From sequence record SRR22947725_362: a stretch of DNA of 53,847 bases; one strand, written 5' to 3'. Position numbers and translations under genes: made by a program. The notes under the pieces were generated by a model. That model did not search any database and had not been told where the DNA came from. It was given only the letters and a program-made list of their open reading frames with translations. This document shows positions 1 to 53,847 of this stretch, piece by piece. Every line of letters starts with the position of its first letter. Positions within the stretch are counted from its first letter, which is position 1.

Positions 1-48
1 AAAATTGAAGCAACACAGAAAACTCTTGAGGCTGCCGGCTGTCTGTAA
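1..48 (+). CDS. 3' end of upstream gene (partial), probably the ABC substrate-binding protein of the Fe3+ importer
   Basis: Frame 1 reads KIEATQKTLEAAGCL then TAA at 46-48; identity inferred only from its position before the permease and ATPase. Confidence 0.45.
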   Translation, partial: KIEATQKTLEAAGCL

Positions 49-86
49 TAACGGATAACAAGTCTAAAATAGCTTTAAAACTTTTT

Positions 87-1628
87 ATGGTGGCAGGCCT
101 TTTGTTGGTCCTGCTGCCATTTTTCGTCTCAATACGCGATGTCTCCGGTTGGGAAGGAAATCTTTTTGAAGCTTTAACGGCGCCTCGTATAAGAAGCTCT
201 ATTTATGGTAGTTTACTCCTAGCTTTTAGTACGGCGTTGGCTGGTGCCTTAATTGGCGTTCCTGCCGCTTATTTCCTCGCGCGTTATAAAATTCCCTTTG
301 CTAAATCATGGGTTCTTTTATTAACCCTTCCTTTGGTGATGCCTTCTTATATAAGTGCTTATAGTTACCTGGCCGCACTAGGCCGTTTTGGCTTTTTTGA
401 AAATATTTTCGGGGTCGCTTTCCCACTGACAGTGAAGGGAGAGCTTTTTGGTTCCTGGTTAAGTATGACGATGGTGAATTTTCCCTTCGTTTTTCTCATG
501 ACTTATGCCGCTTTACTTAATCTACCTGCTTCTTTAGAGGAGAGTGCTTTAACCTTGGGTTATTCGCCACGTCAGGTCTTTTTTAAAATTGTCTTGCCAA
601 ATGTTAAGGTTCCTATTGCCTCTGGGATGTTATTGATAGCGCTTTATTCTTTAAGCGATTTTGGCACACCGGCGATCATGAATTATAAAACCCTGACTTT
701 TGAAATTTTTAAGTATTGGGATATCGGCCGCTTTAGTCATTCTTCTCTCTATGCCTTGGTATTAATCGTTCTGGCTTTCTTAATTCTTTTTGCCGAAGGT
801 TTACTCAATCGCCGTAGTCATTTTGAATTGAAGAATAAAAACTGTAAACCTATGCGTAAAGATAAACTGTCTTGGAAGGCCAATGGTCTGATCTTAAGTT
901 TTTTATCGTCTGTTGTTTTTATGGCCATAGTTCTGCCTGTATTAACCATTTTTTATTGGGCAATGCAAGGCCGAGAAAAATTTTCGGTGAGCGATACCTT
1001 AGGCGCGGCTACTTACAATTCGGTAACCCTAGCTTTGTTGACTGCGAGCTTCACCTTACTTTTCGCCTTTCCATTTGCGTGGTTGGCGATTCGTGAAAAA
1101 GGGAAGTTTGGCTATGTGGCAGATAAGGTATCTTTTCTGGGTAACATGATCCCAGGAGTGGTGATCGCCTTGGCACTTGTGAGTTTCTTTGTGAGTTTTA
1201 GAGTGGGGGAGTTTACCCTTTACCATACTTTAGCAATGCCTGTTTTAGGTTGTGCTATACGTTTTCTACCTCAAGCCGTGAGTTCATTGAAGACATCGCT
1301 TGTTCAGCTCAACCCTTCATTGGAGGAAGCCTCTTTATCTTTAGGGAGAACTTCACTTGAGACTTTTAAGACTGTGACATTACCCCTTATTCGACCGGGA
1401 GCTTTGGCAGCTTTTGCCTTAGTTTTTATTACGACGATAAAAGAATTACCGATAACGTTGATGCTATCTCCGCCGGGTAGACGCTACATGACGCAGAATA
1501 TATGGGACTTTATAGATGAAGCTGAGTATTCGAGAGTAGCAGTACCTGCCTTATTGCTGTTGATTATTTCTTCTCTATCGTTATTCTTTATTCTCAAACA
1601 GAATAAAAGAAGCGTCAATGGACAGTGA
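87..1628 (+). CDS. Iron(III)/FbpB-type ABC transporter permease with two BPD_transp_1 domains; start may be CTG at 39
   Basis: Many TM helices; two EAA loops (LEESALTLG, LEEASLSLG); LPLVMPSY and SLSDFGTP motifs; frame open upstream to CTG at 39. Confidence 0.85.
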   Translation: MVAGLLLVLLPFFVSIRDVSGWEGNLFEALTAPRIRSSIYGSLLLAFSTALAGALIGVPAAYFLARYKIPFAKSWVLLLTLPLVMPSYISAYSYLAALGRFGFFENIFGVAFPLTVKGELFGSWLSMTMVNFPFVFLMTYAALLNLPASLEESALTLGYSPRQVFFKIVLPNVKVPIASGMLLIALYSLSDFGTPAIMNYKTLTFEIFKYWDIGRFSHSSLYALVLIVLAFLILFAEGLLNRRSHFELKNKNCKPMRKDKLSWKANGLILSFLSSVVFMAIVLPVLTIFYWAMQGREKFSVSDTLGAATYNSVTLALLTASFTLLFAFPFAWLAIREKGKFGYVADKVSFLGNMIPGVVIALALVSFFVSFRVGEFTLYHTLAMPVLGCAIRFLPQAVSSLKTSLVQLNPSLEEASLSLGRTSLETFKTVTLPLIRPGALAAFALVFITTIKELPITLMLSPPGRRYMTQNIWDFIDEAEYSRVAVPALLLLIISSLSLFFILKQNKRSVNGQ

Positions 1629-2637
1629 TTTCCTTAAGGTAGAAAATTTTTCCAAGAAATTTGGTGATTTTACTGCGGTTAATAATGTATCTTTTTCTCT
1701 TGCTAATGGCGAGTCTTTTGCCTTACTAGGTGAAAGCGGTTGTGGTAAGACGACTCTCTTGCGTTGTATTGCCGGCTTAGAAAACGGCTGTGCAGGAAAG
1801 ATCTCAGTAGGAGGGAAATCCTTTTTTGATCAGAAATCCTTAGTACCAATAAATAAGCGCAATATTGGCCTAGTGTTCCAGGATTATGCCGTATTTCCTC
1901 ATAAGTCGATTGCCGAGAATATCGTTTTTGGAGTTAAAGATAAGTCTCAGCATGACTCCCTTTTAAATGAGATGTTGAAGCTTTTTAAGTTGGAAGATCA
2001 ACGGCATAAAATGCCAGACCAGCTTTCGGGAGGGCAATTACAAAGAGTTGCCATTGCTCGAACATTGGCATCGTCCCCCTCGTTAATTTTATTGGATGAA
2101 CCATTTTCAAATCTGGATAGACAATTAGGCGTGGCACTGCGTCACGAATTGAAAGAGATTTTTAAAAGTCAAAAATTGGCATCGATTTTAGTGACTCATG
2201 ACCAACAAGAAGCCTTTGCTTATGCCGATCGAGTTGCGGTGATGAAAGAGGGCAAAATTCTTCAATGTGATAGTCCTGAAAATGTCTATCTACAGCCGGC
2301 GTCTTTAGAGGTCGCCATGTTTTTAGGTAATTGTCAGTTCCTCTACGGCGAAGCTCATGGTGATTACGCAGAAACAGCCATTGGTAAAATTAAACTTCAA
2401 GAATCACTTACCGGGCGTGTAAAATTATTGATTCGACCGGAATGTTTAGATTTGCTAGAGGAGTCTACAGGTGATTTTGAGATTCTTGAAGATATCTTTC
2501 ATGGTGGTTTCAGAGAACTAAAAGTAAGTGATGGCAACTTAAAACTTCTCTGTCAGATGCCTTCCTATCAAGCTTTACCCAGTAAGCAAAAGGTTTCCTT
2601 GAAAGTAAACGGCTCGGTTGCGGCGTTCCAAGTTTAG
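1618..2637 (+). CDS. FbpC/PotA-type ABC transporter ATP-binding protein
   Basis: Walker A GESGCGKT, VFQDYAVFPH, signature LSGGQ, Walker B LLDEPFSNLD, VTHD; overlaps permease stop. Confidence 0.9.
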   Translation: MDSDFLKVENFSKKFGDFTAVNNVSFSLANGESFALLGESGCGKTTLLRCIAGLENGCAGKISVGGKSFFDQKSLVPINKRNIGLVFQDYAVFPHKSIAENIVFGVKDKSQHDSLLNEMLKLFKLEDQRHKMPDQLSGGQLQRVAIARTLASSPSLILLDEPFSNLDRQLGVALRHELKEIFKSQKLASILVTHDQQEAFAYADRVAVMKEGKILQCDSPENVYLQPASLEVAMFLGNCQFLYGEAHGDYAETAIGKIKLQESLTGRVKLLIRPECLDLLEESTGDFEILEDIFHGGFRELKVSDGNLKLLCQMPSYQALPSKQKVSLKVNGSVAAFQV

Positions 2638-2681
2638 TAAAGTAAGCTATGAGATAGATCAAATGCTTATATTTGGGCAAT

Positions 2682-2712
2682 AAAAAAGCCACCCCAAAAG
2701 AGAGCGGCTTTA
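2682..2712 (-). terminator. Intrinsic terminator between convergent genes
   Basis: Minus strand reads AAAGCCGCTC-TCTTTTG-GGGTGGCTTT followed by T-tract; stem includes G-U pairs. Confidence 0.7.
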
Positions 2713-2731
2713 AAATTTTGTAAATCAGAGC

Positions 2732-3127
2732 TTAGTCTTTGTAAGCACCGTGACAGTCACTGCAGATACTTTTGACATCTTTCCAAAATTCTTCTGCTTT
2801 CTTTGTATCTTTCTTTTTGATAGCAGCAGCAAGTTTATCGGTGTATTCAACGAGTTCATTAGAGAGCTCATTAAATTCTTTATCAGGGTGCTTAATCTTA
2901 AGTAGAGATTTTGCGGCTTTTTGGAGTTTGGCAACTTCACGAGCAAAATTAGTCGTGACATAGAGTTTGGAAGTCGCCATTTTCTTGAGGGCCTTTTCAG
3001 GATTCTTCATTTGTTTCATATTTCTTTCGATGGCTTTTACCGTTCTGGCATCGGCTTTCCCGGCACTCATTAGAAAAAGGCTGAGGATTGAAAGTAAGAA
3101 AAAGTTGAGAGCTTGTTTTAAAGTCAT
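2732..3127 (-). CDS. Periplasmic class II cytochrome c (c'/c556 family)
   Basis: Signal peptide, helical Lys-rich body, single C-terminal heme motif CSDCH. Confidence 0.8.
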   Translation of the reverse strand: MTLKQALNFFLLSILSLFLMSAGKADARTVKAIERNMKQMKNPEKALKKMATSKLYVTTNFAREVAKLQKAAKSLLKIKHPDKEFNELSNELVEYTDKLAAAIKKKDTKKAEEFWKDVKSICSDCHGAYKD

Positions 3128-3218
3128 TTGGTTTCCTTTAGTCTATTCACACGATTACACTTTTAAAATATAGTCACTAATTATAAAATAAAAAAGGTGC
3201 CCATTTCCACAGCTTTTA

Positions 3219-5177
3219 TTATTTTTTCCGAAGTTCGGCGATTTTATCTCTCAAGGCGGCGGCTCTTTCAAATTCGAGATTTTCGGCGGCTTCCAGCATT
3301 TCCTTATTGAGCTTCTCTAAAAAAGCTTCCAAATCGTAGATCTCTTCGCCTTCTGCGACTTCTAGTGACTCTTCTTCTTTTTCGGATTTGTACATGTGTA
3401 AACCCATTTGAATCGCTCGTTTTACGCTGCGGGGGGTTATGCCATTTTCTTCATTGTAGCGTTGTTGCTTTTGTCGCCGTTCATCACTGATATCTATGAG
3501 CTTTTTCATACTTTTTGTCATGCGGTCGGCGTAGAGGATAACCTTGCCCTTGGCATTTCGTGCGGCTCTACCAGCGATTTGTATAAGGGCTGTTTCTGAC
3601 CGTAAGAAGCCTTCTTTATCGGCGTCGAGTATGGCAACAAGCGAAACTTCCGGCAAGTCCATACCTTCTCGTAAAAGGTTAATGCCAATAAGGCAGTCTA
3701 TGGTACCTTCACGAAGAGATTTGAGGATGTCGATGCGTTCAATGACGTCGATATCAGAATGGATGTACTTAGCTTTGACACCAAGGTCGCGAAGGTAATC
3801 ACTCAAGTCTTCAGAAGTTTTCTTAGTTAGGCAAGTCACTAATACTCTTTCTTTCTTAATGATTCGTTCTTTAATTTCATGAAGAAGGTCATCGATCTGG
3901 TCAGCTAATGGTTTAACTTCTATTTCGGGATCGAGTAATCCAGTCGGCCTGACAACGAGTTCAGCAACTTTACTTTTCTTGCTTTCGTACTCTGCCGGAG
4001 TTGCCGAAACAAAAATGCTTTGATTCATCATGGATTCAAATTCAGTGAAATTCAACGGGCGGTTATCGAGAGCAGAATGTAAGCGGAAACCATGATCAAC
4101 GAGTACCTGCTTGCGACTGCGGTCGGCATTGTACATGGCTCTAAATTGAGGCACGGAAACATGGGACTCATCCATAACTAAAAGATAATCATCGGGAAAG
4201 AAGTCCAAAAGTGTGTAAGGTCGGTCACCTTCATTGCGGCCGGTCATATGGCGAGAATAATTTTCGATGCCATTGCAATAACCGAGTTCTTTGAGCATTT
4301 CCATATCGTAGTTAGTGCGTTGAAAAATGCGTTGCGCTTCCACTAGTTTTCCCTCTCTTTCAAACTGAGCGACTTGTAGGTGCATTTCATCGAGAATTTT
4401 CGGGATGATGGAGTCAATCTTATCTCGGGGCGCGGCAAAGTGTGTGGCTGGGAAAATGACCGCTTCTTGCAGTTCAGACAAGGTCTTGTTTGTCATGCTT
4501 TCTTTGTGAGTGATAGCTTCGATCTCATCGCCCCAAAATTCGATCCTGAGGTAATCATCGCGATAAGAGGGGTAGACATCGACAACATCGCCTTTGACCG
4601 AAAAGTGGCCGCGAGTCGGAGCTATGTCGTTGCGGTTATACTGTGAGTCGACGAGAGCCTTTATGAATAAGTCGCGATTCATTTCTTCACCGACCTCCAA
4701 GAGTATCTGTAGAGACTGGATATCGCTCGGGTCACCAAGTCCGTAAATACAGGAAACACTGGCAACGACAATAACATCTCTTCTCTCTAAGAGTGAACAG
4801 GTTGTCGATAAGCGATACTTCTCGATCTCTTCATTTATAGAGGAATCCTTAGCGATGTAGGTGTCGGTTGTGGGGACGTAGGCTTCAGGCTGATAATAAT
4901 CGTAATAACTGACGAAATACTCGACTCGATTATTCGGGAAAAAATGCTTAAATTCACTAAAGAGTTGTGCTGCCAGAGTTTTATTCTGTGAAACGACCAA
5001 TGTGGGACGGTTCACTTTTTCAATGACATTGGCAATGGTATATGTTTTACCTGAACCAGTGACGCCAAGTAGAGTTTGATTTTTCTCTCCGTCGTTTAAA
5101 CCTTTGACCAATTGCTTTATGGCGGCGGGTTGATCACCGGCAGGTTGGTACTCAGACTCTAGTTGAAATTTATTCAT
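3219..5177 (-). CDS. uvrB: Excinuclease ABC subunit B
   Basis: PAGDQP, GVTGSGKT, YYDYYQPEAY, DESH, LDADKEGFLRS, C-terminal UVR motif LEFERAAALRD. Confidence 0.98.
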   Translation of the reverse strand: MNKFQLESEYQPAGDQPAAIKQLVKGLNDGEKNQTLLGVTGSGKTYTIANVIEKVNRPTLVVSQNKTLAAQLFSEFKHFFPNNRVEYFVSYYDYYQPEAYVPTTDTYIAKDSSINEEIEKYRLSTTCSLLERRDVIVVASVSCIYGLGDPSDIQSLQILLEVGEEMNRDLFIKALVDSQYNRNDIAPTRGHFSVKGDVVDVYPSYRDDYLRIEFWGDEIEAITHKESMTNKTLSELQEAVIFPATHFAAPRDKIDSIIPKILDEMHLQVAQFEREGKLVEAQRIFQRTNYDMEMLKELGYCNGIENYSRHMTGRNEGDRPYTLLDFFPDDYLLVMDESHVSVPQFRAMYNADRSRKQVLVDHGFRLHSALDNRPLNFTEFESMMNQSIFVSATPAEYESKKSKVAELVVRPTGLLDPEIEVKPLADQIDDLLHEIKERIIKKERVLVTCLTKKTSEDLSDYLRDLGVKAKYIHSDIDVIERIDILKSLREGTIDCLIGINLLREGMDLPEVSLVAILDADKEGFLRSETALIQIAGRAARNAKGKVILYADRMTKSMKKLIDISDERRQKQQRYNEENGITPRSVKRAIQMGLHMYKSEKEEESLEVAEGEEIYDLEAFLEKLNKEMLEAAENLEFERAAALRDKIAELRKK

Positions 5178-6051
5178 TTGTAATGGTTTTTAGATTCTCA
5201 ATATTCTTGTTCATTTCACTAATATAGTCTTCGCTAGGCGGAGTATTACCACAAGGTCGAAAAATAATTATTTTAATACCCATACTCGCCAAGCGCTGTT
5301 TGATTTCTGTGCGAGGTTCATCTTCCCAAAGCATATATGAACTATGCTTTTTAAGGCCTTCTAACTTCTGCCATTCTTGCTCGTCGGGCATGACATCAGG
5401 TTCCCAAAGAAAACTTTTAATGTTGAGTTGATACGCTTCACCTAGGTACTGGTAGACTGGATGTGATGCAAGAAATGCCTTTTGATTTTTAAATGAGGAG
5501 TCGAGCTCTTTATAAATGAAGCTTAATTTTGCATTGAGCTCCTTATGGCGTGTGCTTATAGCCTCTGCTTGATTTGGGTAGGCCTCTTTGAGTCTTTTAC
5601 TGACTTCGGCGATTTGGGCTGTCATAAGTGTTGGACTGAGCCAGGTGGTAAAAGCAGTGCCGTCATGGCTGTGACTTTGGCCATTATGAATATGAGTGCT
5701 TGCATCGTTAATCGTAATAAGGCTGGCTTCAAGATCAGTTGTGGTATCGACAATTTTAGATGTGGGGAGAGACACGGTTTCAAGCCACTTTTCATAAGTC
5801 GCCCCATTTAGAAAAATGATATCGGCTTCAGTAAGCTGTTGAATGTCAGAAGGCTCAGGTTGCCAAAAAGCAGGGTCGATATTTTCTGGGATAGGGTACT
5901 TCACAGTTTCTTCTGGTACTAAGGAATTACAGATCCAATAGAGGGAATAATTACTGACGGCGATAGTCAAAGGTTTGTCGATATTGGGTGATTTGGTTTC
6001 TTTTTTGCAGCTTACCGAGAAAATGAAGATAAAGAGGATGAATAAGCGCAT
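5170..6051 (-). CDS. ZnuA/TroA-like metal-binding lipoprotein (atypical)
   Basis: Lipobox-like SVSC, IIFLNGATYEKW, His-rich loop HIHNGQSHSHDG, SHPVYQYL. Confidence 0.75.
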   Translation of the reverse strand: MRLFILFIFIFSVSCKKETKSPNIDKPLTIAVSNYSLYWICNSLVPEETVKYPIPENIDPAFWQPEPSDIQQLTEADIIFLNGATYEKWLETVSLPTSKIVDTTTDLEASLITINDASTHIHNGQSHSHDGTAFTTWLSPTLMTAQIAEVSKRLKEAYPNQAEAISTRHKELNAKLSFIYKELDSSFKNQKAFLASHPVYQYLGEAYQLNIKSFLWEPDVMPDEQEWQKLEGLKKHSSYMLWEDEPRTEIKQRLASMGIKIIIFRPCGNTPPSEDYISEMNKNIENLKTITNE

Positions 6052-6053
6052 GA

Positions 6054-7169
6054 TCAGCCTTTGGTGATTTGGTCAAATAATTGTAGAAGAAGAGGTTCGA
6101 AAGTGAAACTGAGTAGGGCGCCAATACAACAGCCACAAATAAAAAGCAAAGTCCATTCTGCACAAACGAGCCTTGGGAAAAAGCTTGTTTCTATTCCTAT
6201 GCGTTCAAAAAGTTGCCGCTCGTCTTGGCGTAGTTTTATGGTGAGGTAGATCAATAGACCAAAGAGAATTGTTATGAGTGTGAGCACCAGGATAAGGATT
6301 CCTGTAAAGAGGTTTTCCAATTGGAAAATAATCTTCAGGAAGGCTTTTAAGCCAGTCTCGGGTTTTATAATATCGATTGTTTTATTGCCATTGGCGTCGG
6401 TCATAATCATTGTCGCTTGTTGAGGCGAATTGGGCAAAAGGAGGGTGGCGGTTAAAGGGTAATCTTTGATGTCGCCATGAAAGTGGAAATCTTTTAGGCT
6501 TTCCTTATTAAACTTTACATACTTTATACTCAGGTCCGGACCTTTGGTGTTGGCTAGATGTGAATGGCCAAGGCCGTGTAGAGTCCAGCTCGTCTTAAGG
6601 CTGGTGAAAACAACCTTGTCGTCTGGGCTTTCTGTAGGCTTTAAAATGCCACAGATAGTAAGTTCTACAGGTATACTCCCGCCTGGGTCGAAGGCATTTA
6701 CGGCATCGGAAATAATAGTATCACCAAGTTTCAGTTGATGCTTTTTGGCGATCTCACTGCCGATGGTGCACTCACCTAACTGACTGAAAATTCGGCCACT
6801 TTCTAGCTCTAGCTGGCGCATAGAGAAGTACTCGAGATCTGTGCCGCAAATGGGTTTTCCTTGGTAACTATAGATATTGAATAAACCGCACTTCGCTATG
6901 TCTTCTTTGATGAAATCGATATCTGAAACCTTGATGAAGCCGTTATTATTTTGACGGAAATAAAAGGCGCTCATGATCAGGTCGACATTTGTACCTTGAG
7001 GACCTGCAATAACGAGATCTCCTTGAGTGCGTTTCATGAGGTGATCTGCATAGTGTTGCAGGCTTGAATTTAAGAGCAAAAATAGGATGAAGCTGAGGCT
7101 GATAATGCCAATGGTGACAAGCGAAATAAATTTTCTATGGAGGATTCGTTTGAGGGCCAACTTAAACAT
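6054..7169 (-). CDS. MacB/FtsX-type ABC permease with His-rich periplasmic loop
   Basis: N-terminal TM, large periplasmic domain (GRIF, IGSEIAK, LKLGDTI), C-terminal TMs; HGLGHSH and FHFHG motifs. Confidence 0.75.
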   Translation of the reverse strand: MFKLALKRILHRKFISLVTIGIISLSFILFLLLNSSLQHYADHLMKRTQGDLVIAGPQGTNVDLIMSAFYFRQNNNGFIKVSDIDFIKEDIAKCGLFNIYSYQGKPICGTDLEYFSMRQLELESGRIFSQLGECTIGSEIAKKHQLKLGDTIISDAVNAFDPGGSIPVELTICGILKPTESPDDKVVFTSLKTSWTLHGLGHSHLANTKGPDLSIKYVKFNKESLKDFHFHGDIKDYPLTATLLLPNSPQQATMIMTDANGNKTIDIIKPETGLKAFLKIIFQLENLFTGILILVLTLITILFGLLIYLTIKLRQDERQLFERIGIETSFFPRLVCAEWTLLFICGCCIGALLSFTFEPLLLQLFDQITKG

Positions 7170-7812
7170 TTTCTTCTCCTATGAGATCTTCCATGCAGAT
7201 GACTCGATCAAATTTCTCTAATTGACGTTCGTTATGAGTGATCATCAGTAACGTACTTTGTTTTTCTCGGCACTGTTCAAGGAGTAAACTTGTTATGTTA
7301 TCGCTGTTTTTAGGGTCAAGACTGCTCGTGGGTTCGTCCGCTAAAATAAGCGTGGGTTGACTAATAAGGGCTCGGCAAACAGCAGCTCTTTGTTTTTCTC
7401 CTTCTGAAAGTTGACTCGGCTTTTTACTAAGAAGGGATTCGAGTCCGCAGGTTTCAGTGAGCGATTGGAAATAACTTTCGGAGATTGTTGGTCTTGGAGT
7501 AAATGGCAAAAGGATATTATCTTTAATATTGAGATAACTGAGTAATGCCGAGTCTTGAAGGATCATGCCTAAAGATGAGAAGCGCAGGGCTCGCTTTTTT
7601 TTGTCATTTAACTCTTGGATATTTTGCCCGAGTATAGCGATATCACCTCGAGTATTTATTTCACCAGAGATAATTTTCATCAGAGTTGACTTGCCTGAGC
7701 CACTGCTGCCAGTTAAGGCGACGCATTCCCCGGATTTAACTTCAAAACTTTTAATCTTAAGGTTAAAGTTATCGTTCTTGTAAGCAAAGTTGATGTTCTT
7801 CAGTTGAATCAT
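7162..7812 (-). CDS. LolD/MacB-type ABC ATP-binding protein
   Basis: GSSGSGKST, LSEGEKQR, ILADEPTSSLD, ITH. Confidence 0.9.
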   Translation of the reverse strand: MIQLKNINFAYKNDNFNLKIKSFEVKSGECVALTGSSGSGKSTLMKIISGEINTRGDIAILGQNIQELNDKKKRALRFSSLGMILQDSALLSYLNIKDNILLPFTPRPTISESYFQSLTETCGLESLLSKKPSQLSEGEKQRAAVCRALISQPTLILADEPTSSLDPKNSDNITSLLLEQCREKQSTLLMITHNERQLEKFDRVICMEDLIGEENV

Positions 7813-9020
7813 TCTTGGGCGACCTCGTAAACGGGTAGGATTTCAGCTTTGTCAATAAGCCATTTATTATCGACAAGATCAAAGCTTAAGTGAGCAGAAA
7901 AACTCAGATCCTTGGAGTGAATATGGTTCATGTGGCGGATTATGGCGTTAATCTGCCATTGGCAAAGAACGCGCTGATGGTCTAATTTTTCAATATTATT
8001 AATCGTGACCTGGTCAATAATTTTCAAAGTTTCTGTATTCACAAAAAGACTCTGGTGAAGCTTTTGATAACTTTCATGGAGGAATTCGTCCGTGGCGGCT
8101 AATTCGAGTTGTTTGTAAAGAGCTTCTTTATCTTTAACCGTCAGGGAATTATAGATATGGCCTAAGCGACTTTTGACGAGTTGTTTTAGCTGTTCATTTT
8201 GAGGCAATGTTGCTTGCCGCAAGCTCTCTGTTTGACTTAAGTCTTTAAAAGTAAGCAAGCAAGCTGTGAACATAATCGGGATAAGAGTTATGCCGGTTTT
8301 GAGCTTACCTTGAGGAAGAAATATCCATAGTAGAAAAGCTGCCGATACCGCGATAAGCATAATATAAATACTCATTTGCTGATGACTAGTATGAATAATT
8401 TGCCGATCTATGTAGTTGATGTCGATTTTAGGGGTTTCGGGTACTTTCCCATACCATTGAAAAGAGGGTTTTTCTTGAGAAGTATAAAAGGTTTGGTTTT
8501 CCGGGCCTACAAAGGTAGTGGCGATTTCATAATTCTTTGGGTTAATCTCTTTGCCGTAGGCTTTGTCGATATCTAATAATGCGTTGGGAAATATAAGCCA
8601 CTTTGCAGAGAGCGTTGAGGTATTGGCAGGCATAGGTATAAGAAGGGTAATGCTGACATCAACCTTTTCACTGAAATGGATGCCAGGAGGAAGACCCGAC
8701 TTTGTGTCATCTAAACTTATCTGAATTTCTTTGATGAAGCAGGGTAAAGTTTCTTGCTCTATTGAGAATTCAATAAATGAAGCCTTCTTATCGAGAAGCT
8801 TTTTCTTGAGGTGTTCTTCTTGTCTAATGTTATAGAGCTCGCCAATAAAGTCGAATTTGAAATGCTCTACCAGTAAAGGGAGCGATGTGAAAACATGGAC
8901 TTCTAAAGGGCGACTTTGGTCATAGATCATCAACCCGCTAATTTTAGAAGGTTCTTTGTGAGCCATAGAAATTTGGCACAAAAGCAATAGAGTTAAGTAT
9001 AAAAGAATTCTGCATTTCAT
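7809..9020 (-). CDS. Hypothetical exported membrane protein, first gene of the metal ABC operon
   Basis: Signal peptide ending SMA-H, two internal TM segments, HMNHIH near the C-terminus; ATGA overlap with the ATPase gene. Confidence 0.65.
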   Translation of the reverse strand: MKCRILLYLTLLLLCQISMAHKEPSKISGLMIYDQSRPLEVHVFTSLPLLVEHFKFDFIGELYNIRQEEHLKKKLLDKKASFIEFSIEQETLPCFIKEIQISLDDTKSGLPPGIHFSEKVDVSITLLIPMPANTSTLSAKWLIFPNALLDIDKAYGKEINPKNYEIATTFVGPENQTFYTSQEKPSFQWYGKVPETPKIDINYIDRQIIHTSHQQMSIYIMLIAVSAAFLLWIFLPQGKLKTGITLIPIMFTACLLTFKDLSQTESLRQATLPQNEQLKQLVKSRLGHIYNSLTVKDKEALYKQLELAATDEFLHESYQKLHQSLFVNTETLKIIDQVTINNIEKLDHQRVLCQWQINAIIRHMNHIHSKDLSFSAHLSFDLVDNKWLIDKAEILPVYEVAQE

Positions 9021-9123
9021 GCGCTAATAAACAGCCCGACTGCAGCTTCGTCTAGATTTTTTATTTGATCCCTTGGCAGTTAGTAATTATTTTTACTTAT
9101 GTAGCCAATTTATAAAGAACGAT

Positions 9124-9717
9124 ATGAGTGATAGCCTCCATACGAGACAGACATTAATTGAACGAGTTAAGACCTTTAAAGATAATGATTCCTGGGAAGA
9201 TTTTGTGACTTATTATCGAGGTTATATTTTTGCAGTCATTCAGGGGATGGGCCTCAAAAACCAGGAAGCCGAAGATTTATCGCAAAAAGTTCTTTTGAAT
9301 CTATGGAAGAAATTGCCAGAGTTTGATTACCGTCCAGGGAAATGTAAATTTCGTACATGGCTTTGCACTGTTGTTCGCAATGTCGTGATTTCTGAAATAC
9401 GCCGTCAAACGAGCCGCGGTAAAGGTTTTCAGCGATTGCAGGAGTCCGCAGATGAGGATGCCTTTTCGTTACCAGAGATTGAGCAGATTGCCTTACAGGA
9501 ATGGAAGGCACATGTTGGCAAAATGGCCTGGGAAAATATCAAAGATAGTTTTACCGACAAAGTGATTGAAGCCTTTTTACTTTTTTCAGAAGGGTTGACA
9601 ACTCCTGAAATTGCCGAGAAGCTCAATGTTGAAGCCAATACAGTGAATGTCTATAAGAAGCGAGTACGAGATCGGCTTTGCAAAGAGATCAATTTCTTAG
9701 ACAGTGAACTTGGTTAA
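9124..9717 (+). CDS. ECF-family RNA polymerase sigma factor
   Basis: Region 2 (SWEDFVTYY, EAEDLSQKV, KFRTWL) and region 4 (EIAEKLNVEANTVNVYKKRV); ATG 9124 preferred over TTG 9073. Confidence 0.9.
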   Translation: MSDSLHTRQTLIERVKTFKDNDSWEDFVTYYRGYIFAVIQGMGLKNQEAEDLSQKVLLNLWKKLPEFDYRPGKCKFRTWLCTVVRNVVISEIRRQTSRGKGFQRLQESADEDAFSLPEIEQIALQEWKAHVGKMAWENIKDSFTDKVIEAFLLFSEGLTTPEIAEKLNVEANTVNVYKKRVRDRLCKEINFLDSELG

Positions 9718-9718
9718 G

Positions 9719-10099
9719 TTACTTACGGCACGCAATACAGGAAATTTCTATCTTTACCAATTTGGGTAAGTTGGCGACTTCTACTGCTTGTCTGGCAGGT
9801 TGTGGCAGGCTGGTGAAATATTCACCATAAATTTCATTGACTGTAGAAAAATCACCAATATCACTCAAGAAAACTTCGACTTTTACGACATCACTTAAAG
9901 AACTATGAGCAGCTTTTAAGATGGCTTGCATGTTATCAAGAACTCTTCTGGTTTGTGTAACGATGTTGTCCTCGACAATTTCACCATTACTCGGATCAAT
10001 GGGAATCTGACCGGAAACAAAAATGAAACCATTGGCTTCTATAGCTTGTGAATAAGGACCTATCGCAGCAGGCGCTTTATCTGTGGAGATTTCTTTCAT
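9719..10099 (-). CDS. ridA: RidA/YjgF family reactive intermediate deaminase
   Basis: APAAIGPYSQA, SGQIP, PAR, LPK-VKIEI motifs. Confidence 0.9.
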   Translation of the reverse strand: MKEISTDKAPAAIGPYSQAIEANGFIFVSGQIPIDPSNGEIVEDNIVTQTRRVLDNMQAILKAAHSSLSDVVKVEVFLSDIGDFSTVNEIYGEYFTSLPQPARQAVEVANLPKLVKIEISCIACRK

Positions 10100-10467
10100 T
10101 AGTTGATTATGCGGTCAACCAAATCGGTGAGAAGTTGAATATTAAAGTTATCCTTGATCATCACGGCATCGAAATGCTTATGAGAAGATTCAGGGTCAGC
10201 GCCTTTGCTTAGCACTCCCAATATAGGTAGGGGGCGGGTACGGCTGTGTTCTTTAATAGTACTCTTGACTTCGTTAGCAAAATCTTCAGGGACTTCACAT
10301 TCATCAATGAGGATCATATCGATATCATTTATAGTGCTTTTGCTGAGAGTGCTCATCTCTTTTTGATCTTCGAGATAGAGGACTTCAAAACCGTCAATGA
10401 AAAATACACGGGTAAAGAAATCCTTGAGAACTTCATCGCTTTCTATTAATAAAATAGTTTTGAACAC
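10099..10467 (-). CDS. Divergent single-domain response regulator (receiver fold)
   Basis: ILLIESD, DMILID (putative phospho-Asp), LPILGVLS, MIK; 122 aa; GTG start. Confidence 0.6.
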   Translation of the reverse strand: MFKTILLIESDEVLKDFFTRVFFIDGFEVLYLEDQKEMSTLSKSTINDIDMILIDECEVPEDFANEVKSTIKEHSRTRPLPILGVLSKGADPESSHKHFDAVMIKDNFNIQLLTDLVDRIIN

Positions 10468-10576
10468 CTTGTTGCGGACCTCTATAAAAGCTAGCTGTAT
10501 TTGTTTGATATCTGTGTTAGTTTACAGGCCAAATTAGAGTTTATAAACAGTAAATGTCAAATTCAGAAGAAAAAAT

Positions 10577-12307
10577 ATGAAACTATCAAAGCTAATTGGC
10601 AATAGAATTAAAGAAACACCTAAGGATGCCCAGAGCGCCAGTCACATTTTTTTAATTAGAGGTGGATACATCCGCCCATTGTCGACCGGTATTTATACCC
10701 TTTTACCTCTAGCTAAAAGGATTATAACTAAAATAGAGAGGCTTATTCGCCAAGAAATGGACGCGATTGATGGTCAGGAAATCTCAATGCCAGTCGTTAA
10801 TCCAGCAGAAATTTGGCAAGAAAGTGGTCGTTACCAATCTGTTGACCAGACTTTATTAAAATTTAAAGATAGAAACAATAAAGACATGGTTTTGGCCATG
10901 ACTCATGAAGAAGCCGTCTGCCACTTAGCGCGAACTGAAATCACCTCTTATAAACAAATGCCCAGCATGCTTTATCAGATTCAGACAAAATACCGCGACG
11001 AGGCCAGAGCTAGAGCCGGTTTGATTAGAGTACGTGAGTTTACCATGAAGGACGCTTATTCTTTTCATGAAAGCGATGACTGCTTAGCGAGTTATTATGA
11101 AAAAGCTCATCAAGCTTATGAAAACATTTTTAGACGCATCGGGATGAAAGATGTTTTATCCATTGAAGCTGATAATGGCATGATTGGCGGTTCAGTCTCG
11201 CATGAGTTTATGGCCATTTCTGAAATCGGTGAAGATACCATTATTGTTTCACCTTGCCGTACATATCAGGCCAATAGAGAAATCGCCACCTCGCCTTTTG
11301 TTCTGAAAAATGAAGATTTACTTGAATTGGAAAAAGTTCATACACCGGACACTGAGTCAATTGAAGATGTCGCCAAACTTTTGGGGACTGAAACGTCAGA
11401 GACCAGTAAAGCGGTACTTTATGCTTCTGATGACATCGATGAATTGATTTTTGTTCTTATCCGCGGCGATATCGAAGTTAATGAAGTGAAAGTCAAAAAT
11501 TTCTTAAAAATTCACTCTCTCTACCCAGCCGATGACGAAAAGATTAAAGCTTGTGGCGCAGTTCCGGGTTATGCCTCTGCGATGGGAGTTGATTTAGAAA
11601 AGGTTAAGCTATTGGTTGACCCAACGGTTCAAGGCTCCTCGAATTTAGTGGCTGGTGCAAATGAAGCTGGTTACCATTATAAGAATTTCAACTTCACTAG
11701 AGACTGTGGTGATGTTGGTCGTGTTGTCGATGTGGCAACTGTCCGAGCCGGTGACCCTTGTCCTCAAACAGGTGCTCCGCTTGAAGAATTGCGCGGTATT
11801 GAAGTTGGAAATATTTTCCAGTTGGGCACTAAGTATTCTGAAGCGATGAATGTTAAATACCTTGACCAAAATGGTAAAGCGCAAACGGCTATTATGGGTT
11901 GTTACGGTATAGGAGTCGGTCGTGCCTTAGCTTCTGTTTGTGAACAGTCTCATGATAAATATGGGCCAGTTTGGCCTCTAGCAATAGCTCCTTATCACCT
12001 TCACATCATTGGTTTAAATGCCAAGAAAGCTCCAGAAGTTAAGGAAAAGACGAACGAAATTTATGAAAAGCTGACGGCGGCAGGAATTGAAGTTCTCTAT
12101 GACGATCGCGATGCCAAGGCAGGTTTTGCTTTTAACGATGCAGATCTTATTGGTATTCCTTATAGAATCGTTGTTTCACCAAAGACTTTGGATCAAAATT
12201 CTATTGAGTTTAAGACTCGTGATGGTAGCACCAAAGAAATGATTGATGTCGATACGGCCATTGATTATCTAAAAGATTTAATTTCGGCTAAGTTAGCAGA
12301 AGTTTAA
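10577..12307 (+). CDS. proS: Proline--tRNA ligase (bacterial type with editing insertion)
   Basis: MTHEE, YQIQTKYRDE, REFTMKDAYSF, GIEVGNIFQLG, MGCYGIGVGR, anticodon-binding domain. Confidence 0.98.
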   Translation: MKLSKLIGNRIKETPKDAQSASHIFLIRGGYIRPLSTGIYTLLPLAKRIITKIERLIRQEMDAIDGQEISMPVVNPAEIWQESGRYQSVDQTLLKFKDRNNKDMVLAMTHEEAVCHLARTEITSYKQMPSMLYQIQTKYRDEARARAGLIRVREFTMKDAYSFHESDDCLASYYEKAHQAYENIFRRIGMKDVLSIEADNGMIGGSVSHEFMAISEIGEDTIIVSPCRTYQANREIATSPFVLKNEDLLELEKVHTPDTESIEDVAKLLGTETSETSKAVLYASDDIDELIFVLIRGDIEVNEVKVKNFLKIHSLYPADDEKIKACGAVPGYASAMGVDLEKVKLLVDPTVQGSSNLVAGANEAGYHYKNFNFTRDCGDVGRVVDVATVRAGDPCPQTGAPLEELRGIEVGNIFQLGTKYSEAMNVKYLDQNGKAQTAIMGCYGIGVGRALASVCEQSHDKYGPVWPLAIAPYHLHIIGLNAKKAPEVKEKTNEIYEKLTAAGIEVLYDDRDAKAGFAFNDADLIGIPYRIVVSPKTLDQNSIEFKTRDGSTKEMIDVDTAIDYLKDLISAKLAEV

Positions 12308-12313
12308 TTTAAG

Positions 12314-12343
12314 AAGCGCTCAAGATTGATTGAGCGCTTTTTT
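12314..12343 (+). terminator. Intrinsic terminator of proS
   Basis: AAGCGCTCAA-GATTGA-TTGAGCGCTT perfect stem followed by T-tract. Confidence 0.85.
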
Positions 12344-12407
12344 ATGGACTTATTTTATTCAAAAAACAACACAAAAATAAAACATTACTTTTTTAATAAA
12401 AGATGTA

Positions 12408-12436
12408 TTTAAAGAGTGGGTCAGGCGGGGTAGAAT
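12408..12436 (+). promoter_or_regulatory. Putative sigma70 promoter of the candidate sRNA
   Basis: TTTAAA (12408-12413), 17-nt spacer, TAGAAT (12431-12436). Confidence 0.4.
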
Positions 12437-12442
12437 AAAATC

Positions 12443-12577
12443 AAGTTAGGAAGTGTACTATTTTTACTTCGCATTTGAGCCCAGGGCAGCTCAAGGGTAA
12501 AGACAGTTTCTTGCTTATTGTCTACTGTATACAGTGACTTAGTTGGGATCCGTACAAAATTGTGCGGATCCTTTTTT
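12443..12577 (+). ncRNA. Candidate structured small RNA (~135 nt), family not recognised
   Basis: Lies between a putative promoter and its own strong terminator; several short inverted repeats; no + strand ORF in the track. Confidence 0.35.
12546..12577 (+). terminator. Second intrinsic terminator in the proS-ntrC intergenic region
   Basis: GGATCCGTACAA-AA-TTGTGCGGATCC (one U-G pair) followed by TTTTTT. Confidence 0.8.
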
Positions 12578-12588
12578 GTGTTGGAGGT

Positions 12589-12617
12589 TTTACAAAGAGC
12601 ATACCAGAGCTTAGCTT
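12589..12617 (+). promoter_or_regulatory. Putative sigma70 promoter of the NtrC-family gene
   Basis: TTTACA (12589-12594), 17-nt spacer, TAGCTT (12612-12617). Confidence 0.35.
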
Positions 12618-12648
12618 TAAGAAATGATTTTTGAGTAACTGTTTCTGC

Positions 12649-14025
12649 ATGAGTAAAATTCTTCTTATAGATGATGATCGCATTTCATTGACCTTGATCT
12701 CCCGCATGGTTGAATCAATGGGCTATGATTATGTCGCTGTTCAAGATCCGCGTCAGGGTTTGGAGCTTCTAAAGCAAGAGAAGTTCACAGTCGTTGTGAC
12801 CGACTTGATGATGCCTGAAATTGACGGTTTGGAAATCTTAAAAAGATCCCTTCGTTTTGATAAAACTCTTCAGGTTATCTTAGTAACGGCAGCCAGTGAG
12901 TTAGGTCCTGCTATTGAAGCCATGCGCGCCGGAGCTGCCGACTACATACAAAAGCCATTGCGTTTAGAGCAAATTCAAGCGGCCTTAGTCCGTGTTTTCG
13001 AAAAGAGAAAATTGGTTGATGAAAACCGCCAGTTAAAGGCCAGGCTCGACCAGTATAAAAATCAGTACGATATCATTGGCCGTAGTGACGCCATGCAGAA
13101 AATCTTTCAGACCCTTGAGCGCGTGGCAAATACGAATGTCAGTGTTCTTATCCACGGAGAGAGTGGAACAGGTAAGGAGATGATCGCCAAGGCCATCCAT
13201 AAAATGAGTCAGAGAAGTCACCGGCCGTTTGTTGGCGTCGATTGTGTCGCTATTCCAAAAGAGTTATTTGAAAGTGAACTATTTGGCTATGAAAAAGGTG
13301 CTTTTACCGGAGCTCAGGGCCAGAGAAAGGGCCTATTGGCAGAAGCGAATACAGGTACGTTCTTTTTTGATGAAGTAACAGAAATTGATTATGCCGTTCA
13401 AGCTAAGCTTTTGCGGGTGCTTCAAGAGAGAAACTACCGGCGTGTTGGGGGGCGAGAGCTTCAAGATCTAGATATTCGAGTGTTGGCAGCCACTCGTCGA
13501 GATCCATTAGCTGCCGTTGAGCAAGGGCTTTTCCGAGAAGACCTTTATTATCGTTTAAATGTTCTTCCGATTGAATTGCCCCCACTGCGGGAACGCCGTG
13601 AAGATATCCCGTTAATGGTCGAAACTTTTATTAATGAGTATCGAGTTGAATACAATACAGAAATGGATATCGAACCGGAAGCTTTGCTAAAAATACAGAC
13701 TTATAATTGGCCAGGCAATGTCCGAGAGTTGAAGAATATGATCACTCGTCTGTGCGTTATGGCAACCAATTACCGAATAACACCGAACGATCTTCCAGAT
13801 GACATTCGCGATTATAATCGCTCCGATTTCAATTTCGAATGGCTCAGTAATCTGAAATTTAAAGATGCCAAAGAAAAATGGCTCGAAGGCTTTGAAGTCA
13901 AATACATGGAGTTCGTTCTTAAGCGCTACAATGGCAACCTCTCAGAAGCAGCACGTAACAGTGGCGTCAACCGCAAAACCTTTCAGCGCCTCATGAACAA
14001 GCACGGCCTTAAAGCAGAAAATTAA
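12649..14025 (+). CDS. Sigma54-dependent NtrC/AtoC-family response regulator
   Basis: Receiver (LIDDD, TDLMMP, YIQKP), AAA+ domain (GESGTGKE, GAFTGA, FFDEV, FREDLYYRL, WPGNVRELKN), Fis-type HTH; ATG 12649 preferred. Confidence 0.93.
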   Translation: MSKILLIDDDRISLTLISRMVESMGYDYVAVQDPRQGLELLKQEKFTVVVTDLMMPEIDGLEILKRSLRFDKTLQVILVTAASELGPAIEAMRAGAADYIQKPLRLEQIQAALVRVFEKRKLVDENRQLKARLDQYKNQYDIIGRSDAMQKIFQTLERVANTNVSVLIHGESGTGKEMIAKAIHKMSQRSHRPFVGVDCVAIPKELFESELFGYEKGAFTGAQGQRKGLLAEANTGTFFFDEVTEIDYAVQAKLLRVLQERNYRRVGGRELQDLDIRVLAATRRDPLAAVEQGLFREDLYYRLNVLPIELPPLRERREDIPLMVETFINEYRVEYNTEMDIEPEALLKIQTYNWPGNVRELKNMITRLCVMATNYRITPNDLPDDIRDYNRSDFNFEWLSNLKFKDAKEKWLEGFEVKYMEFVLKRYNGNLSEAARNSGVNRKTFQRLMNKHGLKAEN

Positions 14026-14099
14026 TATAACTTGTCATATATTTATAAATCCCTTGCACTGCCATAAACATTTCCCTAAAACATACCCGACTCCCAAAT

Positions 14100-14156
14100 A
14101 TTCCTTGCAAGGAATTAAATCTTGAATTACATTATCGTTACCATTGGAAACGATAA
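14100..14156 (+). promoter_or_regulatory. Putative glycan-locus promoter overlapped by two inverted repeats
   Basis: TTGCAA (14105-14110), 17 nt, TACATT (14128-14133); perfect 16-bp palindrome ATTCCTTGCAAGGAAT at 14100-14115; TTATCGTT...AACGATAA at 14132-14156. Confidence 0.5.
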
Positions 14157-14232
14157 GCGTCAATTTAAGCAAAAAAGTGTCCCCTTGACGGGGCGAAGCC
14201 TGTTTGGGTAATGAAGTCTAAGGAGAATATAA

Positions 14233-15243
14233 ATGTTTGATAATAAGTCAATTTTAATAACGGGGGGAACTGGCTCATTTGGTAAGCATATGATTCGCAA
14301 AATTTTGGACGAATATAGCCCACGGCGTCTTGTTATTTTTTCTCGTGACGAGTTGAAACAGTTTGAGATGCGTAGCGAATTCCCAGATCATGGCGATTCA
14401 ATTATACGATATTTCATAGGTGATGTCAGGGATAAAGAGCGACTTGTACGTGCTTTTCAAGGAATAGAGATAGTTATTCACGCCGCTGCACTTAAGCAAG
14501 TCCCTGCAGCAGAGTACAACCCGATGGAATTTATAAAAACGAATGTTTTAGGGGCTGAGAATGTCATTTCTGCTGCTTTAGATACTGATGTTGAGAATGT
14601 GGTGGCTCTTTCGACCGATAAAGCTGCGGCTCCAATAAATCTTTATGGAGCGACCAAGCTATGTTCTGATAAGCTTTTTGTAGCAGCCAATAATATAAAA
14701 GGTAAACGAAAGATTAAGTTTTCTGTTGTACGCTACGGTAATGTGATGGGGTCAAGGGGATCTGTAATTCCTTTTTTTCTTAAGCAACGGAAAACAGGTA
14801 AATTAACTATTACTGACGAACGCATGACGCGTTTTAATATTTCCCTCGACGAAGCGGTCGACATGGTTTGTTACGCAGTGGATAAAGCATGGGGCGGTGA
14901 GATTTTTGTACCGCAAATCCCGTCATACAGAATAACCGAACTTGCCGAGGCCGTTGCTCCGGATTGTGAAGTGGAGGTGGTAGGTATTCGTCCCGGTGAA
15001 AAAATCCATGAAGAGATGATTACCGAGGCCGATTCCTTTACGACGGTAGATTTGGGTAATTATTATGCCATTCTTCCTACTAAACCGTACACTTGGACTC
15101 ACGGGGATTATTTAAAGAAAAATAAGTGTTCATTTGTGGAACAGGGTTTTACAGTTGATTCTGGAAAGAATAAGCAGTGGCTGACTACAGATGAATTGCG
15201 TCAATTGATAAAAAAACTTGTTGATCCCGAATTTCATGTCTAA
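14233..15243 (+). CDS. pseB: UDP-GlcNAc 4,6-dehydratase (inverting)
   Basis: TGGTGSFG, SRDELKQ, HAAALKQVP, ALSTDKA, YGATK, RYGNVMGSRGSV, GIRPGEKIHE. Confidence 0.95.
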   Translation: MFDNKSILITGGTGSFGKHMIRKILDEYSPRRLVIFSRDELKQFEMRSEFPDHGDSIIRYFIGDVRDKERLVRAFQGIEIVIHAAALKQVPAAEYNPMEFIKTNVLGAENVISAALDTDVENVVALSTDKAAAPINLYGATKLCSDKLFVAANNIKGKRKIKFSVVRYGNVMGSRGSVIPFFLKQRKTGKLTITDERMTRFNISLDEAVDMVCYAVDKAWGGEIFVPQIPSYRITELAEAVAPDCEVEVVGIRPGEKIHEEMITEADSFTTVDLGNYYAILPTKPYTWTHGDYLKKNKCSFVEQGFTVDSGKNKQWLTTDELRQLIKKLVDPEFHV

Positions 15244-16393
15244 GAACAATGAATTTATTCCCTATGGCCGTCAGGATATTTCAGAAGAAGATATCCAGGC
15301 GGTAGTAGAGGTCTTGGGCTCAGACTTTCTGACTCAGGGACCAAAAGTTCCTGAGTTTGAGAAGGCTGTGGCCGATTACTGTGGCGCGGCTTATGGCGTG
15401 GCAGTTAATTCTGCCACGTCAGCATTGCATATAGCCTGTTTAGCCTTGGGAGTGGGTGAGGGAGATGTGGTATGGACTTCTCCGATCACCTTTGTAGCAT
15501 CAGCCAATTGCGCTTTGTATTGCGGTGCGACTGTAGATTTTGTGGATATTGATCCTTTGACGATTAACATGTGCCCTTTAGAGCTTGAGCGAAAACTGCA
15601 GAAGGCCGAGAGCAACGAAATGCTTCCCAAAATAGTCATTCCCGTACACTTTGCAGGCCAGTCTTGTGATATGCAGCAAATTCACGAACTTAGTTTGAAA
15701 TATGGATTTAAAATTATCGAAGATGCTTCTCATGCCATTGGTGGAAGTGATCTCGATCAAAAAGTAGGGTCCTGTAAATATTCAGACATTACAGTATTTA
15801 GTTTTCATCCCGTCAAAATTATAACCTCTGCCGAAGGTGGTATGGCGATGACGAATGATAAAGAATTAGCACAAAATATGGATTTATTTCGTTCTCATGG
15901 TGTGACGAGAAATGAAAGCCTGATGAATGGAGAAAATGAAGGTGACTGGTATTATGAGCAGGTAGACTTGGGCTTTAATTACCGCATGACAGAACTCCAG
16001 GCTACTTTGGGTTTATCTCAACTTAAACGGCTTAATGACTTTGTAGAGAAGCGAAATCAATTAGCAGGAGTTTATAAAAATGAGCTTAAAAGTCTCCCGC
16101 TTAGTTGGCAGCAAGGCAGTAATGACGTTCAGAGCGCCTACCACCTATTCGTGATTAAGCTGGATGATCCTTGTAAAAGAAAAGAGTTGTTCGAATTTTT
16201 AAGAGTAAATAATATCGGTGTCAATGTGCATTATATACCGGTTCATACGCAGCCATTTTACAGAAAATTAGGTTTTAAGCGGGGTGATTTTCCAGAAGCT
16301 GAAAGTTATTATCGTAAGGCAATTTCTTTGCCCTTATTCCCGAAATTAAAAGACTTAGACAAGGTCGTGTCGAGCTTGGGAGCTTTATTGTGA
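15236..16393 (+). CDS. pseC: UDP-4-keto-6-deoxy-sugar aminotransferase of the pseudaminic acid pathway
   Basis: IPYGRQ, LTQGP, NSATSALH, EDASHA, FSFHPVKIIT, VHYIPVH; follows pseB; ATG 15236 preferred. Confidence 0.93.
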   Translation: MSKNNEFIPYGRQDISEEDIQAVVEVLGSDFLTQGPKVPEFEKAVADYCGAAYGVAVNSATSALHIACLALGVGEGDVVWTSPITFVASANCALYCGATVDFVDIDPLTINMCPLELERKLQKAESNEMLPKIVIPVHFAGQSCDMQQIHELSLKYGFKIIEDASHAIGGSDLDQKVGSCKYSDITVFSFHPVKIITSAEGGMAMTNDKELAQNMDLFRSHGVTRNESLMNGENEGDWYYEQVDLGFNYRMTELQATLGLSQLKRLNDFVEKRNQLAGVYKNELKSLPLSWQQGSNDVQSAYHLFVIKLDDPCKRKELFEFLRVNNIGVNVHYIPVHTQPFYRKLGFKRGDFPEAESYYRKAISLPLFPKLKDLDKVVSSLGALL

Positions 16394-17082
16394 AGCTTTG
16401 TGTTATTCCTGCACGTGGAGGGTCAAAGAGAATCCCTCGCAAGAACATAAAAATTTTCTGTGGCAAACCAATGATTGCTTATTCCATTGAGGCGGTGAAA
16501 AGATCTCAAGTTTTCGATAAAATTATAGTATCGACTGATGATGAAGAAATCGCAGAAATCGCTAGACAATATGGTGTCGAAGTGCCTTTTACGCGCCCGG
16601 AAGAATTATCCAATGACTTTGCAGGAACAACTGAAGTTATTGCTCATGCGATTAACGAAATGAGTCGAATGTATACAATAGAAGATGTATGCTGTCTTTA
16701 TGCAACGGCACCTTTTGTGAGGGCTGATGACATTATTGATGCCTATAAACTTTTCAAAACTTCAAAAAAGATCAAATATTGTTTTTCAGCGACTTCCTTT
16801 GCCTTTCCAATACAAAGAGCGATTAAATTGAACGAAGATAGACAGGTAGAAATGTTTGAACCTGAGAATTTTTTGAAACGTTCACAGGATATGGAGGAGG
16901 CCTTTCATGATGCAGGTCAATTTTACTGGGGACAAGCACAGGCATTTTGTGATAATGAGATAGTCTTCGCCGCTCACTCAAGAGCTTTTGTTCTTCCTAG
17001 GCATAGGGTTCAAGATATTGATACCCTAGAGGATTGGCAACGGGCGGAGTTAATGTATAAGGTTTTAGAGCGAATAAATTGA
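16390..17082 (+). CDS. pseF: Pseudaminic acid cytidylyltransferase
   Basis: IPARGGSKRIPRKN, VSTDD, LYATAPF, RSQD, DAGQFYWG, VQDIDT. Confidence 0.93.
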   Translation: MKLCVIPARGGSKRIPRKNIKIFCGKPMIAYSIEAVKRSQVFDKIIVSTDDEEIAEIARQYGVEVPFTRPEELSNDFAGTTEVIAHAINEMSRMYTIEDVCCLYATAPFVRADDIIDAYKLFKTSKKIKYCFSATSFAFPIQRAIKLNEDRQVEMFEPENFLKRSQDMEEAFHDAGQFYWGQAQAFCDNEIVFAAHSRAFVLPRHRVQDIDTLEDWQRAELMYKVLERIN

Positions 17083-18140
17083 ATATAGTTTTCCGAGTTG
17101 ATGCATCGATCGAAATGGGCAGTGGGCATGTAATGAGGTGTCTCACCTTAGCTGATGAGTTGAAAATGAAAGGGGCCCAATGCGAGTTTATTAGTCGTGG
17201 ACATGAAGGACATATGGGCGCTTACATTCAAGAGAAAGGCTATGATCTTCATTTGTTGCCTATAACAGCCGGTGAAGTCAAAAAAGACTTGAGTTTAGCC
17301 CATGCAGACTGGCTTGGCACAACGCAGGATGAGGATGCTGCCGCATGTATGCAGCTTTTGTCGAAAAGAAGAATCTCGTGGTTAATTGTAGATCACTATG
17401 CCATAGATAAAAATTGGCATCAGAAACTACGTCCCTTTACAGAGAAAATCATGGTTATAGATGATTTGGCAGATCGTGAACACGATTGTGACCTGTTATT
17501 GGATCAAACGTTTAGACGCAATGAAACGGATTATGAACCTTTAGTACCAATTACATGCCAGATTTATTGTGGTTCCACTTATGCGCTTTTACGCGAGGAG
17601 TTTTTACAGTATCGTCAGAAATCTCTACAGCGCAACCGAACACTTGATAATGTGAATCAAATCCTCATTTCACTTGGAGGTGTGGATAAAAGTAATGATA
17701 CCTTAAAAATCCTAAAACAGCTTGAACCCTTTAATGGTAAATTGATTGTGGTTCTTTCTTCACAGTCACCCAATCTCGAGACAATTCGCTCCTTTAGCTT
17801 AAATGATACACATATTAAGCTCATTGTGGATTGTCGCAATCTGGCAGAGATTATGAGCGAGGTGGATTTGGTGATTGGAGCTTCTGGTACCAGTACATGG
17901 GAGAGATGTTGTCTTGGTGTACCAACACTCATGATTGTTATCGCGGAAAATCAAAAGAAGGTTGCACAAGAAGTTTCCGCTGTAGGAGCGGTGCAATTGA
18001 TCAATATTGAAGATGTTGGAAAAGCAGTTCAAAATATTGGAGGACTGGATGCTATGTCTAAATCAGCATCGCTAATATGTACTGGTTTGGGAGTAAAAAC
18101 AATAGCCCGGAATATTGACTGTAGTGATATCCACAAGTAA
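17079..18140 (+). CDS. pseG: UDP-sugar hydrolase of the pseudaminic acid pathway (no fused PseH domain)
   Basis: FRVDAS-MGSGHVMRCL, IVDHY, VIDDLADR, LGGVD, GTSTWERCCLG, AENQ. Confidence 0.9.
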   Translation: MNIVFRVDASIEMGSGHVMRCLTLADELKMKGAQCEFISRGHEGHMGAYIQEKGYDLHLLPITAGEVKKDLSLAHADWLGTTQDEDAAACMQLLSKRRISWLIVDHYAIDKNWHQKLRPFTEKIMVIDDLADREHDCDLLLDQTFRRNETDYEPLVPITCQIYCGSTYALLREEFLQYRQKSLQRNRTLDNVNQILISLGGVDKSNDTLKILKQLEPFNGKLIVVLSSQSPNLETIRSFSLNDTHIKLIVDCRNLAEIMSEVDLVIGASGTSTWERCCLGVPTLMIVIAENQKKVAQEVSAVGAVQLINIEDVGKAVQNIGGLDAMSKSASLICTGLGVKTIARNIDCSDIHK

Positions 18141-18191
18141 TTGTTAAGTTCTTTGTGTAAGGTTAAAAATTGAGGTCTTTGGAGTGTTAAG

Positions 18192-18944
18192 ATGAATAAT
18201 AGTAATGAAGTTAAGAAATTTTGGAACGAAAGGGCAAAGTTAGGGGTTAATGCAGGATCAAATGATTTTTTACTTAAAGAAATAGAAATTGAAGCTATTA
18301 TGAAACACATGAAGCCAGGGCTAAGGGTGCTAGAGTTTGGTTGTGGTAATGGCATGACGGCTTTAGAAGTAGCCAAACGCTACGATGTTGATATTGTGGC
18401 GTATGACTATGCAGAGGAGATGATTAAAGCGGCTAAAGAAAATTTGCAGGCAAGTAAGCTCAAAGGTCGTGTAGAGTTTAAAGTTGGCAATGTTTTAGAC
18501 GATAGTAATGAGCAGTTTGATTTAATTTATACTGAAAGGGTACTGATCAATCTTGCCGACTGGGGACAGCAAAAAGAAGCAATTCTAAAGTTGGTTTCTA
18601 AGTTGAAGAATGGTGGTAAGTATATTATGTGTGAAAACAGTCAGGACGGACTTGATAAAGTAAATATACTCAGAAATTCTCTTGACTTAGAGAGTATTCA
18701 CAAGCCATGGCACAATGTCTACTTCGATGAAAATGAATTATTCAAATTAGCGAATGAAATTGATTTGATAGATGTTGAGCATATAACTTCAACTTACGCC
18801 TTCTTGAGCAGAGTTATTAATGCCGCTTTGGCTAAAGAATTGAATGAAGATCCTAAATATGATGCACGGGTCAATCAATTGGCAACTCGATTACCTATTT
18901 TCGGTGAAATCGGCCAGACTAAGATATGGGTGTGGGGGAAGTAA
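18192..18944 (+). CDS. Class I SAM-dependent methyltransferase
   Basis: VLEFGCGNG, AYDYAEEMI, FDLIYTERVLIN. Confidence 0.85.
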   Translation: MNNSNEVKKFWNERAKLGVNAGSNDFLLKEIEIEAIMKHMKPGLRVLEFGCGNGMTALEVAKRYDVDIVAYDYAEEMIKAAKENLQASKLKGRVEFKVGNVLDDSNEQFDLIYTERVLINLADWGQQKEAILKLVSKLKNGGKYIMCENSQDGLDKVNILRNSLDLESIHKPWHNVYFDENELFKLANEIDLIDVEHITSTYAFLSRVINAALAKELNEDPKYDARVNQLATRLPIFGEIGQTKIWVWGK

Positions 18945-19025
18945 GAAGGATTTTTCATGCTTGAAATCAGTGGTTGAAAAATTGGATTGGCAGGGGAATC
19001 GCTTTAAGGTAAAGGAGGATAAGCT

Positions 19026-19730
19026 TTGAAAAATAATCTCCCGCAAGATGATTTTAGTTTTGTCATATTAAGCAATAATGATATTTACTTACCTTTATTT
19101 GAAAGATTTAATAAAAAAGGGCGTTGGCGCTTGATTAGTAGTAGAGAGGGTTTGACTCTTGAGCGAATTCAGGAAATAAACCCGAGATATATTTTTGTAA
19201 CTCATTGGTCCTATATCATACCAAAAGAGATCTACCGGTCTTTTGAAGTCGTGATTTTCCACATGACGGATTTGCCATATGGCCGTGGAGGAAGTCCTCT
19301 GCAAAACCTTATCACCAGAGGACATAAGCAGACTAAAATTTCCGCATTAAGGTGTTCTGCCGGAATTGACAGTGGGCCGATTTATATGAAAGAGGAGCTT
19401 AGTCTGGATGGTGCGGCACGTGATATTTTTCTTCGTGCATCAGGAGTGATTGAAAAAATGATAGTCAAGATAATTAGAGATGAACCTCAACCCATTCCGC
19501 AAAGTGGCGAGCCTGAGTTATTCCAAAGGCGTAAGCCTGCTGACGGCAATATAAGTAAATTAGTAAATATTGATCAGGTATATGATTATATTCGCATGCT
19601 GGATGCTGATTCTTACCCGCATGCTTTCATAGAATGGGGTAATTTAAAATTAGAGTTTACCGACGCGTCTTTAAGTGATGGTTTTGTTCAGGCTGTAGTG
19701 AAAATTTACCCCAGAGAACCAAATGAGTAA
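19026..19730 (+). CDS. Sugar N-formyltransferase (Fmt-like)
   Basis: HWSYII, IFHMTDLPYGRGGSP, GIDSGPI, IRMLD-YP motifs. Confidence 0.85.
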   Translation: MKNNLPQDDFSFVILSNNDIYLPLFERFNKKGRWRLISSREGLTLERIQEINPRYIFVTHWSYIIPKEIYRSFEVVIFHMTDLPYGRGGSPLQNLITRGHKQTKISALRCSAGIDSGPIYMKEELSLDGAARDIFLRASGVIEKMIVKIIRDEPQPIPQSGEPELFQRRKPADGNISKLVNIDQVYDYIRMLDADSYPHAFIEWGNLKLEFTDASLSDGFVQAVVKIYPREPNE

Positions 19731-20391
19731 AATATTGATTGTTGCGGCACATCCAGACGATGAAGTATTAGGATGTGGCGGCGCCATTGCAAAGCATTCA
19801 TCTGTCGGAGATGAAGTGTTTATCATGTTTTTGGGAGATGGAGAAAGTAGTCGCGGAGACAGTAGCGGTCAGTTGATTCTAAAGAGAGAACAGTTCGCTC
19901 GGGAAGCAGTAAATATTCTGGGAGCATCCGTATTTAGGTCGGAGAAATTTCCCGATAACCAAATGGACTCTATTCCGCGGCTCAAAATTATTCAAAAAGT
20001 GGAGGACGTCATAGAGGAAATTCAGCCGGAGATTGTTTATACCCATCATTCCGGAGACCTAAATGTAGATCACCGAAGAACTCATGAAGCTGTTTTGACA
20101 GCTTGTCGCCCGCAGCCTGAATTTTGTGTTAAAAGAATTTTATTTTGGGAAACTCCATCCAGTACCGAGTGGCAAACCCCAAGTTCACTGTCATTTACCC
20201 CAAACTGGTTTGTAGATATCTCAGATCACCTTGAGAAGAAACTTCAAGCTCTGAATATTTATCAAGAAGAAATGTGTGCTTGGCCACATGCACGCTCTAT
20301 TCAGGCAGTTGAACACCTCTGTCGTTGGCGTGGAGCGATTGTCGGTGTGAAAGCTGCAGAAGCTTTTATATTAGGTAGAAACATTACATAG
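19723..20391 (+). CDS. PIG-L/LmbE family N-deacetylase
   Basis: AAHPDDE, YTHH-GDLNVDH, FVDIS-LEKK, AEAF. Confidence 0.9.
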   Translation: MSKILIVAAHPDDEVLGCGGAIAKHSSVGDEVFIMFLGDGESSRGDSSGQLILKREQFAREAVNILGASVFRSEKFPDNQMDSIPRLKIIQKVEDVIEEIQPEIVYTHHSGDLNVDHRRTHEAVLTACRPQPEFCVKRILFWETPSSTEWQTPSSLSFTPNWFVDISDHLEKKLQALNIYQEEMCAWPHARSIQAVEHLCRWRGAIVGVKAAEAFILGRNIT

Positions 20392-20400
20392 AGAGATTAT

Positions 20401-21465
20401 ATGGGGAAAGATTTTTTAAATTTAAATGACCGGAGTGTTGGTGTGGGTTTGCCTCCTTACATAATTGCGGAAATGTCAGGTAATCACAATGGCGACATTA
20501 ATCGAGCTTTGCGACTAATAGAAGAAGCTGCAGCTGCAGGAGCAGATGCAGTTAAGCTTCAAACCTATACTGCAGACACTATGACCATACAATCAGAGAA
20601 AGCGGCATTTAAAATTGAGGGAGGTTTGTGGGATGGATATACGCTCTATGATTTGTATAAGTGGGCCTATACTCCTTGGGAATGGCATGAAGCGTTGTTT
20701 CAGAAAGCCAGGGAATGCGGGCTTGATTGCTTTAGTACACCTTTTGATGAAACAGCAGTTGATTTCTTGGAACAGTTTGACCCTCTTTATTATAAGGTAG
20801 CCTCTTTTGAAATGACTGATTTACCCTTACTTAATAAAATTGCTTCTACGGGCAGAGCAGTTATTATGTCAACAGGCATGGCAAGTCTTGAAGAAATTGA
20901 AGAGAGTGTGAAGTGTTTAAAGGATGGCGGTTGTAAAAACCTTACGCTTCTGCATTGTGTGAGTTCTTATCCCGCCCCGGCAGATCAGTATAATTTAAGA
21001 ACAATTCAGGATTTGGCTGAACGTTTTGATGTACGTGCAGGATTGTCGGATCATACGCTTGGAATTACGACATCTCTGGTGAGTATAGCTCTTGGAGCAG
21101 AAGTCATTGAAAAGCATTTTACTATAAAGCGCAGTGAAGGCGGCCCCGATGCAGCTTTTTCTCTGGAGCCGCAAGAACTCAAACAATTGTGCAGAGAGGC
21201 GGCAATAGCCTGGCAGGCGACAGGTAGAGTAAATTACGAACTTCAGGACTGTGAAAAGGCGAATATAAAATTCCGGCGCTCAATCTATGTAGTCGAAAAT
21301 ATTAAAAAAGGTGATGTTTTTACACCTAAAAACGTTCGTAGAATTAGACCGGGTTTTGGTTTGGAACCAAAATTTTATGACGATGTTTTAGGGGGAACTG
21401 CTAAATGCGATATAGAAAAAGGTGAAGCCTTGAATGGTGGAATGATTGAGGGATGGAGACATTAA
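20401..21465 (+). CDS. pseI: Pseudaminic acid synthase (NeuB family with SAF domain)
   Basis: IIAEMSGNHNG, VKLQTYTADT, KVASFE, GLSDHTLG, IEKHF, IRPGFGL. Confidence 0.93.
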   Translation: MGKDFLNLNDRSVGVGLPPYIIAEMSGNHNGDINRALRLIEEAAAAGADAVKLQTYTADTMTIQSEKAAFKIEGGLWDGYTLYDLYKWAYTPWEWHEALFQKARECGLDCFSTPFDETAVDFLEQFDPLYYKVASFEMTDLPLLNKIASTGRAVIMSTGMASLEEIEESVKCLKDGGCKNLTLLHCVSSYPAPADQYNLRTIQDLAERFDVRAGLSDHTLGITTSLVSIALGAEVIEKHFTIKRSEGGPDAAFSLEPQELKQLCREAAIAWQATGRVNYELQDCEKANIKFRRSIYVVENIKKGDVFTPKNVRRIRPGFGLEPKFYDDVLGGTAKCDIEKGEALNGGMIEGWRH

Positions 21466-22393
21466 TTTGTATAAAGCAGTTATTGTCGGTGCTGGGAACA
21501 TAGGTATTAAGTATGATTTAAACAGCCATACTAAAGGAGCCTTAACTCATTATAAGTCATACTTGGGAAACTCCCGGACAAAGCTCGTGGCAATATGTGA
21601 TCTTTTGGAACCAACACTAGAGATAGCTGATAAGATCAAGTATTACTCAGATATTAATTTGATGCTGACAGAGGTTCAGCCTGATATTGTAAGTATTTGT
21701 TCTCCAAGTGAGCATCATTATTTACATGCAGTCGAATGTCTCAATAAGAATGTTGCAATGGTTTGGCTGGAAAAGCCGGTTTGTACGGATTTAGAAGATA
21801 GTTATAAATTAATGGCTTTATTAGTGAAGTCTAATTCGACAGTTTTAGTTAATTATTTGAGACGCTATATAAGTTCTTTTATTGAACTCAAAAATATTTT
21901 ATACTCAAAAAAATATGGCGAGATCAAATCAATATCACTTGAATATTCTCGAGGGCTACAAGTAAATGGCGTTCATGTTATTGATATATTAAATTATATT
22001 ACAGACGATGCAGTTGATTTTAAAATAATTTCAAAAATTAGAAATGGCAATTCAGTAAACTGTATTTTACAGGGCGATGACTACAACATATTTCTTAGCG
22101 GCATTGACTCCAACTACCATATACTTGATATTCAGGTGAATTGTGAAAAAGGACGCTTATATATAAAAAACAACGATATGGTGCTTTACGTAGAGGAAGA
22201 AATTCCCAATCCTCAACACAGAGGATTTTATAAACTGGGTGCGAGAAAAATGCTCAAAGAAGGTGATCTTTATGCCGCACTCCCCGACGCTCTGGAGAAC
22301 TTGATCCATTCCTTTGAGAATGAAAGCCAAGCAGTCAGCTCATTGAATACAGCATTAGTTACGGAAAAACTTATAGGCGAATTACTGATATGA
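21446..22393 (+). CDS. Gfo/Idh/MocA family oxidoreductase
   Basis: VGAGNIG, DIVSICSP, WLEKP, VNYLRRY, GVHVID. Confidence 0.85.
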   Translation: MRDGDINLYKAVIVGAGNIGIKYDLNSHTKGALTHYKSYLGNSRTKLVAICDLLEPTLEIADKIKYYSDINLMLTEVQPDIVSICSPSEHHYLHAVECLNKNVAMVWLEKPVCTDLEDSYKLMALLVKSNSTVLVNYLRRYISSFIELKNILYSKKYGEIKSISLEYSRGLQVNGVHVIDILNYITDDAVDFKIISKIRNGNSVNCILQGDDYNIFLSGIDSNYHILDIQVNCEKGRLYIKNNDMVLYVEEEIPNPQHRGFYKLGARKMLKEGDLYAALPDALENLIHSFENESQAVSSLNTALVTEKLIGELLI

Positions 22394-23517
22394 ATATTCT
22401 TGTTTCTGGCAGTGATGTTGGTGGAGTAAGGGCATTATTACCGGTAATAGAAGAATTAAGTAAGCAAAAGGAAAAGCTATTTATTTTGAAGCAAGGCGCT
22501 CTTGTTTCAGAAGCAGCACATTTTAACGCTTTTATTGAGACAAGGGATTATATTCAATTTCTTAAAGAGGAAAATATTGATGCCGTTTTTTTCTCTACGT
22601 CAATAAGTGATCAAGTGACACTGAAACTGGTCAAAAGTGCAAAACAGTTACACATAAAAACGATCTGCTTACTAGACAATTGGATGAATTATTCGATCAG
22701 GTTTAGATTGAACGATTCTTATGTCTGGCCAGATATCTATTTAGTAATGGACGAATTTGCCAAAAAAGAAGCAGTATTAGCAGGCGTACCAAGCGAAATA
22801 GTGCATGTTTCTGGACACCCTGGATTGGTATCACTTTTTGATCAATATGAAAAATCTCAGGATAAATCAGATGACTTTAAAAATAGAAATAAAATAGCAC
22901 GCCATAAAAAGCTAGTTGTTTTTATTTCAGAACCTGCTGAGCAAGATCATGGGGCAGATAGTCAAAACCCCAAGTTTAGGGGATATACAGAAAAAACTGT
23001 TTTCGCGCAAATATGTAAATCTCTGCAGCCATTCAAAGAACAGTTTTATTTGGGGATTGTTCTGCACCCGAGAGAAAAACCTGGAAACTTAAATTCTATT
23101 TGGGCTGAGTATTCAAATTTATCCGGTGGTTTCCTCAATATAGAAAATGGGAGAGAAGCAATAATAATGGCGGATGGAGTATGTGGAATGTGTTCAATTC
23201 TATTGTACGAATCGACTCTTCTTACCAAACCCACTTTAAGCATACAACCAAACCTTTTGAAAGAAGATGCAAAGTTTCTAGAGAAAAACACTTCAGCATT
23301 GTGCATTACACAAAATAAGAATATAGAAAAGAAAATTCAAAACTGGTTGCAAAGGCTTTTAACTGGTGGTGTTGAAAAACAAACACAAAAAGTTCACCAA
23401 AATGCAGAAAAAGCAGAAAAAGCAGAAAATGCAGAAAATGCAGAAAAAGCAGAAAATGCAGTTGAAAAAGTTTTGAAATATTTAACGGGAAAAGAGATAA
23501 ATGAAATTAGCAATTAA
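22390..23517 (+). CDS. GT-B-fold protein, candidate CMP-nonulosonate or phosphoglycosyl transferase
   Basis: LLDNW, PDIYLVMD, SGHP, FISEP, LHPRE, ADGVCGMCSILLYE; family not firmly recognised. Confidence 0.5.
   Translation: MNILVSGSDVGGVRALLPVIEELSKQKEKLFILKQGALVSEAAHFNAFIETRDYIQFLKEENIDAVFFSTSISDQVTLKLVKSAKQLHIKTICLLDNWMNYSIRFRLNDSYVWPDIYLVMDEFAKKEAVLAGVPSEIVHVSGHPGLVSLFDQYEKSQDKSDDFKNRNKIARHKKLVVFISEPAEQDHGADSQNPKFRGYTEKTVFAQICKSLQPFKEQFYLGIVLHPREKPGNLNSIWAEYSNLSGGFLNIENGREAIIMADGVCGMCSILLYESTLLTKPTLSIQPNLLKEDAKFLEKNTSALCITQNKNIEKKIQNWLQRLLTGGVEKQTQKVHQNAEKAEKAENAENAEKAENAVEKVLKYLTGKEINEISN
23401..23460 (+). repeat. In-frame 9-bp tandem repeat (GCAGAAAAW, 6 full copies plus partial)
   Basis: Encodes NAEKAEKAENAENAEKAENA near the C-terminus of 22390-23517. 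Confidence 0.95.
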
Positions 23518-24790
23518 TGGTGGTCCTAAAGTCCGTCAAAATTTATTTCCTGCTTATAAAGTAATAGGTGAAGAAGAGAAAAAGGCTGTAAACAGGGTCC
23601 TGGACTCTGGAATTCTTTCCCGCTTTTTAGGGTGCTGGCATGACGACTTTTATGGAGGGCCGGAAATACAATCCCTGGAAAAAGAATGGGCTGAATACTT
23701 TGGTGTTAAACATGCCATTGCAGTCAATTCAGCTACCTCTGCATTATACTGCGCAGTAGGTGCCACTGGAGTAGAGCCAGGTGAAGAGATTATCGTTTCT
23801 CCTTATACGATGTCCGCGTCGGCAACAGCGGCTCTGGTTTATAATGCCATTCCGGTTTTTAGTGACATCGAAGAAGAGTATTTTTGCCTGGATGCGGATT
23901 CTATTGAAAAAAATATTACTTCTAAAACCAGGGCAATTATTATTGTCGATATTTTTGGTCTTCCATATGACGTTGAAAGAATCAATCAGATTGCCAAAAG
24001 GCATAATTTGCTGGTCATCGAAGATTGTGCACAGGCTCCAGGAGCACTGTACCAAAATAAATATGCCGGAACCCTTGGAGATATCGGCGTTTATTCCCTC
24101 AATTATCATAAGCATATTCATGCCGGAGAAGGTGGAATTATTGTTACAGATAATGATGAATATGCGGATAAAATGCGCCTTATAAGAAATCATGCCGAAG
24201 CAGTTGTTGAAGCAAAAGGGAATCCCGATCTGACTAATATGATAGGTTTCAATTATAGAATGACCGAAATTGAAGCGGCAATTAGCCGCTGTCAATTAAG
24301 GAAACTAAAAGGCCTAGTGGATGAACGCCAAAGTAATGTTCAATACCTGGAAAATGGCTTAAATAATATTGCATGCTTGAGCCTGCCAAAAGTAAGGCCT
24401 GATTGCACACACTCCTACTACGTACATCCGCTGAAGTTTAATGAAGAAATAGCCGGTATCAGCCGGACAAAGTTTGTTGAAGCGGTAGCGGCAGAATTAA
24501 CTCCTATTGAACTTCGGGAAGGTGAGGGAGTCAAAATAGGCGCTGGTTATTGCAAACCTCTCTATAGATTACCGATGTATCAAAAACAGCAGGCATATGG
24601 TACGAAAGGTTACCCCTTTAGTCTTGGAAATTATGATTATACTCGGCTGCATTATCCCGTTGTGGAAAAAATGCATAACAGTGAATTAATAACTCATGAA
24701 TTGATGAGGCCGGGAATGTCACAACAAGATCTAGACGATGTTGTTAAAGCCTTTAATAAAGTCTGGGAAAATATTCATGAAATTTCATGA
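23501..24790 (+). CDS. DegT/DnrJ/EryC1/StrS family aminotransferase (second in locus)
   Basis: KLAINGG, NSATSAL, EDCAQA, SLNYHKHIHAGEGG, GFNYRMTE. Confidence 0.9.
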   Translation: MKLAINGGPKVRQNLFPAYKVIGEEEKKAVNRVLDSGILSRFLGCWHDDFYGGPEIQSLEKEWAEYFGVKHAIAVNSATSALYCAVGATGVEPGEEIIVSPYTMSASATAALVYNAIPVFSDIEEEYFCLDADSIEKNITSKTRAIIIVDIFGLPYDVERINQIAKRHNLLVIEDCAQAPGALYQNKYAGTLGDIGVYSLNYHKHIHAGEGGIIVTDNDEYADKMRLIRNHAEAVVEAKGNPDLTNMIGFNYRMTEIEAAISRCQLRKLKGLVDERQSNVQYLENGLNNIACLSLPKVRPDCTHSYYVHPLKFNEEIAGISRTKFVEAVAAELTPIELREGEGVKIGAGYCKPLYRLPMYQKQQAYGTKGYPFSLGNYDYTRLHYPVVEKMHNSELITHELMRPGMSQQDLDDVVKAFNKVWENIHEIS

Positions 24791-25304
24791 AGAAATTGGG
24801 AATGAAAATCTGATTTTAATACCTTACTCAGAAGAATTCATTTCTAATGAATACATTTCGTGGTTAAATAATAAAGAAATAATGAAGTACAGCGAGCAGA
24901 GGCATAAAAACCATACCAGAAAATCATGTTTACAGTATGTCAAATCCTTTGATTTCGAGAACAATGGTTTATGGGCAATTTTTCATAAAAGCAGTGATAA
25001 ACATATAGGAAATATAAATATTTACTATGATGTTGTTAATAACAGGGCGGATATAGGGATATTAGTGGGCGATGTAGCTTTTAGTGGTAAAAGTTATGGC
25101 TATCAGTCATTCAAGATGATGTTGGAATATTTATTAAATATCCATCAAATTCATAAGGTCACTGCTGGAACAATGTCTATTAATAAAGCGATGCTAAGAA
25201 TAATGGAAAAATGCGAAATGATCAAAGATGGCGTCTATAAGGACCATTTTTATTGTGATGGGGGTTATGTCGATCTTATTCATATGGCAAAATTTCAAGT
25301 CTGA
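24777..25304 (+). CDS. RimJ-type GNAT N-acetyltransferase (could substitute for PseH)
   Basis: YISWLN, HIGNI, ADIGILVG, GKSYG, KVTAG, NKAM; ATG 24777 preferred. Confidence 0.8.
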   Translation: MKFHEEIGNENLILIPYSEEFISNEYISWLNNKEIMKYSEQRHKNHTRKSCLQYVKSFDFENNGLWAIFHKSSDKHIGNINIYYDVVNNRADIGILVGDVAFSGKSYGYQSFKMMLEYLLNIHQIHKVTAGTMSINKAMLRIMEKCEMIKDGVYKDHFYCDGGYVDLIHMAKFQV

Positions 25305-25352
25305 TAGCAGACATTTAAATTAAAAAAGCGATTTCCTAATACTCATATTATC

Positions 25353-26942
25353 ATGATTCAAAAATTGAAAGAAAATTTCATGGCTGTCCTAAAAGCAAAC
25401 TTCATGAATAAACATGAAAAGGCTTTTGTTAAACAGATGGATGAAGAGCTACCGCTAATTCCCACCAATGATAAACAGCGTGTTTTAATACAAATGCCTA
25501 TAGATTATGCTTATGCCATTAAGTTTCGCTATTTGTCATCTTATTTCAGCAGAAAACTAAATGCTTCATGTGATTATGTGTCGATTTGGACAAATGCCGA
25601 GGTATATGGCCGAAAGAGTAAGTTCGGCTTTATAGTGAATAAGCTGATGAACAGTCAAAGAGTTACTAAAAAATGGTCTAAGCTATATGGAACTAAAGCC
25701 CCCGCTCTTTTCAACAGTGGCACTCTAAGTTCTTATGAAGAGGCCTTGCTAAAGGCGAAAGCGCAAATTAAATCCATTAAGACGAAAGAAGCACTAATAA
25801 ACTTCAAGATGGATGGCTTGAGTATTGGACATTATATTTACGATACCTACTTGCGGTTTTCACCATCAGTTACAGTTAATCTTAAGGATGAGTTTTTAAC
25901 TCATGTCATAGCCTCTGCCTACCAAATAAAAAGTAATATTGAGCATTATTTAGACAACCATGATGTCCAATTACTGGTGACAACTTACTGTGGTTATATC
26001 CACCATGGAATCTTAGTGGATATGTGCTTGGAAAGGGGGATCAAAGTTTATTCATTTGGTTTAATTCACCCTTTCATTAATCAAATTAAAGAAGACTTTA
26101 AAACACACCGCCCCAGATATTTTGAATACCGGGAAAAATTTCAACTTGAGCCCGATAAACAACAAAAGTTGAACGATGCCAGTGAACAGTTGCAAAAAAG
26201 GTTCAATGGGCAAACGGATGCAGCGATACATTATATTAAACATCATTCATTTAGTGAACCGGGCAATGAGAAAATCTTTAAAAAGGATGGGCCACGGGCA
26301 TTAATTATGCTGCATTGTTTTTTCGACAATCCTCATATTTATAGGAAAATGCTTTTTCCCGATTTTCATGAATGGATAAATTTTCTATTAACCCGTGCCA
26401 GTGAGTCAAATTCGTGTCAGTTTTATGTGAAACCCCATCCGGGGGGAGTACCGGGAAACTGGCAGATTATCGAAGACTTAAAGAAAAAGTACCCCAAAAT
26501 AATATTTCTGGACCCCAAGATAAGTAATAAAGCTATAATAAATGAAGGGGTTGATGTGTTGTTTACAGTGTATGGTACAGTGGGACATGAGTTCCCATGG
26601 CATGGTATCCCAGTGGTCAACGCTGGTGACAATCCGCATATGTCCTTTGATTTCTCAATCACCCCGAAATCAATCGAGCAATATGAATCGTATATACATT
26701 CTCCTCTGTCTTTGAAAGTACCAAACAACGCTCGGGAGCAAATATCAGAGTTTTATTATATGCATAACTTACCACTTGAGAAGTATAATAATATTTTTAA
26801 TTTAATGGAAGCTCCTTATTCGGTGGATGATGCCAGACTGTTGACTTGGTTTTTAAAGAATAAGAATGGCAATGATGGAATTTTTCAAAACATAAAGGAG
26901 GCTGAAAGTGATCTTGAAAAATATAATTCGCTCGCCTTTTGA
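25353..26942 (+). CDS. KpsS/Capsule_synth-like protein, candidate nonulosonate glycosyltransferase
   Basis: C-terminal YVKPHP and FTVYGTVGHE-GIPVV pattern typical of KpsS/KpsC-like HP-motif proteins. Confidence 0.6.
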   Translation: MIQKLKENFMAVLKANFMNKHEKAFVKQMDEELPLIPTNDKQRVLIQMPIDYAYAIKFRYLSSYFSRKLNASCDYVSIWTNAEVYGRKSKFGFIVNKLMNSQRVTKKWSKLYGTKAPALFNSGTLSSYEEALLKAKAQIKSIKTKEALINFKMDGLSIGHYIYDTYLRFSPSVTVNLKDEFLTHVIASAYQIKSNIEHYLDNHDVQLLVTTYCGYIHHGILVDMCLERGIKVYSFGLIHPFINQIKEDFKTHRPRYFEYREKFQLEPDKQQKLNDASEQLQKRFNGQTDAAIHYIKHHSFSEPGNEKIFKKDGPRALIMLHCFFDNPHIYRKMLFPDFHEWINFLLTRASESNSCQFYVKPHPGGVPGNWQIIEDLKKKYPKIIFLDPKISNKAIINEGVDVLFTVYGTVGHEFPWHGIPVVNAGDNPHMSFDFSITPKSIEQYESYIHSPLSLKVPNNAREQISEFYYMHNLPLEKYNNIFNLMEAPYSVDDARLLTWFLKNKNGNDGIFQNIKEAESDLEKYNSLAF

Positions 26943-27912
26943 TCTTTATTATTTTCTGAGAGGCATAAAAAAATATAAACAGTCAGGAGTTAATTCAAAA
27001 AGGGCTCACCAGGCTATGATAAACTTATACTGTTTGACGAAAGGAAAGAGTAATGATTGGTTTACGCCTTTGGTAAATAATAATATTAGCTGTAGCGTGG
27101 ATAGATCGAGCTTTTTGGATGACGAACAGAAAGCAGTTGATGAAATCGTAAAAGTCATCAGAAATAAGGGTTATTATGTCTTTGAGACCAAGTTATCAGA
27201 ATCTTGGGTCAGTAAGCTGATTGATTTTACAGAAGGTAAAGATTATGAATACACCGGAGGATTTGGAGGCGCAACTTCAGGAAAATACGATGAAAAAAAT
27301 GTTAACGCAGCCAGGTATTCTTTACCTGGTACAGAGCTTTTTAAAAACAAAGAAGTCTGGGATGTTATCGGTGATGCTAAATTATTAAGTATTGTCCAAA
27401 ATTATTTATGTAGTTTTCCAACCTTAGATATCGCAAATGTTATGTGGTCTGTGGCAGTTGGTGGTCAGCCGGATGCAGCTGCCGGGCAATTATTTCATTT
27501 TGATATGGACAGGCTAAAATGGTTAAAGCTTTTTATTTATCTTACAGACGTCACATCTAAAAATGGTCCCCATTGCTTTATCGAAAACAGTCATCATAAG
27601 AAACCTTACGATCTATTGAAGAGAGGCTATACTCGGCTTGAAGATGGTCAAATTAAGGAGTTTTATGATCAAAAATACTTAAAGGAACTGACAGGCCAAC
27701 GAGGGACAATGATGTTGGTTGATACCTCCGGGTTTCATAAGGGGAAACACATATTGGAGGGCAGGAGAGGTGTTTTTCATTTGAATTATGCAAATAGTTT
27801 ATTCGGAGGGTGCTTTGATCCTATTGAGATTAAGAAAGGTGAAATTCATCCTGAAGGGTTGGAAGTAATAGAACGTTACCCGACCTTGTTTAACAAGTAT
27901 CGGATTTTGTAA
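26908..27912 (+). CDS. PhyH-like Fe(II)/2-oxoglutarate dioxygenase
   Basis: FHFD (HxD), LFIYLTDV-NGP, SH, DTSGFHKG and distal Arg. Confidence 0.75.
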   Translation: MILKNIIRSPFDLYYFLRGIKKYKQSGVNSKRAHQAMINLYCLTKGKSNDWFTPLVNNNISCSVDRSSFLDDEQKAVDEIVKVIRNKGYYVFETKLSESWVSKLIDFTEGKDYEYTGGFGGATSGKYDEKNVNAARYSLPGTELFKNKEVWDVIGDAKLLSIVQNYLCSFPTLDIANVMWSVAVGGQPDAAAGQLFHFDMDRLKWLKLFIYLTDVTSKNGPHCFIENSHHKKPYDLLKRGYTRLEDGQIKEFYDQKYLKELTGQRGTMMLVDTSGFHKGKHILEGRRGVFHLNYANSLFGGCFDPIEIKKGEIHPEGLEVIERYPTLFNKYRIL

Positions 27913-27990
27913 ATGTTTTTACGATTACTTAGAAAAATAAAATGGTGCAGAGGATTTAGAAATGATTAATATCTATTTTAAGGGAAAAGT

Positions 27991-29682
27991 TTGCACAAAT
28001 TAATTTTTTTAAAGCATTTAATACAGTATGCATTTAACAAAGAAAAAGGCTTGTATGCATGTTTAATCCTTACGCTTTTTAGTGTGAGTTTAGAGCTTAT
28101 GGCCATGTCAAGTTTGATGCCTCTAGGAGCATTGCTTTCAACAGGCAAAGAAACGAATAGCTCCTACCTAGATAAGGTATTAGTTTTTTTTAATATAGAT
28201 GCTAGTCCTTTTACATTTTTGATGATCTTTTTAAGCTTGTTTTCAATGCGATTAATTACGCAATTAGTATTACAAGGGATGATTATTTTTTATGGGAAGA
28301 AATTGATAGGGGATTTATCTAGCCAAGCCCTTGCGGTAATAGGACGAACAATCCCTCTCCGTGATATAGAAGAGAAGAGCATGGGGTATTATACAGCCTT
28401 AGCAGGAGATGAAGCAAACCGCTCCAGTCAAATCGTTATAAATACATTAAATTTTTGTGGTGTCTTATCCTTATCTATTTTTTACTTTGTTGCTATTATT
28501 CTCTATTCGTGGCAATTAGCACTTAGCCTAGTATTTTTTTTATTATTTACATTTGTTTGTTTATTGGGAGTTTTTAAAAAAACGTATCGTTTAGGACAAG
28601 TCCAAATCAATCAGAATAAAGAAGCGAATTCTAGTTTTATCGATGTTATTAATAATTTACATTTTATCAGAAGTTTTCAGTCGGAGGATTATGTTTCTGA
28701 GAAGTTTAGTAAACTTGTGTATAAATATGTTTATACTTTGTTTAAAGGAGACTTCCTAAATGTAGCTGCTAAAATATTGCCCGCCTTATTGTTGCTGATT
28801 TGTACTGGAATATATTTTATCCTAATTAGAGATCATGTAAATGATAAACTTGACTTGGCTTTCATTATTACCATAATATTTTATCTGCTACGATTCTTTC
28901 CAGCTTTAGGGATGTGCCTGACGTCGGGTTTACGCGTTATCTCAGATACCAAATCAGCTAAAGACGTGGTCCAAGTTATAGGACAATTTGACGAAAAATC
29001 AGATTTGGTCTGCTCTCATCAACTGAATATCAAGAATATAAGTATACGTGATTTGACGTTTTATTACGATCAAGATAGGATCGTATTAGATAAGTTGAAT
29101 CTAACATTTCAGAATGGGACTTGTTATGGGCTCAAAGCGCCTTCAGGAGCGGGTAAATCAACTTTGACAAGTTTACTTCTAAAGTTTTATGATGGCTATG
29201 AAGGGGAGATATTTATTAATAATAATGAATTAAGCGAATTGTCAGAGCGAGAAATCAGAGAGAAGATCTTACTCTTAGGTCAAAAATCCGTGGCGTTTAA
29301 TGATTCGATTTACAATAATTTATGTCTTGGTAAAAAAATGTCTGATGAAGAAATCTGGAAGGTCCTAGGGCGAGTTGACTTGAAAAGAACGATAGAGAAG
29401 TTGAAGGGCGGTTTAGAGGAAAAACTGCATTATAACGGCACCAACCTGTCCGGAGGCCAATTACAGCGCCTAGGCATTGCGCGCGCTTTATTGCGGAACC
29501 CGGATGTGTTAATCTTTGATGAGAGTTTCACGGGAATCGATAGCAAGACAAAAAATTCTATCATCAATGAGATCAAAACTTTATATAAAGATAAGATTCT
29601 CATTTTTATCAGTCATGATCAGGAGATCATTGGTCAGGTTGATGAAGTGATCGATTTGGGTGCGAAACCATGTCTAACTTGA
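27991..29682 (+). CDS. ABC exporter with fused TMD-NBD; PglK/Wzk-like lipid-linked glycan flippase
   Basis: N-terminal TM domain, APSGAGKST, LSGGQ, IFDE, ISH; glycan-locus context. Confidence 0.75.
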   Translation: MHKLIFLKHLIQYAFNKEKGLYACLILTLFSVSLELMAMSSLMPLGALLSTGKETNSSYLDKVLVFFNIDASPFTFLMIFLSLFSMRLITQLVLQGMIIFYGKKLIGDLSSQALAVIGRTIPLRDIEEKSMGYYTALAGDEANRSSQIVINTLNFCGVLSLSIFYFVAIILYSWQLALSLVFFLLFTFVCLLGVFKKTYRLGQVQINQNKEANSSFIDVINNLHFIRSFQSEDYVSEKFSKLVYKYVYTLFKGDFLNVAAKILPALLLLICTGIYFILIRDHVNDKLDLAFIITIIFYLLRFFPALGMCLTSGLRVISDTKSAKDVVQVIGQFDEKSDLVCSHQLNIKNISIRDLTFYYDQDRIVLDKLNLTFQNGTCYGLKAPSGAGKSTLTSLLLKFYDGYEGEIFINNNELSELSEREIREKILLLGQKSVAFNDSIYNNLCLGKKMSDEEIWKVLGRVDLKRTIEKLKGGLEEKLHYNGTNLSGGQLQRLGIARALLRNPDVLIFDESFTGIDSKTKNSIINEIKTLYKDKILIFISHDQEIIGQVDEVIDLGAKPCLT

Positions 29683-30380
29683 CGAAAAAAGCTAAACGTA
29701 TTATCAAAAGAATCCGTCGCCGGGTTTTTGAGAGTGTGGGAAAGGCGCGTTATTCACGCCCTTCATTGTATGACATGGACAAAAAACTTGAAAAATATTT
29801 ACCTCATAAAAACGGTTTTTTTATTGAAGTTGGTGGGAACGACGGTTTCACTCAGAGCAATACTTATTATTTTGAGAAAATGAAGGGATGGAGGGGTGTA
29901 TTAGTAGAAGCTATCCCAGAATTATATTTTTTGTGTAAAAAAGAAAGAAAGTACTCTGATGTGTATAATTGTGCTTTAGTTTCTTCTGCTTGTACTGATG
30001 ATTTTGTCGAAATGAACAGTGCAAATTTAATGTCCTCTGTAAAAAATATCTTACCTAAGGATATAGAAGAAGAGCACAATAAGTTGGCCATTGAAGTTCA
30101 GGATGATATTTCGTCAATTTCTACGATAAAAGTTCCAGCTAGAACATTAGAATCAGTCTTAGATGAAATTAATTTAGTCGGGGTAATCGATTTATTGTCT
30201 TTAGATGTCGAAGGTTTTGAATTAGAAGTCCTTAAAGGGCTTAATATTGAAAAGTATTCGCCTACGTTTATTCTTGTCGAGGCTCGCTTCTTTGATGAAA
30301 TTAATAATTTTTTAAAAAGTAAATATGAGATGATTAAGCAACTCTCATATCATGATTACCTCTATAAATTAATAAAATGA
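29670..30380 (+). CDS. FkbM family methyltransferase
   Basis: FFIEVGGNDG-SNT, WRGVLVEA, IDLLSLDVEGFELEVL. Confidence 0.9.
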   Translation: MSNLTKKAKRIIKRIRRRVFESVGKARYSRPSLYDMDKKLEKYLPHKNGFFIEVGGNDGFTQSNTYYFEKMKGWRGVLVEAIPELYFLCKKERKYSDVYNCALVSSACTDDFVEMNSANLMSSVKNILPKDIEEEHNKLAIEVQDDISSISTIKVPARTLESVLDEINLVGVIDLLSLDVEGFELEVLKGLNIEKYSPTFILVEARFFDEINNFLKSKYEMIKQLSYHDYLYKLIK

Positions 30381-31591
30381 AGATAGTTCACCTCGCAACA
30401 AGCAAAAATGGTGGCGCCGGCAGGGCTGCATATAGAATTCATGAAGGGCTTTTAGCAGAGGAGGTTGATAGTGTTTTTTTTACTAGAGATGAATTGAAAC
30501 CCTTTTGTAATTCTTGGCTTAGTCTTCGTAAATTTATTTATTTATTTTATAAAATTTATAAATTTTCAATTAAAAAAATCCTATTTCAACAAGCGTCAGT
30601 ATGTGTGACAGATGATAAGTATATCTATACTAAATTAATACTTCAACAATTACCAAAAGCAGATGTGTATCATCTTCATTGGGTTGCCAATTTCATTGAC
30701 TATAAAGTATTTTTTGAGAATATCTCTGAGAGTAGTAAAGTTGTTTGGACCTTTCATGATTTGAATGCGTTGTTGAGTGTTTTTCATTATCCGACTGACG
30801 AAGCTATAAGCAAGCCTTTATTAGAGAAAGGGGGCTTAAAGGGGTGCAGAAAAAGATGGCTTGGCGCAACATGCAGACGTAAAATGCAGCTTTTCCATTC
30901 ATTAGAGCCTAAAGATTTAACAGTTATTGGCCCGAGTTTATGGATGGCTGATTATGTTAAAAACGATACACTTTGGAGTAAGTTTGCAGTTAATCACATT
31001 CGTTATGGAATTGATTTACAACTCTATTCCCCTCAGAAAGTAGATCGAGCGGAATTTGGAATAGTTGGTGATGATCCGGTCATTCTGTTTTGTGCGGCTG
31101 ATCTAAAAGATAAAAGAAAAGGTATACAGGTGTTTTTTGATGCTTTAAACTATATTGACGGCAAATTTACAGTGTTAGTGGTTGGTGAGAATAGTTCTTA
31201 TAATGAACAGTCTAAGGACAATGTTCTTTTTACAGGAAGGATTAATTGTCCAAAAAAGCTCGTCAGGGCATACAATACAGCCGATATTTTTGCCATAACG
31301 AGCATTGAAGATAATTTACCTAATACAGTCATTGAAGCCATGGCCTGTGGGACTCCCGTAATAGGCTCTGACTGTAGTGGTATCGCCTATATGATTAATA
31401 ACGGCTTTGATGGACTGAAGTTTAAACCAGGCGATGCTTTCATGTTGGCAAAAAAAATCAATCAGTTACTTAGTTCTGATCTTAAGGCTTATTCTGAAAA
31501 TGCTCGGCAAACAGCGCTCGAGCGTTATGATTTAAAGAGACAATCTCTGAGTAATTTTAAATTGTATGAGTCTTTATTTACTGATGAATAA
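30377..31591 (+). CDS. GT4 family glycosyltransferase
   Basis: GGAGRAA, HLHW, WTFHD, RKG, EDNLPNTVIEAMACGTP. Confidence 0.9.
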   Translation: MKIVHLATSKNGGAGRAAYRIHEGLLAEEVDSVFFTRDELKPFCNSWLSLRKFIYLFYKIYKFSIKKILFQQASVCVTDDKYIYTKLILQQLPKADVYHLHWVANFIDYKVFFENISESSKVVWTFHDLNALLSVFHYPTDEAISKPLLEKGGLKGCRKRWLGATCRRKMQLFHSLEPKDLTVIGPSLWMADYVKNDTLWSKFAVNHIRYGIDLQLYSPQKVDRAEFGIVGDDPVILFCAADLKDKRKGIQVFFDALNYIDGKFTVLVVGENSSYNEQSKDNVLFTGRINCPKKLVRAYNTADIFAITSIEDNLPNTVIEAMACGTPVIGSDCSGIAYMINNGFDGLKFKPGDAFMLAKKINQLLSSDLKAYSENARQTALERYDLKRQSLSNFKLYESLFTDE

Positions 31592-32486
31592 ACTAGCACC
31601 AGTATGTCTTTTTGTATATAACCGCCCTTGGCATACGAGACAAACGATTGATACATTGCAAAAAAATATATTAGCAGAAAAATCGGACTTGTTTATTTAT
31701 TCGGATGGAGGGAAAAATCAAGAAGATCAAAGAAATATTCAGGAAGTTAGGGGATATATTACAACAGTTAGTGGCTTCAAGTCGGTCACAATAATTGAAC
31801 GGGAGAAAAATAAAGGTTTAGCGAGTTCAATAATTGAAGGAGTAACATCCATAGTTGAAAAGTACGGTAAGATTATTGTTTTAGAAGATGACATTGTGAC
31901 ATCGCCTTATTTTTTATCTTACATGAATGACGCGCTGAACTTTTATGAAGCCAAAGAGCATGTTATGCATATCTCTTCGTATATTTACCCAATGGAGAAA
32001 AATGGGCTTAGTGAAACCTTTTTTTTACGACCAACTACGTGCTGGGGCTGGGCGACATGGAGTAGTGCATGGAGCGTTTTTGAGAAGAATCCGCAAGACT
32101 TGATTTGTGCGTTTGATAAAGTAAAGATTAAAGAGTTTAATCTCAATGGTGCGCATGATTTTTGGCGTCAGTTATTAGATAATGCTTCAGGTAAAATTAA
32201 TACTTGGGCGATTTTCTGGTATGCCAATGTTTTTCTTCATGGTGGAATATGTTTACACCCGAAAGAGTCTTTAAGTAAAAATATAGGAACTGATGCAACA
32301 GGGACGAACTGTGGCGAGAATGATTTCTTCTTGGTGAAACTATCGACTAATCCTATTAAGTCTTATGAACAAGAGCTAAAAATATCTGAGGCCGCAGACC
32401 AAAAACTGAGGTGCTTTTTTAAAACGATCAAAAAACGTTTTTTATCTTTAAAATATTGGCAGAAAAAAATAAAGAAATATATATGA
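31584..32486 (+). CDS. GT-A-fold glycosyltransferase
   Basis: LFVYNRP, IYSDG, IVLEDD, CWGWATW; ATG 31584 preferred. Confidence 0.85.
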   Translation: MNKLAPVCLFVYNRPWHTRQTIDTLQKNILAEKSDLFIYSDGGKNQEDQRNIQEVRGYITTVSGFKSVTIIEREKNKGLASSIIEGVTSIVEKYGKIIVLEDDIVTSPYFLSYMNDALNFYEAKEHVMHISSYIYPMEKNGLSETFFLRPTTCWGWATWSSAWSVFEKNPQDLICAFDKVKIKEFNLNGAHDFWRQLLDNASGKINTWAIFWYANVFLHGGICLHPKESLSKNIGTDATGTNCGENDFFLVKLSTNPIKSYEQELKISEAADQKLRCFFKTIKKRFLSLKYWQKKIKKYI

Positions 32487-33385
32487 ATTGCCCATTATGT
32501 GAGAGTAAAAGTTATTTTTCTTTGGATGTCATTGATGTGCATCAATTAAAATTGAAATGGCAAAAAGAGTATGGCTTTATACCAAGTGATCTTGAGTGCC
32601 ATAAAGAATTAGAAAAGCGTAAATGTTCTTGTTGTTATATCGATTATTATTCCCCTGAAGTAGTCGGATGCGCTAGCTTGTATGAAGTACTTTCATCTTT
32701 CCCATGGTATTATGAAAGGGAGAAGTGGGAATATCAGGAGACTATAGATTTAGTTTATCAATATAAGCCAAACTCAATTTTAGAGTTTGGTTGTGGAGAG
32801 GGGCATTTCTTAGAGAAGGTTAAGACTGCAATTGGGAAAGTGTATGGTGTTGAAATTAACCCCAAAGCGCAAGAGGTTTTAGCAAGGAAAAAAATCAATT
32901 TTACAGAGAATTTAACCCAAATTATTGATCAAGTTGATATGATATGTTCCTTTCAAGTTTTAGAGCATGTGTCTCAGGTAAAAGAAATCATCGAGCAACT
33001 GTTGCACAAGCTAACACCAGGCGGACGATTAATTTTAGCAGTTCCTAACCCTAAAGGGATTCAGGAACATATTAAGCATGGCATTTTAGATTTACCTCCT
33101 CATCATTGTTTATCGTGGGATTACAAAACTTTTGAGTTTTTGGTAAATAAATATAACTTGGAAATTGTAGACTACCTTCAAGAAAGTGTTAGGGTAGTTG
33201 ATTATAAAGCGTATATTCAAAGTGAATATGATAAATATAGTAAAACATTTTCGCCTTCATGCACACGAAGAGTGATAAGTCGCATATTTTCGTGTGAATT
33301 TTTAAAGCTGTTTTCTCCAATTTTTAAAAATAAAATAAATATTGCAGGTCACAGCCACTTAGTTGTTTTGCAAGTCAAGGGATGA
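32483..33385 (+). CDS. Class I SAM-dependent methyltransferase with N-terminal Cys cluster
   Basis: CPLC, LEFGCGEG, GVEIN, FQVLEH, AVPN, PPHH; ATG 32483 preferred. Confidence 0.85.
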   Translation: MNCPLCESKSYFSLDVIDVHQLKLKWQKEYGFIPSDLECHKELEKRKCSCCYIDYYSPEVVGCASLYEVLSSFPWYYEREKWEYQETIDLVYQYKPNSILEFGCGEGHFLEKVKTAIGKVYGVEINPKAQEVLARKKINFTENLTQIIDQVDMICSFQVLEHVSQVKEIIEQLLHKLTPGGRLILAVPNPKGIQEHIKHGILDLPPHHCLSWDYKTFEFLVNKYNLEIVDYLQESVRVVDYKAYIQSEYDKYSKTFSPSCTRRVISRIFSCEFLKLFSPIFKNKINIAGHSHLVVLQVKG

Positions 33386-33634
33386 GGGAGATATAGGTTA
33401 TACCTAAGAAGGAAGATCTTGAGTATGTTTAAGTATTTTTTTCAAAGAGACTTTAGTATCAAGTGATGAAATAGAAGTAGAAAGCAATAATTTTAGAGTT
33501 TATATGGAAAATATTTATTACCAGTTTCTGTTTTTTATTGTTCCAGTTTTACGTTACATTCTGATATTACAAACAGGTATTTTAACTTGGAGGGTAACCT
33601 CTGAATCTTGTAATGTAATGACGGTAGTAAGCGA

Positions 33635-34627
33635 ATGACTATATTGGTGACTGGAGGCGCAGGGTATATTGGCTCACATACAGTGAAACTTCTTCATGAA
33701 AAAGGCGATGAGATAATCGTTATTGATAGTTTAATACATGGTCATAAATCGTTGATTGAACCTTATTTTACACACTTTTATAAGGGTGATATAGGTGATG
33801 AGGAACTTCTCCGTGGGGTTTTTCAGAGGCACCCAATTGATGCAGTAATTCATTTTGCGGCTTTTGCCTATGTAGGGGAATCAGTAAGGGCTCCTGTAAA
33901 ATATTATAATAATAATGTAGCTTCTTCTTTAGTTCTTCTAAACATAATGGTTGAGTTTGAGTGCAATAAAATTATTTTCTCTTCGACTTGTGCTACATAT
34001 GGGGAACCTGCTTATATTCCTCTAGATGAGAAGCACCCTCAACAGCCAATTAATCCTTATGGTAAAAGTAAGTTCTTTACTGAAAATATTATTCAAGATT
34101 ATGATCATGCTTATGGGCTAAAATCTGTAATTCTCAGGTATTTTAATGCCTGTGGTGCAGCAGCTGATGGTTCTCTGGGAGAATGGCATGACCCAGAAAC
34201 CCATTTAATTCCTTTGGCTATTAATACAGCAATGAGTCAAGGAGGGCCGCTGAAAGTTTTTGGAGATGACTACCCTACAAAGGACGGAAGTTGTGTTAGA
34301 GATTATATAAATGTTGAAGATTTAGCACAGGCCCATTTATCTTCATTGGAGTATTTATTTGAAAAATGCGAGTCGCTTGTGTGTAATTTAGGAACAGGAA
34401 AGGGCTTTAGTGTTTTTGAAATTATTAAAGGCATTGAGGCAGTAACGGGTTTAAAGTTGCATTATACCGTGTGTGCAAGGAGGAAAGGGGACCCATCAGT
34501 CTTGATTGCTAATCCACAATTGGCGAATGAAAAATTACAGTGGTCAGCTCAAAAAAGTGATTTGCAAACTATCATAAAAAGTGCTTGGAAATGGCATCAA
34601 AAAAGTGATAGTTTATCTACTCGTTAG
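33635..34627 (+). CDS. galE: UDP-glucose 4-epimerase (copy 1)
   Basis: TGGAGYIGSH, HFAA-VGES, FSSTCATYG, YGKSK, LRYFNA, ETHLIP, CVRDY. Confidence 0.92.
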   Translation: MTILVTGGAGYIGSHTVKLLHEKGDEIIVIDSLIHGHKSLIEPYFTHFYKGDIGDEELLRGVFQRHPIDAVIHFAAFAYVGESVRAPVKYYNNNVASSLVLLNIMVEFECNKIIFSSTCATYGEPAYIPLDEKHPQQPINPYGKSKFFTENIIQDYDHAYGLKSVILRYFNACGAAADGSLGEWHDPETHLIPLAINTAMSQGGPLKVFGDDYPTKDGSCVRDYINVEDLAQAHLSSLEYLFEKCESLVCNLGTGKGFSVFEIIKGIEAVTGLKLHYTVCARRKGDPSVLIANPQLANEKLQWSAQKSDLQTIIKSAWKWHQKSDSLSTR

Positions 34628-35338
34628 ACTTCTCATTATCCATAATAGCCAGGACCCTAAATAACTGCCATTTCTCCTAGCTATATCTCTTGTTTCCCTC
34701 CTCGCTAAAGTTCTCGTTGAATTTGCCAGACCACCAGCCTGCATATAAGTGAAAGTATCATTTACTTGATTAATCTTTATATTCGCTTTCATTACTCTAA
34801 ACATAAAGTCGTAATCCATTGAGCACTTTAGGCCTTCGTCAAACCCTCCAAGCTGATCATAAACTTCTTTTTTGATGAACGTTGCTGGGTGCATAAAGCA
34901 CATTCTCATTGGCATTTGCCAGAGAGGTTTGGGCTCCATGAGAACAGGGTTTACGTCATGCTCATCTTTACAATAGAGAATGCTTCCACTTAGTATTTGT
35001 AGATCTTGGTTCTTATCGAAAGAATTTAAGACTTCTTCCATGGTGTCATCCAGATACCAATCATCACTATTTAAAAGACATATCAGTTCATTTTCTGTGT
35101 GACTTAGGGCTTGATTCCAAGCTTGAGATATTCCTTTCCCTGTTTGTTTTTCGAGAATTACGACAATACTCGGGTTGGCTTTTTGGAAATCTTTAATAAT
35201 TCTAATCGTTTGATCTTCAGAGTTGCCATCAATAAATATATAACGTGATGGCAACTGCTTTTGTTTGGTGACCGAGTCCAATGTTCTCTGAAGTGTTTTT
35301 GCAGAATTCCAAGTAATAGTTATTAAGTCGTATTTCAG
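34613..35338 (-). CDS. GT2 glycosyltransferase (WcaE/WfgS-like); likely CTG start at 35338
   Basis: IDGNSED, LLNSDDW, MHPATF, MDYD; the conserved N-terminal strand KYDLITITWNSAKTL lies upstream of the track start at 35281. Confidence 0.8.
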   Translation of the reverse strand: MKYDLITITWNSAKTLQRTLDSVTKQKQLPSRYIFIDGNSEDQTIRIIKDFQKANPSIVVILEKQTGKGISQAWNQALSHTENELICLLNSDDWYLDDTMEEVLNSFDKNQDLQILSGSILYCKDEHDVNPVLMEPKPLWQMPMRMCFMHPATFIKKEVYDQLGGFDEGLKCSMDYDFMFRVMKANIKINQVNDTFTYMQAGGLANSTRTLARRETRDIARRNGSYLGSWLLWIMRSLTSR

Positions 35339-35455
35339 AGTGATATTCCAAATAATAGGTTAGTTCAAAATTTATAATACTATTAAATAATTACCAGTGT
35401 GTAGTTTTAATAACAGATTTTGGCATTTCTCGATTAAAAATGATAAAGGTTTTTT

Positions 35456-36721
35456 TTGACAAAATTAAATAAGCTTTTTAGTGAAATAAATTCGGCGAAG
35501 GCCTTAGCGTTCCTTTATCTTTTGCTCATGCCAATAAATATTCCGCTTAGGGGCGGGCTTTTTGTTCATGATATAATAATCCCGATTTTATTTTTAATAA
35601 AATTTAAAGATATTATGAAGTTGAGGAATAAGCTTTATATAAAAATTGGACTGATATATTTAATTTCCATTTCTCTACTTACATTTTTTCATGATTTCCA
35701 ACAAGCGAATTATCGCGAGTTAGTCATCTTTGGATACATGTTTTTGACCTTTGTGGTTTTTAGCGTTGTAGAACTGCCGGTAAAGTTTTTAAAGTTTTAT
35801 GGTTGGGGTGTTTTATCGGTAATTTTTGTTTTTTGGTTTGTGCAGTTTATTATTCTTTCGGGCAAGACTGATGGCCAATATATTGGTTCGTCATTAAGTG
35901 TATTAAGCTCTCGTTTTTATTTTACATTTGGACATCCAAATTTAACGGGTTCATTTTATGCTTTACCGATCATTTGTCTTTGCTTGTCTTATAGAGATAA
36001 ATTAAAGAAGATTAAAAATAGCCAATTTATTTTTATTCTTGTTTTTATTGCAATTCTCTCACTACCTTTAGCAATGACTTACAGTAAACATATGTTGCTG
36101 AGTATTTTTATAGTTCTTGGTCTCATGACTATGCATCCGTGTTTTGTGAAAAAAACTTACCGACTGCCTATTTATGTCATTGCAGGAGGTTTATTTTGCC
36201 TCTTTTATATAACTGTTTTATACGCCTTTATTCCCTTAAAGAAGAGTTTTCCGTATGTGAATACAGAGACAAGAGGAATTTATACACTTCAGCAAGAAGC
36301 CTATCTAAAAATGTTTACACAAAGTAGTGAGTCATTGCTTTTAGGTATTCGCAAGCAAGGGACGATGACGCAATATGCCAGTAATGTAGAACCTAAGGTA
36401 ATTGAAGAGGTACTTGCGGTATACAAGCAGGAATCTCTGTATAAGATGTGGACGACCTATGTAGATTCTCATTGTGAGTATCTAAATCATGCGGCACAAT
36501 ATGGAATATTTGCAGTAGTCATACTATTTTCATTTTGGATTAGCTTTTATTTTATTGCAGAGAACTCTATACCAAATAAGACATTGTTATGTTGGTTTGT
36601 TACTGGAGTTCTTATGTGTTGTTTATGGGATGACCTGTTATCAAAAAGGTGGATTTGGGTATCACTTGGAATTTTATTGGCACATAAAACGGATTTAAAG
36701 ACTGAAGAGGAAATAAATTGA
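35456..36721 (+). CDS. O-antigen ligase/Wzy_C-like polytopic membrane protein
   Basis: About 10-12 TM segments, FGHPN, TYSK, periplasmic loop ending DSHCEYL (HNxYL-like) then GIF. Confidence 0.65.
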   Translation: MTKLNKLFSEINSAKALAFLYLLLMPINIPLRGGLFVHDIIIPILFLIKFKDIMKLRNKLYIKIGLIYLISISLLTFFHDFQQANYRELVIFGYMFLTFVVFSVVELPVKFLKFYGWGVLSVIFVFWFVQFIILSGKTDGQYIGSSLSVLSSRFYFTFGHPNLTGSFYALPIICLCLSYRDKLKKIKNSQFIFILVFIAILSLPLAMTYSKHMLLSIFIVLGLMTMHPCFVKKTYRLPIYVIAGGLFCLFYITVLYAFIPLKKSFPYVNTETRGIYTLQQEAYLKMFTQSSESLLLGIRKQGTMTQYASNVEPKVIEEVLAVYKQESLYKMWTTYVDSHCEYLNHAAQYGIFAVVILFSFWISFYFIAENSIPNKTLLCWFVTGVLMCCLWDDLLSKRWIWVSLGILLAHKTDLKTEEEIN

Positions 36722-38124
36722 AAGTAGCGATTATTGGTGCAGGCCCAGCAGGACTTACTGCTGCTTATGAACTCAGTAAAAAAGGTATAGAGGTTTCGGT
36801 CTTTGAAGCTTCAGACCAGGCAGGTGGCCTTTCCAGATCTTTTGAACTATGGGGACAGACTGTAGATTTAGGTCCACACCGTTTTTTTAGCAGTGATCCG
36901 CGAGTGAACACTCTGTGGCTTGAGGTGGTTAAAAAAGACTATAAAATGGTGAATCGCTTGACGCGAATTTTCTATAAGAAAAAATTCTACTATTATCCTT
37001 TGCAACCAAGAAATGCCTTGTTCAACATGGGGATTTTTACAGCCATTTTTTGCGTGCTTAGTTACCTGAGGCAAAAAGTTATTCCACAAAAACTGAATGC
37101 GAAGACTTTTGAAGGATGGGTAGTTGAGCGCTTTGGACGCAAATTATTTGAAATGTTTTTTAAATCTTATAGTGAAAAGCTTTGGGGAATAAAGTGTGAT
37201 GAACTCGATGCTGACTTTGCCGCGCAAAGAATTAAAAACTTTTCTTTAGGTGAAGCCATAAAAAATGCTTTAGGGTTATCCGGTAAAGATCACAAAACTT
37301 TAGTAGATACTTTTGCTTTTCCATTGGCAGGGACGGGTATGGTCTATGACCGCATGGTGCAGAGTATAATTGCGAATGGCGGGACAGTTCATTATAAATC
37401 GCCAGTTAAATCGGTTATACATACTGAGAGGAAAGTCAATGCTGTAGAGTTGATGAGTGGTGAAGTGCACCAATTTGATCATATTATTTCATCCATGCCG
37501 ATTACCTTATTAGTGAAAAGCCTGAATGATTCGGATCAGGAGGTCAGAGAGGCAAATGATTCTTTAAAGTTTAGAAATACAATTCTTATTTATTTACATG
37601 TTGAAGGTGATAATCACTTTGATGATCAATGGTTATACATACATTCACCTGAATTGAATGTTGGGAGAATTACTAATTTTTCTAATTGGATTCCAGAAAT
37701 TAATAAAGGCAGTCAAAATAGTATTTTGGCTTTGGAATTTTGGAGTAATGACGCCGATGAGTTATGGAATTATTCCAGTGAAAAATTAATAGACTTAGCC
37801 AGTGATGAATTGCGGCAGACCGGTTTAATTGGTAAGGCCAAAATTCTTGATGGCCATATTGAGAAAATAGGCCGTAGTTATCCAGTCTATGGCAATGGTT
37901 ATAAAGAACATTTAAGTAAAGTATACGTTTATTTAAATGGATTTGAGAACCTTTCTGTTATTGGTCGTTATGGTGCTTTTAAATACAATAATCAGGATCA
38001 CAGTATTTTGATGGGACTGTTGGCCGCGGAAAACCTGGGTGGTAGTAAGCACGATTTGTGGGATATTAATACAGGTGATGAATATCAAGAGTCCTCAAGA
38101 ATTACAGAGACTGGTCTGGAGTAA
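36718..38124 (+). CDS. FAD-dependent oxidoreductase, UDP-galactopyranose-mutase/HemY-like family
   Basis: IIGAGPAGL, GGLSRS, DLGPHRFF, YSEKLWG, GRYGAFKYNNQDHS. Confidence 0.75.
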   Translation: MKVAIIGAGPAGLTAAYELSKKGIEVSVFEASDQAGGLSRSFELWGQTVDLGPHRFFSSDPRVNTLWLEVVKKDYKMVNRLTRIFYKKKFYYYPLQPRNALFNMGIFTAIFCVLSYLRQKVIPQKLNAKTFEGWVVERFGRKLFEMFFKSYSEKLWGIKCDELDADFAAQRIKNFSLGEAIKNALGLSGKDHKTLVDTFAFPLAGTGMVYDRMVQSIIANGGTVHYKSPVKSVIHTERKVNAVELMSGEVHQFDHIISSMPITLLVKSLNDSDQEVREANDSLKFRNTILIYLHVEGDNHFDDQWLYIHSPELNVGRITNFSNWIPEINKGSQNSILALEFWSNDADELWNYSSEKLIDLASDELRQTGLIGKAKILDGHIEKIGRSYPVYGNGYKEHLSKVYVYLNGFENLSVIGRYGAFKYNNQDHSILMGLLAAENLGGSKHDLWDINTGDEYQESSRITETGLE

Positions 38125-38129
38125 GAAAA

Positions 38130-39122
38130 ATGATTGTACTAGTACTAGGTGGTGCCGGTTACATCGGTTCACATACAGTTAAACAGTTACATAATGAAGG
38201 ACATGAGGTGATTATTGTTGATAATCTTTCATATGGTCATCGTGAACTGGTTGAAAAGTACTGCACTCATTTCTATGAAGGCGATATAGGTAACCATACT
38301 TTGATGACCGAAGTCTTTTCGAGTAACAAGGTTGATGTGGTCATTCATTTTGCCGCCTTTGCGTATGTCGGAGAGTCAGTAAAGGATCCGGCAAAATATT
38401 ATAGAAATAATATTATCAACAGTTTGAATTTACTGGATGTCCTAAGAGACTCAGGCTGTAAAAAAATAATATTTTCATCAACATGTGCGACATACGGTGA
38501 GCCAGAGTATACACCGATTGACGAACTTCACCCGCAAGTACCAGTAAATCCCTATGGGAAAAGTAAGCTGTTCTTTGAGAAGATTCTGAAAGATTATGAT
38601 CATGCTTATGGAATAAAGTCAGTTTGCCTAAGGTATTTTAATGCCTGTGGCGCCGCGAGTGATGGAAGTTTGGGGGAATGGCATGACCCAGAAACTCATC
38701 TGATACCTTTAGCTTTAATGGCAGCGTTGAAAAAGAGAGATGCATTGACTGTTTTTGGTGATGATTATGATACTCCCGATGGAACATGTGTACGCGACTA
38801 TATTCACGTGGAGGATTTAGCCAGTGCTCACATCTTGGCAATGAGTTATCTCAATAAGCATGAAGAGTCTTTGAAATGCAATTTAGGAACAGGTAATGGT
38901 TTTTCGATTAAAGAAATAATGGCTGCCATAAAAGAGTATACAACGCTTGATGTGCCACATGAAATAGGTCCTCAGCGCGAAGGAGACCCTTCAAATTTAG
39001 TAGCTTATGCAGCACTCGCTAATGAGAGACTAAACTGGGTAGCAAAGAAAAGCAATCTGAAAGATATAATCGAGTCATCCCATAAATGGTTACTTAAATT
39101 AATTGATTTAAATCACCTTTAA
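38130..39122 (+). CDS. galE: UDP-glucose 4-epimerase (copy 2)
   Basis: GGAGYIGSH, HFAAFAYVGES, FSSTCATYG, YGKSK, RDYIHV; colinear with copy 1. Confidence 0.92.
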   Translation: MIVLVLGGAGYIGSHTVKQLHNEGHEVIIVDNLSYGHRELVEKYCTHFYEGDIGNHTLMTEVFSSNKVDVVIHFAAFAYVGESVKDPAKYYRNNIINSLNLLDVLRDSGCKKIIFSSTCATYGEPEYTPIDELHPQVPVNPYGKSKLFFEKILKDYDHAYGIKSVCLRYFNACGAASDGSLGEWHDPETHLIPLALMAALKKRDALTVFGDDYDTPDGTCVRDYIHVEDLASAHILAMSYLNKHEESLKCNLGTGNGFSIKEIMAAIKEYTTLDVPHEIGPQREGDPSNLVAYAALANERLNWVAKKSNLKDIIESSHKWLLKLIDLNHL

Positions 39123-39137
39123 ACTTAGATTATTAGC

Positions 39138-40426
39138 ATGAAAAAAAGTAACTGTTTAATAATTCTTCTTGCCCTTTCAGTTATTGCGAATACATATCTT
39201 TTCGTAATACCGATAGATTCAGTAGAGATAAAAGAAACAGACAGTACGAACTTTATTCTTAGCCCAAGTAAAAGTGTTTATCTCGGTGTTAAAGATCACA
39301 CTAATGATACGGATAGGCAAATTGCTATTCATGCCAATCAAGGACAAGTCGTCGAGATTCATGTACGTGAAGCAAGAGAGGATGAAGAAATTCAGACATT
39401 CACTTTGGATGAATTCCTCAAGCAGGTTCTTGGTCACAAAAACCAAACGGTGAAACAATCCAGTGCAAAGTTTAAAGCTATAGAACCAGAATCACCGAGT
39501 CGCTTAAATTTTTTTTGGCAGAATGCAAATATCCCGAGCTTAGAACTACTTCGATCAAATGAAAAAATCGATGGTGTGATTAAGAACTCGAAGTCTGAAA
39601 TGGAAAAATTTCTAAAGCTGCAGAATTGGGTTCGTAGTCAATGGGAACCAGGCTCCCCAGATCCTTATCCTGCTTGGAATGCAAATCAGATATTATCGAT
39701 GATTCGAAGTGGTAAAACGGGTGGCTTCTATGGACAATATTCACAAGTATTAGTGCAAGCACTACAAAGCTTGGGTTATAAGGCTCGTTACCTCTGGCTA
39801 AAAAATCACTTTGCCTTAGAAGTATTCTGGAATGAAGGTGGCAAATGGATTGGCTTGACCCTCTTTACAGTGCAGTTTATATGAAAGATGGTAAAAACCT
39901 TAATGCTTATGAGGTTTATTCATCAATGGATAAACTAGACCAAATTTCGATCATTAATTCAAAAAACAAACAGGAAATACTTGGAACAGAAAAGGAGAAG
40001 ATAGTTAAGCATTACTCTGAAATTACTTATGCTTTGAAAGCAGATCATTTAAGTGAAAATAAAAGTGGCCTCTCTTATGTTGCTAATTATTGGCAGCATT
40101 CGGCGGTATTTGTTGATCAAAATTTACCGAAGAGAACCTTTCATGGAAAGACGGCTGTTTTAACAGATCGTTTGCATGACCTTTATTTTATTGTTGATGA
40201 AGTTAAAGCAAGAATTCAAAGTTTAAATAGTAAGACTCTAACTCTGATTTTGTCGAGTACTTTCTCGATTCAAGACTTTGAAATGTCAATTAATGATAGC
40301 CCTTTTCGTAAAGTAAAGGAGATAGTTTCGATTCCCTTTAGGAATTCCAAATTGAATATTTTAGTTCGTGGTAAGAATATGGTGGGCGTTGTCGGACCAG
40401 TGCGAAAATATGAATTTACACCTTAA
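39138..40426 (+). pseudogene. Transglutaminase-like membrane-anchored protein, paralog 1; frameshifted and catalytic Cys replaced by Tyr
   Basis: ORFs 39138-39884 and 39845-40426 together align to paralog 2; 1-nt deletion near 39855; TAT at 39729-39731 where paralog 2 has TGT. Confidence 0.8.
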
Positions 40427-40432
40427 TTCTCA

Positions 40433-41164
40433 ATGAAATTCTCAATTGTTATTCCAGCTTATAATGAAGACGAACTGATTGGGGCGACGATTGATAATTT
40501 AGTCAGTGCCTTGAAACATATTGTTGAATATGAAATCATTGTAATAGATGACTATTCAATAGATAAAACTTTTCAAGTAGTGGAAAATAAACAAAAAAAG
40601 AATGATAATTTATTTATCATTAAAAATAATTATTCTCAAGGGTTTGGTGGAGCGGTTAAGAGTGGACTAGATCACTTTTCGGGAGATGCCGTAGCCATTT
40701 ATATGGCCGATGCCAGCGATAGCCCTAATGATCTTATTCGCTATTTTGAAGAAATAGAAAATGGCGCCGAATGTGTTTTTGGCTCTCGATTTATTAAAGA
40801 CAGTAAAGTTATTGATTATCCGAAGCATAAACTTTTTCTTAATCGTTTTGTTAATTTCGTTATTAAAATGGTTTTTCGTCATAAGTATAACGATACGACA
40901 AATGCTTTTAAATGTTATCGCCGAGAAGTAATTGAGGGGTGTCGCCCCTTTATTTCAAGGCACTTTAATTTTACTGTGGAGCTTCCTTTAAAAGCCTTTA
41001 TTCGTGGCTATAAATTCAAGGTAGTTCCTATAAGTTGGACTAATCGGACCGTTGGGGTGTCCAAATTGAAACTTAAAGAAATGGGTTCTAGGTATTTTTT
41101 TATGTTTGTTTATTGTCTTATGGAAAAATGGTTGACTGGTCAGGATTATAAAAGAGATGATTAA
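40433..41164 (+). CDS. GT2 polyprenol-phosphate glycosyltransferase (DPM1/GtrB-like)
   Basis: IVIPAYNE, VIDDYS, GFGGAV, MADASD, FGSRF, DTTNAFKCYR, GVSK. Confidence 0.85.
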   Translation: MKFSIVIPAYNEDELIGATIDNLVSALKHIVEYEIIVIDDYSIDKTFQVVENKQKKNDNLFIIKNNYSQGFGGAVKSGLDHFSGDAVAIYMADASDSPNDLIRYFEEIENGAECVFGSRFIKDSKVIDYPKHKLFLNRFVNFVIKMVFRHKYNDTTNAFKCYRREVIEGCRPFISRHFNFTVELPLKAFIRGYKFKVVPISWTNRTVGVSKLKLKEMGSRYFFMFVYCLMEKWLTGQDYKRDD

Positions 41165-41179
41165 GGCTAAGTTCTTTTT

Positions 41180-42460
41180 ATGAAATTAAAACCGTTGGTT
41201 TTTTTAGCAGTAATACTGTTACTTGTGAATGCCTTTTTATTATTTAATCGCAAAGAGGCTGAAGTTATGCCGACCTCTGAGAGTACGCGGTTTATAATGA
41301 CAGAAGGAAAAAGTGTTTATTTAGGAGTTAAGGATCATGCCTCAGCCAGTGACCGGCAGATAGCCATTCAGGCTTCTCCTAATGAAGTTGTCGAGATTCA
41401 GGTCAGAAAAGCTGGCGACGAAGAAGTAGAAGAGACTTATAATTTAAATGAGTTTTTAGGATAAATTATTGGCCATAAGAATCAAGAGGCGAAGAGTACG
41501 GCTCAATTTAAGGCAATGCAGCCAGAGTCTGTTTCTCGCTTTAATTTTCAATTTCAATCTTATAATCATCCAGAACTCATCTCGTTGAAAAAGAGAGAAA
41601 GTCTTGCTCGAGTAATAGAAGGTGGAGACTCGGAGTTAGATAAGTTTGTTCTACTTCAGAATTGGGTGAGGCAACAATGGCAGGTGGGAACCCCCAATCC
41701 TTATCCTCAGTGGAATGCAAACCAAATTTTAAATATGATTCGCTCAGGCCAAACTGGAGGCTTTTGTGGACAGTATTCTCAGGTATTAGTTCAGGCTTTC
41801 TTGAGTCTGGGTTATAAAGCGCGGTATTTATGGTTAAAAAATCACTTTGCACTAGAGGTTTTCTGGAATGAAGGCGGTAGGTGGCTTAGCGTTGACCCAC
41901 TTTATAATGTTTTATTTAAGAAAGGTGAGAATTACCTAAGTGCTTATGAGGTTTATCTAGCTTTTCATAATCAAGAAAATATTTCAGTAATAAATACAGT
42001 ATCTAATTCATTAATTGAAGGTGTTGAGAAAGATAATATTTTACAAACTTATTCTGAAATTATTTTTGATTTGAAAGCAGACCACCTTGGGGCGAGAGAG
42101 AGTGGACTTTACTTTGTCGAGAATTCTTGGCAAACATCGGTGTTCATTCTGGATGAATTTTCGAAAAATAGGACTTTTAACGGTAAGAACCCAGCAATCA
42201 CAGATCGCGTCAGAGATCTATATTTTTTGATAGATGATGTAAAGCTGAAAGCGCTAAAATTTGATGAGCAAAGTTTGGTTCTTGAATTAATCACAGATTC
42301 TCATTTGAGCTCATATCAAATGTCTATAAATAATTCACCTTTTAAGGATATCCCTAAACGTGTCAGTTTACCGGTTAAGGGCAAGATGGATATTCGCGTT
42401 AGAGCTAAGAATAGGGCAGGTATTTGGGGTCCGATACGCCAATATAGCTTTACGCCTTAG
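41180..42460 (+). pseudogene. Transglutaminase-like membrane-anchored protein, paralog 2; in-frame stop
   Basis: ORFs 41180-41464 and 41516-42460 are in the same frame; TAA at 41462-41464 aligns to Gln of paralog 1; triad C (GFCGQY), H (NHFALE), D (VDP) intact. Confidence 0.8.
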
Positions 42461-42461
42461 G

Positions 42462-44015
42462 TTATCTCGGAACAATGATGTTTCGTTGGGCTCTTGAGCG
42501 CATGCTTTTGCTACCCCAGAATTGGTAGAAGTCATTTTCGAATGATGTCATATCTATGCCGTCGAAAGCTTTTTCATAGACAGTTTGTATATCATCGCCA
42601 TTAACGATTGATTTAATTGATTTAGCGAGGACTTCAGAGTATCGCTTATCTTTATACATGGGCACGGCTTTTCGTAAGTAATACATAATCGCCCAGGCAA
42701 CAGGGTAGTTGAGGTCTGGGTTGGCATAGAAGGCTTGGTGGCCCATCACGAGGTGTTTCTTTATATTAATGCCTTTACGCTTCATTAAAGGCGCTAAGAC
42801 TCTTAGGTGCATGGGGTCTTCGATGATGGTAACTTTTGAACCCAATTTTTTGATTGAGGCAAATAAGTCAGCATGGCCTTCATTAAACCATGGTGGGCTA
42901 TCTTTTTGCTCTAGAGCATAGTAGATATATTGATGAAATGCTTCGTGCCTTAAAGTGCCCATTTGCTGTTTTTCGTCTCTAGTGTAAGACGCTACAGCCA
43001 GTTCCTTCCTGCTGGACATCCAAACTCCAGCTGACCATTCGGGGGCCCCCGTATATTTCAGGTATTCTTCTTTTGTATTAGGTATGGTGATGATACTTAC
43101 CGCTTTAATTTCAGAGACTGGTGGGATGAATTTCTCGTATACTTTACGGATGAACTCTACCTGCTCCTGAACTTTTTTAGCAAAGGACCTTTTTTTAGTC
43201 GGCATGTTCGATTTGAGAACATAGTTATTGGTTTGGGCGAGCCACCAACCTTCGGTATTGAGCACCTGCTTTTTTACGGCATCAATGGTTTGTTGATACT
43301 CAGGGCTGACTTTACTTGATGGTTTAAATTTACTACTTTGGAAAGTCGACTTCTTGGCTTCTTTGGCTTTTTCAATTTTTATGTAGCGCATGAAGCCTTG
43401 CATGGCTCTTTCAGCATCTTTTTGTTCGCCACCACGCATTTTAAGACTGAGGTAGTAGAAGCGTTTATCGGCAGTGGTAATTAAGAAATCGAATGAATCT
43501 GCGGGCTGATTAAAATTAACAAATTTCATATCAAGAGAAAAATGTAGCTTCGGGTAACGGTCTTCTAATTTACATGATTTACCAGTGACAAACTTTAGCC
43601 ATTTGAGAATAATAGCTTCATCATATTCACTGATCTGTTTCTTATTAGAATCGTAATGTTTTTTTTGAACATACTCATTTCGAATAGTTTCGAGGTTATC
43701 AGGAATGAGATTATTGATTTTGTAAAAATTGAGTGTGACCAGAGTGTTTTTGTAGGTGACTATTTTATTATCACTTTCCCAAAGTTCTTGTAATACATAG
43801 GTTTCTAATTGGCTGACCTCTGTGCCCCGAGTTAGAATAAAGCGGGAGGTTTCGAGTGGCTTAATTTGTTCAGCCTTCATGTCTCGGAAGGCTTTGAAAG
43901 AGACTCCTTCTGTATTGAGGGTGGTTGCTGAGCGCTCTAATGAATATTCTTTTGGGGCTCTAGCGAATAGGCTTATTGATAAAATGAGAGAGATTAATAA
44001 AACGTTTTTAATCAT
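42462..44015 (-). CDS. Exported protein with gluzincin-like metallopeptidase domain (DUF1570/peptidase MA-like)
   Basis: Signal peptide; LRHEAFHQ then PPWFNEGHA; YPVAWA. Confidence 0.7.
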   Translation of the reverse strand: MIKNVLLISLILSISLFARAPKEYSLERSATTLNTEGVSFKAFRDMKAEQIKPLETSRFILTRGTEVSQLETYVLQELWESDNKIVTYKNTLVTLNFYKINNLIPDNLETIRNEYVQKKHYDSNKKQISEYDEAIILKWLKFVTGKSCKLEDRYPKLHFSLDMKFVNFNQPADSFDFLITTADKRFYYLSLKMRGGEQKDAERAMQGFMRYIKIEKAKEAKKSTFQSSKFKPSSKVSPEYQQTIDAVKKQVLNTEGWWLAQTNNYVLKSNMPTKKRSFAKKVQEQVEFIRKVYEKFIPPVSEIKAVSIITIPNTKEEYLKYTGAPEWSAGVWMSSRKELAVASYTRDEKQQMGTLRHEAFHQYIYYALEQKDSPPWFNEGHADLFASIKKLGSKVTIIEDPMHLRVLAPLMKRKGINIKKHLVMGHQAFYANPDLNYPVAWAIMYYLRKAVPMYKDKRYSEVLAKSIKSIVNGDDIQTVYEKAFDGIDMTSFENDFYQFWGSKSMRSRAQRNIIVPR

Positions 44016-44034
44016 GTAATTTGCCCTGAGTTAA

Positions 44035-45582
44035 TTATTCGGTAAAAGCCTGCTCGATAACATTGTCACCATTGGTGATAAGAAAGTTATTTTCTACAGG
44101 AACCTTAAGTCGGTCATTGTGCTGTAGGTATTTGAAAAGATGGTCGCGAACAGATGTTGTCGACTTCCAAACTGGCCGATGCTTTTTAAGCATATCATAA
44201 CCGAGTGCACCACCAGCTCTGAAATGGTAGAAGGCGACTTTGAAGCGATCTTTATCTTGGAGATCTTCACCATTATGCTTAAGCTCTACAATTCTATGAC
44301 CTACGGGCTTAGAAATATCTATTTTGTAGTAAATCCCAGACCAGATGTCGTAATCATAAATTTTAGATGAGACTAAGCACCTTCCTTCTTCAGTAAGGGT
44401 AAAGAACTCCGCCGTTCTCTCTAAAGCTAATTTGATATTTTCGCCAGTAATATTGAGAATGTGAATGTAGTTATCAGGCAGAAGGTTAAGGATTTTTTTG
44501 CGTTTTACTGGGCCTTTTCCCCAGCCACTCATATCCCAAAAGCTGGCGACTGTTATGTCGCACTTAGAGTGATCTCTTAAGACATCGTGAATTAAACTAC
44601 TCATACGGCTCGGTTTAATAAGAGGGTCACTCGGATAATCGGGAATGAATGAATGTCTTGATTTGGCGACGACTTCTGTGAGCCAAGCGAAGGTGCTGTC
44701 ATGAGCTTTGGCAGTAACCGCCATGACTTCTTCATCCAGTCCACAGTTTTTTAGCGGGAGGACTTCAGAGTTTATTTGTGGCGATTCTTGACTAAAGTCT
44801 ACATCGACTTTACCTAGAAATAAGCCATTGCAGCCGGCTTGTATGGTGTGAACTCCATTAACAGTTTGATTGGCGGCACAACCATGAGTATGACCGGTGA
44901 TAAGTAAATCAATTTCCGGGAATTTTTCGGCAATATCTGATTTCAACTCTCCAATTTCTTCAGCACTCTGCCAGTAGGAAAGTCCACTTTCATAACCTCC
45001 GTGGTAGCATACGGTGATGAAGTCGGCGCCTAATTCCTTAACTTCGGCAATCTTCTCTTCGAGAACATCCAGTGGTGAAACGATCTTTAGATCTTTAATG
45101 AGGTCTTTATAAGCCAGAGTTGCTGTTTCTTCAGTGGTCACACCAATAAACGCCAGCTTTTTCCCAAAGGTAGTTTCGTGCATATAATAGCTATGGCCGA
45201 AAGCAGCTTTTTTACTGCTGTTCTTGAAAATATTGGCGCCAAGCCATGGGAACTGAGACTGCTCTATCACTTTATCGAGATATTTTCGGCCGTAATCAAA
45301 TTCGTGATTTCCTATGACCGAAAAGCGGCAATCCATAGCGTCAAGTGCAGTGACAATGGGAGCGGATAAGCGTAGATCTTCAGCGCAACGAATTGAGAGT
45401 AGTGAACCTGAAATGAGATCGCCATTATCAAAGTAAATGACTTCATCCTCTTGCTCGCGGATCTCTTTTAGCTTTGTGGCTGCATGAGCGATACCATGGT
45501 TTGAACCCCTATTATTAAAAAAGGAGTCTCCCGTAACATACCCATGTACATCTGTGCTGTAAACTAAACTAATTTTACCCAT
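44035..45582 (-). CDS. Metallophosphoesterase/5'-nucleotidase (CpdB/UshA-like), no signal peptide
   Basis: TDVHG, DNGD, GNHEFD, YHGG, GHTH plus C-terminal nucleotidase domain (GIYYKID-GHRI). Confidence 0.88.
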   Translation of the reverse strand: MGKISLVYSTDVHGYVTGDSFFNNRGSNHGIAHAATKLKEIREQEDEVIYFDNGDLISGSLLSIRCAEDLRLSAPIVTALDAMDCRFSVIGNHEFDYGRKYLDKVIEQSQFPWLGANIFKNSSKKAAFGHSYYMHETTFGKKLAFIGVTTEETATLAYKDLIKDLKIVSPLDVLEEKIAEVKELGADFITVCYHGGYESGLSYWQSAEEIGELKSDIAEKFPEIDLLITGHTHGCAANQTVNGVHTIQAGCNGLFLGKVDVDFSQESPQINSEVLPLKNCGLDEEVMAVTAKAHDSTFAWLTEVVAKSRHSFIPDYPSDPLIKPSRMSSLIHDVLRDHSKCDITVASFWDMSGWGKGPVKRKKILNLLPDNYIHILNITGENIKLALERTAEFFTLTEEGRCLVSSKIYDYDIWSGIYYKIDISKPVGHRIVELKHNGEDLQDKDRFKVAFYHFRAGGALGYDMLKKHRPVWKSTTSVRDHLFKYLQHNDRLKVPVENNFLITNGDNVIEQAFTE

Positions 45583-45640
45583 AAATCCATCATATTCTAT
45601 AGACCGTAAAGGCCCATTTTACCCTCTTAGCAGTGGAGAT

Positions 45641-46405
45641 TCAAGAATTGAGCCACTTATTATTGAAATCAACGGCATCTTTATAGGTAATTCCGGACCC
45701 GCCAAAGATGTCAAGAGCACTACCTATAGTGAGGTCAACCTTGTTATCGCTGCTTTCAGTAATTTTGATCAAGTCTTCAATTGAGTTGGCGCCACCAGCA
45801 TAAGTTGTTGGTATTGGCGAGTTCTTTAAAAGTTCAACCAAATTCCAATCAATCCCCTGACAGAGACCTTCGACATCGACTGCATGTATAAGGAATTCGT
45901 GACAATACTCTGAGAGCTCTTTTAAAGTCTTTTCGTCGAGTTGGACATCGGTAAATTTCTGCCAACGATCAGTAACGATCCAGTATTTGTTGTCTTTTAT
46001 GCGGCAGCTTAGGTCTAAAACCAGTTTTTCTGGCCCGACTTCCTTAAGGATAGAGTTTAAATTCTTTTCATTCAGTTGACCATCTTTGAAGACGAATGAA
46101 GTGACAATGACAGAGGAAGCACCGGCTTCGAGTAGTTTAGCGGCATTTTCATTAGTAACACCACCACCAATTTGAAGTCCTCCTGGATAGGCTTTAAGAG
46201 CACTCAAAGACGCTTCTTCGTTCCCTTGGCCTAATCGTATTACGTGACCCCCAGTTAATTTATCTTGGCGATATAAGTCGGCATACCAATCGGCGGGCTT
46301 TTCGGAGATGAAATTGGTGGCAGGAGAACTTCCTGAGTCATTCAGCGAGCCGCCGACGATCTGTTTTACTTTGCCATTGTGTAAATCAATACAGGGTCTA
46401 AACAT
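45641..46405 (-). CDS. hisA: ProFAR isomerase, eukaryotic (His6-like) type
   Basis: FRPCIDLHNGKVKQIVGG, GGHVI, LQIGGG, LVLDLSCR, HAVDVEGL, LTIGSALDIFGG. Confidence 0.92.
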   Translation of the reverse strand: MFRPCIDLHNGKVKQIVGGSLNDSGSSPATNFISEKPADWYADLYRQDKLTGGHVIRLGQGNEEASLSALKAYPGGLQIGGGVTNENAAKLLEAGASSVIVTSFVFKDGQLNEKNLNSILKEVGPEKLVLDLSCRIKDNKYWIVTDRWQKFTDVQLDEKTLKELSEYCHEFLIHAVDVEGLCQGIDWNLVELLKNSPIPTTYAGGANSIEDLIKITESSDNKVDLTIGSALDIFGGSGITYKDAVDFNNKWLNS

Positions 46406-46417
46406 GTCTATCCTTAA

Positions 46418-48415
46418 TCAAAAAGTGATATTGAGTTGGGTGTGAGTCGTACTGAGGTCTATTTTGGCTTCATGTAAGGGAAGGAAAATAAAGAATTCCG
46501 TTCCTCTGCCGACCTCACTTTCAACGTGAATCCACCCGGAGTGATTATTAATCGTACCATAAGCCATTGCTAAGCCCATGCCTGTTCCTTTACCCACTTC
46601 TTTAGTCGTGAAGAACGGGTCAAAAATAGTTTTTAGGTTTTCAGGTTTAATGCCGGTGCCATTATCTTTGACGCGAATGCAGGCGAAGTTATCAGGAATG
46701 GTTTCTGGGTTGGCTAGATGCCAGCCCGGAGTGTAGTCATTGGCCATTTCTAGTCTAAAGAAGATTTTGGCATTTTCATGATTTTCTAAGGCATCTCTGG
46801 CATTAATAAGCAGGTTGAGAAGAACTTGCTCTAGTTGGGTTGCATCAGCTTTAACATAAATGGGTTCAGGATGAAGAATGAGTCGTGATTTAAGAGTTTT
46901 TCTCGCCATCGGTTCAAATAAGGCATAAGCAGAGCTTAAAATTTGACTGAGATCGACTTTCTTGACTTCGTACTTTCCTTTTTGAGCAAAACCTAAGAGT
47001 TGGCCCGTTAATGATGATGCTTTGGTGACGGCATTAACTATATTATTTTGTAGAGCTTGTTTCTTTTCTTCATTTGGGTTTTTGGCGATCGAATCGAGAC
47101 TACCTTGAATTGAGTGTAGAAGATTGTTAAAGTCATGGGCAATACCACCGGCTAGACGGCCAACGGACTCGAGTCTTTGGGAGTGAGTCAATTGATGCAT
47201 GAGTTCTTGGCGTTCGTGCGATAGTTTGTGCCTTGCAGTGCTGTTTCTACCTGTGAGAAGAGCAAACTTATCACCCATTTCTACAAGATTTATACTGAAT
47301 TCAATACTGATAATTCTTTCTTTGTAGTCTTTGATGATCCATTCTTGTTGGATCGGTTCGCCTTCATTTTTGACGAGGTTCCACCAGACACGCTCCCATT
47401 TTTTACTTTCATTAGAAACATGCTTGAGGTATTCTGGGATATCGTTTCGGCGGTAAATGACCAAGTCAGTTAAGTATTGCTTTTGAAGCTCGGAGATTTC
47501 CTGACCGAGGTATTTTACGGCAATTTTATTACCATCGAAAATTCGACCATCTTTACCGACGAGCAATAAGATGTCTTGTGAGTTTTCAACAAAGAGTTCA
47601 AAGCGACCTTCCCATTCGTGAGCATAGCTTTGAATGATTTTTTTACGAGTATATGAATTGACGATTGCTTTGAGGAAATCGAGGGGGTTTTTTTCTTGGT
47701 GTTGGGCGAGTTCTTCTTCATTCATATTTAAGTAGAGAGTAGTTAATATACCAAGCCAAACCATGGTGAAAGCTCTGGATAAGTAGAGTCTCTGCATATT
47801 TTCCCAAAAATCATCTGACCATGCATCTGAAATAAGAGAGTATACGAAAGAGTCAACGACTTGGGTCAGTATGAGAGATAAGGTGACCGCCAGAAAGGTT
47901 GAAAAGCGTCTATTGCGGAAAAATTGAAAAGTGACTGGTAGTACAAGGAGGTCAATAATAATCGCTCCCAAGGCAGCGGCCACATCTTGTCGACTGCGAT
48001 TTAAGAGTTGGCTTAGGGCGTTGGCAAACTCTGAGTTTGATAATTCAAAGCCATACCAATCACATTGACCGGCAGTAATATTCGCCAAAAAGAAGAAGGT
48101 TCCACTTACTGCGATAGCACCAATGGTTAGTCTTTGAGCTTCAATAGTTCCATCGAGTGTGTAGACGATGAGCATGGCCATAATAAAGGGGGACAAAAGA
48201 AGGCTGGTTGCGACATTAATAGACAGCCCTGAAATGCCGGTTGAAAGCTGTAAGTCGGCTGAGTTAATGAAGTGGGCAAAAACCAGAAGGGTACCGACGG
48301 CGAGGTAAAATGGCGCTCTACCTATCTGCTTGCGCAATCCATGAAGAACCATAAGCGTCAATGCGGAAAATGTGACTTGTAGGAAGCAAAGTATATAGGC
48401 GTTTAAGTACTCCAT
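46418..48415 (-). CDS. Sensor histidine kinase: polytopic membrane domain, PAS, HisKA, HATPase; no receiver domain
   Basis: [50 protein letters not shown] 48415 preferred since 48493 overlaps mutM. Confidence 0.9.
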
Positions 48416-48422
48416 GAGGTTC

Positions 48423-49250
48423 CTACTTTTGGCATTTTGAACAATAGAAAGTTGAGCGACCGGCGAGAACTTTTTTTCTGATTTCGCTTGCACAGGTCAA
48501 GCAGGGTTCATTTTCTCGTCCATAGACCGCAAGCTCTCGGAAAAAATAACCTTCGCTGCCATCTGGTGTGCTAAAGTCGCTTATAGTTGTTCCGCCTGCA
48601 GCAATAGCTTCAGTAAGGACTTCCTGTATTTTCTGTACAAGAATGGTGAGTTTTTGCGAACTTAATTTTCCAGAGGGTGTGAGTGGTGATATCTTGGCGC
48701 GAAATAGAGCTTCAGAAGCATAAATATTTCCGACTCCAACGACGCAATTATTATCCATTATCAGGTTTTTAATTGGCTTGGTCTTTTTGAGGCAAAACTT
48801 CTTTAGGTATTTCGGGGTGAAATGCTTTTCGAGGGGTTCTGGCCCTAGGTGTTCCAAGCATTCTGGCAATGCGCCTTTAACCGTTAGGGTTACAAGTTTG
48901 ACAATACCAAACCTTCTTGCATCTTCGTAACGCCAGCTGAGATCATCATTTAATAAGAAGTTGACGTGCTCATGCTTTTTTAAAGGTTCACTTTTATCGA
49001 CAATACGAAATTTACCGGTCATACCGAGGTGTAGCAAAAGAGCTTTTTCGCCGGAGAGTTCGGCAATAATATATTTGGCGCGTCTTTTTAAGGAGAGAAT
49101 CTTTCTTGAAGAGGACCCCTTTTTTAGGTAATCGCTATCAATCAAATTGCGTAACTGCGGGTTCTTGACATCGACATCAAGAATAGTTTTTCCAACAAGC
49201 GTTTTTTCTAAAGCTCGGCAGACAGTTTCGACTTCTGGCAGTTCAGGCAT
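48423..49250 (-). CDS. mutM: Formamidopyrimidine-DNA glycosylase
   Basis: MPELPEVET, RRAKY, HLGMTG, GVGNIYASE, C-terminal zinc finger CLTC...CSKC. Confidence 0.97.
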   Translation of the reverse strand: MPELPEVETVCRALEKTLVGKTILDVDVKNPQLRNLIDSDYLKKGSSSRKILSLKRRAKYIIAELSGEKALLLHLGMTGKFRIVDKSEPLKKHEHVNFLLNDDLSWRYEDARRFGIVKLVTLTVKGALPECLEHLGPEPLEKHFTPKYLKKFCLKKTKPIKNLIMDNNCVVGVGNIYASEALFRAKISPLTPSGKLSSQKLTILVQKIQEVLTEAIAAGGTTISDFSTPDGSEGYFFRELAVYGRENEPCLTCASEIRKKVLAGRSTFYCSKCQK

Positions 49251-49402
49251 TTTTGATCCAATCTCTATTAAAGAAAATACATAACAGTAACAACTTTGGT
49301 GTTGTTATCTACTAATTTGAGGATCAATTTATTAGACCTAAGACTTACATCAATGCCGTTTGTCGAATTTATTGTGGCTGATTTTAATCCAGAGGTTAAT
49401 TA

Positions 49403-51571
49403 GTGTTGAGATTTCTTTTAATTTTGTTTTTAACGATGACCTGCTTATTCTCGAATGAAAAGGCAGATAAAACTTGGGCGGATGCCAATCGATTTTATGA
49501 GCAAGCGGAAGAACAAATTCGCAAATCGGGTCATGGCGAAGCAGCTGTTCTTTTTAAAGCCTCTTTAGATATGTTAAAACGCCTGCAGTACGATTACCCT
49601 ACGTGGAATTCGAGTGTCGTCAAAAATAGGCTGACAGCATGCAAGCAAAGAATAGCAGATGCGGAAAAGCTCATTTTACAAAGCATTCAAAATCTTACCA
49701 AAGAAGAGCTTCAGGAAGAACTGAAGACCACGCAGATTGCCAAAGCTAAATTCTCAAAAGCGATGATGATTCTTTATGACGATCTCAATCGTACAAAGCA
49801 AGAATTAAAGATGAAGACTGCGGCTTTAAATCAGGTGCGTGAAGCAGCTGGCATGAGGGTGACAGATAAAGCTCACCTAGATAAGTTGACATTTGAAAAC
49901 TTAAAATTGCGTAAAAGCTTACGTGATAAAGAGATGAGGATCCTTTCTCTTTCTAATGATGATGAAAATAGCTCTAATAAGGAAGTCAATACTGAAATTT
50001 TAAAGTACAAGAAGCTGCAAAAAGAGTTAGTTGCCAAAGAAGAAAAGTTTAAGGCTGAAAAAGTTAAAATGGCAGGTCAGCTGAGGGATATATCTTTGCA
50101 GTTGGCAGCTGTTAAGGGAAAAGAAAAGACTTTTGAGGAGAGTTTGTCTGAAATGGAGTCTTTAAAAGAGCAATGGCAGAAAAAAGCTGCAGAACAAAAG
50201 CTCTTGGCAGCTAAGTATAATGTATCGGTCAAAGACTTAAGCCAAAAGCTTAGCCTGGCTCTTAATAGAGTGAAAGGCGCCAAAGAGCGTGAAGCCGAAA
50301 TGGTGAACTCTATTTCAGCTTTGAAAAAGAATGGTGGTAGTAGCAAGATGGTGGCAAATCTCACCGAGAGAAATGATGATTTGATTAAGAAAAATAATCA
50401 ATTAGAAAAAACAAATATTGATTTGTCAACGAAATATAGAAGCCTCTCTAATGAACTTGGCAAATCGCGACAGCTATTGAAAGATCAGATTGAAGGTACG
50501 GTTTCGTCAAGTAAAGAAAATACCCAGCTCAAAACAAACTCTAAAAAACTAGAAGAAGCATATGTAGCTTTAAAGAAAGAGTTTAAAAATGAACAACGCG
50601 AGAAGTTGAGTTTTAAAAATGAAAATAAGTCTTTACAGGCTCAGCTTAAAATCGTGCAAAAGATTAACGCGGATTATAAATCTGAAGCAAAGAAAGTTAC
50701 TCCTGTAGTTGGTCAACAGCCTATGGCCGATTCAAAACTATTGCAGGCCTATGAGAAACAAGTGAAAGATGCTCAGGGAAAGGTTTTGTTCTTAGAGACA
50801 AAAATTAGAGCTCTTAGTAAAGAAAATGTTGCTTTAAAAGAGGAAAATATTACGGGTGATGAACAGATTATTCGCAAGTATGTAGAAACTCGTGAAGAGT
50901 TAAAGGTTTATAAAGCTAGAGCACGCAAGATGTATGAACAACTCAAGACTATTGAAGGTGGAGTTGATACTGTTATTGAAGCGGCGATGTCAAAAGATGA
51001 TGAAGCTGAGAATAGTCGTTTGCGTAAAATTAATGATCTTCTTTTTAGAGCCAGTAAACAAAAAGACCCAGAAGTCGCTATTGGCTTATATGCAAATGTC
51101 TTGAAATTAGATAATAAAAATTTTGATGCTTTGTTGAGGATTGGCTTTTTATCTTATGAGCAGCGCCATTTTCACGATGCCGTTGTACATCTCCAAAAAG
51201 CATTTTATCAGCAACCGGATCACCCGCAGCTGCTCTTGGCCCTTGGTATTTCTTTAGTTGAGTTAGATAAGTTAGAGCTAGCCATGTCCTCTTTAAGTCG
51301 ATTAGTTGGTAAGTACCCTAAAGATAGTCAGGCTCATTTACAGCTCGGTGTTGTTTTACAGGGTTTGGGCTGGATAGAAGCAGCTATTAATCATTTTACT
51401 GTTGCCTTTGAGATTGACCCTCAAAGTGGAGATGCGGCTTTTAATCTTGCGGTCAGTTATTTGGCTTTACAGGAGCCTAATGTTGCCGAAGCAAGAGTAT
51501 TTTATAATAAGGCAGTCAATTTGGGCGTTTTAAAAGATCCCGTTTTAGAAAAGTACTTTTCTGAAGAGTAG
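49403..51571 (+). CDS. Exported long coiled-coil protein with C-terminal TPR repeats
   Basis: Signal peptide, K/E/L-rich heptad-like middle, TPR motifs (AHLQLGVVL-G-A-F-A-EIDP, AAFNLA). Confidence 0.75.
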   Translation: MLRFLLILFLTMTCLFSNEKADKTWADANRFYEQAEEQIRKSGHGEAAVLFKASLDMLKRLQYDYPTWNSSVVKNRLTACKQRIADAEKLILQSIQNLTKEELQEELKTTQIAKAKFSKAMMILYDDLNRTKQELKMKTAALNQVREAAGMRVTDKAHLDKLTFENLKLRKSLRDKEMRILSLSNDDENSSNKEVNTEILKYKKLQKELVAKEEKFKAEKVKMAGQLRDISLQLAAVKGKEKTFEESLSEMESLKEQWQKKAAEQKLLAAKYNVSVKDLSQKLSLALNRVKGAKEREAEMVNSISALKKNGGSSKMVANLTERNDDLIKKNNQLEKTNIDLSTKYRSLSNELGKSRQLLKDQIEGTVSSSKENTQLKTNSKKLEEAYVALKKEFKNEQREKLSFKNENKSLQAQLKIVQKINADYKSEAKKVTPVVGQQPMADSKLLQAYEKQVKDAQGKVLFLETKIRALSKENVALKEENITGDEQIIRKYVETREELKVYKARARKMYEQLKTIEGGVDTVIEAAMSKDDEAENSRLRKINDLLFRASKQKDPEVAIGLYANVLKLDNKNFDALLRIGFLSYEQRHFHDAVVHLQKAFYQQPDHPQLLLALGISLVELDKLELAMSSLSRLVGKYPKDSQAHLQLGVVLQGLGWIEAAINHFTVAFEIDPQSGDAAFNLAVSYLALQEPNVAEARVFYNKAVNLGVLKDPVLEKYFSEE

Positions 51572-51736
51572 TTGTTTCAATTAAGCGAGATCGTTAGGGA
51601 ACATTATATTAATTTGTAATGTCTGGTGAGAAGTTATTTTTGAAATTTATTTTTAATTTGAGTATTCTGTTTAAGAGTATTTAATCATTATATGCAATTT
51701 TTATCCTATTTATTATTTTTGAGTAAGTTTTAATTC

Positions 51737-51765
51737 TTAAATAACTAAGATCATTTAGGTATAAT
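51737..51765 (+). promoter_or_regulatory. Putative sigma70 promoter upstream of prc
   Basis: TTAAAT (51737-51742), 17 nt, TATAAT (51760-51765); AT-rich context lowers specificity. Confidence 0.35.
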
Positions 51766-51906
51766 TAATGCGCTTAAAGAGACGTATGTCCGGAATTATT
51801 TCATCCATGATGGTGATACTTGGTGACGCACTGTTTCATTTTACTTGAAAATGTATTATTTTCTTAAGAATAAAAAAGTTAGATAATTTAGTAGAGGTCA
51901 AATTTT

Positions 51907-53847
51907 ATGACTGTTGGAAAGAAACTTTTAAGTATTTTAATTTTACTTACATCCTTGTCAGTGTCCGGTGAGTTTAAGCCGATAGTTTTAGAAAAGTCAG
52001 ATAAAGAAATTGCCAAATATGTGACTCGAATGATGGAAGTCTATCATTACTCAAGAGTCAAAATGGATAATGACCTTTCTCAGAAAATGTTTTTGGAATA
52101 TTTTCGCCATTTGGATTTCAATCGCCGTATATTTTTACAGGAGGACATCGAGGAATTTCGTACTTATGAAATGCTCCTTGATCAAATGTTTAAAAGTGGT
52201 GACCTTACTTTCCCACTACAGCTCTATAATCGTTATATTCAACGCTTACAGGAGCGAGTCGAATTTGTTCAAAAAAGAATTCACCAGCCATTTAATTTTG
52301 GTGAGGAAGAATCTTATACGGTAGATCGCTCTAAAGGTGATTGGGCGAAATCGAAGAAAGAGCTTAACGATATCTGGCGTCAGTTTTTGAAAAATGAAGT
52401 TCTGCGTATGGAATTAGCTGAGATAGCAGAGCAACAGAGCTTAAAAGAAGAATCAGAAAAGAAGAAGGAAGGTAATGAGGCTGCTGAAGCTCCTAAGCAA
52501 GAAGAGGAAGTAGTTAAAGAAGAAAAAAAGAAAGTTACTCCTCAGGAAATGATTGCCAAAAGATATAGAACTTTTTTGAAATACCAGGAAGAGAATGACC
52601 GCGAAAACCTTCTGGAATTGTCATTAAACGTTATGACTAAATGTTTCGACCCTCATTCAAACTATTTTGGCGCTAAGGCTCAAGAAGAATTTGAGATTAG
52701 TATGAAGCTTTCACTAATTGGCATTGGTGCGACTTTGATGATGGATGATGGTTATACCAAAGTTACATCGCTTGTTCCTGGCGGTCCGGCGGCTTCAGGT
52801 AAGCAATTAAAGGTTGGAGATCGAATTATTGGCGTAGGTCAAGGCGATGAGCAATTGGTTGATACTATTGATATGCGTCTTTCAAAAGTGGTTTCAATGA
52901 TCCGCGGTAAGAAAGGGACTGTAGTAACTTTGAATCTCGTTAGAGGCGGCGTAAATGGCTCCAATCATCAGATAAAAATTACCCGAGATAAAATTAAACT
53001 TAAAGCTTCGGAAGCAAAAGGTGAAATTAAGAAAGTCAAAGTTAGTGACAATACGATTGAAAAAGTCGGCGTCATTCATCTTCCCTCTTTTTATGCAGAC
53101 TGGGATGCTGTTCGCGAAGGTCGCGAAGGTAAGAGTTCAACTGCTGATATCAAGCGAATCCTTAAAGAGCAGATGGCTAAGGGCATTGATTCACTAATTA
53201 TTGACTTAAGAGATAATGGCGGTGGTAGTTTACCAGAGGCAATCGCTCTTACTGGCTTATTTGTAGATAAAGGTCCAGTCGTTCAGATTCGCGAAGGTTC
53301 AGGCCGTATTTATGTTCGCAATGATGAAGATGCCGGGACAATATACGATGGGCCGTTAGTCGTATTAGTTAATGAAGGCAGTGCTTCGGCTTCTGAGATT
53401 TTTGCAGCAGCTATTCAGGACTATAAACGCGGAGTTGTTGTTGGTACTTACAGAACCCATGGTAAAGGGACTGTCCAGCAGGTTCAATCTTTAGATAGGT
53501 TAAGGGTTTTTGCTGATCGCAAAGATCTAAAGCCGGGCCAGGTCAAATATACAATGGCTAAGTTTTATCGTATTAATGGCGGCAGTACACAGAAGAAAGG
53601 TGTCGTGCCTGACATTATTTTACCAAGTTATGCAGAGTATGATGATCATGGCGAAGCAACTTTAAGAAATGTTTTGAAGTGGGATGAGATTCGAAATTTG
53701 AATGTAGATCAGGATTTGGTTATTAAGGGAATCTTACCTGAACTGACTAAGCGTTCTACAGTTAGGATTAAAAGTTCGAAAGACTTTCAGGACCTGATGA
53801 CAGACATTGATTATTTTAAAGAGCGACTTGAGCGTAAAAGTGTTTCT
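51907..53847 (+). CDS. prc: Carboxy-terminal processing protease Prc/Tsp (S41A), runs off the window end; absent from the ORF track
   Basis: Read by hand from ATG 51907 (RBS AGAGG): signal peptide, DPHSNY, IGIGA and PDZ, IDLRDNGGG, SASASEIFA, GKGTVQ, FYRINGGSTQ-GVVPDI. Confidence 0.93.
   Translation, partial: MTVGKKLLSILILLTSLSVSGEFKPIVLEKSDKEIAKYVTRMMEVYHYSRVKMDNDLSQKMFLEYFRHLDFNRRIFLQEDIEEFRTYEMLLDQMFKSGDLTFPLQLYNRYIQRLQERVEFVQKRIHQPFNFGEEESYTVDRSKGDWAKSKKELNDIWRQFLKNEVLRMELAEIAEQQSLKEESEKKKEGNEAAEAPKQEEEVVKEEKKKVTPQEMIAKRYRTFLKYQEENDRENLLELSLNVMTKCFDPHSNYFGAKAQEEFEISMKLSLIGIGATLMMDDGYTKVTSLVPGGPAASGKQLKVGDRIIGVGQGDEQLVDTIDMRLSKVVSMIRGKKGTVVTLNLVRGGVNGSNHQIKITRDKIKLKASEAKGEIKKVKVSDNTIEKVGVIHLPSFYADWDAVREGREGKSSTADIKRILKEQMAKGIDSLIIDLRDNGGGSLPEAIALTGLFVDKGPVVQIREGSGRIYVRNDEDAGTIYDGPLVVLVNEGSASASEIFAAAIQDYKRGVVVGTYRTHGKGTVQQVQSLDRLRVFADRKDLKPGQVKYTMAKFYRINGGSTQKKGVVPDIILPSYAEYDDHGEATLRNVLKWDEIRNLNVDQDLVIKGILPELTKRSTVRIKSSKDFQDLMTDIDYFKERLERKSVS

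Follow-up and report, generated by a model that had tools for sequence, protein, structure and literature searches.

A predicted orphan sensor histidine kinase with a Vut_1/YhhQ-related VUPS membrane domain from a Lentisphaeraceae-like bacterium

The stretch of DNA analysed here (53,847 nucleotides of sequence record SRR22947725_362, referred to as the window) very probably encodes, in a Lentisphaeraceae-like bacterium, an orphan class I sensor histidine kinase whose input is a VUPS domain (PF20973, "Vitamin uptake-like sensor") with a transporter-derived core that would have been repurposed as a receptor. A first-pass annotation, made from the sequence by eye, had recognized a YhhQ-like membrane sensor in this gene and named no characterised example of the design; the domain was already catalogued by Pfam as PF20973, and this family is present in the precomputed annotation of near-identical kinase orthologues. 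The window kinase is thus an unremarkable member of a family that is catalogued but uncharacterised, with no difference of kind.

Gene structure and domain architecture

In the ORF listing, the longest frame of the kinase gene runs from 46418 to 48493 on the minus strand (691 aa with a GTG start), and the frame read from the ATG at 48415 is translated into 665 aa with no internal stops (Table 1). Judging from the sequence, the ATG is the likelier start, because an AGGA stands 5 nt ahead of it, because the GTG start would create an overlap of ~70 nt with the upstream mutM gene, and because 10 of the 12 kinase orthologues (65-98% identity) are 663-667 aa long and align from residue 1. All three peptides quoted by the first-pass annotation were found in this frame, at residues 71-96, 141-157, and 179-192.

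According to the Pfam scan, the N-terminal 247 residues alone score 44.2-44.3 bits against VUPS (cut-off 27), and the match spans profile positions 3-206 of 206. This part matched no other Pfam family at E<=10, including MASE1-11, 5TMR-LYT, and 7TMR-DISM, although HMMER filters discard most matches above E~0.1, which limits such negatives. The PAS assignment is weak (PAS, E 0.0023 at residues 271-341; PAS_9, E 0.065 at residues 282-375), while HisKA (E 1.1e-5, 25.8 bits) falls slightly below its cut-off of 26.9 and HATPase_c was matched with E 5.3e-21 (75.6 bits). Motifs that we take to be the H, N, G1, F, and G2 boxes were located at residues 426-431 (AHDFNN), 534-542 (NLLINARDA), 584-589 (DNGTGI), 598-605 (FDPFFTTK), and 610-615 (GTGMGL), respectively, so that the H-box and the N/G1/F/G2 boxes of a class I (HisKA) sensor histidine kinase are all found; because these boxes are present, the kinase looks functional from its sequence. 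The succession of PAS, HisKA, and HATPase domains after the membrane part, as read by the first-pass annotation, is borne out by the Pfam scan. In NCBIfam, various kinases were matched over residues ~391-652 (E 1e-51 to 1e-64), all far below the equivalog cut-offs.

Table 1. Features of the kinase gene, its neighbours, and the residues compared with Vut_1. Vut_1 residues are numbered as in the L021 protein, and all those given are invariant in a set of nine sequences from one phylum; VUPS columns refer to 65 aligned members.
Feature	Position	Strand	Remarks
VUPS-PAS-HisKA-HATPase_c sensor histidine kinase gene	46418..48415	(-)	665 aa + stop; stop codon 46418-46420
AGGA ribosome-binding site of kinase	48421..48424	(-)	5 nt before ATG, overlaps mutM stop codon; sequence reading
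Extra N-terminal transmembrane helix	48338..48412	(-)	residues 2-26; model helix, hydrophobic peak 6-24
Six-helix VUPS core, homologous to Vut_1/YhhQ	47696..48337	(-)	residues 27-240
VUPS PF20973 "Vitamin uptake-like sensor"	residues 20-229		Pfam; 40.1 bits whole protein, cut-off 27
PAS domain, predicted cytoplasmic	47291..47605	(-)	residues ~271-375; Pfam PAS and PAS_9, both below cut-offs
HisKA dimerisation/phospho-acceptor domain	46979..47161	(-)	residues 419-479; H-box AHDFNN 426-431
HATPase_c ATP-binding catalytic domain	46472..46846	(-)	residues 524-648; N, G1, F, G2 boxes
mutM (Fapy_DNA_glyco, H2TH, zf-FPG)	48423-49250	(-)	upstream of kinase, 7-nt gap
His_biosynth-family (HisA-like) gene	45641-46405	(-)	12-nt gap after kinase
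Metallophosphoesterase/5'-nucleotidase	44035-45582	(-)	cytoplasmic-looking; N-terminus unlike signal peptide by eye
DUF1570 gene	42462-44015	(-)	third gene downstream of kinase
NtrC-type sigma-54 response regulator (Response_reg, Sigma54_activat, HTH_8)	12631-14025	(+)	
ORF preceding NtrC-type regulator	10577-12307	(+)	576 aa
Vut_1 D56 (9/9)	window L82		VUPS column L in 46/65; lost
Vut_1 E60 (9/9)	window T86		VUPS column I in 30/65; lost
Vut_1 S117, R147, T152, T196, P197 (9/9)	window A148, A176, L181, G222, I223		lost in window protein
Vut_1 G63	window G89		G in 62/65 VUPS; kept
Vut_1 S151	window S180		VUPS S 18/65, A 38/65; kept here
Vut_1 D159	window D188		D in 44/65 VUPS; kept
Vut_1 K188	window R214		R or K in 55/65 VUPS; kept

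Membrane domain and its topology

Seven hydrophobic helices were found in the N-terminal part, in agreement with its earlier description as polytopic. In the AlphaFold2 model of residues 1-245 (pLDDT 94.8, pTM 0.90), the helices span residues 2-26, 34-52, 68-88, 90-119, 128-168, 173-197, and 203-231, and a beta-hairpin at residues 56-67 separates core helices 1 and 2. Neither YhhQ nor the S-components of ECF transporters possess an equivalent of the first helix, and structural matches to S-components begin at model residue ~26. This helix is conserved within the family, with L24 in 55 and H25 in 46 of the 65 aligned members and E at the residue-13 column in 50; the window kinase differs from other VUPS proteins in carrying Q at residue 13 and A at residue 148, where S is the commonest residue.

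The loops at residues 27-33 (three K/R) and 169-172 (two K/R) are K/R-rich and would mark the cytoplasmic side, so an N-out/C-in topology is predicted, with the PAS, HisKA, and ATPase domains inside the cell. This predicted C-in topology agrees with that of YhhQ, for which six helices and a cytoplasmic C-terminus are described in a previous study (PMC5372724). Within the VUPS alignment, conservation exceeding what a mere anchor would need is seen at Y85 and G32 (64/65 each), G89 (62/65), Y228 (61/65), D155 (47/65), and D188 (44/65). The near-invariant set particular to VUPS consists of G32, G41, Y85, Y228, R28, D155, P160, and N168.

Homology to Vut_1/YhhQ and fold comparison

The motif likeness to YhhQ, previously judged by eye, lies beyond chance at the level of the family, but the single protein stays below the thresholds of Vut_1 and TIGR00697. 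In the Pfam scan, the window kinase alone gave no match to PF02592 (Vut_1) at E<=10, and its N-terminal part reached only E 0.24 and 11.2 bits against TIGR00697 "queuosine precursor transporter" (cut-off 50.95). Profile-profile alignment of VUPS with Vut_1 by hhalign, using 10 proteins of related genomes together with E. coli YhhQ, gave a probability of 96.0% and E 4.4e-9 over 157 columns (query 61-227, YhhQ 37-199); a second run against nine Vut_1 proteins gave 92.9% (E 3.8e-7) and a third 93.4%, and identity in the profile alignment is 13-14%. The Vut_1 HMM matches 3 of the 65 aligned VUPS members directly. Among 101 sampled genomes from the phylum of the closest metagenome-assembled genome (MAG), it gave 38 matches, of which 25 are frames of 212-396 aa that stand alone, spread over 23 genomes, and 13 lie inside VUPS genes (13 of 34 VUPS genes), 11 of them above Vut_1's own cut-off.

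At the level of motifs, the third one named by the first-pass annotation (S180..Q185..D188-S189..Y192) is in register with S-T..Q..D-T..F of Vut_1 in the profile alignment. The first one stood in part: G89, A93, and R95 fit G..A.R of Vut_1, but the preceding "FP-F-D-E" is ~2 residues out of register and its D/E are not kept. The first-pass annotation would have given up its reading had residues 1-230 matched a known sensor family showing no likeness to YhhQ; a known sensor family, VUPS, was indeed matched by the N-terminal 247 residues, but VUPS is itself YhhQ-like. YhhQ/Vut_1 proteins (QPTR; PF02592, COG1738, TIGR00697) and VUPS have in common the six-helix core, in which a hairpin follows core helix 1, as well as G89, D188, a basic amino acid at position 214, and the S..Q..D[ST]..aromatic motif. 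Unlike YhhQ-type proteins, which are stand-alone importers of preQ0, preQ1, or queuine and ~220-250 aa long, the VUPS domain of the window is fused to PAS and kinase domains within 665 aa.

Searched by sequence against the PDB, neither E. coli YhhQ nor the VUPS domain retrieved a chain at E<=1, and because there is no solved YhhQ structure, a genuine Vut_1 protein was modelled as a control (pLDDT 78.8). Both models display the same order of secondary structures, including the unusual hairpin, and pick the same S-component chains, and in these models VUPS and Vut_1 both have a fold like that of ECF-transporter S-components. The six-helix bundle of the VUPS model is superposable on solved S-components, with an identity of 5-15% to S-components and solitary relatives (FolT, BioY, PanT, RibU, ThiT, HmpT, CbiM, BtuM) and an rmsd of 3.9-5.6 A. 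S-components transport, whereas the output of the VUPS kinase would be phosphorylation. In a Foldseek search of the PDB, the VUPS model had no match at E<=0.001; the highest-ranked entries were ClC channels, but with a TM score of ~0.19 they are not meaningful as fold relatives.

Because the Pfam name, the profile-profile runs, the Vut_1 HMM matches, and the structure models agree, we conclude that the six-helix core of VUPS is homologous to the Vut_1/YhhQ transporters. The descent of the sensor from this transporter lineage, as proposed by the first-pass annotation, is supported by the VUPS match, the profile-profile runs, the direct Vut_1 HMM hits, and the common S-component-like fold.

Residues lost from the transporter and the ligand question

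The VUPS domain of the window does not carry the full set of invariant polar residues of the Vut_1/YhhQ transporters (Table 1). Since residues invariant in Vut_1 are lost in VUPS, the chemistry of the pocket has, judging by the sequence, presumably changed and transport has probably been lost; since the lost residues include the invariant acidic pair D56/E60, the ligand probably lies outside the substrate set of YhhQ.

Queuosine genes were sought in G001, a Lentisphaeraceae MAG carrying a kinase orthologue of 85% identity. This closest genome has TGT, QueC, and QueF, indicating no evident need for queuosine salvage, and has no stand-alone Vut_1 gene. Likewise, TGT, QueC, and QueF are all present in three other genomes with VUPS (G007, G071, and G024), while G065 combines a VUPS kinase with a genuine YhhQ and has no QueF and only a weak QueC-like match. 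As G065 is the only one of these five genomes that lacks QueF and has YhhQ, YhhQ tracks queuosine salvage across them and VUPS does not. No queuosine gene was found among the 10 ORFs scanned around the kinase in the window. The 7-deazapurine or nucleobase ligand suggested by the first-pass annotation is thus not supported, given the loss of D56/E60, the presence of TGT, QueC, and QueF in G001, and the absence of an adjoining queuosine gene.

Distribution of VUPS and linkage to mcsA-mcsB

A complete HMMER search through 1.84 billion representatives, clustered at 50% identity, yielded 106 VUPS clusters at E<=1e-3, 56 at E<=1e-10, and 15 at E<=1e-30. After exclusion of fragments and weakly covering matches, 64 of the 106 representatives were aligned; 61 of the 65 aligned relatives match VUPS. 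Alignment A2 excludes L023, whose frame has a long and doubtful N-terminal extension. The domains found in the 65 aligned relatives comprise HATPase_c (43), PAS_8 (38), HisKA (37), Guanylate_cyc (7), GGDEF (1), and GAF (1), the PAS models matching 35-38 members, and VUPS-PAS-HisKA-HATPase is the commonest layout. Because one membrane domain is found ahead of histidine kinases, class III cyclases, and a GGDEF domain, VUPS is a portable input module. It occurs once per genome in 34 of the 101 sampled genomes of the phylum, in 27 of them as a frame of 628-785 aa, and is missing from all 14 well-known control genomes. Where a genuine Vut_1 is present (23 genomes), VUPS accompanies it in only 3.

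VUPS also occurs in short proteins, 331-349 aa long (L028:7643-8671 on the minus strand; L030:7902-8951 and L036:7953-8948 on the plus strand). The ~110 residues that follow their membrane domain matched no Pfam family and may represent an undescribed output or partner-binding module.

In Bacillus, mcsA and mcsB are protein arginine kinase stress genes. At 12 of 22 related loci (L029, L031, L034, L037-L043, L046, and L047; e.g., L029:8563-10163 on the minus strand), the VUPS kinase gene comes right after mcsA-mcsB in the same orientation, with tens of bases between genes, mcsA encoding a UVR-motif protein and mcsB an ATP:guanido phosphotransferase of the protein arginine kinase type. These 12 are among 17 loci with the PAS-kinase layout, and their kinases are 35-95% identical to one another. 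The window kinase differs in having mutM upstream; no mcsB was detected by tblastn of the window, the linkage is also absent from locus L001, and in G001 mcsA-mcsB lies elsewhere in the genome, away from the VUPS kinase. The linkage may reflect inherited gene order or a tie to proteotoxic or envelope stress.

Genomic neighbourhood

The three genes downstream of the kinase (42462-46405) share its strand and are spaced by 12-58 nt, and together with the kinase they may form a mixed operon; this tight set of neighbours gives no clear functional hint for the kinase. At L001, mutM is likewise upstream of the kinase, and the contig ends directly after it. Among the 10 ORFs around the kinase, no response regulator adjoins it, and the only one among 20 ORFs scanned (out of 52 in the window) is of the NtrC type and lies 32 kb away. 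The metagenome scan returned no close orthologue of the kinase, only three kinase-core matches at 26-34% identity. Further along the window, two transglutaminase-core proteins (39138-39884 and 41516-42460, both on the plus strand) flank a family-2 glycosyltransferase (40433-41164), and these genes end an apparent long plus-strand polysaccharide gene cluster.

Proposed function and alternative explanations

In the mechanism we favour, the transporter-derived VUPS core would be repurposed as a receptor. A small molecule, or possibly an ion instead, may bind within the membrane, in the pocket where S-components accommodate vitamins, and the polar, intrahelical positions at the residue-13 column (mostly E), D155, and D188 may contribute to this putative site. 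The resulting movement would reach the PAS domain and the kinase via helix 7 and a conserved cluster predicted at the cytoplasmic face (H25, R28, G32, Y85, G89, R95, N168, Y228), and the kinase would in turn phosphorylate a response regulator whose gene lies elsewhere. Three points speak against this mechanism: sensing could in fact be done by the PAS domain, the window protein by itself stays under the Vut_1 and TIGR00697 thresholds, and no response regulator is adjacent to the gene.

It is extremely improbable that the likeness to YhhQ is convergent, or a chance likeness between hydrophobic helices, with VUPS being an unrelated 7-TM domain. The low identity of the profile alignment, the failure of the window protein to match Vut_1 significantly, and the empty Foldseek result at E<=0.001 would fit this explanation, but three profile-profile runs reached 93-96% probability, 11 VUPS genes exceed the curated cut-off of Vut_1, the order of secondary structures is the same including the hairpin, and both models matched the same S-component chains. 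Given its homology to Vut_1/YhhQ, VUPS might be a true transceptor, as the first-pass annotation read it, that imports preQ0, preQ1, queuine, or another vitamin-like compound while the kinase reports the transport cycle. YhhQ-type proteins are described in two studies as working without ECF energising modules and as differing in substrate between species (PMC5372724, PMC11130926), and the near-complementary occurrence of the two families (no stand-alone Vut_1 in G001, VUPS in few Vut_1 genomes) speaks for this reading; this distribution may, however, be mere phylogeny. We regard a true transceptor as very unlikely, as D56, E60, R147, T152, T196, and P197, invariant in Vut_1, are lost, the VUPS genomes G001, G007, G071, and G024 have their own TGT, QueC, and QueF while the QueF-less G065 has a real YhhQ, and the kinase adjoins no queuosine gene.

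A different possibility, which we consider realistic but on the unlikely side, is that VUPS has no diffusible ligand and acts as an anchor or dimerisation module, or reports membrane, envelope, or proteostasis stress, while the cytoplasmic PAS domain does any chemical sensing. A PAS domain does follow the membrane domain in most members, mcsA-mcsB directly precedes the kinase at over half of the related loci, and the acidic pair of the transporter is gone; in view of the mcsAB linkage, VUPS may sense no vitamin at all. Against it stand the strong conservation of intrahelical and cytoplasmic-face residues, the reuse of VUPS before cyclases and GGDEF, which is usual for input domains and not for anchors, and the absence of the linkage in the window and L001. 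More broadly, VUPS kinases could be transceptors for a vitamin-like or nucleobase-like compound, or could provide membrane input to a proteostasis circuit built on McsA-McsB (protein arginine kinase) in Verrucomicrobiota-type bacteria; the circuit is hinted at by the gene order mcsA-mcsB-kinase, conserved at 12 of 22 loci, but we consider this pair of ideas unlikely. If the McsA-McsB idea were true, the Lentisphaeraceae copy in the window would be one uncoupled from the mcsAB operon.

Relation to known systems and implications

CbrA and CrbS are sensor kinases with an input of the sodium/solute symporter fold (~13 helices), and the VUPS kinase follows the same concept, in which a transporter-family domain serves as the membrane input; no Pfam family of the sodium/solute symporter type was matched by the window kinase at E<=10. 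Among the papers listed by a literature search, none contains the phrase "vitamin uptake-like sensor" or PF20973, and we found none reporting ligand, transport, phosphorylation, or other experimental work on any VUPS protein. The HD-GYP preprint that names MASE9-11 does not mention vitamin, Vut, VUPS, or YhhQ, and the word "kinase" is absent from the main texts of the YhhQ papers (PMC5372724 and PMC11130926).

The by-eye motif match of the first-pass annotation was sound, and the design of a transporter turned receptor had already been curated, so that the window adds one more VUPS member and not a new kind. The loss of the acidic pair and the linkage to mcsA-mcsB are concrete leads toward the function of VUPS, and finding a ligand for any VUPS member would in one step provide an annotation for many sensor kinases and cyclases.
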